The position numbers were made by a program, and so were the translations under genes. Below are positions 1-42,829 of a DNA stretch of 42,829 bases, one piece after another. Numbering within the stretch: the stretch's first letter is position 1; every line of letters begins with the position of its first letter. The notes below the pieces were generated by a model. The model did no database searches. It was not told where the DNA came from and saw nothing but the letters and a program-made list of their open reading frames with translations. Location of the stretch: contig JBGAGQ010000059.1 of the NCBI GenBank assembly GCA_044226625.1, forward strand, positions 1 to 42,829, given 5' to 3'. Source of the stretch: Thermoanaerobaculia bacterium. GTDB lineage: Bacteria > Acidobacteriota > Thermoanaerobaculia > Multivoradales > UBA5704.

Positions 1-347
1 GAGTGGAATCAGGAATTGCGAATCGAGAATCACGAATGATGGAAGAAGAGTCCCATTCAAGATTCTTGATTCGCCATTCGCCATTCGAGTGGAATCAGGA
101 ATTGCGAATCGAGAATCACGAATGATGGAAGAAGAGTCCCATTCAAGATTCTTGATTCGCCATTCGCCATTCGAGTGGAATCAGGAATTGCGAATCGAGA
201 ATCACGAATGATGGAAGAAGAGTCGCATTCAAGATTCTTGATTCGCCATTCGCCATTCGAGTGGAATCAGGAATTGCGAATCGAGAATCACGAATGATGG
301 AAGAAGAGTCCCATTCAAGATTCTTGATTCGCCATTCGCCATTCGAG
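1..347. repeat. Tandem array of four 86-bp imperfect palindromic units (plus 3 nt of a fifth)
   Basis: Units start at 1, 87, 173 and 259 and are identical except C>G at 225. Each has GAAT at unit offsets 6,13,20,27,34 and ATTC at 55,62,69,76,83. The array may extend beyond the window start. Confidence 0.95.
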
Positions 348-992
348 GGCCATTTGGCCCTCATCGGCGGTGGCGAGTTCAGCTTCGGCGAGACGGCCGA
401 GGCGGATCAGGCCTGGCTCGACGAGACGCCGGAGGGCTCGACGGTCGGGTTCGTTCCGGCGGCCTCCGGCTCGGAGGATTACGGGCGGCACTTCGCCGAG
501 TACCTGGCGGAGGAGTTCGAGCGGACGGCCGAGACGATCCCGATCTATCGGGGGCGCGACGGCCGGCGCGGCAAGAACGCCGAGCGGATCCGCGACGTCG
601 GGGCGGTCTACCTCGGGGGCGGCGTCGCCGACCACCTGCTCGAGGCGGTCGTCGGCACTCCGGCGGCCGAGGCGCTCGTCGAGAAGCTGCGGAGCGGGGG
701 AGTCGTGGCGGCGATCGCCGCTTCGGCCCAAGCGGTCGGCGCCTACGCCCGGAGCATCTCGGGCGGGGCGTCGATCCCCGGTCTCGGCTGGCTCCCCGGC
801 GGCGTCGTCGAGCCGAACTTCGATCCCGGCCACGACCGCCGGCTGCGCAAGCTGCTCGAAGCGCCGGGGGTGACCTGGGGGTTGGGCATCCCGTCCGGCT
901 CCGCGGTGATCCTCGGCCCGGACGGCGTCGAGCTGGTCGGCACGGTCTACCGGGTCCGCGGCGCGAAAGGCAACATCGAAACCCTCTCCTGA
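294..992 (+). CDS. Peptidase S51 / cyanophycinase-like (class I glutamine amidotransferase-like fold) protein, probably catalytically inactive
   Basis: LALIGGGEF, FVPAAS and VYLGGG motifs. Nucleophile elbow reads AIAASA (normally GxSAGA) and the His motif reads EPNFD (normally xPHF). The only in-frame starts (GTG 261, ATG 294/297) lie inside repeat unit 4, apart from a TTG at 354 inside the first motif. Confidence 0.75.
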   Translation: MMEEESHSRFLIRHSPFEGHLALIGGGEFSFGETAEADQAWLDETPEGSTVGFVPAASGSEDYGRHFAEYLAEEFERTAETIPIYRGRDGRRGKNAERIRDVGAVYLGGGVADHLLEAVVGTPAAEALVEKLRSGGVVAAIAASAQAVGAYARSISGGASIPGLGWLPGGVVEPNFDPGHDRRLRKLLEAPGVTWGLGIPSGSAVILGPDGVELVGTVYRVRGAKGNIETLS

Positions 993-1024
993 AGGCTCTT
1001 CGGGAGATCCATTTCAAACGTTGG

Positions 1025-1045
1025 AGCCGGGCCCGGCCCGGCTTT
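1025..1045 (+). terminator. GC hairpin AGCCGGGC-CCG-GCCCGGCT, weak terminator or REP-like
   Basis: Perfect 8-bp stem between the S51 gene and ndk, with only a short T run. Confidence 0.35.
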
Positions 1046-1089
1046 GCACGATCACATCGAACGAACACATCGAAGATAGGGAGAAGACG

Positions 1090-1512
1090 ATGGAGACCAC
1101 CCTCACGATCCTCAAGCCCGACAGTGTGGCGGCGGGCAACGCCGGCAACATGATCGCCCACCTCCAGAAGGAGGGCTTCAAGGTCCGCGGCCTCAAGATG
1201 GTGCGCCTGACCGAGGCGCAGGCGAAGGCGTTCTACGAGGTGCACAAAGAGCGTCCGTTCTACGGGAGCCTGGTCGCGTTCATGACCAGCGGGCCGGTGA
1301 TCCCGATCGCCCTCGAGCGCGAGAACGCCGTCGCCTACCTGCGCGAGGTGATGGGCGCGACGGACGTCTCCAAGGCGGCGCCGGGGACGATCCGCAACCT
1401 CTACGGCACGTCGATCGAGGCGAACGCCATCCACGGCAGCGACTCGGCCGAGAACGCCGCGATCGAGACCGCGTTCTTCTTCTCCCGCTCCGAGCTGATC
1501 GCCGCTTCGTAG
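1090..1512 (+). CDS. ndk: Nucleoside diphosphate kinase
   Basis: METTLTILKPD start, FYEVHKERPF, PGTIR and NAIHGSDS (catalytic His). GGGAG SD before ATG 1090; 140 aa. Confidence 0.98.
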   Translation: METTLTILKPDSVAAGNAGNMIAHLQKEGFKVRGLKMVRLTEAQAKAFYEVHKERPFYGSLVAFMTSGPVIPIALERENAVAYLREVMGATDVSKAAPGTIRNLYGTSIEANAIHGSDSAENAAIETAFFFSRSELIAAS

Positions 1513-1580
1513 TCGAACGTCGTAGCATTCGGCGTATCGGGGCGGTCCCGCGGGGCCGCCCCTCCTCGAGGAGATTTGCC

Positions 1581-1832
1581 ATGAGCTTCCGCCATCCAGA
1601 GGCCGCCCCGGTGAGCCAGATCGCCCCCGAGCGGCGCGGAGCCGTCGTCGCCCGCTTCTGCCACGGTTGCCAGCAGCTGTATCCGCTCCTGCGCGCCCGC
1701 CACGTCGGACGGCCGATCTACGGCCGCGACCTCGTGACGTCAACCTGCACCTACGAAGGGATGCCGTTCGAGCACGGCGCCGCCTGGTGGGAAGAGGCGG
1801 TGGAAGTGTTGCCGGCGGTCGCGGCGGCGTAG
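1581..1832 (+). CDS. Small hypothetical protein with CxxC plus a third Cys and His residues (possible metal binding)
   Basis: GAGGAG SD, host-like codon usage, RFCHGCQQLYP...STC. Confidence 0.65.
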   Translation: MSFRHPEAAPVSQIAPERRGAVVARFCHGCQQLYPLLRARHVGRPIYGRDLVTSTCTYEGMPFEHGAAWWEEAVEVLPAVAAA

Positions 1833-1880
1833 CGCCCGGCCGTTACCATAGGGTCCAGCCCTCTGAGACGGGCGTCGGCT

Positions 1881-3125
1881 TTACCCTGCCCTCCTGGCTC
1901 GGGGCATGGTCACTCGCACGAAGTCGTCGGTCGCATCGAAACGGGCGTCTTTCCCGGACTCTGCGCGTACGAGAGGGACGATTTTTCGACGTACTCCCAT
2001 TCCCCGAGCGTCGACGTAGCCATAGTCGCGCATCACGTCGACGAGAAGAGGATTGCGCGGCGACCGTTGGCCGGCGAGCATTTTCTCGATCGTCATCGAG
2101 TTGTGCAGGGCGCCAGGACTTGTGATTTCGAGCCGATCGTCATAGGCGACGACTTCAACCTCGACTGAACGTGTCCAGTCCCGATGAATCACCGCATTGA
2201 CGAGCGCTTCGCGAAGCGCCTCGACTGGGTAGGACCACTTCCGTTCGCGGCGCAAGTTTTCGCCGACCGTTGCGTCCTCGGAGGATACGAAGGGAGTCAT
2301 CCGATCGACGACACGTTCAAGAAGGCCAGTTTCAACGACTTCGCTGTTCCCGGCTTCCGACCTCCGCGTGAGCGCCACCAACGGCCCGTCTAGGATCGTA
2401 TCGTCGAGGGCTTGGTACTCTTTGGTATCGCCCGAGAAGGCCATCCAGCGAATCCCGGCTTGGGGCAACGCGCGGCGAGGATTGCGCCCGAACAGCACTA
2501 GCCCCGCGATCGAGCAGACGTGTCGCCCGTCGGGCGCGGCAGTCATGAAGCCCAGACCGGTTAGGCGTTCTTCCCAAGCTGTGACGGACCCTGGCGCTGC
2601 AGAGTCCTTGAGATATTCGACGAGATAGTCGGTGAGGCGTTCAAGGCCAAGGTCCGGAAGTCCGGTGCCGGGTACGGCAAGCGTCTCGAGATGAAGCAGG
2701 GTCCCCGATGCGAAGAGGCGAGCTTGCTGCTCGCGCGACGCAAGTTGTGAGGTCGTTCCGACGCGGACGTAGATGTCCTCACGTCCGTTGTACCGAACCA
2801 CGTACGGCTTGGTGACACCGGCCTGGATGGTGAGCACGGCGACCCGGCGACCGTCATCGAGAAGAACTTCCTCGTAGAAAGGCAAGATCATCGGATGCAC
2901 GTACCGGCGGAGCACCGTGTCCATGATCCATTCTTCTGCGTTCTCTCGCGTGAGCCCAGAGATCGATCCGTCGTCCTCGACGCCGATCAGCAGGCGTCCG
3001 CCCTGAAAATTGGCGAATGCCACGATCGCCTTGGCCAGCCGTTCCGGGCGCACGTCATCGCGCTTGAAATCGATGCCTGAGCTCTCGCCGTTGGCGATCA
3101 GCTCCAGGAGTTCGGATTTTAACAT
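1881..3125 (-). CDS. Schlafen/AlbA_2-domain protein with C-terminal HATPase_c_4 (RecG-C-like) domain
   Basis: GESSGIDFKR and AFANFQGGRLLIGVEDDG (AlbA_2); YPVEALREALVNAVIHRD, EITSPG, PRNPLL and RGMGV (HATPase_c_4). No C-terminal HTH. Confidence 0.88.
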   Translation of the reverse strand: MLKSELLELIANGESSGIDFKRDDVRPERLAKAIVAFANFQGGRLLIGVEDDGSISGLTRENAEEWIMDTVLRRYVHPMILPFYEEVLLDDGRRVAVLTIQAGVTKPYVVRYNGREDIYVRVGTTSQLASREQQARLFASGTLLHLETLAVPGTGLPDLGLERLTDYLVEYLKDSAAPGSVTAWEERLTGLGFMTAAPDGRHVCSIAGLVLFGRNPRRALPQAGIRWMAFSGDTKEYQALDDTILDGPLVALTRRSEAGNSEVVETGLLERVVDRMTPFVSSEDATVGENLRRERKWSYPVEALREALVNAVIHRDWTRSVEVEVVAYDDRLEITSPGALHNSMTIEKMLAGQRSPRNPLLVDVMRDYGYVDARGMGVRRKIVPLVRAESGKDARFDATDDFVRVTMPRARRAG

Positions 3126-3137
3126 TGCCGAGCCGGC

Positions 3138-5843
3138 TCAAAATTCATACATTTCCTTTCTCTGTTCGAAGGCCGCACGGCCACCTTCGAGGATCTCCGC
3201 GGCCTGTTCTCGGATGTATGGTACGTCGATCGATCCTTGATGCCCAGGGCCGAGGGTGCCTCGGCTTTCGCTTGCCGAGAGCACGCCGATCCATTCCGCG
3301 TCGCCAAAGACGGGGATGTTCGCGTTGTGGGTCGAGAAGAGGAACTGCCGACGGGTCTTGGCGTCCCGCAGCTCGCGTACGATGCGCTCCGCGATGAATG
3401 CATTGTCGAGATTGTCCTCAGGTTGATCGACGACGAGAGGATCAGGATTGTCGAGGAGGAGCAGGTGGAGAACCGCAGTGCATTGCTGGCCCGTCGAAAG
3501 ACGCGAGAGATCCTTGTACTGCTCCCTCCCTCCATGGGAGACATTGAGCTCGATACTCACGAGATCAGCGAGCTCGAGGGCCTCGAGCTCGAGAATCCTC
3601 GAGTAGGGGAGTCTCGAGAGTGCTTCGGCGATCCCTGGAGTGACCCCATAGTCGGAGGCGAGTTTTTTCGCCCCCTGGCGAATTGCGTGCACCAGCGCTA
3701 GAGGCTTCACATCTCGATCTTCGATCCATGCGAGGCGCTTCTCGCCAACCCCCTCCAGCTTGCAGCTGGTGAGGAATTCCTTGAGTCGACCGCGATCTCC
3801 TTCGACTTGGAGGTCGATACGAAGCTTGCCCTTCAGGCGACGATTCAAATCGCTTACTGCAGCCTGAAGCCCTTTCGCCCGCGCGTTTCGTGCATCCGAG
3901 ACTTCCGCAATCAGGTTCTTGCGCTCTTGTTCTAAGCTCTCGAGCAGTAGCGTGAGCGTGGTCTTCCTGGCTTCGAGAGGCTTGATACGTTCGATTTCTT
4001 GAGTCAGCTGACGATAGGCGGCTCCGACCTCACGCCCACTCTTGCCTGCCAGGTCAGGAAGTCCGGCGAGAGACTTCTCTAGTTCACGTTCTCCAGCGTT
4101 CATGGCTTCCCGCCAATTGGACATCCTGATCTCGAACGCCTCTTGGGCGGACTTGATCAGCGTCGATATCGCGGTCTGATGTGCAACGAGCTCGCTCGTG
4201 AGTCTCTCGAACTCCTCGCGAATGCCTACCAGCAGAGCAATATCCGGAAGCCCCTCCAGGGACTTGTCGCCGAGAAAGGTCAAGTCAGGCAAGCTCTCGT
4301 TGAGTGATTGAACCCCTTCCTCGAGTCGGCCGAGTTCTTGCCGCGCACGGTTTACCAGTTCTCGCTCGCGTGCGTAAAGCGGGGTCTTGGCGAGGCTGAC
4401 CTCGATACCGAGGGACTGGAATCCTTTGAGTCGTTCTCCCAGCTTCGGTAGGCTCGCGACGGCTTCGGTGATCTCGTCCAAATCTGTACGAGCCTTGATG
4501 AGCTTCTGTGCGTTGTCTGATAGCCGTTTCCGGAGGCCTTCGTGTCGGTTGGGGTCCGCTGAGGCGGTGGGAATGAAGCGCTCTAGCAACCGAGATCGGC
4601 TTTGGGCGTCCTGTGCCAGCTCAAAAATCTCGTTCTGTCCGTACACCTCGATCTGCGGCAAGATGTCACGAGGGGACTGGTGAGAAACGGCTCCTTTTGC
4701 GTCACGAACGATTGCCGGCTCTCCATAGCGCCGGGAAATGGTGAATTGAATCCCGTGTTGGACCGCCGAGCGCACCGTCATCTCGATTGAACCAGCCTGC
4801 TTACCCAGGTTCTCTTTGAGAATGTCTTGATGAAGCTTGAGTGCCTGCTTTCCTTTGGGCGGTAGTTCGAGGACATAGCGGAGGCATTCGATGAAGGTTG
4901 ATTTACCCGTCCCTCGACCGCCGATCAGCGCGTTCAAATGGTTGGAAAAGCGAGCCTCGACTCGATCGAGATAGCCTCCACGAATCCTCATGGTTTCAAG
5001 GACGCTGTGCGGTTCGTCCGCCACGCTCAGCCGAACCCGCGACTGCGGATCCAGGAACGCGACCTTGAAAGCCTCGAAGGTCGGATGGGTCATCTTGATC
5101 CAGGTCGACGCGCTTGGGTTCTCGAGGTCTTCAGGTCTGGCGACGTCTTTGGCATTGATAAGGGTGATGAGACGATCGCGCGGATAGTCCGGGTTCCGGT
5201 TCTCTACGATGTCGAGGAAATTTTGCGGTAGGTCGGTTACTGGCCCTGGGATTTGCGCCACCCGAACATGCTGAGAATCTTTCCAAACATGAGCGAGACC
5301 GCCGCCATCCCTTTGCAGTCGGAGTAGTCCGCTGTTTCCGGTCACGTGCGCCGCGTACCAGAAACCGCCGAAGTCATGGATCTTCTTGGCGAGCTCTAAG
5401 CAACCGATGGAGGAGGGACGTACGCCATCGCTGACGTCCGTCACGCCGAGATTTCCCAGGTAGCGATTGAGCTTATCTACCGGGGTATCTTCCGGGAACA
5501 AGCAGACCATGTGAATCTTCTCGGTCGATGAGATCTCGAATCCAGGGAAGGTTACGATTTCCTGACCCGAGAGTACCTGCCGTAGGCGGTCGATGCTCTC
5601 GACGTTGCCGTGGTCGGCGATTCCCACAACCTTGATGTTCAGCTCGCGGCACTTCTCTCCGAGAGCTTGATTGTAGGCGTCCTCGTTGAGGGCGTGGTCC
5701 TGTCCCCGATACAGCGACTGATACCGGTAAGGGTTGACTTGAAGAGCGCAACGCCAGAACCTAGCAAACGTAAACTCCTCCTTCGAAGCCGCTACCTCTT
5801 GAAGGAGAGTCCGGTGTTCGGTCTGGAGGTCGTCCTTGCTCAT
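3138..5843 (-). CDS. PHP domain + SMC/ABC-type ATPase (Ppl/TrlF-like), candidate anti-phage protein
   Basis: PHP-like N-terminus (IADHGN, PGFEI, IHMVCLF, YAAHV). Walker A GGRGTGKS, long coiled coil, signature LSTGQQ, Walker B/D-loop VVDQPEDNLD, H-loop STHNAN. Confidence 0.88.
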   Translation of the reverse strand: MSKDDLQTEHRTLLQEVAASKEEFTFARFWRCALQVNPYRYQSLYRGQDHALNEDAYNQALGEKCRELNIKVVGIADHGNVESIDRLRQVLSGQEIVTFPGFEISSTEKIHMVCLFPEDTPVDKLNRYLGNLGVTDVSDGVRPSSIGCLELAKKIHDFGGFWYAAHVTGNSGLLRLQRDGGGLAHVWKDSQHVRVAQIPGPVTDLPQNFLDIVENRNPDYPRDRLITLINAKDVARPEDLENPSASTWIKMTHPTFEAFKVAFLDPQSRVRLSVADEPHSVLETMRIRGGYLDRVEARFSNHLNALIGGRGTGKSTFIECLRYVLELPPKGKQALKLHQDILKENLGKQAGSIEMTVRSAVQHGIQFTISRRYGEPAIVRDAKGAVSHQSPRDILPQIEVYGQNEIFELAQDAQSRSRLLERFIPTASADPNRHEGLRKRLSDNAQKLIKARTDLDEITEAVASLPKLGERLKGFQSLGIEVSLAKTPLYARERELVNRARQELGRLEEGVQSLNESLPDLTFLGDKSLEGLPDIALLVGIREEFERLTSELVAHQTAISTLIKSAQEAFEIRMSNWREAMNAGERELEKSLAGLPDLAGKSGREVGAAYRQLTQEIERIKPLEARKTTLTLLLESLEQERKNLIAEVSDARNARAKGLQAAVSDLNRRLKGKLRIDLQVEGDRGRLKEFLTSCKLEGVGEKRLAWIEDRDVKPLALVHAIRQGAKKLASDYGVTPGIAEALSRLPYSRILELEALELADLVSIELNVSHGGREQYKDLSRLSTGQQCTAVLHLLLLDNPDPLVVDQPEDNLDNAFIAERIVRELRDAKTRRQFLFSTHNANIPVFGDAEWIGVLSASESRGTLGPGHQGSIDVPYIREQAAEILEGGRAAFEQRKEMYEF

Positions 5844-6009
5844 GGTCTCTTCTTTCGCCGCGTGAAAATCTCAAGGGGAGGCCCCTCCGAGGCATGGATA
5901 AGGGTACGATATACGAGGCCAGGACGCCGCGAGGCCGTTCTTTGAGGTGTATTCGTCGGCGGTATATGCTTAGGGTCTCAATTGCGCGGCGGCGCGGAAG
6001 GAGGCCCGG

Positions 6010-6744
6010 ATGACGAAGCGACGGACTCTCGCCTTTGCGATCGTTTTCATCGCGAACGCTCTTCTCGGTGGGGCGATCGGTGTTTCGGCGGCCAAAGGGC
6101 TCTCTCTGCCGGTGCCCGCATGGACGGCGATCGGCGAGGAGGCCGACCGCGCCCTCCGAGCGGGAAAGTGGGAGGCGGGGCGCGACGCGGCGGAGCGACT
6201 GATCGGCGAGATCCTGGCGAAACCGGTCGAAGGGGAAGGCTTGAGCACGCTGCTCGCGCGCGCGGTCGCTTATCGGGCGATCGCTTGTGCGGGGCTCGGA
6301 GACGTCCAGGCGGCGGAATGGTCGGCGGCGGCGGCTCGGGAGCTCGGATTCACGCTCCGCGATCTCGATCTCTCCCCGTTCGGCGCGTCGGGTGAGGTGC
6401 TGCGGGCCGCCCTTCGCCCCGAGGCGACTCGACCGAACCCGGAAGTGCGGCAGGTGGGGCCAGGCGTCGGCCGGCCCGCATTGATCGAAAGGGTGCCGGT
6501 GGCGTTTCCGGAGGCGATGCGCGGGCAGATGGCGGGCGGCGTGGTGATCACCCAGGTGACGATCGGCGTCGACGGCAGGGTGAGCGCGCCGACGATCCTC
6601 CATTCGCCGAGTCCCTATCTGTCGCTCGCCGCTCTCGATTCTCTCCGAGCTTGGCGCTTCAAGCCCTCGATCCTCGACGGGAAGCCGGTTCCGGTGACCT
6701 ACGTGCTGACGGTAAACTTTTCGGTCGGAGGCGCTCTGAAGTAA
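6010..6744 (+). CDS. Secreted/anchored protein with helical N-terminal domain and TonB C-terminal domain
   Basis: Signal peptide MTKRRTLAFAIVF; FPEAMR...GVVITQVTIGVDGRV...AALDSLRAWRFKPSILDGKPVPV; AGGAGG SD. Confidence 0.85.
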   Translation: MTKRRTLAFAIVFIANALLGGAIGVSAAKGLSLPVPAWTAIGEEADRALRAGKWEAGRDAAERLIGEILAKPVEGEGLSTLLARAVAYRAIACAGLGDVQAAEWSAAAARELGFTLRDLDLSPFGASGEVLRAALRPEATRPNPEVRQVGPGVGRPALIERVPVAFPEAMRGQMAGGVVITQVTIGVDGRVSAPTILHSPSPYLSLAALDSLRAWRFKPSILDGKPVPVTYVLTVNFSVGGALK

Positions 6745-6787
6745 GCGCGCCCTCGGCCTTCGGAGGCCATACCGGAGCGGCTTTCGT

Positions 6788-6793
6788 TATCCT
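6788..6793 (+). promoter_or_regulatory. Putative -10 element TATCCT, near-leaderless start of UDG gene
   Basis: TANNNT 9 nt before ATG 6803; no SD. Confidence 0.4.
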
Positions 6794-6802
6794 TCGCCCG
6801 CC

Positions 6803-7459
6803 ATGGCGGAAACGAAGGGAAAGGGGGCTGCTTCGTGGGATCTCGCCTCCCTCCGCGACCACGTCGCCTCCCTCCGCGCCTGCCGCCTCTGCCCGCGGGT
6901 GGTGGCCCCCCCCGTGGCGGCGGAGCCTCCGGCGGCGCGGCCGCGGGTGTTCCTGGTCGGGCAGGCGCCCGGGCCGCACGAGCGGGAGGGGAACCGGCTG
7001 TTCGCGTTCACCGCGGGGACGCGGCTGTTTCAATGGTTCGCGCGGCTCGGGGTGTCGGAGGAGGAGTTCCGCGCGCGGGTCTGGATGGCGGCGGCGATTC
7101 GATGCTTTCCCGGCCGGGCGCCGCAGGGGGGCGACCGGGTGCCGGCTCCGGACGAGGTGGCGACCTGCTCCCGATGGCTCGAGTCGGAGCTCGCGTTCGT
7201 CCAGCCCTCGACGGTGATCGCGATCGGCCAGCTCGCGATCTCGCTCTTCCTGCCGCGGACGGCGAAGGCGACGCCGCTCGCCGAGCGGATCGGCCGGAGC
7301 TTTCCGGTCGAGCGGGGCGGGCTCTCGTTCGACCTGATTCCCTTGCCGCACCCTTCGGGACGGAGCACCTGGCTGATCGCGCCGGAGAACCAGGCGCGGC
7401 TCGACCGCGCGCTCGCGCTTCTCGGCGAGAGCCCCGGCTGGCGCGAAACGTTCGGGTAA
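6803..7459 (+). CDS. Uracil-DNA glycosylase superfamily protein (family-4-like, Fe-S Cys retained, GQAPG variant)
   Basis: CRLC, GQAPG, IRCFPG, ATCSRW, LPHPSG. Confidence 0.88.
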   Translation: MAETKGKGAASWDLASLRDHVASLRACRLCPRVVAPPVAAEPPAARPRVFLVGQAPGPHEREGNRLFAFTAGTRLFQWFARLGVSEEEFRARVWMAAAIRCFPGRAPQGGDRVPAPDEVATCSRWLESELAFVQPSTVIAIGQLAISLFLPRTAKATPLAERIGRSFPVERGGLSFDLIPLPHPSGRSTWLIAPENQARLDRALALLGESPGWRETFG

Positions 7460-7496
7460 ACTCTCGCTCGTTTTTCCCAATGAGGAGTCGGCCCGC

Positions 7497-8333
7497 ATGA
7501 AGGTCCAACGGATCGAGCAGATCGTCCCGAAGATCGCTGTCACCCTTCTCTCGGTGTCTCTATTTTCGACCGTGGCCGCGGAGGCGCAGATCTCGCGCAC
7601 CGTGCCCGCGCCGCGGATCATGCGAGAGGACCTGCCGAGCGGCGAGAAGAGCGACGCCGCCCGGGAGTGGGCCCTGCGGCTCAAGAAGGACGACGAACGG
7701 CTGCGGGCGGGGGAGTGGGACAAGCCGCGGCGCGACCTCGACCGGATGATTCCCGAGATGCTCGCCGGGATCGAGATCGACGCCTCGACGGCGTCGACGC
7801 TCGGCCTCGCGTTGACCTTTCGCGCACTCGCCGGGGCGGGTGGCGGGGACGCCGTCGCGGGGCGCTGGGATTGGCTCGCCGCGCAGGCGCTCCAGCCCGA
7901 CCTGAACGAGGTGAGCCTCGATCCGTATGGGGCGGCGAAGAAACCGCTCGAGCCGTTCCGGCGCGGCGCCGACGGCTCGGTTTCGGCCCACGCGTTGCGC
8001 GAGATCGGCGTTCCCCCCGGGGATCCTCTCCCGGAGCAGACGCCGCCGCGGAAGATCGCGGGCGAGGAGGCGCGGTATCCCAGGTCGCTCAAGCCCACCT
8101 GCGCGAAAGGGACGGCGCGGATCGTGGTCGCCGTCGACGCCTCCGGCCGGCCGGCCTACCCGCGTTGGCTCGACGCCACCGGCGATCCGCTGATGGCGCT
8201 CGCGCTGTTCGAATCGGTGCGCTCCTGGAAATTCGAGCCCGCCCGCCGCGCGGGGATCGCCGTGCCGGCGGACCTGGTCATCGAGCGGACGTTCGATCCC
8301 GGGAAGTGCCGTCCGCGCGCCGAGAAGCCCTGA
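7497..8333 (+). CDS. Second secreted TonB-C protein, paralogue of 6010-6744
   Basis: Signal peptide ending AAEA-Q; shared N-terminal domain; ARYPRSL...GTARIVVAVDASGR...SVRSWKFEPARRAGIAV; GAGGAG SD. Confidence 0.8.
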   Translation: MKVQRIEQIVPKIAVTLLSVSLFSTVAAEAQISRTVPAPRIMREDLPSGEKSDAAREWALRLKKDDERLRAGEWDKPRRDLDRMIPEMLAGIEIDASTASTLGLALTFRALAGAGGGDAVAGRWDWLAAQALQPDLNEVSLDPYGAAKKPLEPFRRGADGSVSAHALREIGVPPGDPLPEQTPPRKIAGEEARYPRSLKPTCAKGTARIVVAVDASGRPAYPRWLDATGDPLMALALFESVRSWKFEPARRAGIAVPADLVIERTFDPGKCRPRAEKP

Positions 8334-8350
8334 GCCGGGGCGCCCGGCTT
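8333..8350. terminator. Hairpin AGCCGGG-GCG-CCCGGCT between convergent genes
   Basis: 7-bp stem directly after the stop at 8333. Confidence 0.4.
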
Positions 8351-8367
8351 CCTTCCCTGCCGCGGAT

Positions 8368-9405
8368 TCAAATCCGGCGCGCGAGGATCAGGGCGAACAG
8401 GTCCTCCGCGTCGGTGTACCACCCCTCCGGTTGGAATCCCGCGCCCGCGAGCAGCCGCTCGGCGCGCTCGCGGTCGTACTTGGTGCTGATCTCGGTGAGG
8501 ATCTCGGCGCCGGGCGCGAACTCGAGCTCGAGGTCGAGCGCGCGGAGCGTCACCTTCTGGCGCCGCGACGAAACCAGCCGCATTTCGATCCGCGACCGCA
8601 CCGGGTCGAAGAACGCGCGGTGGCGGAAGCCGGCGGGATCGAAATCGCCGTCGGCGATGCGGTTCGTGGCCTCGAGGATGTTGAGGTTGAAGGCGGCGGT
8701 GACGCCCGCCGCGTCGTCGTAGGCGGCCTCGAGACGGGCGATCGGTTTGACCCGGTCGACCCCGAGCAGGAACGCGTCGCCCGGGTCGAGCGCGGCGTGG
8801 AGATCGGCGACGAACCGCGCCGCCTCGTCGGGGTCGAGGTTGCCGATCGTGCTGCCGAGGAAGATCGCGAGGCGCGTGCCGGGAGCCTTCCGACCGGGCG
8901 CCGTCCCGTCCTCATCGGCGCGGGGGAGCGGCGCCAGATCGGTGAGGAAGTTGCCGAGGATGCCGTGGACGCCGAGCCCCGGGTACTCCGCGGTCAGCTC
9001 GTCGCCGATCCGCCGGGTGGTCGCCTCCGCGACGTCGAACGGCACGTAGAGCCGGAGCGTCCCCTGGTCGCGCAGCGCGTCGAGCAACAGGCGGGTCTTG
9101 GTCGCGGCGCCCGAGCCGATCTCGACGAGCGTCGCGGCGCGCGTCGCCCGCGCGATCTCGGGGGCGACCTCCGTGAGCAGGGCGCGCTCGGTGCGGGTCG
9201 GGTAGTACTCCGGCAGCTCGCAGATCCGCTCGAACAGAGCCGAGCCGACGTCGTCGTAGAACAGCCGAGAGGGGATGCGCGGCAGCGGCTCGCGGAGAGA
9301 GCGCGACAGCTCCTCGAGGTCGTTCTCCTCGCCGCTCGTCGAACGGACCTCGATCGTCACGGTCGGGCGGGCGAGGTCGGTGGCGGAGGGAACCGGAACG
9401 CTCAT
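8368..9405 (-). CDS. egtD: L-histidine N-alpha-methyltransferase (EgtD, Methyltransf_33)
   Basis: FYDDVGSALFERICELPEYYPTRTE, EIGSG, FLGSTIGNL, AYDDAAGVTAAFNLN, RIEMRL, TEISTKY. Start placed at ATG 9405. Confidence 0.93.
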   Translation of the reverse strand: MSVPVPSATDLARPTVTIEVRSTSGEENDLEELSRSLREPLPRIPSRLFYDDVGSALFERICELPEYYPTRTERALLTEVAPEIARATRAATLVEIGSGAATKTRLLLDALRDQGTLRLYVPFDVAEATTRRIGDELTAEYPGLGVHGILGNFLTDLAPLPRADEDGTAPGRKAPGTRLAIFLGSTIGNLDPDEAARFVADLHAALDPGDAFLLGVDRVKPIARLEAAYDDAAGVTAAFNLNILEATNRIADGDFDPAGFRHRAFFDPVRSRIEMRLVSSRRQKVTLRALDLELEFAPGAEILTEISTKYDRERAERLLAGAGFQPEGWYTDAEDLFALILARRI

Positions 9406-9412
9406 CGATCGG

Positions 9413-9418
9413 AGTGTA
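9413..9418 (-). promoter_or_regulatory. -10 element TACACT for leaderless egtD transcript
   Basis: TACACT followed by 7 nt then ATG 9405; no SD. Confidence 0.55.
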
Positions 9419-9574
9419 TCGCTCTCTTCTAAGAGATGCCGCGCGCGACCGTCTTCTGGCGTAGACGGTCGGCCTCGGCCCATCGTCTACCGGCGAGGAC
9501 GCGTCCCGGGGACGGCGTCCGGGTGTCGCCGGGAAATCCCGCGTTTGTCGCGGTTTACGTCCTGCCGTGAGGGT

Positions 9575-9590
9575 TGGCACGGAAGTTGGT
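9575..9590 (+). promoter_or_regulatory. Putative sigma-54 (-24/-12) promoter
   Basis: TGGCAC-GGAAG-TTGGT versus consensus TGGCAC-N5-TTGCW, one mismatch at the -12 C. Well placed before SD AAGGAGG (9606-9612). Confidence 0.45.
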
Positions 9591-9621
9591 TTATAGGCCG
9601 GGCGGAAGGAGGTTCGAAACG

Positions 9622-10311
9622 ATGAACCGCACGCAGGAATCGAAGCAATCGAAGCTCTGGAAGGTCGGCGCCCTCTCCCTGGCGCTCTTTGCTCTCCCGA
9701 TGTTCTCGGCCCCGGCCAGTGCCGACGGCTTCTCGATCGGAGCGATCTTCCGGATCGGGGGTGTCCACTTCAACTTGGCTTTCGGCGACTTCGGCTACGG
9801 CCACCCCCGGGGGTATTACTACCGTACCCTCGACCCGATCTCGTACGGCGGGTACCGGTGCAGCGACTCCTGTTTCAACTCGGGTGGCTATCACTATCAC
9901 CACGAGAGCTGCCCGCTGGTTCAGCGCCATCTGTCAGCGTACGGCATCGACCCGTACGTCCTGTTCGACAGCTACGCGCCGTACAACGACGGGTACGCCT
10001 ACTACGGCTACGGCAATCGGTACGACCGGTACAACCGGTACGACAACTACAACCGCTACGACCGGTACCCCCGGCACGATCGGTATGACGGCCGGTACGA
10101 CCGCCACGACCGCTACGACGGGCGCGACCGCCACGACCGTTACGACCGCCGCGACCGGCACGACCGCTACGACGGCCGACGGGATCGCCACGGCCGCTAC
10201 GACAACTACCCGTACCGCGACCGCCGTCAGGGTCACTCGGGCGGGTCTCACGATGGGCATCACGACGGGCACCACCGGGGACAGTCCTCGGAACGCCCGC
10301 AGCAGCACTAG
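9622..10311 (+). CDS. Secreted protein with Cys/His motif and R-(Y/H)-D low-complexity repeat tail
   Basis: AAGGAGG SD, signal peptide ending PASA-D, CSDSC...YHYHHESCP, then RYDRHD repeats and a His-rich end. Confidence 0.8.
   Translation: MNRTQESKQSKLWKVGALSLALFALPMFSAPASADGFSIGAIFRIGGVHFNLAFGDFGYGHPRGYYYRTLDPISYGGYRCSDSCFNSGGYHYHHESCPLVQRHLSAYGIDPYVLFDSYAPYNDGYAYYGYGNRYDRYNRYDNYNRYDRYPRHDRYDGRYDRHDRYDGRDRHDRYDRRDRHDRYDGRRDRHGRYDNYPYRDRRQGHSGGSHDGHHDGHHRGQSSERPQQH
10018..10215 (+). repeat. Degenerate 9-bp coding repeat (CGNYACGAC-like) encoding RYD/RHD triplets
   Basis: cggtacgac cggtacaac cggtacgac ... cgccacgac cgctacgac. Confidence 0.85.
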
Positions 10312-10351
10312 CAGCCTCCGCTACACCAACCCCCTTCTCTCCTCCCTCCTG

Positions 10352-10390
10352 CCGGGGCGGGACCCTCCACCCGCCCCGGTCCCTCCTTTT
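10352..10390 (+). terminator. Rho-independent terminator-like hairpin
   Basis: 10-bp stem CCGGGGCGGG/CCCGCCCCGG followed by a pyrimidine tract ending TTTT. Confidence 0.6.
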
Positions 10391-10398
10391 GGTATGAT
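10390..10398 (+). promoter_or_regulatory. Extended -10 TGnTATGAT, leaderless pcnB
   Basis: TGGTATGAT, 6 nt, then GTG 10405; no SD. Confidence 0.6.
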
Positions 10399-10404
10399 CC
10401 CGGC

Positions 10405-11730
10405 GTGAGCGTCGTCACCGAGGTGCAACCGCGGATCCTTTCGCGGTCGGAGCACCCGATCTCCCGGAAACAGATCAGCGGTCAGGCTTTAAAGGTTCTC
10501 TACCGGCTGCATGGCGCGGGGTACCTCGCCCACCTGGTCGGGGGGAGCGTGCGCGATCTGATGCTGGGGCGGCGCCCGAAGGACTTCGACATCGGGACCA
10601 ACGCGCGGCCGAACGAGATCCGCAGGCTGTTCTCGAACTCCCGCATCATCGGCCGCCGGTTCCGGCTCGTCCACGTCTTCTTCCAGGACGGCGAGATCGT
10701 CGAGGTCTCGACCTTCCGCCGGGATCCCCGGCCGGAGGATCAGGAGAGCGCCCCGGGCGAGCTGCTGATCACCAGCGACAACACCTACGGCACGCCGCGC
10801 GAGGACGCGTTCCGGCGCGACTTCACGGTCAACGCCCTGTTCTACGACATCGCCGACTTCTCGGTGATCGACCACGTCGGGGGCATCGAAGACCTCGAGC
10901 GCCAGCTGATCCGGACGATCGGCGAACCGGCGGTCCGCTTCCAGGAGGATCCGGTCCGGATGCTGCGCGCCTGCGAGTTCGCGGGGCGCCTCGGCTTCGG
11001 GATCGAAAAGGGGACGCAGGAGGCGATCCATCGCCACGCGAAGGTCCTCTCCAAGGCGTCGCCCGCGCGCATGACCGAGGAGATCATCCAGCTGTTCCGG
11101 TGCGGACGCTCGGGGGCCGCGACCCAATGGCTGCTGGACCTGGGGCTCCTCGAGGTCATCCTCCCCGAGGCCTACGCGATGGTCGCGGCGGGGGAGCGGG
11201 GGCTCGGCGAGTTCGGCCAGATCCTCCCCTCGATCGACCGCATGGTCGCCTCCGGCCGGACGCTGTCCGACGCCGGGGCGCTCGCCGCGATCCTCCTGCC
11301 GCAGGTGATGCTGCGGCGGCACGACATCGAGGCGCTCAACCAGCGGCCGATGGGGCGGGCGGCGCTGGACAAGATGACGGAGGAGGCGGTGGCGCCGTTC
11401 TTCGCCCGGTTCACGCTGTCCAACTTGAAATCGCAGCAGGTCCTCTCGGCGCTCCATCTGTTCCAGCGCCTGATCGACTCGGGCTGGAACGCGGGCGAGC
11501 GCCTGCGCATCGCCCGCCGCGCGGGTTTCGAGGACGCCCTCCTCCTGTTCGAAATCCTCGTCGCGGCGACCGGCGAGGGGACGGAGAAGCTCGAGATCTG
11601 GCGCGCCGCCGGGGCCCGCGCGCGCTCCGGCGAGCTGCCGCCTCCCGAAGAGGTCGTGCCGGTGCCGAAGCGCCCCCGCCGACGGCGCCGCCGCACCGGC
11701 CGGCCGGCCGGCGCGCAGCTTGTGAAATGA
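10405..11730 (+). CDS. pcnB: Poly(A) polymerase I
   Basis: LVGGSVRD, KDFDI, PAP-specific signature IIGRRFRLVHV, RRDFTVNAL, EDPVRMLRA, Arg-rich C-terminal tail. Confidence 0.92.
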   Translation: MSVVTEVQPRILSRSEHPISRKQISGQALKVLYRLHGAGYLAHLVGGSVRDLMLGRRPKDFDIGTNARPNEIRRLFSNSRIIGRRFRLVHVFFQDGEIVEVSTFRRDPRPEDQESAPGELLITSDNTYGTPREDAFRRDFTVNALFYDIADFSVIDHVGGIEDLERQLIRTIGEPAVRFQEDPVRMLRACEFAGRLGFGIEKGTQEAIHRHAKVLSKASPARMTEEIIQLFRCGRSGAATQWLLDLGLLEVILPEAYAMVAAGERGLGEFGQILPSIDRMVASGRTLSDAGALAAILLPQVMLRRHDIEALNQRPMGRAALDKMTEEAVAPFFARFTLSNLKSQQVLSALHLFQRLIDSGWNAGERLRIARRAGFEDALLLFEILVAATGEGTEKLEIWRAAGARARSGELPPPEEVVPVPKRPRRRRRRTGRPAGAQLVK

Positions 11731-11754
11731 GGCACAACCCCCCGACGGTTCTCA

Positions 11755-11760
11755 TACAAT
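11755..11760 (+). promoter_or_regulatory. Putative -10 TACAAT of sdh operon
   Basis: Near-consensus hexamer in a GC-rich intergenic region 63 nt before sdhC. Confidence 0.45.
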
Positions 11761-11823
11761 AGGGCGACTCCGAACCCGATCTTCCGGCCGTGGTGCCGGA
11801 GACCGCCCGAACGAGGATCCAGC

Positions 11824-12516
11824 ATGTCCTGGTTTTCCGATTTTTTCCGCTCGACCTTGGGCAAGAAAGCGGTGATGGCCGTCTCGGGCCTCGTGCTCTT
11901 CGGCTTCGTGCTCGTCCACATGGTCGGCAATCTCAAGCTCTACCTGCCCGCGCACGACGACGGAACGATCCCGATCAACGTCTACGGCGCGTTCCTCCGC
12001 CACGTCGGCGAGCCGCTCGCCCCCGCGCATTCGGTGCTCTGGATCGCCCGGCTGGTGCTGCTCGCCGCGGTCGGCCTCCACATCTGGGCCGCCTGGGCGG
12101 TGACCCAGGCGAGCCGCGCGGCGCGGCCGGTCCCGTACCAGCGCAGCGAGGTGGTCCAGGCCTCCTACGCCTCGCGCACGATGCGCTGGGGCGGCGTCAT
12201 CATCGTGCTCTTCGTCCTCTACCACCTGGCGCACCTGACGTTCGGCTGGGTCCACCCCTCGTTCGTCGAAGGGGACGTCCGGCACAACCTGATCGAAGGC
12301 TTCAAGGTCTGGTGGGTCTCGGCGTTCTACCTGGTGGCGCAGATCGCGCTCGGCTTTCACCTCTACCATGGGCTTTGGAGCCTGTTCCAGTCGCTCGGCT
12401 GGAACCATCCGCGCTACAACGCCTGGCGCCGCGGGTTCGCGATGCTGTTCGCCTGGGTGGTCACCCTCGGCAACGTCTCGTTCCCGCTGGCCGTCCTGTC
12501 CGGGCTGGTCGCTTAG
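11824..12516 (+). CDS. sdhC: Succinate dehydrogenase/fumarate reductase cytochrome b subunit (single large anchor)
   Basis: STLGKKAVMAVSG, HMVGNL, ASRTM, YHLAH, FHLYHGLWSLFQSLG; about five TM segments. Confidence 0.93.
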   Translation: MSWFSDFFRSTLGKKAVMAVSGLVLFGFVLVHMVGNLKLYLPAHDDGTIPINVYGAFLRHVGEPLAPAHSVLWIARLVLLAAVGLHIWAAWAVTQASRAARPVPYQRSEVVQASYASRTMRWGGVIIVLFVLYHLAHLTFGWVHPSFVEGDVRHNLIEGFKVWWVSAFYLVAQIALGFHLYHGLWSLFQSLGWNHPRYNAWRRGFAMLFAWVVTLGNVSFPLAVLSGLVA

Positions 12517-12528
12517 GAGCCGGCCGTC

Positions 12529-14469
12529 ATGATGACCACGACCCAAGTTCCTCAGACCCTGCCCGACGCGAAGATCCCCGCCGGCCCGCTGGACCGGAAG
12601 TGGAGCGAGCACAAGAGCCATCTCAAGCTGGTCAACCCGAACAACAAGCGGAAGTTCGAGGTGCTCGTGGTCGGCTCCGGCCTCGCCGGCGCATCGGCCG
12701 CGGCGAGCCTCGCCGAGCTCGGCTACGAGGTGAAGTGCTTCTGCTTCCAGGACACCCCCCGGCGCGCGCACTCGATCGCCGCCCAGGGGGGCATCAACGC
12801 CGCGAAGAACTACCGCAACGACGGCGACTCGGTCTTCCGGCTGTTCTACGACACGATCAAGGGGGGCGACTTCCGCGCCCGTGAGGGGAACGTCCATCGC
12901 CTCGCCGAGCTGTCCCGGAACATCATCGACCAGTGCGTAGCCCAGGGCGTGCCGTTCGCGCGCGAGTACAGCGGCCTGCTCGACAACCGGAGCTTCGGGG
13001 GCGCCCAGGTGGCGCGCACCTTCTACGCGCGCGGCCAGACCGGCCAGCAGCTGCTGCTCGGCGCCTACCAGGCGCTCGAGCGCCAGATCGCGGCGAAGAA
13101 GGTCCGCATGTACCCGCGCACCGAGATGCTCGACCTGGTGGTCGAGGACGGGCGCGCCAAAGGGATCGTCACCCGCGACCTGATCACCGGCCGGATCGAC
13201 GTCCACGCCGGCCACGCGGTGGTGCTCGCGACCGGCGGCTACTCGAACGTCTTCTACCTCTCGACGAACGCCAAGGGCTCGAACGCCACGGCGATCTGGC
13301 GCGCCCACAAGCGCGGCGCGCTGCTCGCGAACCCGTGCTTCACGCAGATCCACCCGACCTGCATCCCGGCCTCGGGCGACTACCAGTCGAAGCTCACGCT
13401 GATGAGCGAATCGCTGCGCAACGACGGGCGCATCTGGGTGCCGAAGGATCCGGGCGACTCCCGCTCTCCCGACCGCATTCCGGAAGGCGAGCGCGACTAT
13501 TACCTCGAGCGGAAGTACCCGAGCTTCGGCAACCTCGTGCCGCGCGACGTCGCGGCGAGGAACGCCAAGTCGATGATCGACGAGGGGCGCGGCGTGGGTC
13601 CGCAGAAGAACGGGGTCTACCTCGACTTCTCCGACGCGATCCGCCGGGTCGGGGAGAGCGCGATCGAGGAGCGCTACGGCAACCTGTTCGAGATGTACGA
13701 CAAGATCACGGGCGAGAACCCCTACAAGGTGCCGATGCGGATCTACCCCGCGCCGCACTACACGATGGGCGGCCTGTGGGTCGACTACGACCTGATGAGC
13801 AACGTGCCCGGGCTGTTCGTGCTCGGCGAGGCGAACTTCTCCGACCACGGGGCGAACCGGCTCGGCGCCTCGGCGCTGATGCAGGGGCTCGCGGACGGCT
13901 ACTTCGTCATCCCGTACACGATCGGCGACTACCTCTCGAGCTTCCTCAACCAGCCGATCTCCACCGAGACCGACGGCTTCCGCGAGGCGCGGGGCGCGGT
14001 CGAAGGGCAGATCTCGCGGTTCCTCGCGAGCCAGGGCAAGCGGACGGCGGACTCCTACCATCGCGAGCTGGGCAAGCTGGTCTGGGATCGCTGCGGCATC
14101 CAACGCACGGCGGCCGGGCTCGAGGAGGCGCGGACGAAGATCCAGGCGCTGCGCGACGAGTTCGACAACAACCTGCGGATTCCCGGCGGCGCCGCCGAGG
14201 TCAACCAGGAGCTCGAGCGCGCCGGTCGGGTCGCCGACTTCTTCGAGCTCGCCGACCTGATGTGCCGCGACGCGCGCGAGCGCAACGAGTCGTGCGGCGG
14301 CCACTTCCGCGAGGAGTACCAGACGCCGGACGGCGAGGCGTTGCGCGACGACGAGAACTACACCTACGTCGCCGCTTGGCAGTGGAACGGCCGGGGGCGC
14401 GAGGCGACCCTGCACAAGGAGCAGCTGGTCTTCGAAACCGTCAGCCCGAGCCAGAGGAGCTACAAATAA
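12529..14469 (+). CDS. sdhA: Succinate dehydrogenase flavoprotein subunit
   Basis: [23 protein letters not shown] (FAD-His), [26 protein letters not shown]. Start could be ATG 12529 or 12532. Confidence 0.97.
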
Positions 14470-15251
14470 TGGATCTGACGCTACACGTTTGGCGCCAGGC
14501 GGGCCCCGATCAGCCGGGGCGGATGGTTCGCTACGAGGCCAAGGGGATCAACGAGCACAGCTCGTTCCTCGAGATGCTCGACGTGGTGAACGAGCGGCTG
14601 ATCGGCGAGGGGCAGGAGCCGATCGCCTTCGACCACGATTGCCGCGAAGGGATCTGCGGCTCCTGCGGCTTCATGATCAACGGCCACGCCCACGGACCGA
14701 TGCCGCACACGACCGTCTGCCAGCTCCACATGCGCCATTTCAAGAGCGGCGACGTGTTGTATCTCGAGCCCTGGCGCTCGCGCGCCTTCCCGGTGGTCAA
14801 GGACCTGATGGTCGACCGCAGCGCGTTCGACCGGATCGTCCAGGGGGGCGGGTTCATCTCGGTCCCGACCGGCAGCGCGCCGGAGGCGAACCTGACGCCG
14901 GTGCCGAAGCAGGAGGCCGACCGCGCGTTCGACGCCGCGACCTGCATCGGCTGCGGCGCCTGCGTCGCGCAGTGCCCGAACGGCGCCGCGCAGCTGTTCA
15001 CCTCGGCGAAGGTGTCGCACCTCGGCCTGCTGCCGCAGGGGCAGCCGGAGCGCGACCGTCGCGCCCTCGGCATGGTCGAGGCGATGGAGGCGCAAGGGTT
15101 CGGCGCCTGCTCGAACTTCGCGGAGTGCGAGGCGGTCTGTCCGAAGGGGATCTCGATCGACTTCATCGCCCGGCTGAACCGCGATTTCCTCGGCGCGAAG
15201 ATCGGCGGCGCTTCGCTGGTCGAGGCGAAGGTGAAGGGCGGCGCGGGATGA
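14469..15251 (+). CDS. sdhB: Succinate dehydrogenase iron-sulfur subunit
   Basis: TAATG overlap with sdhA; [33 protein letters not shown]. Confidence 0.97.
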
Positions 15252-15955
15252 AGTCGCCACGGGGCACGCGAGGGATCGCCCGATTCCTCGCCCGTGCCCT
15301 GTTCGTCGTCTACCTCACCGGCGCGGCCGGCGGAATCGGAGCGCGGGCCCAGGAAACGGCGCCGGCACCCTCCGCGCCGGCCCCTTCGCCCGCCGCCGAG
15401 CGCGCGCCGATCTTCGTCACGATGCCGGAGAGCGAAGCCTCGAAACGGCCGCCGGCGCCCCCCCAGTCGATGGCCGCGGCGATCGACCGCGAGATGCGGG
15501 CGCGCGACACGCCGCTCGCGATCTGGGTGCTCACCGGCGTCGTGGCGGTGGTCTTCGGCTTCGTCTTCCTCCTCGTGCTGCGCCGTCGCTCGAAGGTCTG
15601 CCCCCGCTGCTTCTCGCTCCTCTACGAGCTGGGCGACCGGGACGACGCGGGGGAGGACCTGCCGGACGACGAGCCGCGGGACACGCGGCCTTTGCTCGCC
15701 TGCCTCGGCTGCGGCGAGATCGGCATGTTGCGCGCGGGGCTGTTCTTCCGGAGCGGCGGCCAGTGCCCGAAGTGCGGCCGGTGGAGTTTGAGCAGCCGAT
15801 TCAAGGTCGTCCAGCCCTCGACCTACATGATGTACGGGCTGATCCGGATCGAAGAGGCCTGCGCCTGCGGCCACGAGGCGCGCTTCCTCCGCTCGACGCC
15901 GCCGAACCAGGCGCCGCTGCCCGAGTTCGAAGGGCGCTCGCCGTTCCGCTCGTGA
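15248..15955 (+). CDS. Membrane protein with four Cys pairs (zinc-ribbon tail typical of TPM proteins)
   Basis: ATGA overlap with sdhB; signal peptide, Pro/Ala linker, TM, then CPRC, CLGC, CPKC, CACG. Confidence 0.75.
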
Positions 15956-16728
15956 GCCCGCGGTCCGCCCTTCCGGCGCTCCCCGCGCTGTTCCTCGCCT
16001 GGCTCCTGAGTCCCGTAGCGGTCGTCTCGCCGCTCTCGGAGGCCCCCGCGGCCAACCCGGCGGCCCGGGCGCCGGTCCCCGCGGCGCCGTCCCTACTGCG
16101 TCCGCCGGATGGCCTGCTCGACACGACCGGCCGGGTGAGCCGCGAAGCGACGGCGGCGTTCCGCCGCGTCGCCGAGCACGTGCGGCGCGAGACCGGCGGG
16201 GAGATCGCCGCGGCGGTGGTCGATTCGCTCGACGGCAAGGAGCCGGGGGAGTACGCCCGGGAGCTCTCCGAGAGCTGGCGTCTCGGCGGCGACGAGGCGC
16301 GCGGCGCCCTGATCCTCGTGGCGCTCGGGGATCGCCAGATCCAGCTCACCCTCGGCCGCGGGCTCGACGACCCCGAGCGCCGCGAGCACGCCGCCGAGAT
16401 CGTCCGCGAAACCCTGGCCCCTCGACTGCGCCAGGGCGACGTCGGCGGAGCGATCGCCGCCGCCGCGCGGGAGTGCGCCACCCGGATCTTTTATGCCGTC
16501 GAGGTCGTCGACCCGGGGCTCGAAGCGAACGACGGCGGCCGGCCGGCCGAGGGCGAGGGAACGGAAGCGGGCGAGACGGGATCGGCTTCTCCGTCGCCTT
16601 CTCCGTCGGCGCGGCCGCCGGCGCACCTCACCTCGCGGCACTGGTCGTGGGCGCCGTACGCGATCGGCCTCGCGGTGCTGCTGCTCGGCCTCGCGCTGTA
16701 CGGTGCGTTCCGCTCGGAACGGCGCTGA
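15952..16728 (+). CDS. TPM-domain (TLP18.3/Psb32/MOLO-1, YgcG-like) membrane protein
   Basis: GTGA overlap; LLDTTGRVS...ETGGEIAAAVVDSL...WRLG...GALILVALGDRQIQLTLGRGL...LAPRLRQGD; C-terminal TM. Confidence 0.85.
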   Translation: MSPRSALPALPALFLAWLLSPVAVVSPLSEAPAANPAARAPVPAAPSLLRPPDGLLDTTGRVSREATAAFRRVAEHVRRETGGEIAAAVVDSLDGKEPGEYARELSESWRLGGDEARGALILVALGDRQIQLTLGRGLDDPERREHAAEIVRETLAPRLRQGDVGGAIAAAARECATRIFYAVEVVDPGLEANDGGRPAEGEGTEAGETGSASPSPSPSARPPAHLTSRHWSWAPYAIGLAVLLLGLALYGAFRSERR

Positions 16729-19460
16729 GCGCCCAGCCCGAGAAACGTCCGCAGCCTCTCCCGCGCCTCTTCGAGCGACTTCGCCCCTTCGCCCAGCCGC
16801 TCGAGCGTGCCCACCGCCTCGGTGAGGAGGGCCTCCGCCTCCGCGCGCCGTCCGGCCGCCGCGATGGCGATCCCGAGCACGCTCGAGATCTCGCCGCGCT
16901 CGCGCCAGGCGTTGGGACGCTCCTTCTCGATCGCGGCGAGGGCCTCCCGGGCTCTCCGCTCTCCCGCGCCGGGATGGCCGAGGGCCACCTCGATGCGCGC
17001 TTCGAGCAGGAGGCTTTCGACCGTGAGGGCGTGGGGCGCCCCGAGCAGCTCCTGGCGGAGCGCGAGCGCCCGGGCGGAGAGGGGGCGGGCCTCCGCCGCG
17101 CGGCCGGTCCGCTCGAGCAGGTCGGCCAGGCTGTAGAGGCTGCTCGCCGCGGCGGCGCTGCCCTCCCCTTCGAGGCGGACGCTCATGTCGAGCGCCTTGC
17201 GGTGGAGCGCGCGCGCCGCCTCGAAATGGCCGAGCCCCGCCTCGGAATGGCCGAGGCTGCCGTAAGCGAGGGCGAGGAGCGGGTGCTCCGGCCCGTTCGT
17301 GCGCGTGCGCATCTCGATCGCCTTGCGATTCCATACGGCGGCCTCGGCGTAGCGCCCGCGCTGATTCAGGACCTCGCCGAGGTTGGCGTAGCTTGCGGCG
17401 AGGCTGGGGTGAACCGCGGGCAGGAGGCGGCTGCGCAGGGCGAGCGACTCGCGGCAGTGCCGCTCGGCGGGCTCCAGGTCCGACTCGGCGAATTCGAGCA
17501 GAGCGAGGTTCTCGATCGCGTTGCCCACCTCCAGGCGGTTCGGGCCGAGCTGCCGGCGGCGGATGGCGAGGACCTCCTCGAAGAGGGGACGGGCGAGGTC
17601 GTAGCGGCCGCCCACGGCGTGGACGACCGCGAGCGCGTTTTCGGTCGCGGCGAGCTCGAGACCGCCGGGCGGGCCGGTCCGGCGCCGCAGCTCGAGGGCG
17701 CGCTCGAGCGTCGCTTCGGCCTCGGGCAGGCGGTCGAGTTTGCGCAGCACGACGCCGAGCGCGGTCAGGGTGTCGGCCTCGCGGGCGCCGTCGTTCTCGC
17801 GGCGGCGGATGGCGAGCGCCCGCTCGTAGAACCCCCGGGCCTCCGGGTAGCGCCCCTGGTCGCCGCGCAGCTCGCCGAATGCGTGCAGGCTCTCGGCGAC
17901 GGCGAGGTCGCCGGCGCCGCCCGCCGCCTTCTGCCGCAGGGCGAGCGCCCGGGCGAGCAGCGGCTCGGCGCTCGCCAGCAGGCCGAGCCGCCGATGGATC
18001 GTGCCGACCGTGTTGAGCAGGTCGGCGCGAACTTCCGGAGGATCGCCGAGCGGGCGGGCGAGCCTCTCGACTCCGCGGTCGAGCACCTCGCGGGCGGTGA
18101 TCGTGGCGCCGGTCGCGCGGTCGGGGTCGGAGACCTCGAACAGCTCGATGAGCAGCTTCTTCACCTGCTCGGCGCGCTGGCGTGCCCTCTCCGCGGCGTC
18201 CCGCTCGCGCGCGAGCGAGCGGGCGTTCGAGGCCATCAGCGCGCCGAAACCGAGCGAGACCGCGACCAGCGTCGCCGCGGCGGCGACCGCGATCCGGTGG
18301 CGTCCGATCCATTTCCTCAGCCGATAGCCGCGGGTGCCCTTGTGCGCGAGCACGGGCGCTCCGGCGCGGTAGCGCTCGAGATCCTCGGCGAGTTGGGCGA
18401 CCGAGGCGTAGCGGCGGTGGGGCTCCTTGCGCAGCGCCTTGCCGACGATCGCGTCGAGGTCGCCCTGGAGCCTTCGCGGGGCGATCGCCGGCCGGTCGTC
18501 GCTCGTCTCGTTCGCGCGCGCCGCGGCGCTCGGCCGCTCCGGCTCCTCCTCGTCGATCCGGCGCAGCAACGCGGCGCGGGTCTGGCCGGGGCGCCGGAAC
18601 GGATGCCGGTCGGCGAGCAGCTCGAACAGCAGCACGCCGAGGGAGAAGACGTCGCTCGCCGTGGTGATCGGCGCGCCGCGCAGCTGCTCGGGGCTCGCGT
18701 AGTCGGGGGTCATCGGCTCGAGGCCGAGCGCGGTCGGGGCGAGGGTGAGCGGCGAGAGCTCCGGGTTCAGGAGCTTCGAGATCCCGAAGTCGAGCAGCTT
18801 GGGCGAGCCGTCGGCGGTGACCAGGATGTTGGCGGGCTTCAGGTCCCGGTGGACGATCAGGTTTTGATGGGCATAGGCGACCGCGCCGCAGATCGCCTCG
18901 AAGAGGGCGAGGCGCCGCGCGAGCGAGGGTTTCTCTTCGCGGCACCAGCGGTCGAGCGGGCGCCCCTCGACGTACTCGAGGACCAGGTAGGGGCGGCCGT
19001 CGATCGTTCCGCCGTCGAGCAGGCGGGCGATCGCGGGGTGATCGAGCACGGCGAGGATCTGCCGCTCGCGGCGGAAGCGCCGGGCGAGCTCGGGGGAGTC
19101 GAGCCCCGGGCGCAGGATCTTGAGCGCCACCCGCTTCCGGTACTCGCCGTCCACCCGCGCCGCGAGATAGACCGAGCCCATGCCCCCGCGCCCGAGCAGG
19201 TGGAACAGCTGGTAGGGCCCGAGGCGGCTCGGAACGGCCTCGCGCTCGGCGAGGGGATCCCCGTCGGCTTCGAACGCCGTGGCGAACGGGCCGTCGTCGC
19301 GCTCGTGCGCTTCGAGCAGCGAGAGCACCTCGGCGCGGAGAGCGGCGTCGGCCTCTTCCCGTTCGACGAAGCCGTGTCGCGCCTCCCTGGGAAGCTCGAG
19401 GGCCGCCGCGAACAGGGCGCCCACGCGATCCCAGCGTTCCGGGTCCAGTTCCGTGTCCAT
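16491..19460 (-). CDS. Membrane Hanks-type Ser/Thr kinase with extracytoplasmic TPR repeats
   Basis: LGRGGMGSV, VALK, HRDLKPAN, DFG, TPDYASPEQ, SDVFSLG; TM; kinesin-light-chain-like TPRs. The last ~79 codons overlap the TPM gene antisense. Confidence 0.93.
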   Translation of the reverse strand: MDTELDPERWDRVGALFAAALELPREARHGFVEREEADAALRAEVLSLLEAHERDDGPFATAFEADGDPLAEREAVPSRLGPYQLFHLLGRGGMGSVYLAARVDGEYRKRVALKILRPGLDSPELARRFRRERQILAVLDHPAIARLLDGGTIDGRPYLVLEYVEGRPLDRWCREEKPSLARRLALFEAICGAVAYAHQNLIVHRDLKPANILVTADGSPKLLDFGISKLLNPELSPLTLAPTALGLEPMTPDYASPEQLRGAPITTASDVFSLGVLLFELLADRHPFRRPGQTRAALLRRIDEEEPERPSAAARANETSDDRPAIAPRRLQGDLDAIVGKALRKEPHRRYASVAQLAEDLERYRAGAPVLAHKGTRGYRLRKWIGRHRIAVAAAATLVAVSLGFGALMASNARSLARERDAAERARQRAEQVKKLLIELFEVSDPDRATGATITAREVLDRGVERLARPLGDPPEVRADLLNTVGTIHRRLGLLASAEPLLARALALRQKAAGGAGDLAVAESLHAFGELRGDQGRYPEARGFYERALAIRRRENDGAREADTLTALGVVLRKLDRLPEAEATLERALELRRRTGPPGGLELAATENALAVVHAVGGRYDLARPLFEEVLAIRRRQLGPNRLEVGNAIENLALLEFAESDLEPAERHCRESLALRSRLLPAVHPSLAASYANLGEVLNQRGRYAEAAVWNRKAIEMRTRTNGPEHPLLALAYGSLGHSEAGLGHFEAARALHRKALDMSVRLEGEGSAAAASSLYSLADLLERTGRAAEARPLSARALALRQELLGAPHALTVESLLLEARIEVALGHPGAGERRAREALAAIEKERPNAWRERGEISSVLGIAIAAAGRRAEAEALLTEAVGTLERLGEGAKSLEEARERLRTFLGLGAQRRSERNAPYSARPSSSTARPIAYGAHDQCREVRCAGGRADGEGDGEADPVSPASVPSPSAGRPPSFASSPGSTTSTA

Positions 19461-19467
19461 GGGGAGA

Positions 19468-20043
19468 TCAAGCCTCCAGCTCGCGACGGAGGAAGGCGCG
19501 GGCGAGCGCCCAGTCGTTCTTGACGGTGGCGAGCGAGACGGAGAGGACCTCCGCGGTCTCTTCGAGGTTCAGGCCGCCGAAGAAGCGCATCTCGACGACG
19601 CGCCCTTGCCGGGCGTTGCGCCGCGCGAGGGTCGACAGGGCCTCGTCGAGGTCGATCAGGTCGACGCGCTCCGCGAGCTGCCGCGGCGGATCGGCCGGAG
19701 CGTCCCCGAAGTCGGGGCCGAGCGGAACCAGGGTCTCGCCGAGGCCCCGTTTGGCCGCCTTCCGGCGTCGGGCATGGCTGACCAGGATGCGCCGCATCTC
19801 GAGCGCCGCCACCGAGAGGAAATGCGCCCGGCAGCGCCAGTCGACGCCCGGCTCGCGCAGGAGCTTCAGGTACGCCTCGTGCGCGAGGGCGGTCGGTTGG
19901 AGGGTGTGGCCGTCGCGCTCGCGCCGCAGATGCGCCCGCGCGATCCGCCGCAGGTCGTCGTAGACCAGAGGCATCATCCGCTCGAACGCCGAGGCGTCGC
20001 CTTGCCGCCAGGCGAGCAGAAGGCTCGTGACCTCTCGGCCCAT
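19468..20043 (-). CDS. ECF sigma factor, TIGR02999-like (kinase-associated)
   Basis: EVTSLLLAWRQGD, LVYDDLRRIA, HTLQPTALAHEAYLKL, LDEAL, EMRFFGGL, TVKNDWALARAFL. Confidence 0.93.
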   Translation of the reverse strand: MGREVTSLLLAWRQGDASAFERMMPLVYDDLRRIARAHLRRERDGHTLQPTALAHEAYLKLLREPGVDWRCRAHFLSVAALEMRRILVSHARRRKAAKRGLGETLVPLGPDFGDAPADPPRQLAERVDLIDLDEALSTLARRNARQGRVVEMRFFGGLNLEETAEVLSVSLATVKNDWALARAFLRRELEA

Positions 20044-20070
20044 GTCGGGCCCTCCCGATTCGAAGACTTC

Positions 20071-20079
20071 ATTTTATCA
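20071..20079 (-). promoter_or_regulatory. Extended -10 TGnTAAAAT for the ECF/kinase operon
   Basis: AT-rich near-consensus element upstream of the GGGAGGG SD. Confidence 0.55.
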
Positions 20080-20333
20080 CCGACAAAGTCTTTGCTTGAT
20101 CACCGGCCAAAGGGCGGCGATCAGGAGAGAAGCGGCCGCCCGGGCGGGCTCGACGGCGGCCGATCGCCGCTCGATCGACCCGGGTGAGGCCGCGAAAGGA
20201 GGGACACGAGGCGGCCGGACCCCGTTGAGGGCGGAGGTCCGGTTAGCCGGTTTCGCCGCGATCCGCGCCACCGCCAACGGAGCCCGACTCCACGGGCACC
20301 GATTCCGGTCTCGCGCCGGATGGGAGAGACACC

Positions 20334-22877
20334 ATGCATCGAATCCCCAGGTCGTGTCTGCGCCTCGGCGCCGCGATCTCGCTCGCGGCCCTGCCGGCCC
20401 TCACGTCCCCTTCCCGCCTCGTCGCACAGGCGCCCTGCGCCGTCGGCCTCGGTACCCGCGCGATCGCGCTCGGCGGGCCGGTCGTGGTGCGCATCCTGCC
20501 GGTCTCCGCGGACTTCACGTCGGACATCTCGGTGCTCAAGAACGGCGCCACGGTCGGCGAATTCCGCTTTCCGCTCGGCTCGAGCGCGGACGCCGGCGCG
20601 GTCGTCGACGCGGGGGTCTTCGTGCACGGCTCGGAGCTCCGGTTCTTCATCGCGGTCGACCCGACCGGCTACGATTTTTCGACCGGTCCCGCCTCGCGCA
20701 ATCTCGATGGCCTCGCCCACGCCGAGGTGACGCAGGTCGACGCCGACACGGTGCGGGTCGCGTTCGAAGACTTCCTCGGCGCGAGCGACCGCGACTTCGA
20801 CGACGTGGTCTTCGAGGTCGACGGCGCCCAGCCTCAGATCTACTTCGCCGGTCTGCCCGTGGAGCCGGGCGGAGATTCGCGTCTCGAATGCGGTGAGGCG
20901 GGCGAGCTGATCTCTTCGCCGATCCGAGTCGGCGGAGACCTGGGGCTCGACCTGCCGCTCGGCGCGAACGATGGCGTTCTCCTTTCCGCCTCGAGCCGCG
21001 GCGCGGCGGGGGGGCGCCATCTCGAGATTCTCGGACGGGGTGTCGGCGGGGGCGGGGGAGGGGAGCCGCGCGTTCGGCTGCGGCGCGACGACGGCGGAGG
21101 CACCGTGGGGGGCGCCATCCTCACTGTGGGCTTCGCCGTCAGCTCGATCTCGCTGCCGATCCGCGTCGAGAAGCTGCTCCACGGCGTTCTCGTCGATCAG
21201 GTGGAGGTCCCTGGGCGGATGGAGGGCGGACTGCTTTCCAGCCCGGCCGACGCTCCGCCCTGCGCGTTGGGCCAAGTCGAGGAGGCGGAGGTCACGTTGA
21301 AAAAGACGCTATTCGTCGGGTTCTGTCGCATCGAGACCCGATTCCGCTGCACGTCGCCGCCGAGCCCGGGCTCCTCCTTCGACGAGACCCGCGTGTCCGC
21401 CGACGAGCCCGACCTGGAGTTCTGTCTGCCGTTCGGTCGGTTCGGCGTCGCGGGGTCCGGTTACGAATCCTTCGCGATCCGATCCCAGAGCCTCGTCCGC
21501 TTCGGCCGCCCGCACACCGCGCTCGGCGGGGCGGAGCTCCATCCGGACGAAGACTCCCTCGGCCTCGCCGAGCTGGGCGCCTCCGGAGGAGACGGCGTGT
21601 CGATCGATCTGGGAGCCGGCGTCGAGACGTTCGACTCGACCTGGAAGCCGTTGCCGCTGGTCGGGCTGTCGCTCGCCGGATCGCGGATCGCGCTCTCCTC
21701 TCGGGGGAGCGTCGTGGGGGAGGGCGACCGCGACCTCGGCTCGCTCGAGCTGGTCCAAGTCGACGGCAAGGTGCGGGTGGCGGCCGACTACTCGGCGGTC
21801 GGCTCGCCGACGCACCGCATCGTCGTCCTGGATCACGGCACGGTGGTCGCGGACGTCCGCGCGCACGCGGGCTTCGTCGCGCACCTGACCGCCTGGCCCA
21901 CCGGCGCGGGCAAGGGGAGATTCACGCTGCCCGACCTCACCCGGACTCCGTGCTACACCCTGCCGCTGCCGCCCGACACCTGGATCGATGTGCCCGGCGG
22001 GCCGAAGGTCTTGGGCGATCGGATGCTCGTGCTCGCCGAAGGCGCGGGCTCTGTCGGAACGGTCTCAAGGTTCGACCTCCGCGCCTCGCTCCTGCCGCCG
22101 ATCGAGATCTCCGGCGAACAGGTGACGCTCGAGCCGGTCCCGCCCGCGCCCGCGCTCTGCGTACCGTCGGCCCGCCGGCTCTGCCTGGGCGACGGCCAGT
22201 TCGCCGCCGAGCTCGCCTGGTTCGACGCCGCGGGTCGCTCGCGGACGGCCGAGGCGGTCGCGCTCACGCGGGAGGCGGGGTATTTCCGCTTCGACGATCC
22301 GGCGCGGCCGGAGGTGGCGGTGAAGATGTTCGACGGCCGCGCGATCAACGGCGCCTGGTGGGTCTACGAAGGAGGCCTTTCGCGCCGGGGGTATCGGCTG
22401 ACGGTGATCGACCTCCAACGGGGGACGAGAAAGGTCTACCTGCATCCGCGCGGCCGTTTCGCGAGCCGCCTCGACGATCGGACGTTCGCGGGAACGGGAG
22501 GGAGCCGCGTGGGAACGCTGGGGCTCGGATCGGGAGCGCTCGTTGAGCCCGCCGCGCCCGCCGCGTTCGCCGCCATGGTACCCACCGGCGCCTCCGGATG
22601 CGCGCCGTCGGCCACGCGGCTCTGCCTCGGCGGAGGGCGTTTCGAGGTCGAGGTGGTCGCCACGGGCTCCGGCACGCCGCGGCGGGCGGGGACCGTGCCG
22701 CTGGGCGACGCCGCGGGCTACTTCTGGCTATCCGAAGCGGCGGCGGCGGACGTCTTCGTCAAAGCCCAGCCGCGGCCGGGCGGCGGCTGGGCGATCGTGC
22801 GCGGCTCGCTCACCCGGAGCGCGTACACGCTCCGGGTTCGCGATCGGGCGACCGGGCAGGTGGCGATCCTTCGCTAG
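20334..22877 (+). CDS. Large secreted beta-rich protein with DUF4114-like motif and duplicated C-terminal Cys domain
   Basis: Signal peptide; VAFEDFLGASDRDFDDVVF; two CxPSAxRLCLGxGxF...GYF...VxVK...GxL...YxLxVxD repeats. Confidence 0.8.
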   Translation: MHRIPRSCLRLGAAISLAALPALTSPSRLVAQAPCAVGLGTRAIALGGPVVVRILPVSADFTSDISVLKNGATVGEFRFPLGSSADAGAVVDAGVFVHGSELRFFIAVDPTGYDFSTGPASRNLDGLAHAEVTQVDADTVRVAFEDFLGASDRDFDDVVFEVDGAQPQIYFAGLPVEPGGDSRLECGEAGELISSPIRVGGDLGLDLPLGANDGVLLSASSRGAAGGRHLEILGRGVGGGGGGEPRVRLRRDDGGGTVGGAILTVGFAVSSISLPIRVEKLLHGVLVDQVEVPGRMEGGLLSSPADAPPCALGQVEEAEVTLKKTLFVGFCRIETRFRCTSPPSPGSSFDETRVSADEPDLEFCLPFGRFGVAGSGYESFAIRSQSLVRFGRPHTALGGAELHPDEDSLGLAELGASGGDGVSIDLGAGVETFDSTWKPLPLVGLSLAGSRIALSSRGSVVGEGDRDLGSLELVQVDGKVRVAADYSAVGSPTHRIVVLDHGTVVADVRAHAGFVAHLTAWPTGAGKGRFTLPDLTRTPCYTLPLPPDTWIDVPGGPKVLGDRMLVLAEGAGSVGTVSRFDLRASLLPPIEISGEQVTLEPVPPAPALCVPSARRLCLGDGQFAAELAWFDAAGRSRTAEAVALTREAGYFRFDDPARPEVAVKMFDGRAINGAWWVYEGGLSRRGYRLTVIDLQRGTRKVYLHPRGRFASRLDDRTFAGTGGSRVGTLGLGSGALVEPAAPAAFAAMVPTGASGCAPSATRLCLGGGRFEVEVVATGSGTPRRAGTVPLGDAAGYFWLSEAAAADVFVKAQPRPGGGWAIVRGSLTRSAYTLRVRDRATGQVAILR

Positions 22878-23055
22878 CCCGAATTTCTCACCGGGTTTCG
22901 TTGCGAGGCGGAAGAGATGCCGGTGAATGCAAGGCGCGCGAAGGGAGGACGACGTAGGCGTAGTTGCCCCTCCGTCGAGGAGTCCGAACGAGCGCAACGC
23001 AGCAGGCGCCGGCAGATTTTCCGCCGCAGCAGAAAACCGGTGAGAAGGTCGGGCT
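22876..23055. mobile_element. ~180-bp imperfect long palindrome, MITE/REP-like element
   Basis: Left AGCCCGAATTTCTCACCGGGTTTCGTTGCGAGGCGGAA is an inverted match to right TTCCGCCGCAGCAGAAAACCGGTGAGAAGGTCGGGCT; begins at a CTAG. Confidence 0.65.
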
Positions 23056-23063
23056 CGCGCGGG

Positions 23064-26000
23064 TCAGGGGCGTGTCGCCCCCTGCAGCTCACGCCACCGG
23101 GCGAGCGCCCGGTCGAGTTGGCCGCGCATCTGCTCGAGGACCTGACGCTGCGGCGCGGTGGGGGCGGAATCCGCTCCTTCGAGGTCGGACTCTAGGCCGG
23201 AGAGGACGGCGCCGACGACCGTGAGGTCGAGGTCGCCGCCCCCGCCGGTGAGCTTCGCGAGCTCGTCGCGGGTGGCCTTCGCGCGGTCGGCGACGCGCTT
23301 CGTCGTCTTCCCCTCGCCGGCCGCGGTCGGCGCGAGCTTGCCGTCGAGCGCCTCGATCTGTTCGAGCGCCTCGACGGTCTGGCCGAGCGCGCGTACGACC
23401 TCGGCCGAGAGCGCCTGTCCGGCCTCGAGATCCGCGAGCGTCACCCGGCTGCGCGGGTCCTTCTCAACGATCAGTGGGCGTTCGACCGTGGCGCCGCCGA
23501 CGGAGAGACGGACCCGGTACGTGCCGGGAAGGACGAGCATCCCCTGCGGCGTGGTCGCGGTGTCGCGGTCGGGGACGGCGGCGATGGTGAAGTCGTAGTC
23601 GGTCGCCTTCGGCTGCGGCAGCCGCAGGTTCCACCAGAACCGGTTGTGCCCGGCGCGGCCGGTCGGGACGGCGGGGGGGAGGAGCCACCGGTCGGCGAAG
23701 TACTGCCTTGCGCCGGGGCGCTCCGGCCGTTCGGCGCTGGAGAACCGTCCGACCCGGGCGCCCGCGGCGTCGAGGATCTCGATCTCGACCGGCCCGTCGG
23801 TGGCGGCGGGCAGGTAGTAGTCGATCGGCACTCCGGCGAACGGATTCGGCGCGGTGGGAAACTCCGGCGGCAGCGGCGTGTCGCGGTTCTCGTTCGCGGT
23901 GACGCGGATCGCGGGGCCGGGAGGGGCCAGGGCGAGCGCCCGCTCGGAATCGAAGCCCGCGCGTAAGGGAGCCACATCGTCGAGGATCCAGAGCGCGCGC
24001 CCCTGGGTCGCGATCACCAGGTCGCGCCCCTTGACCAGGAGGTCGTTGACCCCGGTCGTCGGCAGGTTCAGTTGCAGCGGGCGCCAGCGCCCGCCGTCGT
24101 CGAACGAGACGAAGACCCCCGTGCGCGTGCCGGCGTAGAGCAGGCCGGAGCGCTCCGGGTCGGCGCGCACGACGTCGACCCAGCTGTCGGCGGGAAGGCC
24201 GGTCTCGGCGCGCCGCCAGTGCGCGCCGAAGTCGTGGGTGACGTAGATCCAAGGCGAGCGATCGTCGAGCCGATGGCGGTCGACCGCGACGTAGGCGGAT
24301 CCGGGCTCGGATCCGGCATCGATCTGGGCCACCTGGCTCCAGTCGGGCAGGTCCTTGGGCGTCACGTCGGTCCATTGGGCACCGCCGTCCTGGGTGAGCT
24401 GGATTCGGCCGTTGTCGGTGCCGACCCAGATCAGGCCGGAGGCGACCGGGGACGGGGCGATCGAGAAGATCGTGCCGTAGCCGCAGGCGGTGGTGCGCTC
24501 GATCGGCGGATCGAAGCGGCCGGGCGCCGGAGTGCAACCGGGGGCGTTCGCGACCGCGCCGGTCAGGTCGGGGCTCACCGCCTCCCAGGTCTGGCCGCGG
24601 TCGAGCGAGCGCGAGAGCACCTGCGTCCCCTGGAAGAGCGCGTGCGGGGGACGGGGATCGATCGCGATCGGGGTGATCCAGGTGGTCCGGTTCGGCACCG
24701 TCGGCGGACGCTGGCCGTAGGAGGAGACGGGCCAGGGCGAGACGTTCGCGACCCGGCCGGTCGCGGCGTCCCAGCGGCTGATCTTGCCGCCGAGGCCGCT
24801 GCCGTAGACGACGTCGGGATCGACCGGATCGGGCAGGTCGCCGTCGCGCTCGTCGCCGCCGACCGAGTGCCAGTCGCGGTAGGTCAGCTGGCCGTAGTTG
24901 CTGCGCGAGGAGACCGAGACCGTGCCGCTGTCCTGCTGGCCGCTGTAGACGCGGTAGGGGAAGCGATCGTCGACCCCGAGCCGGTAGAACTGCCCCGTCG
25001 GCTGGTTGTACCAGGGACTCCAGGTGACGCCGCCGTTGACCGACACGGTCGTTCCCTGGTCGCTCGCGAGGACCATCCGCTCGGGGTGGGCGGGGTTGAT
25101 CCAGAGGAAATGGTAATCGTCGCCGCCGGGTGAGCCCTTGATGTAGGCGAGGGTCTTGCCGCCGTCGGTCGACTTGCGGAACGACTGACCGGGGAAATAG
25201 ACGGTGTCCGGGTCGCTCGGGTCGGCGAAGACGCGGCCGAAGTAGCTGCCGACGATCGAGCGGTTCGCCATCGTGAGCTTCCAGCTGTCGCCGCCGTCGT
25301 CGGATCGGTACAGCCCGGCGTCCGTCCGCGCGTCGACCGCGGCGTAGATCCGCCGGCCGTTCGTGCCGGGCGCCACGGCGAGGCCGATCTTGCCGAGCGA
25401 GCCGCTCGGCAGCCCCGTGCGCGGCGCGGCGCTCCAGCTCTTGCCGCCGTCGGTCGAGCGCCAGATGCCGCTGCCCGGTCCGACCTGCGGCACGTGGTAG
25501 CCCTGCCAGGGGTAGAGGCGGTTCTGCCAGAAGGCGGCGTAGAGGAGGTCCGGGCTCTTCGGGTCGCCGGCGATCTCGACCGCGCCGGTATCGCGGTCGA
25601 CGGACGCGACGCGGGTCCAGCGCCGACCGCCGTCGTCGGTGCGGAAGATGCCGCGCTCCTCGCTCGGGCCGAACAGGTGCCCGAGCGCGGCGACGAGCAG
25701 CACGTTCGGATCGCGCGGGTCGACCCAGATCCGGCCGATGTGGCGCGTGTCGGCGAGGCCCATCGAGGTCCACGTGGCCCCCTCGTCTTCGCTCTTCCAG
25801 ACGCCGTTGCCGTCCATCACGTCGTAGCGGGTCTGGACCTGGCCGCTGCCGACCCAGATCGTCCGCCGCCCGCCGGCGCCGGGGACGACCGCGAGCGCGC
25901 CGACGGAGGAGAACGGCGCGTGGTCCGAGAGCGGGCGCCAGGTCACGCCGGCGTCGTCGGACTTCCAGACCCCGCCGTCGGCGGCGCCGAAGTAGAAGGT

Positions 26001-26303
26001 GTCGAGCTGGTCGGGGATCCCCGCGGCGACGATCGACCAACCGGCGCGCAGCGGCCCGATCAGGCGCCAGCGCAAGTCCTGGTAGCCGGCCGTAGGCCCG
26101 GCCGTTTCAGCGGAGGCGCCCGGGCCGGGGGCGGCCAGAGTTGCGATGAGAGCGATCGCAACGGGACCGATCGCGACGGCGACCTTCGCAGCGCGCCCCA
26201 GGTGACGGCCGAGCGCGGCGATCCGCGTTCCAGCCCGACTTTTCGCGGCCTCCGACCCTTCTTTTCCGGCGTTTCCACTGCGCTCCGTCGCGGCTCTCGT
26301 CAT
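23064..26303 (-). CDS. Secreted BNR/Asp-box (Sortilin-Vps10-like) beta-propeller glycosyl hydrolase-like protein
   Basis: LRWRLIGP, many SxDxGxxW Asp-boxes, NQPTGQFY, GQQDSG, ATQGRALW, coiled C-terminus. True start may be downstream. Confidence 0.88.
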   Translation of the reverse strand: MTRAATERSGNAGKEGSEAAKSRAGTRIAALGRHLGRAAKVAVAIGPVAIALIATLAAPGPGASAETAGPTAGYQDLRWRLIGPLRAGWSIVAAGIPDQLDTFYFGAADGGVWKSDDAGVTWRPLSDHAPFSSVGALAVVPGAGGRRTIWVGSGQVQTRYDVMDGNGVWKSEDEGATWTSMGLADTRHIGRIWVDPRDPNVLLVAALGHLFGPSEERGIFRTDDGGRRWTRVASVDRDTGAVEIAGDPKSPDLLYAAFWQNRLYPWQGYHVPQVGPGSGIWRSTDGGKSWSAAPRTGLPSGSLGKIGLAVAPGTNGRRIYAAVDARTDAGLYRSDDGGDSWKLTMANRSIVGSYFGRVFADPSDPDTVYFPGQSFRKSTDGGKTLAYIKGSPGGDDYHFLWINPAHPERMVLASDQGTTVSVNGGVTWSPWYNQPTGQFYRLGVDDRFPYRVYSGQQDSGTVSVSSRSNYGQLTYRDWHSVGGDERDGDLPDPVDPDVVYGSGLGGKISRWDAATGRVANVSPWPVSSYGQRPPTVPNRTTWITPIAIDPRPPHALFQGTQVLSRSLDRGQTWEAVSPDLTGAVANAPGCTPAPGRFDPPIERTTACGYGTIFSIAPSPVASGLIWVGTDNGRIQLTQDGGAQWTDVTPKDLPDWSQVAQIDAGSEPGSAYVAVDRHRLDDRSPWIYVTHDFGAHWRRAETGLPADSWVDVVRADPERSGLLYAGTRTGVFVSFDDGGRWRPLQLNLPTTGVNDLLVKGRDLVIATQGRALWILDDVAPLRAGFDSERALALAPPGPAIRVTANENRDTPLPPEFPTAPNPFAGVPIDYYLPAATDGPVEIEILDAAGARVGRFSSAERPERPGARQYFADRWLLPPAVPTGRAGHNRFWWNLRLPQPKATDYDFTIAAVPDRDTATTPQGMLVLPGTYRVRLSVGGATVERPLIVEKDPRSRVTLADLEAGQALSAEVVRALGQTVEALEQIEALDGKLAPTAAGEGKTTKRVADRAKATRDELAKLTGGGGDLDLTVVGAVLSGLESDLEGADSAPTAPQRQVLEQMRGQLDRALARWRELQGATRP

Positions 26304-26504
26304 CGCTCCCGATCTCCTTTCGGCGTGGGCGAACGATACAGGAAGGAGCGGCCCGTCGGCCCCGTTCGGAGGCCGCCGAAGGCGACCGAATTCGAGCGGC
26401 GGCGGGCGGTCGCACGGCCCGCCGAGCTGCCAACCGGAACGCCACCTGGGGTAGTGTTACGCGACTTTCGATTCTCCGGTTCACGACCTCCTCGCCTTCC
26501 TGCC

Positions 26505-28688
26505 ATGAAACCTGGCGATCGCATCGGCCACATCCGCATTCACGGGCTGCTCGGGACGGGCGGCACGGGCGAGGTGTACGCCGGATTCGACGAGACGCTG
26601 CAGCGCGAGGTGGCGGTCAAGGTCCTGCGCGAGGCTTGGCAGCGCCGCGCCCGCGCCCGTCTGCTGCGGGAGGCGCGGGCGCTGTCGCAGCTGCACCATC
26701 CGCACATCTGCGCGATCTACGACCTGATCCAGACCGAAGAAGGGGACGTGCTCGTGCTCGAGCGGATCCACGGCACGAGCCTGCGGCGCGCGATCCGCGA
26801 TGGCTTGGAGCGCCGGCGGAAGCTCGAGATCGCCGAGCAGATCGCCTCCGCCCTGGTCGCCGCGCACGCGAAGGGGATCGTCCACCGCGACCTCAAGTCG
26901 ACGAACGTGATGATCACCGATCGCGAGGACGCCAAGGTGCTCGACTTCGGCCTCGCGTTCTCGCCGGAGGACGCCCCGTCGGCGGCCGAGCTCGCGGAGC
27001 GCCCTCTCGCTCCGCCGCCGGTACCGCTCGACCTCGCGGTCTGGCCGGCGTTCGAGACCGAGGAGTTCCGGACCCACGCGGGCGAGGTGGTGGGCACGCT
27101 CCCCTCGATGAGCCCGGAGCAGGCGCGCGGCGACCTCGTGACCGCGGCGAGCGACATGTTCGCCTTCGGCCTCCTGCTGCAGGAGCTGTTCACCGGCCAC
27201 ACCGCCTACGACCTCGCGCTGCCCAAGCTCGAGCTGCTCGCGGCCGTCCAGGAAGGGCGCGCCCGCTCGCTCACCGGCGTCCCGCGACCGATCGCCGACC
27301 TGATCCAGCGCTTGCAGTCGCTCTCGCCGGCCGAGCGTCCGAGCGCGGGGGAGGCGCTCGCGCGGATCCGCTTCCTGCGCGAGGCGCCGAAACGCCAGGT
27401 GCGATGGGCCGCGGTCGCCGCCGCCTGCCTGATCGGAACGCTCGGCGCGCTCAAGTACACTTTCGACCTGAGGCGGGAGCGCGACGCCGCGATCGCCGCG
27501 CGGGAAGAGGCGGAGCGGGCCGGGCAGGAGGCCGAGGGGGTGGTTGATTTCCTCGTCGGCATGTTCCGGGTCGCCGATCCGGGGGAGTCGCTGGGCAATC
27601 GGATCACCGCCCGCGAGCTGCTCGACCGCGGCGCCGAGCGGCTGAAGACCGAGCTGGCGGACCAGCCGGCGCGCCGCGCCCGCTTGGCCGACGCGATCGG
27701 CCAGACCTATCAGCGGCTCGGCCTCTACCCGCAGGCGGAGGCCCTGTTGTCCGAGGCGCTCGCGCTGCATCGCAAGGTTCGGGGAGAGGAGAGCGCCGAG
27801 GTCGGCATGAGCCTCTATCACCTCGGCGCGCTGCGCCTCTCCACCTTCGGCGAATCGGAGCCGCTGCTGCTCGAAGCCGTGCGCATCCTGGAGAAGACCG
27901 AGGGGCCGAACGATCCGGAGCTCGCGGGCGCGCTCAACTCGCTCGGCACGTTCTACGGCCGCAAGGGCGAGGTCGAGCGCGCCGAGCCGCTGCTGCGCCG
28001 GGCGCTCGCGATCCGTTCGCGCGTGCTCGGCCCGAACGATCCCTCGGTCGCGGCGACGCTCAACAACCTCGCGATCGTCGCCGTCCGGCGCGGCCGGACG
28101 AAGGAGGCCGAGGATCTGTTCCTGCGCGGGCTCGCGATCCGCAAGAAGGTCCTCGCGCCCGACCATCCCGATCTCGCGGTCAACCTCGAGGCGCTCGCCG
28201 TCCTCTACGACACGGTCAACCGTTTGAAGGAAGCCGAAGCGCTCCATCGCCAGGCGCTCGCGATCTGGGAGAAGGTGCTCGACCCGGGCCACCCGCGCCT
28301 CGGCCTCCTGCTGTCGAACCTCGCGAACACCGAGCTCGCGCTGGGAGCCCCCCGGGAGGCCGAGGCGCTCCATCGCCGGGCGCTCGCGATCCGCGAGGCG
28401 GCCCACGGCCCCGACCATCCGGACGTCGCGATCTCGCTCCACGGTCTGGCCAACGTCCTGTGGGACGAAGGCAAGCGCGCCGAGGCGGAGGCCGCGCTTC
28501 GCCGGGCCGTGGCGATCCAGGCGCGCCATCCCGACGACGACCCGAACGAGCATCGCCTGGCGGTCCAAGATCTAGCAAAGATGCTCCGGATCACCGACCG
28601 CGGCGAGGAGGCGAAGCGGCTGCTCGCGAGCCTCCCTCCCGAGCCCGCGGCCGAACCGGTCAGCTCGGCCCGGCCGCGGCCGCATTGA
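26505..28688 (+). CDS. Second membrane Ser/Thr kinase with TPR repeats
   Basis: LGTGGTGEVY, VAVK, HRDLKSTN, DFG, SMSPEQ, SDMFAFG; TM; LGPNDP/DHPD TPRs. Start set at ATG 26505. Confidence 0.92.
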   Translation: MKPGDRIGHIRIHGLLGTGGTGEVYAGFDETLQREVAVKVLREAWQRRARARLLREARALSQLHHPHICAIYDLIQTEEGDVLVLERIHGTSLRRAIRDGLERRRKLEIAEQIASALVAAHAKGIVHRDLKSTNVMITDREDAKVLDFGLAFSPEDAPSAAELAERPLAPPPVPLDLAVWPAFETEEFRTHAGEVVGTLPSMSPEQARGDLVTAASDMFAFGLLLQELFTGHTAYDLALPKLELLAAVQEGRARSLTGVPRPIADLIQRLQSLSPAERPSAGEALARIRFLREAPKRQVRWAAVAAACLIGTLGALKYTFDLRRERDAAIAAREEAERAGQEAEGVVDFLVGMFRVADPGESLGNRITARELLDRGAERLKTELADQPARRARLADAIGQTYQRLGLYPQAEALLSEALALHRKVRGEESAEVGMSLYHLGALRLSTFGESEPLLLEAVRILEKTEGPNDPELAGALNSLGTFYGRKGEVERAEPLLRRALAIRSRVLGPNDPSVAATLNNLAIVAVRRGRTKEAEDLFLRGLAIRKKVLAPDHPDLAVNLEALAVLYDTVNRLKEAEALHRQALAIWEKVLDPGHPRLGLLLSNLANTELALGAPREAEALHRRALAIREAAHGPDHPDVAISLHGLANVLWDEGKRAEAEAALRRAVAIQARHPDDDPNEHRLAVQDLAKMLRITDRGEEAKRLLASLPPEPAAEPVSSARPRPH

Positions 28689-28698
28689 GGGGGGCCGT

Positions 28699-29586
28699 GT
28701 GACCACCGACCTCGTGCCCTGCGGTCCGATCCACGTCGCGGACCGCTTCGCGCCGCTCGGCGGCGAGCTTCTCGCCCTGCTTCGGGGCCTCGAGCCCGCG
28801 GCGTGGCAGGCGCCGACCGTCTGTCCCGGATGGAGCGTCCGCGACGTCGCCGCCCACCTGCTCGACACCGCCCTGCGGCGCCTCTCGTTCGGCCGCGATC
28901 GCATGCCGCTCGTTCCGCCCGCCGAGCCGATCGACTCCTACGCCGGCCTGGTGTCGTTTCTCAACCGTCTGAACCGCGACTGGGTGGAGGCGTTCCGCCG
29001 CGTGAGCCCGGCGATGCTGGTCGAGATGATGGCCGTGACCGAGCCCCCGCTCGCCGCCTATTTCGTCGAACAGGCCGCCGCGACGGATCCGGACGGCCCC
29101 GCTCTCGGGGTCGCCTGGGCGGGGGAGGAGAGCTCGCCGTTCTGGTTCGACCTCGCGCGCGAGCTCACGGAGCGCTGGCACCACCAGCAGCAGATCCGAC
29201 TGGCGGTGGACGCTCCGCCGCTCGACGATCCGTTCTACGTGGCGCCGGTGCTCGATACCTTCCTGCGCGCGCTGCCATACCGCTACCGCGAGGTGGCGGC
29301 GTCGGAGGGGACGGCGATCGGCTTCCGCGTCTCGGGACGCGCGGAGTACCGGTTCACTTTGAGGTTCGGTTCGTACCTCGCCCCGGCGGACGCCCCCGCG
29401 AGGTGGAAGCTCTTCTACGGCCTGGACGAAGGGAGGGAGGCCGCCTCGGTCGCGATGTCCGACGAGACGGCCTGGCTGCTGCTGACGAAGGGGCTCTCCG
29501 GCGCGGAGGCTCGGGGGCGATCGCGGCGGAGCGGGGACGAGGGGCTGCTCGATCCGTTCTTCGCCACGCTCGCCGTGATGGCCTGA
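28699..29586 (+). CDS. Maleylpyruvate isomerase N-terminal-domain (MDMPI/DinB superfamily) protein
   Basis: WQAPTVCPGWSVRDVAAHL, ERWHHQQQIR; GAGGGGG SD. Confidence 0.88.
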   Translation: MTTDLVPCGPIHVADRFAPLGGELLALLRGLEPAAWQAPTVCPGWSVRDVAAHLLDTALRRLSFGRDRMPLVPPAEPIDSYAGLVSFLNRLNRDWVEAFRRVSPAMLVEMMAVTEPPLAAYFVEQAAATDPDGPALGVAWAGEESSPFWFDLARELTERWHHQQQIRLAVDAPPLDDPFYVAPVLDTFLRALPYRYREVAASEGTAIGFRVSGRAEYRFTLRFGSYLAPADAPARWKLFYGLDEGREAASVAMSDETAWLLLTKGLSGAEARGRSRRSGDEGLLDPFFATLAVMA

Positions 29587-29622
29587 TCGGGCGCCGGAGG
29601 CCAATCCGCACCGGAGACGTCG

Positions 29623-30207
29623 CTAGCGGCTCTCGCGGTCGTCGACCCAGATCCTCACGGTGTCGTGGTCGTCGGTGACCGCCACCAGCTCGCCGCTGCC
29701 GGAGCGGGCGAGCGCGTCGATCGCGGCGGAGAAGTCGAGCTCCCCGGGACGTCCGGAAAGGAGCGCGTCGACCACCGTGGCCGGGATGCGCACGACGGCT
29801 TCGCCGTCGGACTTTCTCGAGTCGCCCGCGCGGAAGACGAGGTGACGGCCGGCTTTGCTCACCGTGAGGCGACCTTCGCGGTCTTCGAACGTGGCGATCT
29901 TCGCGTCGGGCAGGTTGCGGACCTCGCGCCAGATGCGGCGCAGCTCGGCGGGCTTGATCTCCCGCTCGTCGATGACGATCCGGCCGTTCGAGTGGATGCC
30001 GTCCGGGATCAGCGCCGCGAGCGCCTGGACGAAGGAGACCGGCACGTCGATCGTCACGCGGCCGTCTCCGTGGTGGGAGCCGTGGCGGGACGAGCCGTCG
30101 GCGCTCTGGATCACGAGATGGAAATAAGGACCCGCGGCCGCGGCCGGCGCGCGGAAAGCGATCAGCAGAACGGGCAGGATCAGCAAGGGCAGGATGCGTC
30201 GGGTCAT
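29623..30207 (-). CDS. Secreted hypothetical protein with two internally similar halves (VxIxVP/IP motifs)
   Basis: GAGGAG SD, signal peptide MTRRILPLLILPVLL...AAA; RVTIDVPVSFVQAL and AVVRIPATVVDAL; ends VRIWVD. Confidence 0.75.
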   Translation of the reverse strand: MTRRILPLLILPVLLIAFRAPAAAAGPYFHLVIQSADGSSRHGSHHGDGRVTIDVPVSFVQALAALIPDGIHSNGRIVIDEREIKPAELRRIWREVRNLPDAKIATFEDREGRLTVSKAGRHLVFRAGDSRKSDGEAVVRIPATVVDALLSGRPGELDFSAAIDALARSGSGELVAVTDDHDTVRIWVDDRESR

Positions 30208-30264
30208 GGTCGGTTCTCCTCGGTTCTCCCCGGACGAGCGGAGCGGGTCATGTCTATCAAGCAA

Positions 30265-30291
30265 GACGAGCGCGGCGCCTCGGGTGTTTCA
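30265..30291 (-). promoter_or_regulatory. ECF sigma-type promoter TGAAAC-N17-CGTC
   Basis: Matches the classic ECF (SigW/SigX-like) AAC...CGT pattern, upstream of 30207. Confidence 0.55.
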
Positions 30292-30354
30292 CCGGGGGGC
30301 AGCGGAACTCCGGATAGAATCGTCGATCGAACTGCGTTACCCGGGAGCCGTCGT

Positions 30355-32601
30355 TTGTCCGACCCGTCCGCCCGTACCCTGCCGTCTCCGCGTCCGCCGG
30401 ATTCTCCGGAGTGGTGGCGGTTCGTCCCGCTCGCCGCGGCCGCGGGCTTGGGGGCCCTCGTGCTGCTCTGGCTGCTGGCCGTGGGCGCGCGCCTCGGCTG
30501 GGCCGCTCCGGTCGCCCGGCTCGTGCTGCCGTTGGCGCTCCTCGCGACGGCGGCCTGGGGCTACCTCCGGCTCGCCGACTGCGCGCGGGCGCGCCGTTGG
30601 CTGATCCCGGCCCTTCTCGGGCTGTCGCTGGTGGTCCGCCTCGCCGGGGCCGACCACGAGGTCTCCGGTCGCTACTGGGGGGACGAGGGCACCTACTACC
30701 GGCACGCGATGCAGATGAACGACGGCAAGATCACCACCCGCTCGTTCGTCTATCCGCACCTCACGTACGACCTCTACGCCTTCGCGCTCTGGCTCGCGGG
30801 CTTGTTTCCCGCCGCGACCGAGGGGGCGATCCGCGCGCTCTGGGGGGTGACCGTTCCGCTCGAGCGGGAGTGGCTGATCCTGCGGCTGGTCTCGGCGCTC
30901 CTGGGGGCGTTCGCCGTCGTGCCGGTCGCGCTGCTCGCGCGCCGGATCGTCACACCAATCGGAGCGGCTCGCGGGGACTCCTCGGACCCGGCTGCCGCCG
31001 GGCGCCTCGCGACGTACTCGGCCGCCTTCGCCGGCCTGTTGCTGATCGCCGATCCGCATTTCAACCTGGGCACCCATCTGTTCATCTGCGACGCGCCGTC
31101 GGCGTTCTTCGGCGCGGTCTCGCTCGCGTTCGCCGGCCGCCTGCTCGACCGGGAGCGCACGCGCGACTACGTCGCGGCGGGGATCTGGGCGGGGCTCGCC
31201 GCGGCGACCAAATACCCGGCGGGCGTCGTCGCGATCGCGATCGTCGCCCTCTGGCTCGGTTGGCGGATCGCCGCGTTCCGCGCTTCGGCGCGAGGCGCCG
31301 TGCCAGAAGAGAGCGCTCCCCGGCGGTGGCACTGGGGGCTTCTGTGGGCAGGGCTCGCGGCGATCGCCACGTTCGTCGGCGTGATGCCGAGCCTCGCGCT
31401 CTATCCCGAGATCGCCCTGTTCGGCCAGCGCGGCATGTTGTTCGGCGCCCGGCAGTACGCGTTTCACGGTTGGATCGGCGTGGTGCCGCACAGCAACGCG
31501 GCGTTCTACCTCGAGATCCTGGCCGAGTCGTTCGGCGCGCTCAGCTTGATCCTGGGGCTGGTCGGGATGTTCGCGCTCGACCGCGTCCGGCGCGGGCGCT
31601 GGCTGCGGATCGCGATCTTTCCCGCGCTCTTCCTTGGGCTGCTCCTGTCGATGGCGATGGTGGTCAAGCGCAACCTGTACCCGGCGATGCCCCCGCTCGC
31701 CGCCCTGCTCGGGGTGGGGTTCGCCGCGGCGGTGCTGTGGCTCGCCGAGCGGCTTCCGCGCGGGCTCTCGGAGAACGGCCGGCGCCTCGGCCGGGCGGCG
31801 CTCGCCGGCCTCGCGGTGCTCTGCGTCGCCCCGGCGATCTACCGGACGGCGATCGAGACGATCGGCTACGCCCGCGCCACCACGCGCGACCTCGCGGTCG
31901 AGTGGATGCTCGCGAACCTGCCGCCGGGCGCGCGGATCGTCAAGGAGCAGTACGCGCCGAACCTCCCCGAGGGGGTGTTCGAGATCGTTCCGGCGCGCTT
32001 CGCGGCGCGCTTGAAGCTCGAGGAGATCCGGGCCGCGGGCAACGACTACCTGCTGCTCGCGAGCGACGCCTACAAGCGGTTCCTCAATCCCGAGATGCTG
32101 AGCAAGGCACACCACCACGAGATCTCCGACCGGTATCAGACGATCCTCGGCAGCTATCCGCTGGCCGCCGAGTGGTATCCGGGGACCGTCCGCCTGGGTC
32201 CGATCGTCAAGCTCTTCCGGCTGGAGCCGCTCCCGGGCGACTGCCGCGCGGGCGGGGAGATGCCGGCGCGCGAGGCGCACGTTCCCGACCTGCGGATGCG
32301 CGCGGGGGCGGCGGTCGCCTATACGCTGCCGGGGCAGTGGGTCCTGTTCAAGGGGTGTTTCGAGGCCGGCCGTTACGCGCTACGCCTGGACGGCAACGCG
32401 GTCGGCCCGGGCACGCTCCGCGCGGTCGACGCGCAGAACCGCAAGATCCTCGAGACGGCGCTCGGGGAAGCCCCGACCGCGCTCGATCTACCGCGGCGGG
32501 GCAAGGTCTTCGTCTACGTCTACCTGCCGGAGGGGAGCCGCCTGCGAAGCGTGGTCCTCGAGCCCAAGGCTGAAGGGCTCAAGACGCCCGCCTCGACCTG
32601 A
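30355..32601 (+). CDS. GT-C glycosyltransferase (ArnT/PMT_2-like) with C-terminal soluble domain
   Basis: TAGAAT -10 (30315-30320), GGGAG SD, TTG start; YWGDEGTY loop, YPHL, GLAAATKY, KRNLYP; more than 10 TMs. Confidence 0.82.
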   Translation: MSDPSARTLPSPRPPDSPEWWRFVPLAAAAGLGALVLLWLLAVGARLGWAAPVARLVLPLALLATAAWGYLRLADCARARRWLIPALLGLSLVVRLAGADHEVSGRYWGDEGTYYRHAMQMNDGKITTRSFVYPHLTYDLYAFALWLAGLFPAATEGAIRALWGVTVPLEREWLILRLVSALLGAFAVVPVALLARRIVTPIGAARGDSSDPAAAGRLATYSAAFAGLLLIADPHFNLGTHLFICDAPSAFFGAVSLAFAGRLLDRERTRDYVAAGIWAGLAAATKYPAGVVAIAIVALWLGWRIAAFRASARGAVPEESAPRRWHWGLLWAGLAAIATFVGVMPSLALYPEIALFGQRGMLFGARQYAFHGWIGVVPHSNAAFYLEILAESFGALSLILGLVGMFALDRVRRGRWLRIAIFPALFLGLLLSMAMVVKRNLYPAMPPLAALLGVGFAAAVLWLAERLPRGLSENGRRLGRAALAGLAVLCVAPAIYRTAIETIGYARATTRDLAVEWMLANLPPGARIVKEQYAPNLPEGVFEIVPARFAARLKLEEIRAAGNDYLLLASDAYKRFLNPEMLSKAHHHEISDRYQTILGSYPLAAEWYPGTVRLGPIVKLFRLEPLPGDCRAGGEMPAREAHVPDLRMRAGAAVAYTLPGQWVLFKGCFEAGRYALRLDGNAVGPGTLRAVDAQNRKILETALGEAPTALDLPRRGKVFVYVYLPEGSRLRSVVLEPKAEGLKTPAST

Positions 32602-34294
32602 TCCGCGCGAGGGCGAGCCGCGCCCCTTCGTGGTCGGGATCGATCGCGAGCACCTCGCGGAATTCGTTCTCGGCTTTCGTCTCGTCGCCGGCCCGCGCCC
32701 AGGCGAGCGCCGCGGCGTACCGCGGAAGCGCCGCGCTCCTTTGGGTGGCGGCGGCGCGTTCGAGCGTCGTCGCCACCCAGGACGAGGCCGGTTCGCCGGG
32801 CGCCGGCGACGGCGATTCGAGCAGCGCCGCGATCCCGTTCCAGGGCCGGCCGTAGGTCGGCACCCGTTCGAGCGACCGGACGAGGTGGAAGAGCGCCGGT
32901 CCCGTCTCGCCCTTGCCGTAGAGCAGATAGCCGAGATTGTTGTCCGCGAGGCACGAGCTCGAATGGGCGAGCACGTGGCGCCAGAGCGTCTCGTCGTCGC
33001 GCCAGACGAGCGTCTGCCGCCGGGTCGCGACGGCGTAGCTCGCGAGCAGGGCGATCAGGCCGAGAGCGAGCGCGCCCTTTCCGAGCCGGGAGCCCAGCCG
33101 GAAGCCGAGGATCGTGACGGCGCCCGCGGCGAGCAGCACCAGGGGGATGGTCGAGAGGTAGGCGTAGCGGTCGGCGACCAGCTGAATGCCCGATTGGGCG
33201 ATCCCCAGGACCGGGAGCACCAGCAACAGATACCCCCCGAAAGCGACCGCGGGCGCGGGGAATCGCCGCCGCGAAAGAACCAGCGCCGCAAGTGCGGTGA
33301 GCGCCGCGAGCGCCGCCAGCGCCGGAACCAGCAGGCGCGGCGCGGTGGGGTCGAACGGAAACGGACGTTCGTAGAGGGGCAGCCAAGTCCGGCCGAACAG
33401 GAGCGAAGCGGGATAGAACGCCAGGCCGTAGCCCGCCTGGACCAGCCGGTCGAGCGGGCCGTGCTCGCTCGCCGCGGTGAGCGCGCCGTGGCTCGCCTGC
33501 GCCCAGACCGCCGCCGCGGCCGAGGCGGCGGCGAGCGCGAACGAGAAGCCCTTCTCCCGCACGAGGCGGAGGAGAGCCCGCCCGCGGTCGGGCTCGTACT
33601 TCAAACGGCCGAGCGGCCAGAGGTCGAGCAGGAGCAGGACGAACGGCAGCGTCATCTGCGCCCGCGAGAGGGCGGAGAGCGCATGGAGGAGCGCGATGCG
33701 TCCGCGCGCGGGCGAGGGGGAGGCGTCGGCCGGGCTGGCCCGCAGATGGAGCGCCACGGCGACGAGCGCGAAGAGGGTGGAGAGCAGATCGCGCCGCTCG
33801 GTCGCCCAGGCGACCGATTCGACCCGGATCGGATGCAGTGCAAAGAGCGCCGCGGCGGTCGCCGCCAACACCGCGCGTCGTCGCGGGTCAGCCCCCAGGG
33901 CAGCTCTTTGCAGCCCGCGGGAGCCCGCGAGCAGCCAGGCGAGCCAGGCGACCGCCGCCGTGTTCGCCAGATGGAGGATCAGCTGGGACGCGTGGACGCC
34001 GCGCGGCGTGGCGCCCGAGACCGCGGCGTCGACCCGATAGGAGAGCCAGGTGAGCGGCTGGTAGTGGCCGGCGAACGGCTCGCGGAACGCCCAGGCGACG
34101 CCCGCGAAGCCGCGGTCCCAGTTGGCGCGCGCGGCGATCAGGTTGCCGCCGTCGTCCCAGACGAAGCCGTTGTCGAGAATCGGCGCGTAAGCCCACACGA
34201 TCGCCGCGCCGAGCAGCAGCGCGGCCGCCGCCACGAGGGGAAGGAGTCCCGGTCGGCGTTCGGCCACCGGCGCGGCGACGGGATCGGCGCTCAC
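32579..34294 (-). CDS. TMTC-like GT-C protein O-mannosyltransferase homologue with TPRs
   Basis: FVWDD, HYQPLTWLSY, FALHPIRVESVAWATERRDLL, ADRYAYL, WRDDETLW, TPR tail; GTGA overlap with the upstream gene. Confidence 0.85.
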   Translation of the reverse strand: MSADPVAAPVAERRPGLLPLVAAAALLLGAAIVWAYAPILDNGFVWDDGGNLIAARANWDRGFAGVAWAFREPFAGHYQPLTWLSYRVDAAVSGATPRGVHASQLILHLANTAAVAWLAWLLAGSRGLQRAALGADPRRRAVLAATAAALFALHPIRVESVAWATERRDLLSTLFALVAVALHLRASPADASPSPARGRIALLHALSALSRAQMTLPFVLLLLDLWPLGRLKYEPDRGRALLRLVREKGFSFALAAASAAAAVWAQASHGALTAASEHGPLDRLVQAGYGLAFYPASLLFGRTWLPLYERPFPFDPTAPRLLVPALAALAALTALAALVLSRRRFPAPAVAFGGYLLLVLPVLGIAQSGIQLVADRYAYLSTIPLVLLAAGAVTILGFRLGSRLGKGALALGLIALLASYAVATRRQTLVWRDDETLWRHVLAHSSSCLADNNLGYLLYGKGETGPALFHLVRSLERVPTYGRPWNGIAALLESPSPAPGEPASSWVATTLERAAATQRSAALPRYAAALAWARAGDETKAENEFREVLAIDPDHEGARLALARIRSRRAS

Positions 34295-36249
34295 GGCTCG
34301 GTCGCCTCGGCGACCTGGTCGTCGCTCAGCCGGTAGAGAAAGAGGGAGGTGCCGACCCGCTCGTCCGGCTCGCGCTGCGCGAGGCGCGAGATCAGCCGGA
34401 GGCGGCGCAGCGCCTCGAAGGCGTCGACCGCCGCACCGGCGGACGGGCCGCGAAAGCGGGCTTCCGCCGCGAGCGCCTCGTACTGCTCGGTCAACCGCGG
34501 ATCGCGCCAAGACGCGGCGCGGGCGAGCGGGCGGTAGACCCCGAGAAGATCGGTCGCGCTGATCGCGTAGAGCCCTCCCGAGATCGGGCCGGCCGAAGGC
34601 TCCTGGCTCCCGTCGCCGAGCAGCCGGCGGACCGGTAGCCCCGCGGGGAGCGGCGGGTCGCCCGCCTGGGCGAGCCAGACGGTCCCGCCGGGGGGCTCGG
34701 CGCGGAGGCGCTCGCGCAGGCGGAGGAGGTCCTGCCCCCAGTCGAGGTTGCTGTCGGCGAGGTACCGGTGGCCGTTCCGCCAGCCACCGACCGCCTCGTT
34801 GAAATAGCCGAGCAGATGGGGAGAGGCGCGCCAGGTCCCGAGCGCGAGCCAGAACAGGGCGGCGCCCACGCCGACGGCGAGCGCGCGGGGAGCGCGGCGC
34901 CCCTGCGCATCGGGGTCGGCCGAGCCCGCGGCGGCGAGGCTTCCGACCGCGATCGCGAGCACGGAGGTCACCGGCAGCAGGTGGCGATAGCCGAGGTTCA
35001 AGCCGCTCTGGACGAGCGCTCCCAGATAGACGAGGGAGAAGACGAGAAGGCCCAGGGCGAGCGGCGGCGGGCCGCGCCTACGGAGCGCGGCGCGGCCGGC
35101 GAGCCCCAAGGCGGCGGCGACGAGCAGCAGGATGGGGAGCGGGGTCTTCACGAGGTACGCCCAGAGGAAGTAGCTCGAAAACCCGGACGCCGAATAGCTC
35201 CCGCGGAGGTAGGCGGCCCGCCCGACGGCCTTCTTCTGCACGTAGGCCACGCCGTAGAGGTACGCCTCGGGCAGCAGCCGGTGCTCGTGCGCCACGCGGA
35301 GGAGCGGCACCAGAGCGCCCCGGCGGTCCTCGCCGGTCGCGGGATCGTGGAGGATGCTCTCCCACGCCGCCGCGGGGCCGACCGGGAGCGGCCGGCCGTA
35401 GTCGCCGATCGTATGCATCGTGGCCGTCTCCGCGTCGGCGCCGCGGGCGGCGGCGAAGCGGAAGCCGTACGCGGCCCAGATCGCGGCCCAGGCGGCGAGC
35501 GCGAGCGTCACCGAGGCGAGCGCCATCGTCTGGGCCGGCGTTCGCACCATCGGGCGCGCGCCCTCCTTTCGCGTCGCGGCCCAGGCGAGGGCGAGGAGCG
35601 CCGGGACCAGCGCGAACCAGGAGAATTTGACCAGCGTCGCGGCGGCGAACGATCCGGCGAGCAGGGCGAGCCTCGTCCCCGTCGGGCGATCGAGCCAGCG
35701 GTCGGCGGCGAGCAGGGTGAGCAGCGCGACGAGCGCGAACGGCACGTCCATCGTCGCGAGATGACCGTGGGCGAGCAGGGCGGGATCGAGCGCCGCGACC
35801 GAGAGCGCCAGCAGGCCGCCCCAGGGACCGAACAGGCGCCTCGCGATCGCCGCGATGGACAGGAGCAGGGCGAGGAGCATCGCCAACGCGACCGCCCGGC
35901 TCGACCGCGCGAGCCGCTCGCCGTCGTTCCAGCTCTCGAAGAAATCGCGGCCGAGGGCGAAGAAGTCGCCCCGGTGCCAAGCCTCCGTCCCTTCCGCGCG
36001 CCAGGCGACCGGCTGCAAGCGGAGCGGCAGGGCGAGCAGCAGACGGGCGAGCGGCGGATGGTCGGGGCTCAAGCGGAAATCGCCCCGGGCGAGCGCCGCG
36101 TAACCGGCCACCAGGTGGCTCGGCTCGTCGACCGTGATGCTGTCGCCGAGGGCGCCGAGGAGGGCGAGGACGAGCGCGGCGGCGAGCGGCAGGAGGGAGA
36201 GCGCCGGGACGAGGCGGCGGCGGGAACCGTTGCCGATCGGGGCGGTCAC
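34291..36249 (-). CDS. GT-C glycosyltransferase (ArnT/PMT_2-like)
   Basis: TVDEPSH, DHPPL, HGHLATMD, LVKFS, KTPLP, LGYRHLLP, YFNE, DSNLDWGQDL. Confidence 0.85.
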   Translation of the reverse strand: MTAPIGNGSRRRLVPALSLLPLAAALVLALLGALGDSITVDEPSHLVAGYAALARGDFRLSPDHPPLARLLLALPLRLQPVAWRAEGTEAWHRGDFFALGRDFFESWNDGERLARSSRAVALAMLLALLLSIAAIARRLFGPWGGLLALSVAALDPALLAHGHLATMDVPFALVALLTLLAADRWLDRPTGTRLALLAGSFAAATLVKFSWFALVPALLALAWAATRKEGARPMVRTPAQTMALASVTLALAAWAAIWAAYGFRFAAARGADAETATMHTIGDYGRPLPVGPAAAWESILHDPATGEDRRGALVPLLRVAHEHRLLPEAYLYGVAYVQKKAVGRAAYLRGSYSASGFSSYFLWAYLVKTPLPILLLVAAALGLAGRAALRRRGPPPLALGLLVFSLVYLGALVQSGLNLGYRHLLPVTSVLAIAVGSLAAAGSADPDAQGRRAPRALAVGVGAALFWLALGTWRASPHLLGYFNEAVGGWRNGHRYLADSNLDWGQDLLRLRERLRAEPPGGTVWLAQAGDPPLPAGLPVRRLLGDGSQEPSAGPISGGLYAISATDLLGVYRPLARAASWRDPRLTEQYEALAAEARFRGPSAGAAVDAFEALRRLRLISRLAQREPDERVGTSLFLYRLSDDQVAEATEP

Positions 36250-36257
36250 AAGACGCC

Positions 36258-36264
36258 TAGAATA
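36258..36264. promoter_or_regulatory. Overlapping divergent -10 elements (TAGAAT on +, TATTCT on -)
   Basis: TAGAATA in the 38-bp gap between divergent genes. Confidence 0.5.
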
Positions 36265-36287
36265 CCCGCGCTGGCCCTTCCGGATCG

Positions 36288-37385
36288 ATGCCCGTCCCTT
36301 CGCCCACCCACCGCTCTCCGCTCCGGCGCGCCGTCCGCGCCGCGCTCTTCCTCGCCCTGATCGCGCTCGTGCTCGAAGGGGGCGCGCGCTGGGCGCTCCG
36401 GTCGGAGGCGTTCCTGCGGCGGATCTCCTCGCCTTTCGACGAGCCCTCCTGGCGCCTGCGCTGGTGGCTCCGGCATCAGGGGGGCGAGGCGCCGTATCGG
36501 TTCTCGTTCGACCGCTATCACGCCGAGCGCGGCTGGACGCTCGCGCCGAACCTCCAGGATCTCGAGGTCTTCGACGGCAAGCGGTTGAGCTCCAATTCGC
36601 GCGGCCTACGCGGCCGGCGGGAGTATGCCGTGCCGAAGCCTCCCGGGGTCTATCGGATCGCCCTGTTCGGCGATTCGTTCACCTTCGGCGAAGACGTGAG
36701 CGACGACGAGACCTTCGCGCAGCGGTTGGAGAGCCTTCTGCCCGGAGTCGAGATCCTGAACTTCGGGGTCCACGGTTACGGCCACGACCAGATCCTGCTC
36801 TATTTGCGCGAGGCCCTGCCGCTCTACCGGCCCGACGTGGTGCTGCTCGGTCACGTGACCGACGATTCGCTGCGCAATCTCACCGGCTTCCGCGATTTCG
36901 CCAAGCCCCGGTTCCGCCTGGTGAACGGTGCTCTCCGCCTCGAGGGGACGCCCGTCCCGACACCTCAGGAGATGCTCGCGGAGAGGGTCTGGCGCCCGCG
37001 GCTCGCCGACCTCGGGATCATGGCCTGGACGCGCCTCGCCTGGCGTTGGGGCGATCGGAAGCAGGAGCTCGACCGTCTCACCGGTGCGATCCTCTCCGCG
37101 ATCTTCCGCGAGACGCGCGCGGCGGGCGCGCGGCCGGCGGTGGCGCACCTGCCGGTCTTTGGCGAGCTGGGCGCCGTCGATCCGGCGCCGCTGCCGGGAG
37201 AACAGTTCGTCCTCGCGCTCGCGGAGCGCGAGAAGGTGCCCTGCCTGCGCCTCCGTCCGCTGTTTCTCGAACGCGCGCGCCTGGGCGCCGAATTCGAAAA
37301 GGTCGGGCACTGGGGGCCGCTCGAGCATCGCCTCGCCGCCGACGGGATCGCCGACTTCCTGCGCCGCGAAGGGCTCGTGCCATGA
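36288..37385 (+). CDS. Membrane-anchored SGNH/GDSL hydrolase family protein
   Basis: N-terminal TM; NSRGLR, FGDSFTFG (Ser), NFGVHGYG, GHW (His). Confidence 0.88.
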   Translation: MPVPSPTHRSPLRRAVRAALFLALIALVLEGGARWALRSEAFLRRISSPFDEPSWRLRWWLRHQGGEAPYRFSFDRYHAERGWTLAPNLQDLEVFDGKRLSSNSRGLRGRREYAVPKPPGVYRIALFGDSFTFGEDVSDDETFAQRLESLLPGVEILNFGVHGYGHDQILLYLREALPLYRPDVVLLGHVTDDSLRNLTGFRDFAKPRFRLVNGALRLEGTPVPTPQEMLAERVWRPRLADLGIMAWTRLAWRWGDRKQELDRLTGAILSAIFRETRAAGARPAVAHLPVFGELGAVDPAPLPGEQFVLALAEREKVPCLRLRPLFLERARLGAEFEKVGHWGPLEHRLAADGIADFLRREGLVP

Positions 37386-39244
37386 GCCGAAAGCCCGCCG
37401 CGCTCGCGATTCTCGCCGCGCTCGCGATCCTCGGCGCGCTCGTCCTCTATGTCTACCTGCCGACGCTCGGCCATGGCTGGGCGCCGCTCGACGACGAGCT
37501 CAACTTCACCCGCAATCCCGACTATCGGGGCCTCTCGCCCGACCATCTGCGCTGGATGGCGACGACGCGGCTGGCGGGTCATTACATTCCGTTGTCCTGG
37601 CTCACCCTCGCGCTCGACTACGAGGCCTCGGGGATGGACCCGCGCGGCTACCATCGGACCAACCTGCTGCTCCACCTCGCGAACGCCTGGTTGTTCTTCG
37701 CCCTCGCCTGGCGCCTTTTCGGCGGCCCGCTGGCGAGGACCGAGGTGCGCGCCGAGGAGGCTCGTCGGGAGGCGCCGCCTGCGCCCTCCTCGCTCTCCCC
37801 GGCTGCGCGGCTGCTCGGCGCCTTCGCCGCGGCGGCGCTCTTCGCGCTCCATCCGTTGCGGGTCGAGTCGGTCGCCTGGATCACCGAGCGGCGCGACCTG
37901 CTGTGCGGCTTCTTCTGCCTGCTCGCGGTTCACGCCTACTGGAGCGCCGCCCGCGCCGCCGGGCGTCCGCGTCATCTTCGCCTGGCGCTCGCGGGGCTCG
38001 CGTTCGCGGCGGCCCTCCTCTCCAAGGGGATCGCGGTGGTCCTGCCGGTCGCCCTCGTGGCGCTCGACCTCTTTCCGCTCCGGCGGCTCGAGCTCGATCC
38101 GCGGCGCTGGCTCGGCCGCCGCTCGCGCTCCGTCCTGCTCGAAAAGGTGCCGTTTCTCGCGCTCTCCGCCCTGCTCGCCGCGGTGACGTTCTGGGCGATC
38201 GCGCCGGTGATGAGCGACCGGTCCCAGGCGGGGCTCGAGCACCGGCTCCTGTCTTCCGGGTTCGGCCTGTCGTTCTACCTCGAAAAGACGCTCGTGCCGT
38301 TCGCGATCCCGTTCCAGGTGCCGGCGACCCACCTGCTTTCGGCCGCCACCGACCCCGGGGTCCTGACGCGAGGGCTGGCGTTTCTCGCCGTCCTGCTCGG
38401 TTCCCTCGCTCTCTGGCGCCGGCGCCCCGCCGTGCCGCTCGCGCTGATCGTCTTTACCGCTTTCGTGCTGCCGGTCTCCGGCCTGTTCCAGGCGGGGCCA
38501 CAGCTCGCGGCGCACCGGTACACGTATCTCTCGACGCTATCGATCGCCCTGCTGCTGGGCTGCGGATGGGCCGCTCTCGCGCGCCGGTTCGCGCCGGTCG
38601 ATGCTCCGCCGGAGGGTCTCTCTCGGCCATCTCTGCCATCTCTGCCATCTCGCCTGTCGGCGGGGACTGCCGGGAGGATGCTCGCGCTCGGCGTGCTGTG
38701 CGCCGTGACGCTCGGCCTCAGCGTCGGGCTCGCCGCCGCGGCGCGCGCCCAGGTCGCCCTCTGGCGCGACGACGTGTCGTTCTCGAGCGCCGCCGTGGCC
38801 GCCGCTCCCGGGGCGTGGCAACCCGTGGGCGCCCTCGCGCGCGCCCATCTCGCGCGCGGCGAGGAGGGCCCGGCGCTCGCCGCGCTGCGGGACGGGCGGC
38901 GGCGCCTGCCACAGGCGCTCCTGCTCACCTATCTCGAATCGCTGATCCTCGCGACCAGCCCCGACGAGGCGCTACGCGACGGCGACCGGGCGGTGGAGCT
39001 CGCGGCGGGCGCGGCACGGGTGACGAGCTACCAGGATCCCGCGGCGCTCTTCGCCTTGGCGGCCGCGACCGCCGAGGTGGGCGATTCCGAAGGCGCCCTG
39101 CGCCTGCTCGACGGAGCCGAGGAGCTCTCGCGCGCGGGCCGAAAGCCGGAGATGCTCCCGCTGTTCGAGGAGGCCGAGCTCCGGATTCGCGCGCGCGGCG
39201 TCCTCCGCCTCGAGGCCGCCGACTGGCGAAGCTCTCTTCTCTGA
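37382..39244 (+). CDS. Second TMTC-like GT-C protein with TPR-like tail
   Basis: ATGA overlap; PLDD, HYIPLSWL, FALHPLRVESVAWITERRDLL, LLSK, EKVPF, AHRYTYL, LWRDD. Confidence 0.85.
   Translation: MSRKPAALAILAALAILGALVLYVYLPTLGHGWAPLDDELNFTRNPDYRGLSPDHLRWMATTRLAGHYIPLSWLTLALDYEASGMDPRGYHRTNLLLHLANAWLFFALAWRLFGGPLARTEVRAEEARREAPPAPSSLSPAARLLGAFAAAALFALHPLRVESVAWITERRDLLCGFFCLLAVHAYWSAARAAGRPRHLRLALAGLAFAAALLSKGIAVVLPVALVALDLFPLRRLELDPRRWLGRRSRSVLLEKVPFLALSALLAAVTFWAIAPVMSDRSQAGLEHRLLSSGFGLSFYLEKTLVPFAIPFQVPATHLLSAATDPGVLTRGLAFLAVLLGSLALWRRRPAVPLALIVFTAFVLPVSGLFQAGPQLAAHRYTYLSTLSIALLLGCGWAALARRFAPVDAPPEGLSRPSLPSLPSRLSAGTAGRMLALGVLCAVTLGLSVGLAAAARAQVALWRDDVSFSSAAVAAAPGAWQPVGALARAHLARGEEGPALAALRDGRRRLPQALLLTYLESLILATSPDEALRDGDRAVELAAGAARVTSYQDPAALFALAAATAEVGDSEGALRLLDGAEELSRAGRKPEMLPLFEEAELRIRARGVLRLEAADWRSSLL
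38626..38651 (+). repeat. In-frame 9-bp tandem repeat (GCCATCTCT x ~3, PSL)
   Basis: Seen directly; lies in a loop between TM segments. Confidence 0.8.
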
Positions 39245-39300
39245 GCCCGTTTGGGTATTATGGCGCCCCTCGATTTTGGACGGGCCAGAAAGGAACTTCC

Positions 39301-41022
39301 GTGAATTTCAAGCACCTTGTGGCGGGCTGTTTGCTCGCCGTCTCCGTCGCCGCCGGGTGCCGCGACGCCTCGACCGGAGCGGGCGCTCCGAGCCTCGATC
39401 CGGACACGGTGATCGCCCGTTGGAAAGGGGGCGAAATCCGCCGCGGCGCGATCCAGCGCGCTCTCGACGGCCGCTTCGCCGCGGTTCCGAAGCCGATCTC
39501 CGCCGAGACCAAGCGGGCGATCGTCAAGCTGGTGGTCGAGCGGAGGGTCCGTACCGCGATTCTCTATGAAGAGGCCGAGGCGAAGGGTTTCGACAAGAGG
39601 CCCGAGGTGGTGGCGCGGCAGACGGCGTTCGAAGAGTCCGTCCTCGCCGACGACCTGCTCGCGAGCGAGGCCGCCTCGGCCAAGGCGACCGACGAGCAGG
39701 TGGTGGCGGAGGTCGATCGTCGACTCGCGGGATCGAAGCCGGAGGAGACGCGCAAGTTCAGCCACATCTACCTCCGGGCCGCGGAGTCCGACCCCGCGGC
39801 CCGCGCCGCGGCGGCCGCGCGGATGGCGGAGATCCGGAAAGAGATCGAAGGGGGAGCGGGCTTCAACAAGCTCGCCGAGAAGTACTCGACGTCGGTCACC
39901 GCCCGAGGCGGCGGCCGGATCGAATGGACCCCCTACCGGGCGCTCAACCGCCTCGCGGCCGATGCCATCTTCGCCTTGAAGGAAGGAGAGGTGAGCCCGG
40001 TGGTCGCCGCTCCGGACGGTCTTCACCTGTTCCGCCTCGACGGCATCCGCCCCGGCACCCCGGTGGACGTCGAAGCGCTCCGGAAGCTCGTCCGGGAGAC
40101 GCTCGATCGGGAAGCGAAAAACGCCGCGGTGCGCGCCCGGCGCCAGCGGGAGCTGGACGCGCGCGGAGTGGTATTCGCCTCGGAAGGCGAGCTCAAGCGC
40201 TTGGCGGCCGTGCCCGGTTCGGCCGGCGCCCAAGCGGTCGCCTCCTGGCAGGGGGGCCAGGTGACCGCGGCCGAGCTGTTCGCGACCGAAGGCTGGGGCA
40301 CGCTCGCCAAGGGCAACCTCCCGCAGACGCTGCGCACCCTGGCCGAGAACCGCCTCCTCGCCGAGGCGCGCCGGGCCAAGCCTCTCTCGGAAGAGGTGAC
40401 GACCCGCGTCGCCGACGCGCGCCGCCAGGCGTTGATCGACTCGTACCGCCGTCAGCTGGTCGAGGAGATGAGCACCGAGCCCACCGAGGAAGAGATCGCC
40501 CGCTACCATCGGGAGAACTCTCAAAGCGCGCTCTTCCTGCGCGATTTCGAGATCGACGCGCTCTACTTTCCGCAGTCCGGCGACAGCGTCAAGGAGGTCT
40601 ACGCCGCGGGCGAGGCGGTGGTGGAACAGTTGCGCGAGGGCAAGCCGTTCGACGAGGTGCTCAACCGCCCGGCGAGCGCCGACGCCCGGACCTGCCGCGC
40701 GGTGCACGGCGTGGACCTCGTCCGGGTCGGTCAGACTTCGGTCCGGCTGCGCAAAGCGCTCCTGAACCTCGCTCCCGGCGAGGTGACGCCCGCCCTCTAC
40801 CTCGACGGCCCGCGCACCGAGCTGGTCCCCAAGAGCTGCGTGCTCGAAGGGAAAGGAGTCGTTTTCGTCCGCCTGCGCTCGCTCGGCACGCTGCCGCTCG
40901 ACGCTTCGCGCGAGTCGATCCGCGCGTCGCTCAAGCAGGAGAAGGAGGCCGCCGGGATCGAGGCGATCCAAAAGCGCCTGATCGCCTCCTCGGGGCTCCA
41001 GATCCTGGTTCCCGAGGGGTAG
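39301..41022 (+). CDS. Lipoprotein peptidyl-prolyl isomerase (parvulin; PrsA/SurA-like) with two modules
   Basis: Lipobox VAAG-C; FSHIYL...FNKLAEKYS...IFALKEGEVSPVV...GLHLFRL; second degenerate parvulin GKPFDEV...LLNLAPGEVTP; TATTAT -10 at 39256-39261. Confidence 0.85.
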   Translation: MNFKHLVAGCLLAVSVAAGCRDASTGAGAPSLDPDTVIARWKGGEIRRGAIQRALDGRFAAVPKPISAETKRAIVKLVVERRVRTAILYEEAEAKGFDKRPEVVARQTAFEESVLADDLLASEAASAKATDEQVVAEVDRRLAGSKPEETRKFSHIYLRAAESDPAARAAAAARMAEIRKEIEGGAGFNKLAEKYSTSVTARGGGRIEWTPYRALNRLAADAIFALKEGEVSPVVAAPDGLHLFRLDGIRPGTPVDVEALRKLVRETLDREAKNAAVRARRQRELDARGVVFASEGELKRLAAVPGSAGAQAVASWQGGQVTAAELFATEGWGTLAKGNLPQTLRTLAENRLLAEARRAKPLSEEVTTRVADARRQALIDSYRRQLVEEMSTEPTEEEIARYHRENSQSALFLRDFEIDALYFPQSGDSVKEVYAAGEAVVEQLREGKPFDEVLNRPASADARTCRAVHGVDLVRVGQTSVRLRKALLNLAPGEVTPALYLDGPRTELVPKSCVLEGKGVVFVRLRSLGTLPLDASRESIRASLKQEKEAAGIEAIQKRLIASSGLQILVPEG

Positions 41023-41029
41023 CCGCGGG

Positions 41030-42499
41030 TTGGTCACCGTCCCGCCCTCGGCGCTCGCGGCCCTTTCGGCCGCCGTTCTCCTCCTGGTGATCGACCATCG
41101 GCGGGCGAACCTCGGCGGGCGCGCCGCGATGGCGTTCTTCTTCGCGTCGGCGGGCTACGGGCTGGTGCGATCGCTGTCGATCCGCGCCCTTTCCGAGGCG
41201 CACCTCGGGGGGATGCCGTACCACCTCGGGGTACCCCTCGCCTCGGTCGCCGGGGTACCGCTCCAGGAGCTGATCGGGTGGACCGCCTCGGCGGGGCTGG
41301 CCGCCTATCTGGCCGACCGCGTGCTTCGCCGCCTCGGCCAGCCGACCGATCCGTACCGGACGGTGCTGGTCGCCGGCCTGGTGATGGCCGCGATCTGCCT
41401 CGCGGTCGAGACCGCCGCGGTGGCCGGCGGCTGGTGGACCTGGAGTCTCGCCCATTCCCCCGACCGCGCGATCCGTTTCCCACCGATCGCCCTGCTCGAC
41501 TGGGGCTTCGTCGCGCTCGATTTCCTCCTCCCGTTCGAGCTGTGGCGGCGAGGCGCCCCGCTCGGCGCCCGGCTCGCCGGATTGCTCTGCTTTCCCGTGC
41601 ACCTCGCCGGGCACGCGTTCGCGGCGCCGCTGCCCGGACCGCTCCCGCTCTCCGGATTCGATTTCGTCCACGTGGGCCTCGTGGCCGCCGTCGCGGCGGC
41701 GGCGGCGACCACGCGGGAGGCGAGCCCCTGGCCGCCGCGCAAGGAAGAGTCGCTGCGCCTCCACCCGACCGGGGCGGTCGCGATTCTGCTCGGCACCGCG
41801 GCGACCCAACTGGTCCTCGCGCGTGACGCCGGGCGCCTCTGGACCGTCCTTCCGCTCGCGGTGCTCGCGCTCTACGTCGCCGTGGGAAGCAAGGAGCTGG
41901 CGAGCCGGGGCGCACCCTGGCCGCGCGCCCGGGCCGTGGCCCTGTTCGCCGGGCTCCTGCTGGTCGGCCTGGGGCTCCGGCTGCCGTCCGCGTTCGCGGC
42001 CCGGTCGTTCGAGACCCACCTTCGCCAGGGGGCGGAGCGCCTGGTGGCGGGCCGCATCGACGAGGCCACGGCCGCGCTCGGCCGCGCCCTCGCGATCCGC
42101 CCCGGCCACTCCGAAGCGCTATGGCTGCTCGGTTGGGCCGAGTTGAAGCAGGGCCACCGCGCCCCCGCGCGGACCCACCTCGAAGCCGCGCTCGCTGCCC
42201 GCCCCGGCTCGATCGAGGCGCTCCGCCTGCTCGCGCAGCTCGACCTCGAAGAGGGGAAGAGGGAAGAGGCGACGGCCCTCCTCGCCCCGGCCACCGCCCG
42301 ACACCCCGACCGGGAGGACCTCGCCTACCTCGCTTGGAAAGCGAAAGACGCCTCCTTCGGCACCGAGCCCGCCCCGGCCTCGATCCTCACCGCGGCCAGC
42401 CCGAGTGAGCTGGGCGAGATCTACGCCCTCGCCCAGGCCCTCGGCGATCGGAAGACCGAAGAAGCCTGCCGCGCGCTCGCGATGCCCGCGGGGCGGTAG
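41030..42499 (+). CDS. Polytopic membrane protein: CruF/DUF422-like N-terminal domain fused to C-terminal TPRs
   Basis: GVPLQELIGW, VETAAVAGGWWTW and PPIALLDW resemble DUF422 motifs; RPGHSEALWLLG/RPGSIEAL TPRs. Confidence 0.6.
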   Translation: MVTVPPSALAALSAAVLLLVIDHRRANLGGRAAMAFFFASAGYGLVRSLSIRALSEAHLGGMPYHLGVPLASVAGVPLQELIGWTASAGLAAYLADRVLRRLGQPTDPYRTVLVAGLVMAAICLAVETAAVAGGWWTWSLAHSPDRAIRFPPIALLDWGFVALDFLLPFELWRRGAPLGARLAGLLCFPVHLAGHAFAAPLPGPLPLSGFDFVHVGLVAAVAAAAATTREASPWPPRKEESLRLHPTGAVAILLGTAATQLVLARDAGRLWTVLPLAVLALYVAVGSKELASRGAPWPRARAVALFAGLLLVGLGLRLPSAFAARSFETHLRQGAERLVAGRIDEATAALGRALAIRPGHSEALWLLGWAELKQGHRAPARTHLEAALAARPGSIEALRLLAQLDLEEGKREEATALLAPATARHPDREDLAYLAWKAKDASFGTEPAPASILTAASPSELGEIYALAQALGDRKTEEACRALAMPAGR

Positions 42500-42513
42500 G
42501 GACAGGAGGGGGC

Positions 42514-42828
42514 TCAGCCTCCCAGCGCCGCCGCCTCTTCGGCCGCCTTCTCCAGCAGATCGCTCGGGAGCGTCTCGTCCTGCCGTATCCGGGAAAGCTC
42601 CCGACGCGCCTCGTCCTTCCTTCCAGCGGCGGCCAGGTACCGGGCGAACCCGAGGCGAAGCCAGCCGGCATCCGGCGCGGCTTCGAGGCCTCGGCGCCAT
42701 TCGGCTTCTGCGGCGGTTCGGTCGCCCGCGTGGAGCAGCGCTTCGGCGAGGAGGCGGCTCGCTCCGCCGTCTTCGGGGGCGAGCGCCGCGAGGCGCCGGG
42801 CGCGCTCGACTTCGAGGCGGGAGTCGCC
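42514..42828 (-). CDS. C-terminal fragment of a TPR protein (5' end outside window; absent from ORF track)
   Basis: Translates as ...RLAALAPEDGGASRLLAEALLHAGDRTAAEAEWRRGLEAAPDAGWLRLGFARYLAAAGRKDEARREL...GG*; TGA at 42514-42516. Confidence 0.75.
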   Translation of the reverse strand, partial: GDSRLEVERARRLAALAPEDGGASRLLAEALLHAGDRTAAEAEWRRGLEAAPDAGWLRLGFARYLAAAGRKDEARRELSRIRQDETLPSDLLEKAAEEAAALGG

Positions 42829-42829
42829 G

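Follow-up and report, generated by a model that had tools for sequence, protein, structure and literature searches.

The two adjacent genes at positions 1881 to 5843 of the window (the whole 42,829-nucleotide stretch of Thermoanaerobaculia DNA analysed here) form, on the strength of their homology and setting, a trlF-trlG module that was acquired horizontally and belongs to a divergent 'CALQVNP' subfamily. It is reasonably likely that this module is of the abortive-infection type, TrlF serving as its sensor or gate and TrlG as its RNase effector. Pairs of this kind usually lie inside phage-defence loci elsewhere, so the module is probably directed against phage. A sequence-only reading of this DNA had presented the pair as a candidate undescribed system; it is, as judged from protein alignments, a distant relative of one that already has a name, the trlF-trlG genes of the Photorhabdus "temperature restriction locus" (TRL; trlR-trlF-trlG of Photorhabdus laumondii; PMC7554251), while TrlF has an NCBIfam family of its own and the architecture of TrlG is the one called 'pSlfn-HisKinase' in PMC13056530. 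The features of the module are as follows.

About 1839 to 5955, no strand assigned: inserted block of about 4.1 kb, GC 0.56-0.62, with trlF and trlG as its sole cargo
5844 to 5955, minus strand: upstream unique stretch of the insertion, about 110 nt, presumed promoter, no trlR
3138 to 5843, minus strand: trlF-family gene, 901 aa, ATG start, encoding a PHP-fold domain and a Rad50/SMC-like ABC ATPase with coiled-coil insert
5019 to 5765, minus strand: PHP-fold domain with variant metal site, residues ~27-275, model pLDDT 84.7
4584 to 5009, minus strand: N-lobe of the ABC head, residues 279-420
3744 to 4583, minus strand: presumed coiled-coil insert, residues ~421-700, with weak RecN/SMC/Rad50 matches over residues 404-673
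3141 to 3743, minus strand: C-lobe of the ABC head, residues 701-901, with a conserved C-terminal helix
3126 to 3137, minus strand: spacer between trlF stop and trlG start, 12 nt
1881 to 3125, minus strand: trlG-type gene, 414 aa, ATG start, encoding a Schlafen/AlbA_2 nuclease domain and a GHKL-like HATPase_c_4
2739 to 3086, minus strand: Schlafen/AlbA_2 domain, residues 14-129, with E14-x4-D19-x-K21 at nt 3063-3086
1905 to 2162, minus strand: HATPase_c_4 (GHKL-like), residues 322-407

Both open reading frames and their minus-strand junction, TGA gccggctcggca ATG, were verified, which bears out the earlier description of co-oriented genes 12 bp apart. GC content is 0.56-0.62 over positions 1751-6000, about 0.69-0.74 in the 6-9 kb flank and 0.65-0.74 in the left flank, and in three genomes of the same genus (G002, G003 and G007) homology breaks off at window positions 1825-1838 and returns at about 5955-6106, with an empty site of 0.3-0.9 kb; this break and resumption point to an insertion of about 4.1 kb (about 1839-5955). 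The neighbouring genes encode Peptidase_S51, NDK, TonB_C, UDG, a further TonB_C, an EgtD-like methyltransferase, poly(A) polymerase and Sdh_cyt, and no mobility gene was found among those listed, so that GC profile, neighbours and empty sites all agree with the earlier view of a low-GC block placed among housekeeping genes. A direct repeat flanking the block was searched for and none was seen, and a sigma-70 consensus was not found in the upstream unique stretch.

TrlF belongs by its complete motif set to the SMC/Rad50-type ABC ATPases, with a long insert, presumed to be a coiled coil, between the lobes. It scores 524.1 bits against NCBIfam NF045780 (TrlF family AAA-like ATPase; curated cut-off 350 bits), in agreement with the genome scan, with residues 27-899 aligned on profile positions 3-943 of 944, and its Pfam matches are AAA_21, AAA_23 and SMC_N, the last spanning residues 293-843. 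The N-lobe carries the Walker A motif GGRGTGKST at residues 308-316 (G308-S315 at nt 4896-4922) and the Q-loop Q403, and the C-lobe carries the signature LSTGQQ (782-787), the Walker B/D-loop D806-Q-P-E809...D813 and the H-loop H839. Across 51 diverse relatives, Walker A residues G308, G311, G313, K314 and S315 are invariant, as are S783, G785, D806, Q807, E809, D813, H839 and E886-G888 of the C-lobe; conservation is lowest in the presumed coiled coil (mean identity 0.23, versus 0.37-0.53 in the other domains).

The PHP (distorted TIM-barrel) fold of the TrlF N-terminal domain was confirmed at the level of the predicted model, whose top Foldseek matches are all PHP proteins (E 4e-7 to 1e-3, TM 0.4-0.54), including EndoQ (5zb8/7k30, E 4e-7), PHP esterase 2anu, RNase AM 7ug9 and the Pol III alpha PHP domain; Pfam PHP gave no match to TrlF at E<=0.01. 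The canonical metal ligands of PHP proteins are D-x-H-x-H in motif I and D-x-H in the last motif. The window TrlF lacks this full set, having A33-L-Q35-V-N37 (ALQVN) at motif I and A235 in place of the last His, and it retains H78, E103, H111, H166 and D233, of which H78, E103 and D233 are invariant among the 51 relatives. The HxH is retained in Ppl, in the TrlF of pYR3 and in loci L078 and L080, and is lost in the window clade.

Ppl, a PHP protein with an ATPase, is reportedly a single-gene anti-phage system, described by Gao et al. in 2020. TrlF resembles it in the order of PHP and ABC/SMC-type ATPase, in its similar size and in a C-terminal head that matches Ppl models, whereas a true Ppl (L038, E 2.3e-131) retains DFHTH where the window TrlF has ALQVN, and TrlF almost always has a second gene attached. 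As a candidate Ppl the window TrlF was rejected, with 151 bits where NCBIfam NF042955 requires 1000 and, for PADLOC PDLC02208, 120.6 bits in two partial stretches, the best at residues 774-896. The earlier label 'Ppl-like' is therefore apt for the architecture, but it does not extend to the Ppl models or to the PHP HxH. As a separate observation, in L038 an AlbA_2-HATPase_c_4 gene comes after the Ppl gene as well.

TrlG combines matches to PF04326 (74 bits) and PF13749 (71.4 bits), and its model (pLDDT 81.2) was matched by Foldseek over the whole length to 3lmm, in the N-domain to SLFN14/12/13/11/5 and the SAMD9 tRNase, and in the C-domain to histidine-kinase CA domains. The Schlafen catalytic motif, defined as Ex4(E/D)xK (PMC13056530), is intact as E14, D19 and K21, and the relatives of TrlG keep E14, four residues, D/E19, one residue and K21, together with S16, V35, A36 and D51, the last being invariant and within the sequence GVEDDG; E306 and N310 (N-box-like) stand just before the HATPase_c_4 domain. 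This domain ends at residue 407, seven residues short of the C-terminus, which leaves no space for an HTH after the AlbA_2 and HATPase_c_4 domains, as the earlier reading had noted. TrlG thus falls, by domain content, in the Slfn-HisKinase class (PF04326, Ex4(E/D)xK and a GHKL/HisKinase-clan domain, with no HTH), the largest class of bacterial Schlafens at 34% (PMC13056530).

Bacterial Schlafens are described as phage-activated tRNases, with tRNA cleavage demonstrated, by the abstract of that source, for RorSlfn5 only (PMC13056530). The systems validated there are Ig-like and DUF262 fusions, unlike TrlG; two Slfn-HisKinase (pSlfn1) genes tested singly gave no protection, and EcoSlfn1 had no significant effect on lambda, P1 and T1-T7 (PMC13056530). 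The words PHP, ATPase and operon do not appear in its main text.

The pairing of the two genes is well conserved, with trlF and trlG kept together in 57/58 testable close loci and in 29/42 testable TrlF genes of the taxonomic order of the window genome, and one natural fusion is present among the 150 representatives listed. Homologues of each protein number in the thousands, so the genes are not chance ORFs, and those of TrlF form 1373 clusters (50% identity) at E<=1e-30. Distribution is patchy, with TrlF in 28/201 genomes and 16/70 genera of the order, 173/201 genomes without a match above the cut-off and none in 14 control genomes; some genomes of the order have several copies, and the pair is also plasmid-borne. 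In 48/49 loci conservation is higher in TrlG than in TrlF.

The surroundings of these relatives were scored in 33 loci, with a PADLOC match at E<=1e-80 counted as a defence neighbour. Some of these loci are related or nearly identical (L012/L019, L044/L047/L050 and L015/L016), so they do not count as independent; strong defence genes lie beside the pair in 26/33, and 7/33 have none at the threshold. In 17 of the 33 the flanking genes include BREX components; the pair sits between PglX and PglZ in 13 loci, between PglX and BrxL in one, between type III mod and res in two and between type I S and R in one, and elsewhere CRISPR or Zorya genes adjoin it. Annotated plasmids and E. coli, strains of which have native copies of the pair, showed similar BREX and R-M settings, and PMC12839542 reports a link between Schlafen-HisK proteins and BREX in 1017 taxa or more. 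Defence-gene neighbours, whose enrichment the sequence-only reading had proposed to test, were seen among relatives but not in the window, where 0/22 ORFs matched PADLOC models, a count that served as the control for the relatives' loci. Several facts weigh against the phage-defence reading: the two Slfn-HisKinase genes tested singly were not protective, the published phenotype, for a pair 23-29% identical, is temperature restriction only, TrlF also occurs without TrlG, and the window pair, like those of the 7/33 loci, has no defence neighbours. No published phage test of trlFG was found in the literature searches.

In P. laumondii the locus causes a temperature-dependent, TrlG-dependent growth arrest and its transcription is induced on up-shift; suppressor mutations map to trlG, including S16N, V35I and A36V, and the screen yielded no trlF mutants (PMC7554251). 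The suppressors are consistent with TrlG as a toxic effector, as the earlier reading had proposed for the Schlafen partner, and their positions S16, V35 and A36 are invariant in the relatives of the window TrlG. The comparison was made through the pair on pYR3, which is grouped with TRL (PMC7554251), to which the window TrlF is 23% (E 4e-43) and TrlG 29% (E 1e-42) identical. The window pair shares the order of trlF and trlG, with trlG directly downstream (12-nt gap), and the combination of a large 'histidinol phosphatase'/ATPase with an AlbA_2-HATPase_c_4 protein mis-named RecG. It differs in its low identity to the pYR3 pair, in motif I of the PHP domain (ALQVN, versus DFHLH in pYR3), in TrlG position 19 (D, versus Q in pYR3 and IncC plasmids), and in the absence of trlR, a 79-aa upstream regulator, in place of which there are about 110 nt of unique DNA; tblastn with the pYR3 TrlR (HTH_73) matched L069 and L076 only, and found none in the window or 62 loci.

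The absence of trlF mutants from the Photorhabdus screen suggests that TrlF may be dispensable for toxicity, and it fits a restraining or gating TrlF better than an activating one, which makes the earlier proposal that the ATPase activates the RNase doubtful. We infer an anti-phage role, an RNA target, direct contact between TrlF and TrlG and the direction of control, and for the last of these we favour restraint followed by release over activation. TrlG would be made together with TrlF and held inactive until a phage or mobile-element cue, or the failure of a nearby BREX or R-M system, changed the state of TrlF; the freed TrlG RNase would then cut tRNA or rRNA, and translation and growth would stop (abortive infection). 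A more specific proposal, which we put forward tentatively, is that TrlFG acts as a back-up immune module of the guard type, in which a Rad50-like ATPase restrains a Schlafen tRNase and the PHP domain is a non-catalytic or re-tooled sensor, with release when BREX or R-M is attacked or heat destabilises the ATPase, so that the Photorhabdus 'temperature restriction' would be autoimmunity.

Other pairings of an ATPase with a nuclease invite comparison. PARIS (AriA ABC ATPase and AriB TOPRIM tRNase) and Lamassu (LmuB SMC and variable LmuA) follow a similar scheme, in which an ABC/SMC-type ATPase works with an exchangeable nuclease effector, the module is set beside BREX or R-M, and tRNA cleavage is the outcome (for PARIS, as summarised in PMC12839542). 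The module differs from both in its Schlafen-GHKL effector, which is neither TOPRIM nor Cap4, and in the PHP domain of TrlF. Assignment to either was rejected: AriA matched at 4.4e-9 over residues 762-843 only and LmuB at 1e-11, and TrlG, tried as AriB or LmuA, matched only pAgo-associated PADLOC models.

It is unlikely that TrlF alone defends in the manner of Ppl, with its PHP domain as an ATP-gated DNA nuclease and TrlG as a dispensable second or back-up effector. Ppl reportedly acts through one gene (Gao et al. 2020), the nearest PHP-fold matches of TrlF are nucleases (EndoQ, RNase AM) with H78, E103 and D233 invariant, and solo TrlF genes occur after brxL on an E. coli ICE (cq9) and a Klebsiella plasmid, on an S. 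aureus plasmid, and directly before pglZ in 4/42 cases within the order. However, the HxH and final His of the PHP site are gone in the window clade, pairing is the rule, and the downstream gene is in places swapped for other nuclease-like genes (an HD-CE gene in one case and a PLD-like gene, weakly matched, in another), while the Photorhabdus arrest maps to trlG (PMC7554251).

There is little probability that the pair serves, in the manner of a toxin-antitoxin module, to control growth or respond to stress by an arrest under heat and the like, with no phage role, even though the sole experimental phenotype is a temperature-dependent arrest with up-shift induction (PMC7554251) and the window pair lies amid housekeeping genes. 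Pairs embedded in BREX and R-M operons across many phyla, the patchy, multi-copy distribution and the effector swap in some relatives argue against it, and a heat-triggered arrest could be autoimmunity.

We also consider it improbable that the pair is a non-autonomous BREX or R-M accessory, such as an added nuclease layer. The BREX flanks and the Schlafen-HisK linkage given above favour that idea, but R-M loci of types I and III also harbour the pair, other copies adjoin CRISPR or Zorya genes, and the window copy stands alone; this variety suggests that the host systems are interchangeable. That the pair is a housekeeping complex for DNA repair, like SbcCD or Rad50-Mre11, is highly improbable: a presumed coiled coil splitting the ABC head, an attached metal phosphoesterase domain and the GO label 'double-strand break repair' on annotated RefSeq homologues recall such complexes, but the phosphoesterase is PHP-fold and fused, no zinc-hook cysteines are among the conserved apex residues of the TrlF alignment, the partner is an RNase-type domain, and the gene is patchy (as counted above), mobile, plasmid-borne, in a foreign-GC insertion here and defence-linked.

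Taken alone, the window holds an ordinary copy that arrived by horizontal transfer. If trlFG does serve in defence, a function would be provided for a widespread pair, with its 1373 clusters, found inside many BREX and R-M loci; autoimmunity would account for the odd phenotype of two genes that fix the upper temperature limit of a bacterium's growth; and the Slfn-HisKinase class, whose tested members gave no protection singly, would have a candidate for the partner it lacks. Should the guard proposal hold, the pair would show an SMC-family ATPase controlling a bacterial Schlafen.

The trlF–trlG pair comprises two genes on the same strand, the pair earlier proposed from the sequence alone as an undescribed anti-phage system, separated by a 12-nt spacer that reads TGA gccggctcggca ATG:

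3138..5843, minus strand: trlF-family open reading frame (gene 1), 901 aa
1881..3125, minus strand: trlG-type open reading frame (gene 2), 414 aa

The gene 1 product passes the NCBIfam model 'TrlF family AAA-like ATPase' over its full length (524 bits against a cut-off of 350). Its membership in Ppl was rejected, as the NCBIfam Ppl model gave 151 bits against a cut-off of 1000 and the PADLOC Ppl match was partial only (120.6 bits); PADLOC also returned weak matches to LmuB, AriA and GajA. In Pfam, the gene 2 product contains SLFN_AlbA_2 (residues 14-129) and HATPase_c_4 (residues 322-407) domains and nothing further, in agreement with the prior statement that this AlbA_2 protein lacks an HTH.

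The claim that the system is undescribed could not be kept, because gene 1 passes the TrlF model and the pair has been published, though not as immunity (PMC7554251). The temperature restriction locus (TRL) of Photorhabdus laumondii, trlR-trlF-trlG, arrests growth at temperatures above about 35 degrees C; clones that tolerate heat are mutated in trlG (AlbA_2 plus HATPase_c_4, mis-annotated as RecG), and none of them in the larger trlF (PMC7554251). Phage defence is unmentioned in the available text of that paper, so the pair is already described in another role. The window's proteins are distant from this type, sharing 23% (TrlF, E 4e-43) and 29% (TrlG, E 1e-42) identity with the Yersinia ruckeri plasmid pYR3 pair, which was counted as a syntenic TRL (PMC7554251). 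Our search found no published test or naming of trlF-trlG as a defence system; the 2020 NAR paper of Krishnan et al. on ABC ATPases in conflict systems, cited for Schlafen-linked systems in PMC12839542, lay outside this search and may describe the pairing computationally. The word PHP is absent from the available text of PMC12839542. The trlF-trlG pair is real and well observed, and it is a new variant inside an already named family, not a newly discovered system.

Comparing the DNA with that of 30 relatives mapped the pair to an insertion with limits, read from the junctions, of about 1839-5955. The same-genus genomes G002, G003 and G007 keep both of its flanks, one with ndk and a small conserved ORF and the other with a TonB-like and a UDG-family gene, and have only 0.3-0.9 kb between them. 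The insertion holds the two genes plus ~110 nt upstream and nothing else, with a GC content of 0.56-0.62 over the pair versus about 0.7 around it; the lower-GC inserted block seen in the sequence-only reading is thus real, and we likewise found no mobility gene, nor trlR, within it. No convincing direct repeats or target-site duplication flank the insertion. A scan of 1700-6200 returned no promoters and two terminator-like sites, both intragenic and fewer than the shuffle mean. The insertion begins just past an 83-aa ORF at 1581-1832, after ndk, which has no Pfam match and 86-87% nucleotide identity in same-genus genomes, and the empty site of G007 (L067:1040-1160) holds a long GC-rich palindromic element at the window's insertion position. 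Elsewhere in the window, the start (28-347, GC 0.53) contains a probable tandem repeat of about 86 bp, as the 148 bases at 200-347 also match 28-175 and 114-261 at 99%, and a 245-aa ORF at 9574-10311, also without a Pfam match, begins with a signal-like segment and carries an extended repeat rich in Arg, Tyr, Asp and His (RYDRHDRYDG-like).

The pairing is conserved well beyond this genome. From 294 TrlF relatives found in species genomes, 62 loci were kept; four stop at a contig edge, and a TrlG homologue (52-73% identity) comes after TrlF in 57 of the 58 with downstream DNA, L003 being the exception. In the window's order, the TrlF model is over cut-off in 28/201 genomes and 16/70 genera (0/14 control genomes), and among same-genus genomes two carry TrlF at other sites and two are without it. 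The survey of this order covered 43 places (all 38 over cut-off besides the window plus 5 just below, with 8 fragmentary rows dropped), one of which is at a contig edge. In the 42 testable places, the gene after TrlF encodes AlbA_2 plus HATPase_c_4 in 29, PglZ in 4, HD-CE in 1, a transposase in 1, a weak PLD-like protein in 1 (24.9 bits, below cut-off) and no clear type in 6. The HD-CE protein (L080:2-1492, 127.7 bits) and the 413-aa PLD-like protein (L078:134-1372) both occupy TrlG's place after a TrlF with a canonical HxH motif. Across loci, TrlG is more conserved than TrlF (48/49), the coiled coil being the most variable part of TrlF.

Other arrangements of these domains also occur. One of the 150 representatives listed, P0344 (1354 aa), joins them in one protein, with a weak PHP domain, ABC ATPase, SLFN_AlbA_2 (964-1078) and HATPase_c_4 (1264-1350); it is a single representative and possibly a read-through artefact. 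A search for longer fused forms covered 1578-4505 aa, above the ~1350-aa fusion size, and is uninformative on this point. At L038:14022-18104, a true Ppl (PADLOC E 2.3e-131, full length) lies about 2 kb downstream of TrlFG and is followed, 7 nt on, by its own 417-aa AlbA_2 plus HATPase_c_4 gene, so Ppl-type proteins can have Schlafen-GHKL partners too. In L052, the gene immediately after trlG (10174-11487) is a second one of the AlbA_2 plus HATPase_c_4 type, with 29% identity to TrlG. In E. coli 0H25, 0H18 and PCP06171 (H35-H37), the annotation divides the trlG-matching region between two short HTH/AlbA proteins and an 'ATP-binding protein', which suggests that trlG is broken in these strains.

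Defence neighbours were sought with PADLOC in the 33 loci whose sequence extends 5 kb or more to either side, which gave 319 ORFs (minimum length 110 aa). ORFs were called greedily, which is error-prone where GC is high; for the first batch, run at 1e-25, the 1e-80 threshold was applied when the results were read. At E<=1e-80, 26 of the 33 loci have at least one match, and L017, L025, L030, L052, L055, L058 and L062 have none. The pair lies between PglX and PglZ in 13 loci and between PglX and BrxL in 1 more, BREX parts flanking it in 17 in total; it sits between type III mod and res in 2 and between type I S and R in 1, and in others it adjoins REase_III, Zorya, Cas9 or a true Ppl. Several loci are near-duplicates or kin, so these counts overstate independence. 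As a control, 0/22 window ORFs outside the pair match PADLOC at 1e-25, which also shows that the window's copy stands alone.

Annotated genomes show similar orders: hsdS-trlF-trlG-hsdR on a Citrobacter IncC plasmid, hsdR-trlF-trlG-hsdS on pNDM102337, pglX-trlF-trlG-pglZ on a Vibrio plasmid, and a pair adjoining BREX-1 in E. coli ET896. An ICE and a Klebsiella plasmid each carry a solo trlF after brxL, and another solo copy lies amid resistance genes on a S. aureus plasmid. In O157:H7, trlF has IS elements after it and lies close to P4-like genes and an ABC-three-component system. Schlafen-HisK-wHTH genes are linked to BREX in at least 1017 taxa (PMC12839542). A TrlR-type small gene (Pfam HTH_73; L069:4902-5138, L076:3691-3927) is 91% identical between pYR3 and the Citrobacter plasmid; in the latter it is the first gene of the entire type I R-M operon, with trlF 4 kb away, so it may regulate the island rather than trlFG.

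A model of TrlF residues 1-290 (pLDDT 84.7) has only PHP-fold proteins as top structural matches (EndoQ, TM0559, RNase AM, Pol III alpha); sequence search of solved structures with TrlF returned generic SMC/ABC matches only. Among 51 relatives (26-53% identity), H78, E103 and D233 of the PHP domain are invariant, Q35, N37, D77, H111 and H166 are conserved at >=90%, and the Walker A, signature, Walker B, D-loop and H-loop residues of the ATPase are all invariant. In place of the D-x-H-x-H found in Ppl and in four TrlF proteins from elsewhere (pYR3, IncC and two more), the window's clade has A-L-Q-V-N, and its last PHP D-x-H motif has His replaced by Ala; this clade takes in solo copies (S. aureus, E. 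coli) and the fusion protein, which carries ALQVNP. These changes presumably remove most ligands at two of three PHP metal sites, and a PHP domain of this type would be either re-tooled or non-catalytic. A proposed reciprocal relation, canonical PHP site with degenerate Schlafen motif and the reverse, was rejected, as most canonical-HxH TrlF proteins have ExxxxExK TrlG partners; among the partners compared, Q19 occurs in pYR3 and IncC plasmid TrlG only.

The TrlG model (pLDDT 81.2) matches 3lmm over its full length, the structure also returned by sequence search; the N-domain resembles the nuclease domains of mammalian SLFN proteins and the tRNase domain of SAMD9, and the C-domain resembles histidine-kinase CA domains. 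TrlG E14-x4-D19-x-K21 is the Ex4(E/D)xK motif as defined in PMC13056530, and S16, V35, A36 and D51 are invariant among relatives. Photorhabdus trlG suppressors include S16N, V35I and A36V (PMC7554251), which by their numbers would correspond to three of these positions; pYR3 TrlG shares the window protein's numbering as far as K21. Schlafens of bacteria act as tRNases that phage infection activates, and 'HisKinase' fusions make up 34% of them; the two such fusions assayed as single genes gave no protection (PMC13056530). HisKinase-Schlafen proteins are among ParA-system effectors in a 2026 preprint. Supplementary file 11 of PMC13056530 lists a 1164-nt P. laumondii TTO1 Schlafen gene (411368-412531) with Lamassu-family and UG9 hits as neighbours; this is possibly trlG, in which case trlF would have been scored as LmuB.

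The prior proposal that the ATPase activates its Schlafen partner fits less well with the Photorhabdus heat-tolerance screen, which yielded trlG but no trlF mutants (PMC7554251): were TrlF an activator, loss-of-function trlF mutants would be expected to dominate, because trlF is the larger target, so their absence argues against TrlF switching TrlG on. By analogy with this homologue at 23-29% identity, restrain-and-release control appears to fit better than simple activation; TrlF would restrain TrlG and then release it, as in the PARIS arrangement summarised in PMC12839542, and heat might act by unsettling TrlF. Co-folding TrlG with the head of TrlF (residues 279-430 plus 690-901, PHP and coiled coil omitted) scored 0.00, which is evidence neither way. 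We adopt a sensor-effector model in which TrlG, as a predicted RNase, would be the effector of abortive infection. Sensor-effector defence systems typically pair a conserved ATPase with an exchangeable nuclease-like protein, as seen here, and the trlF-trlG pair is very likely defence-related.
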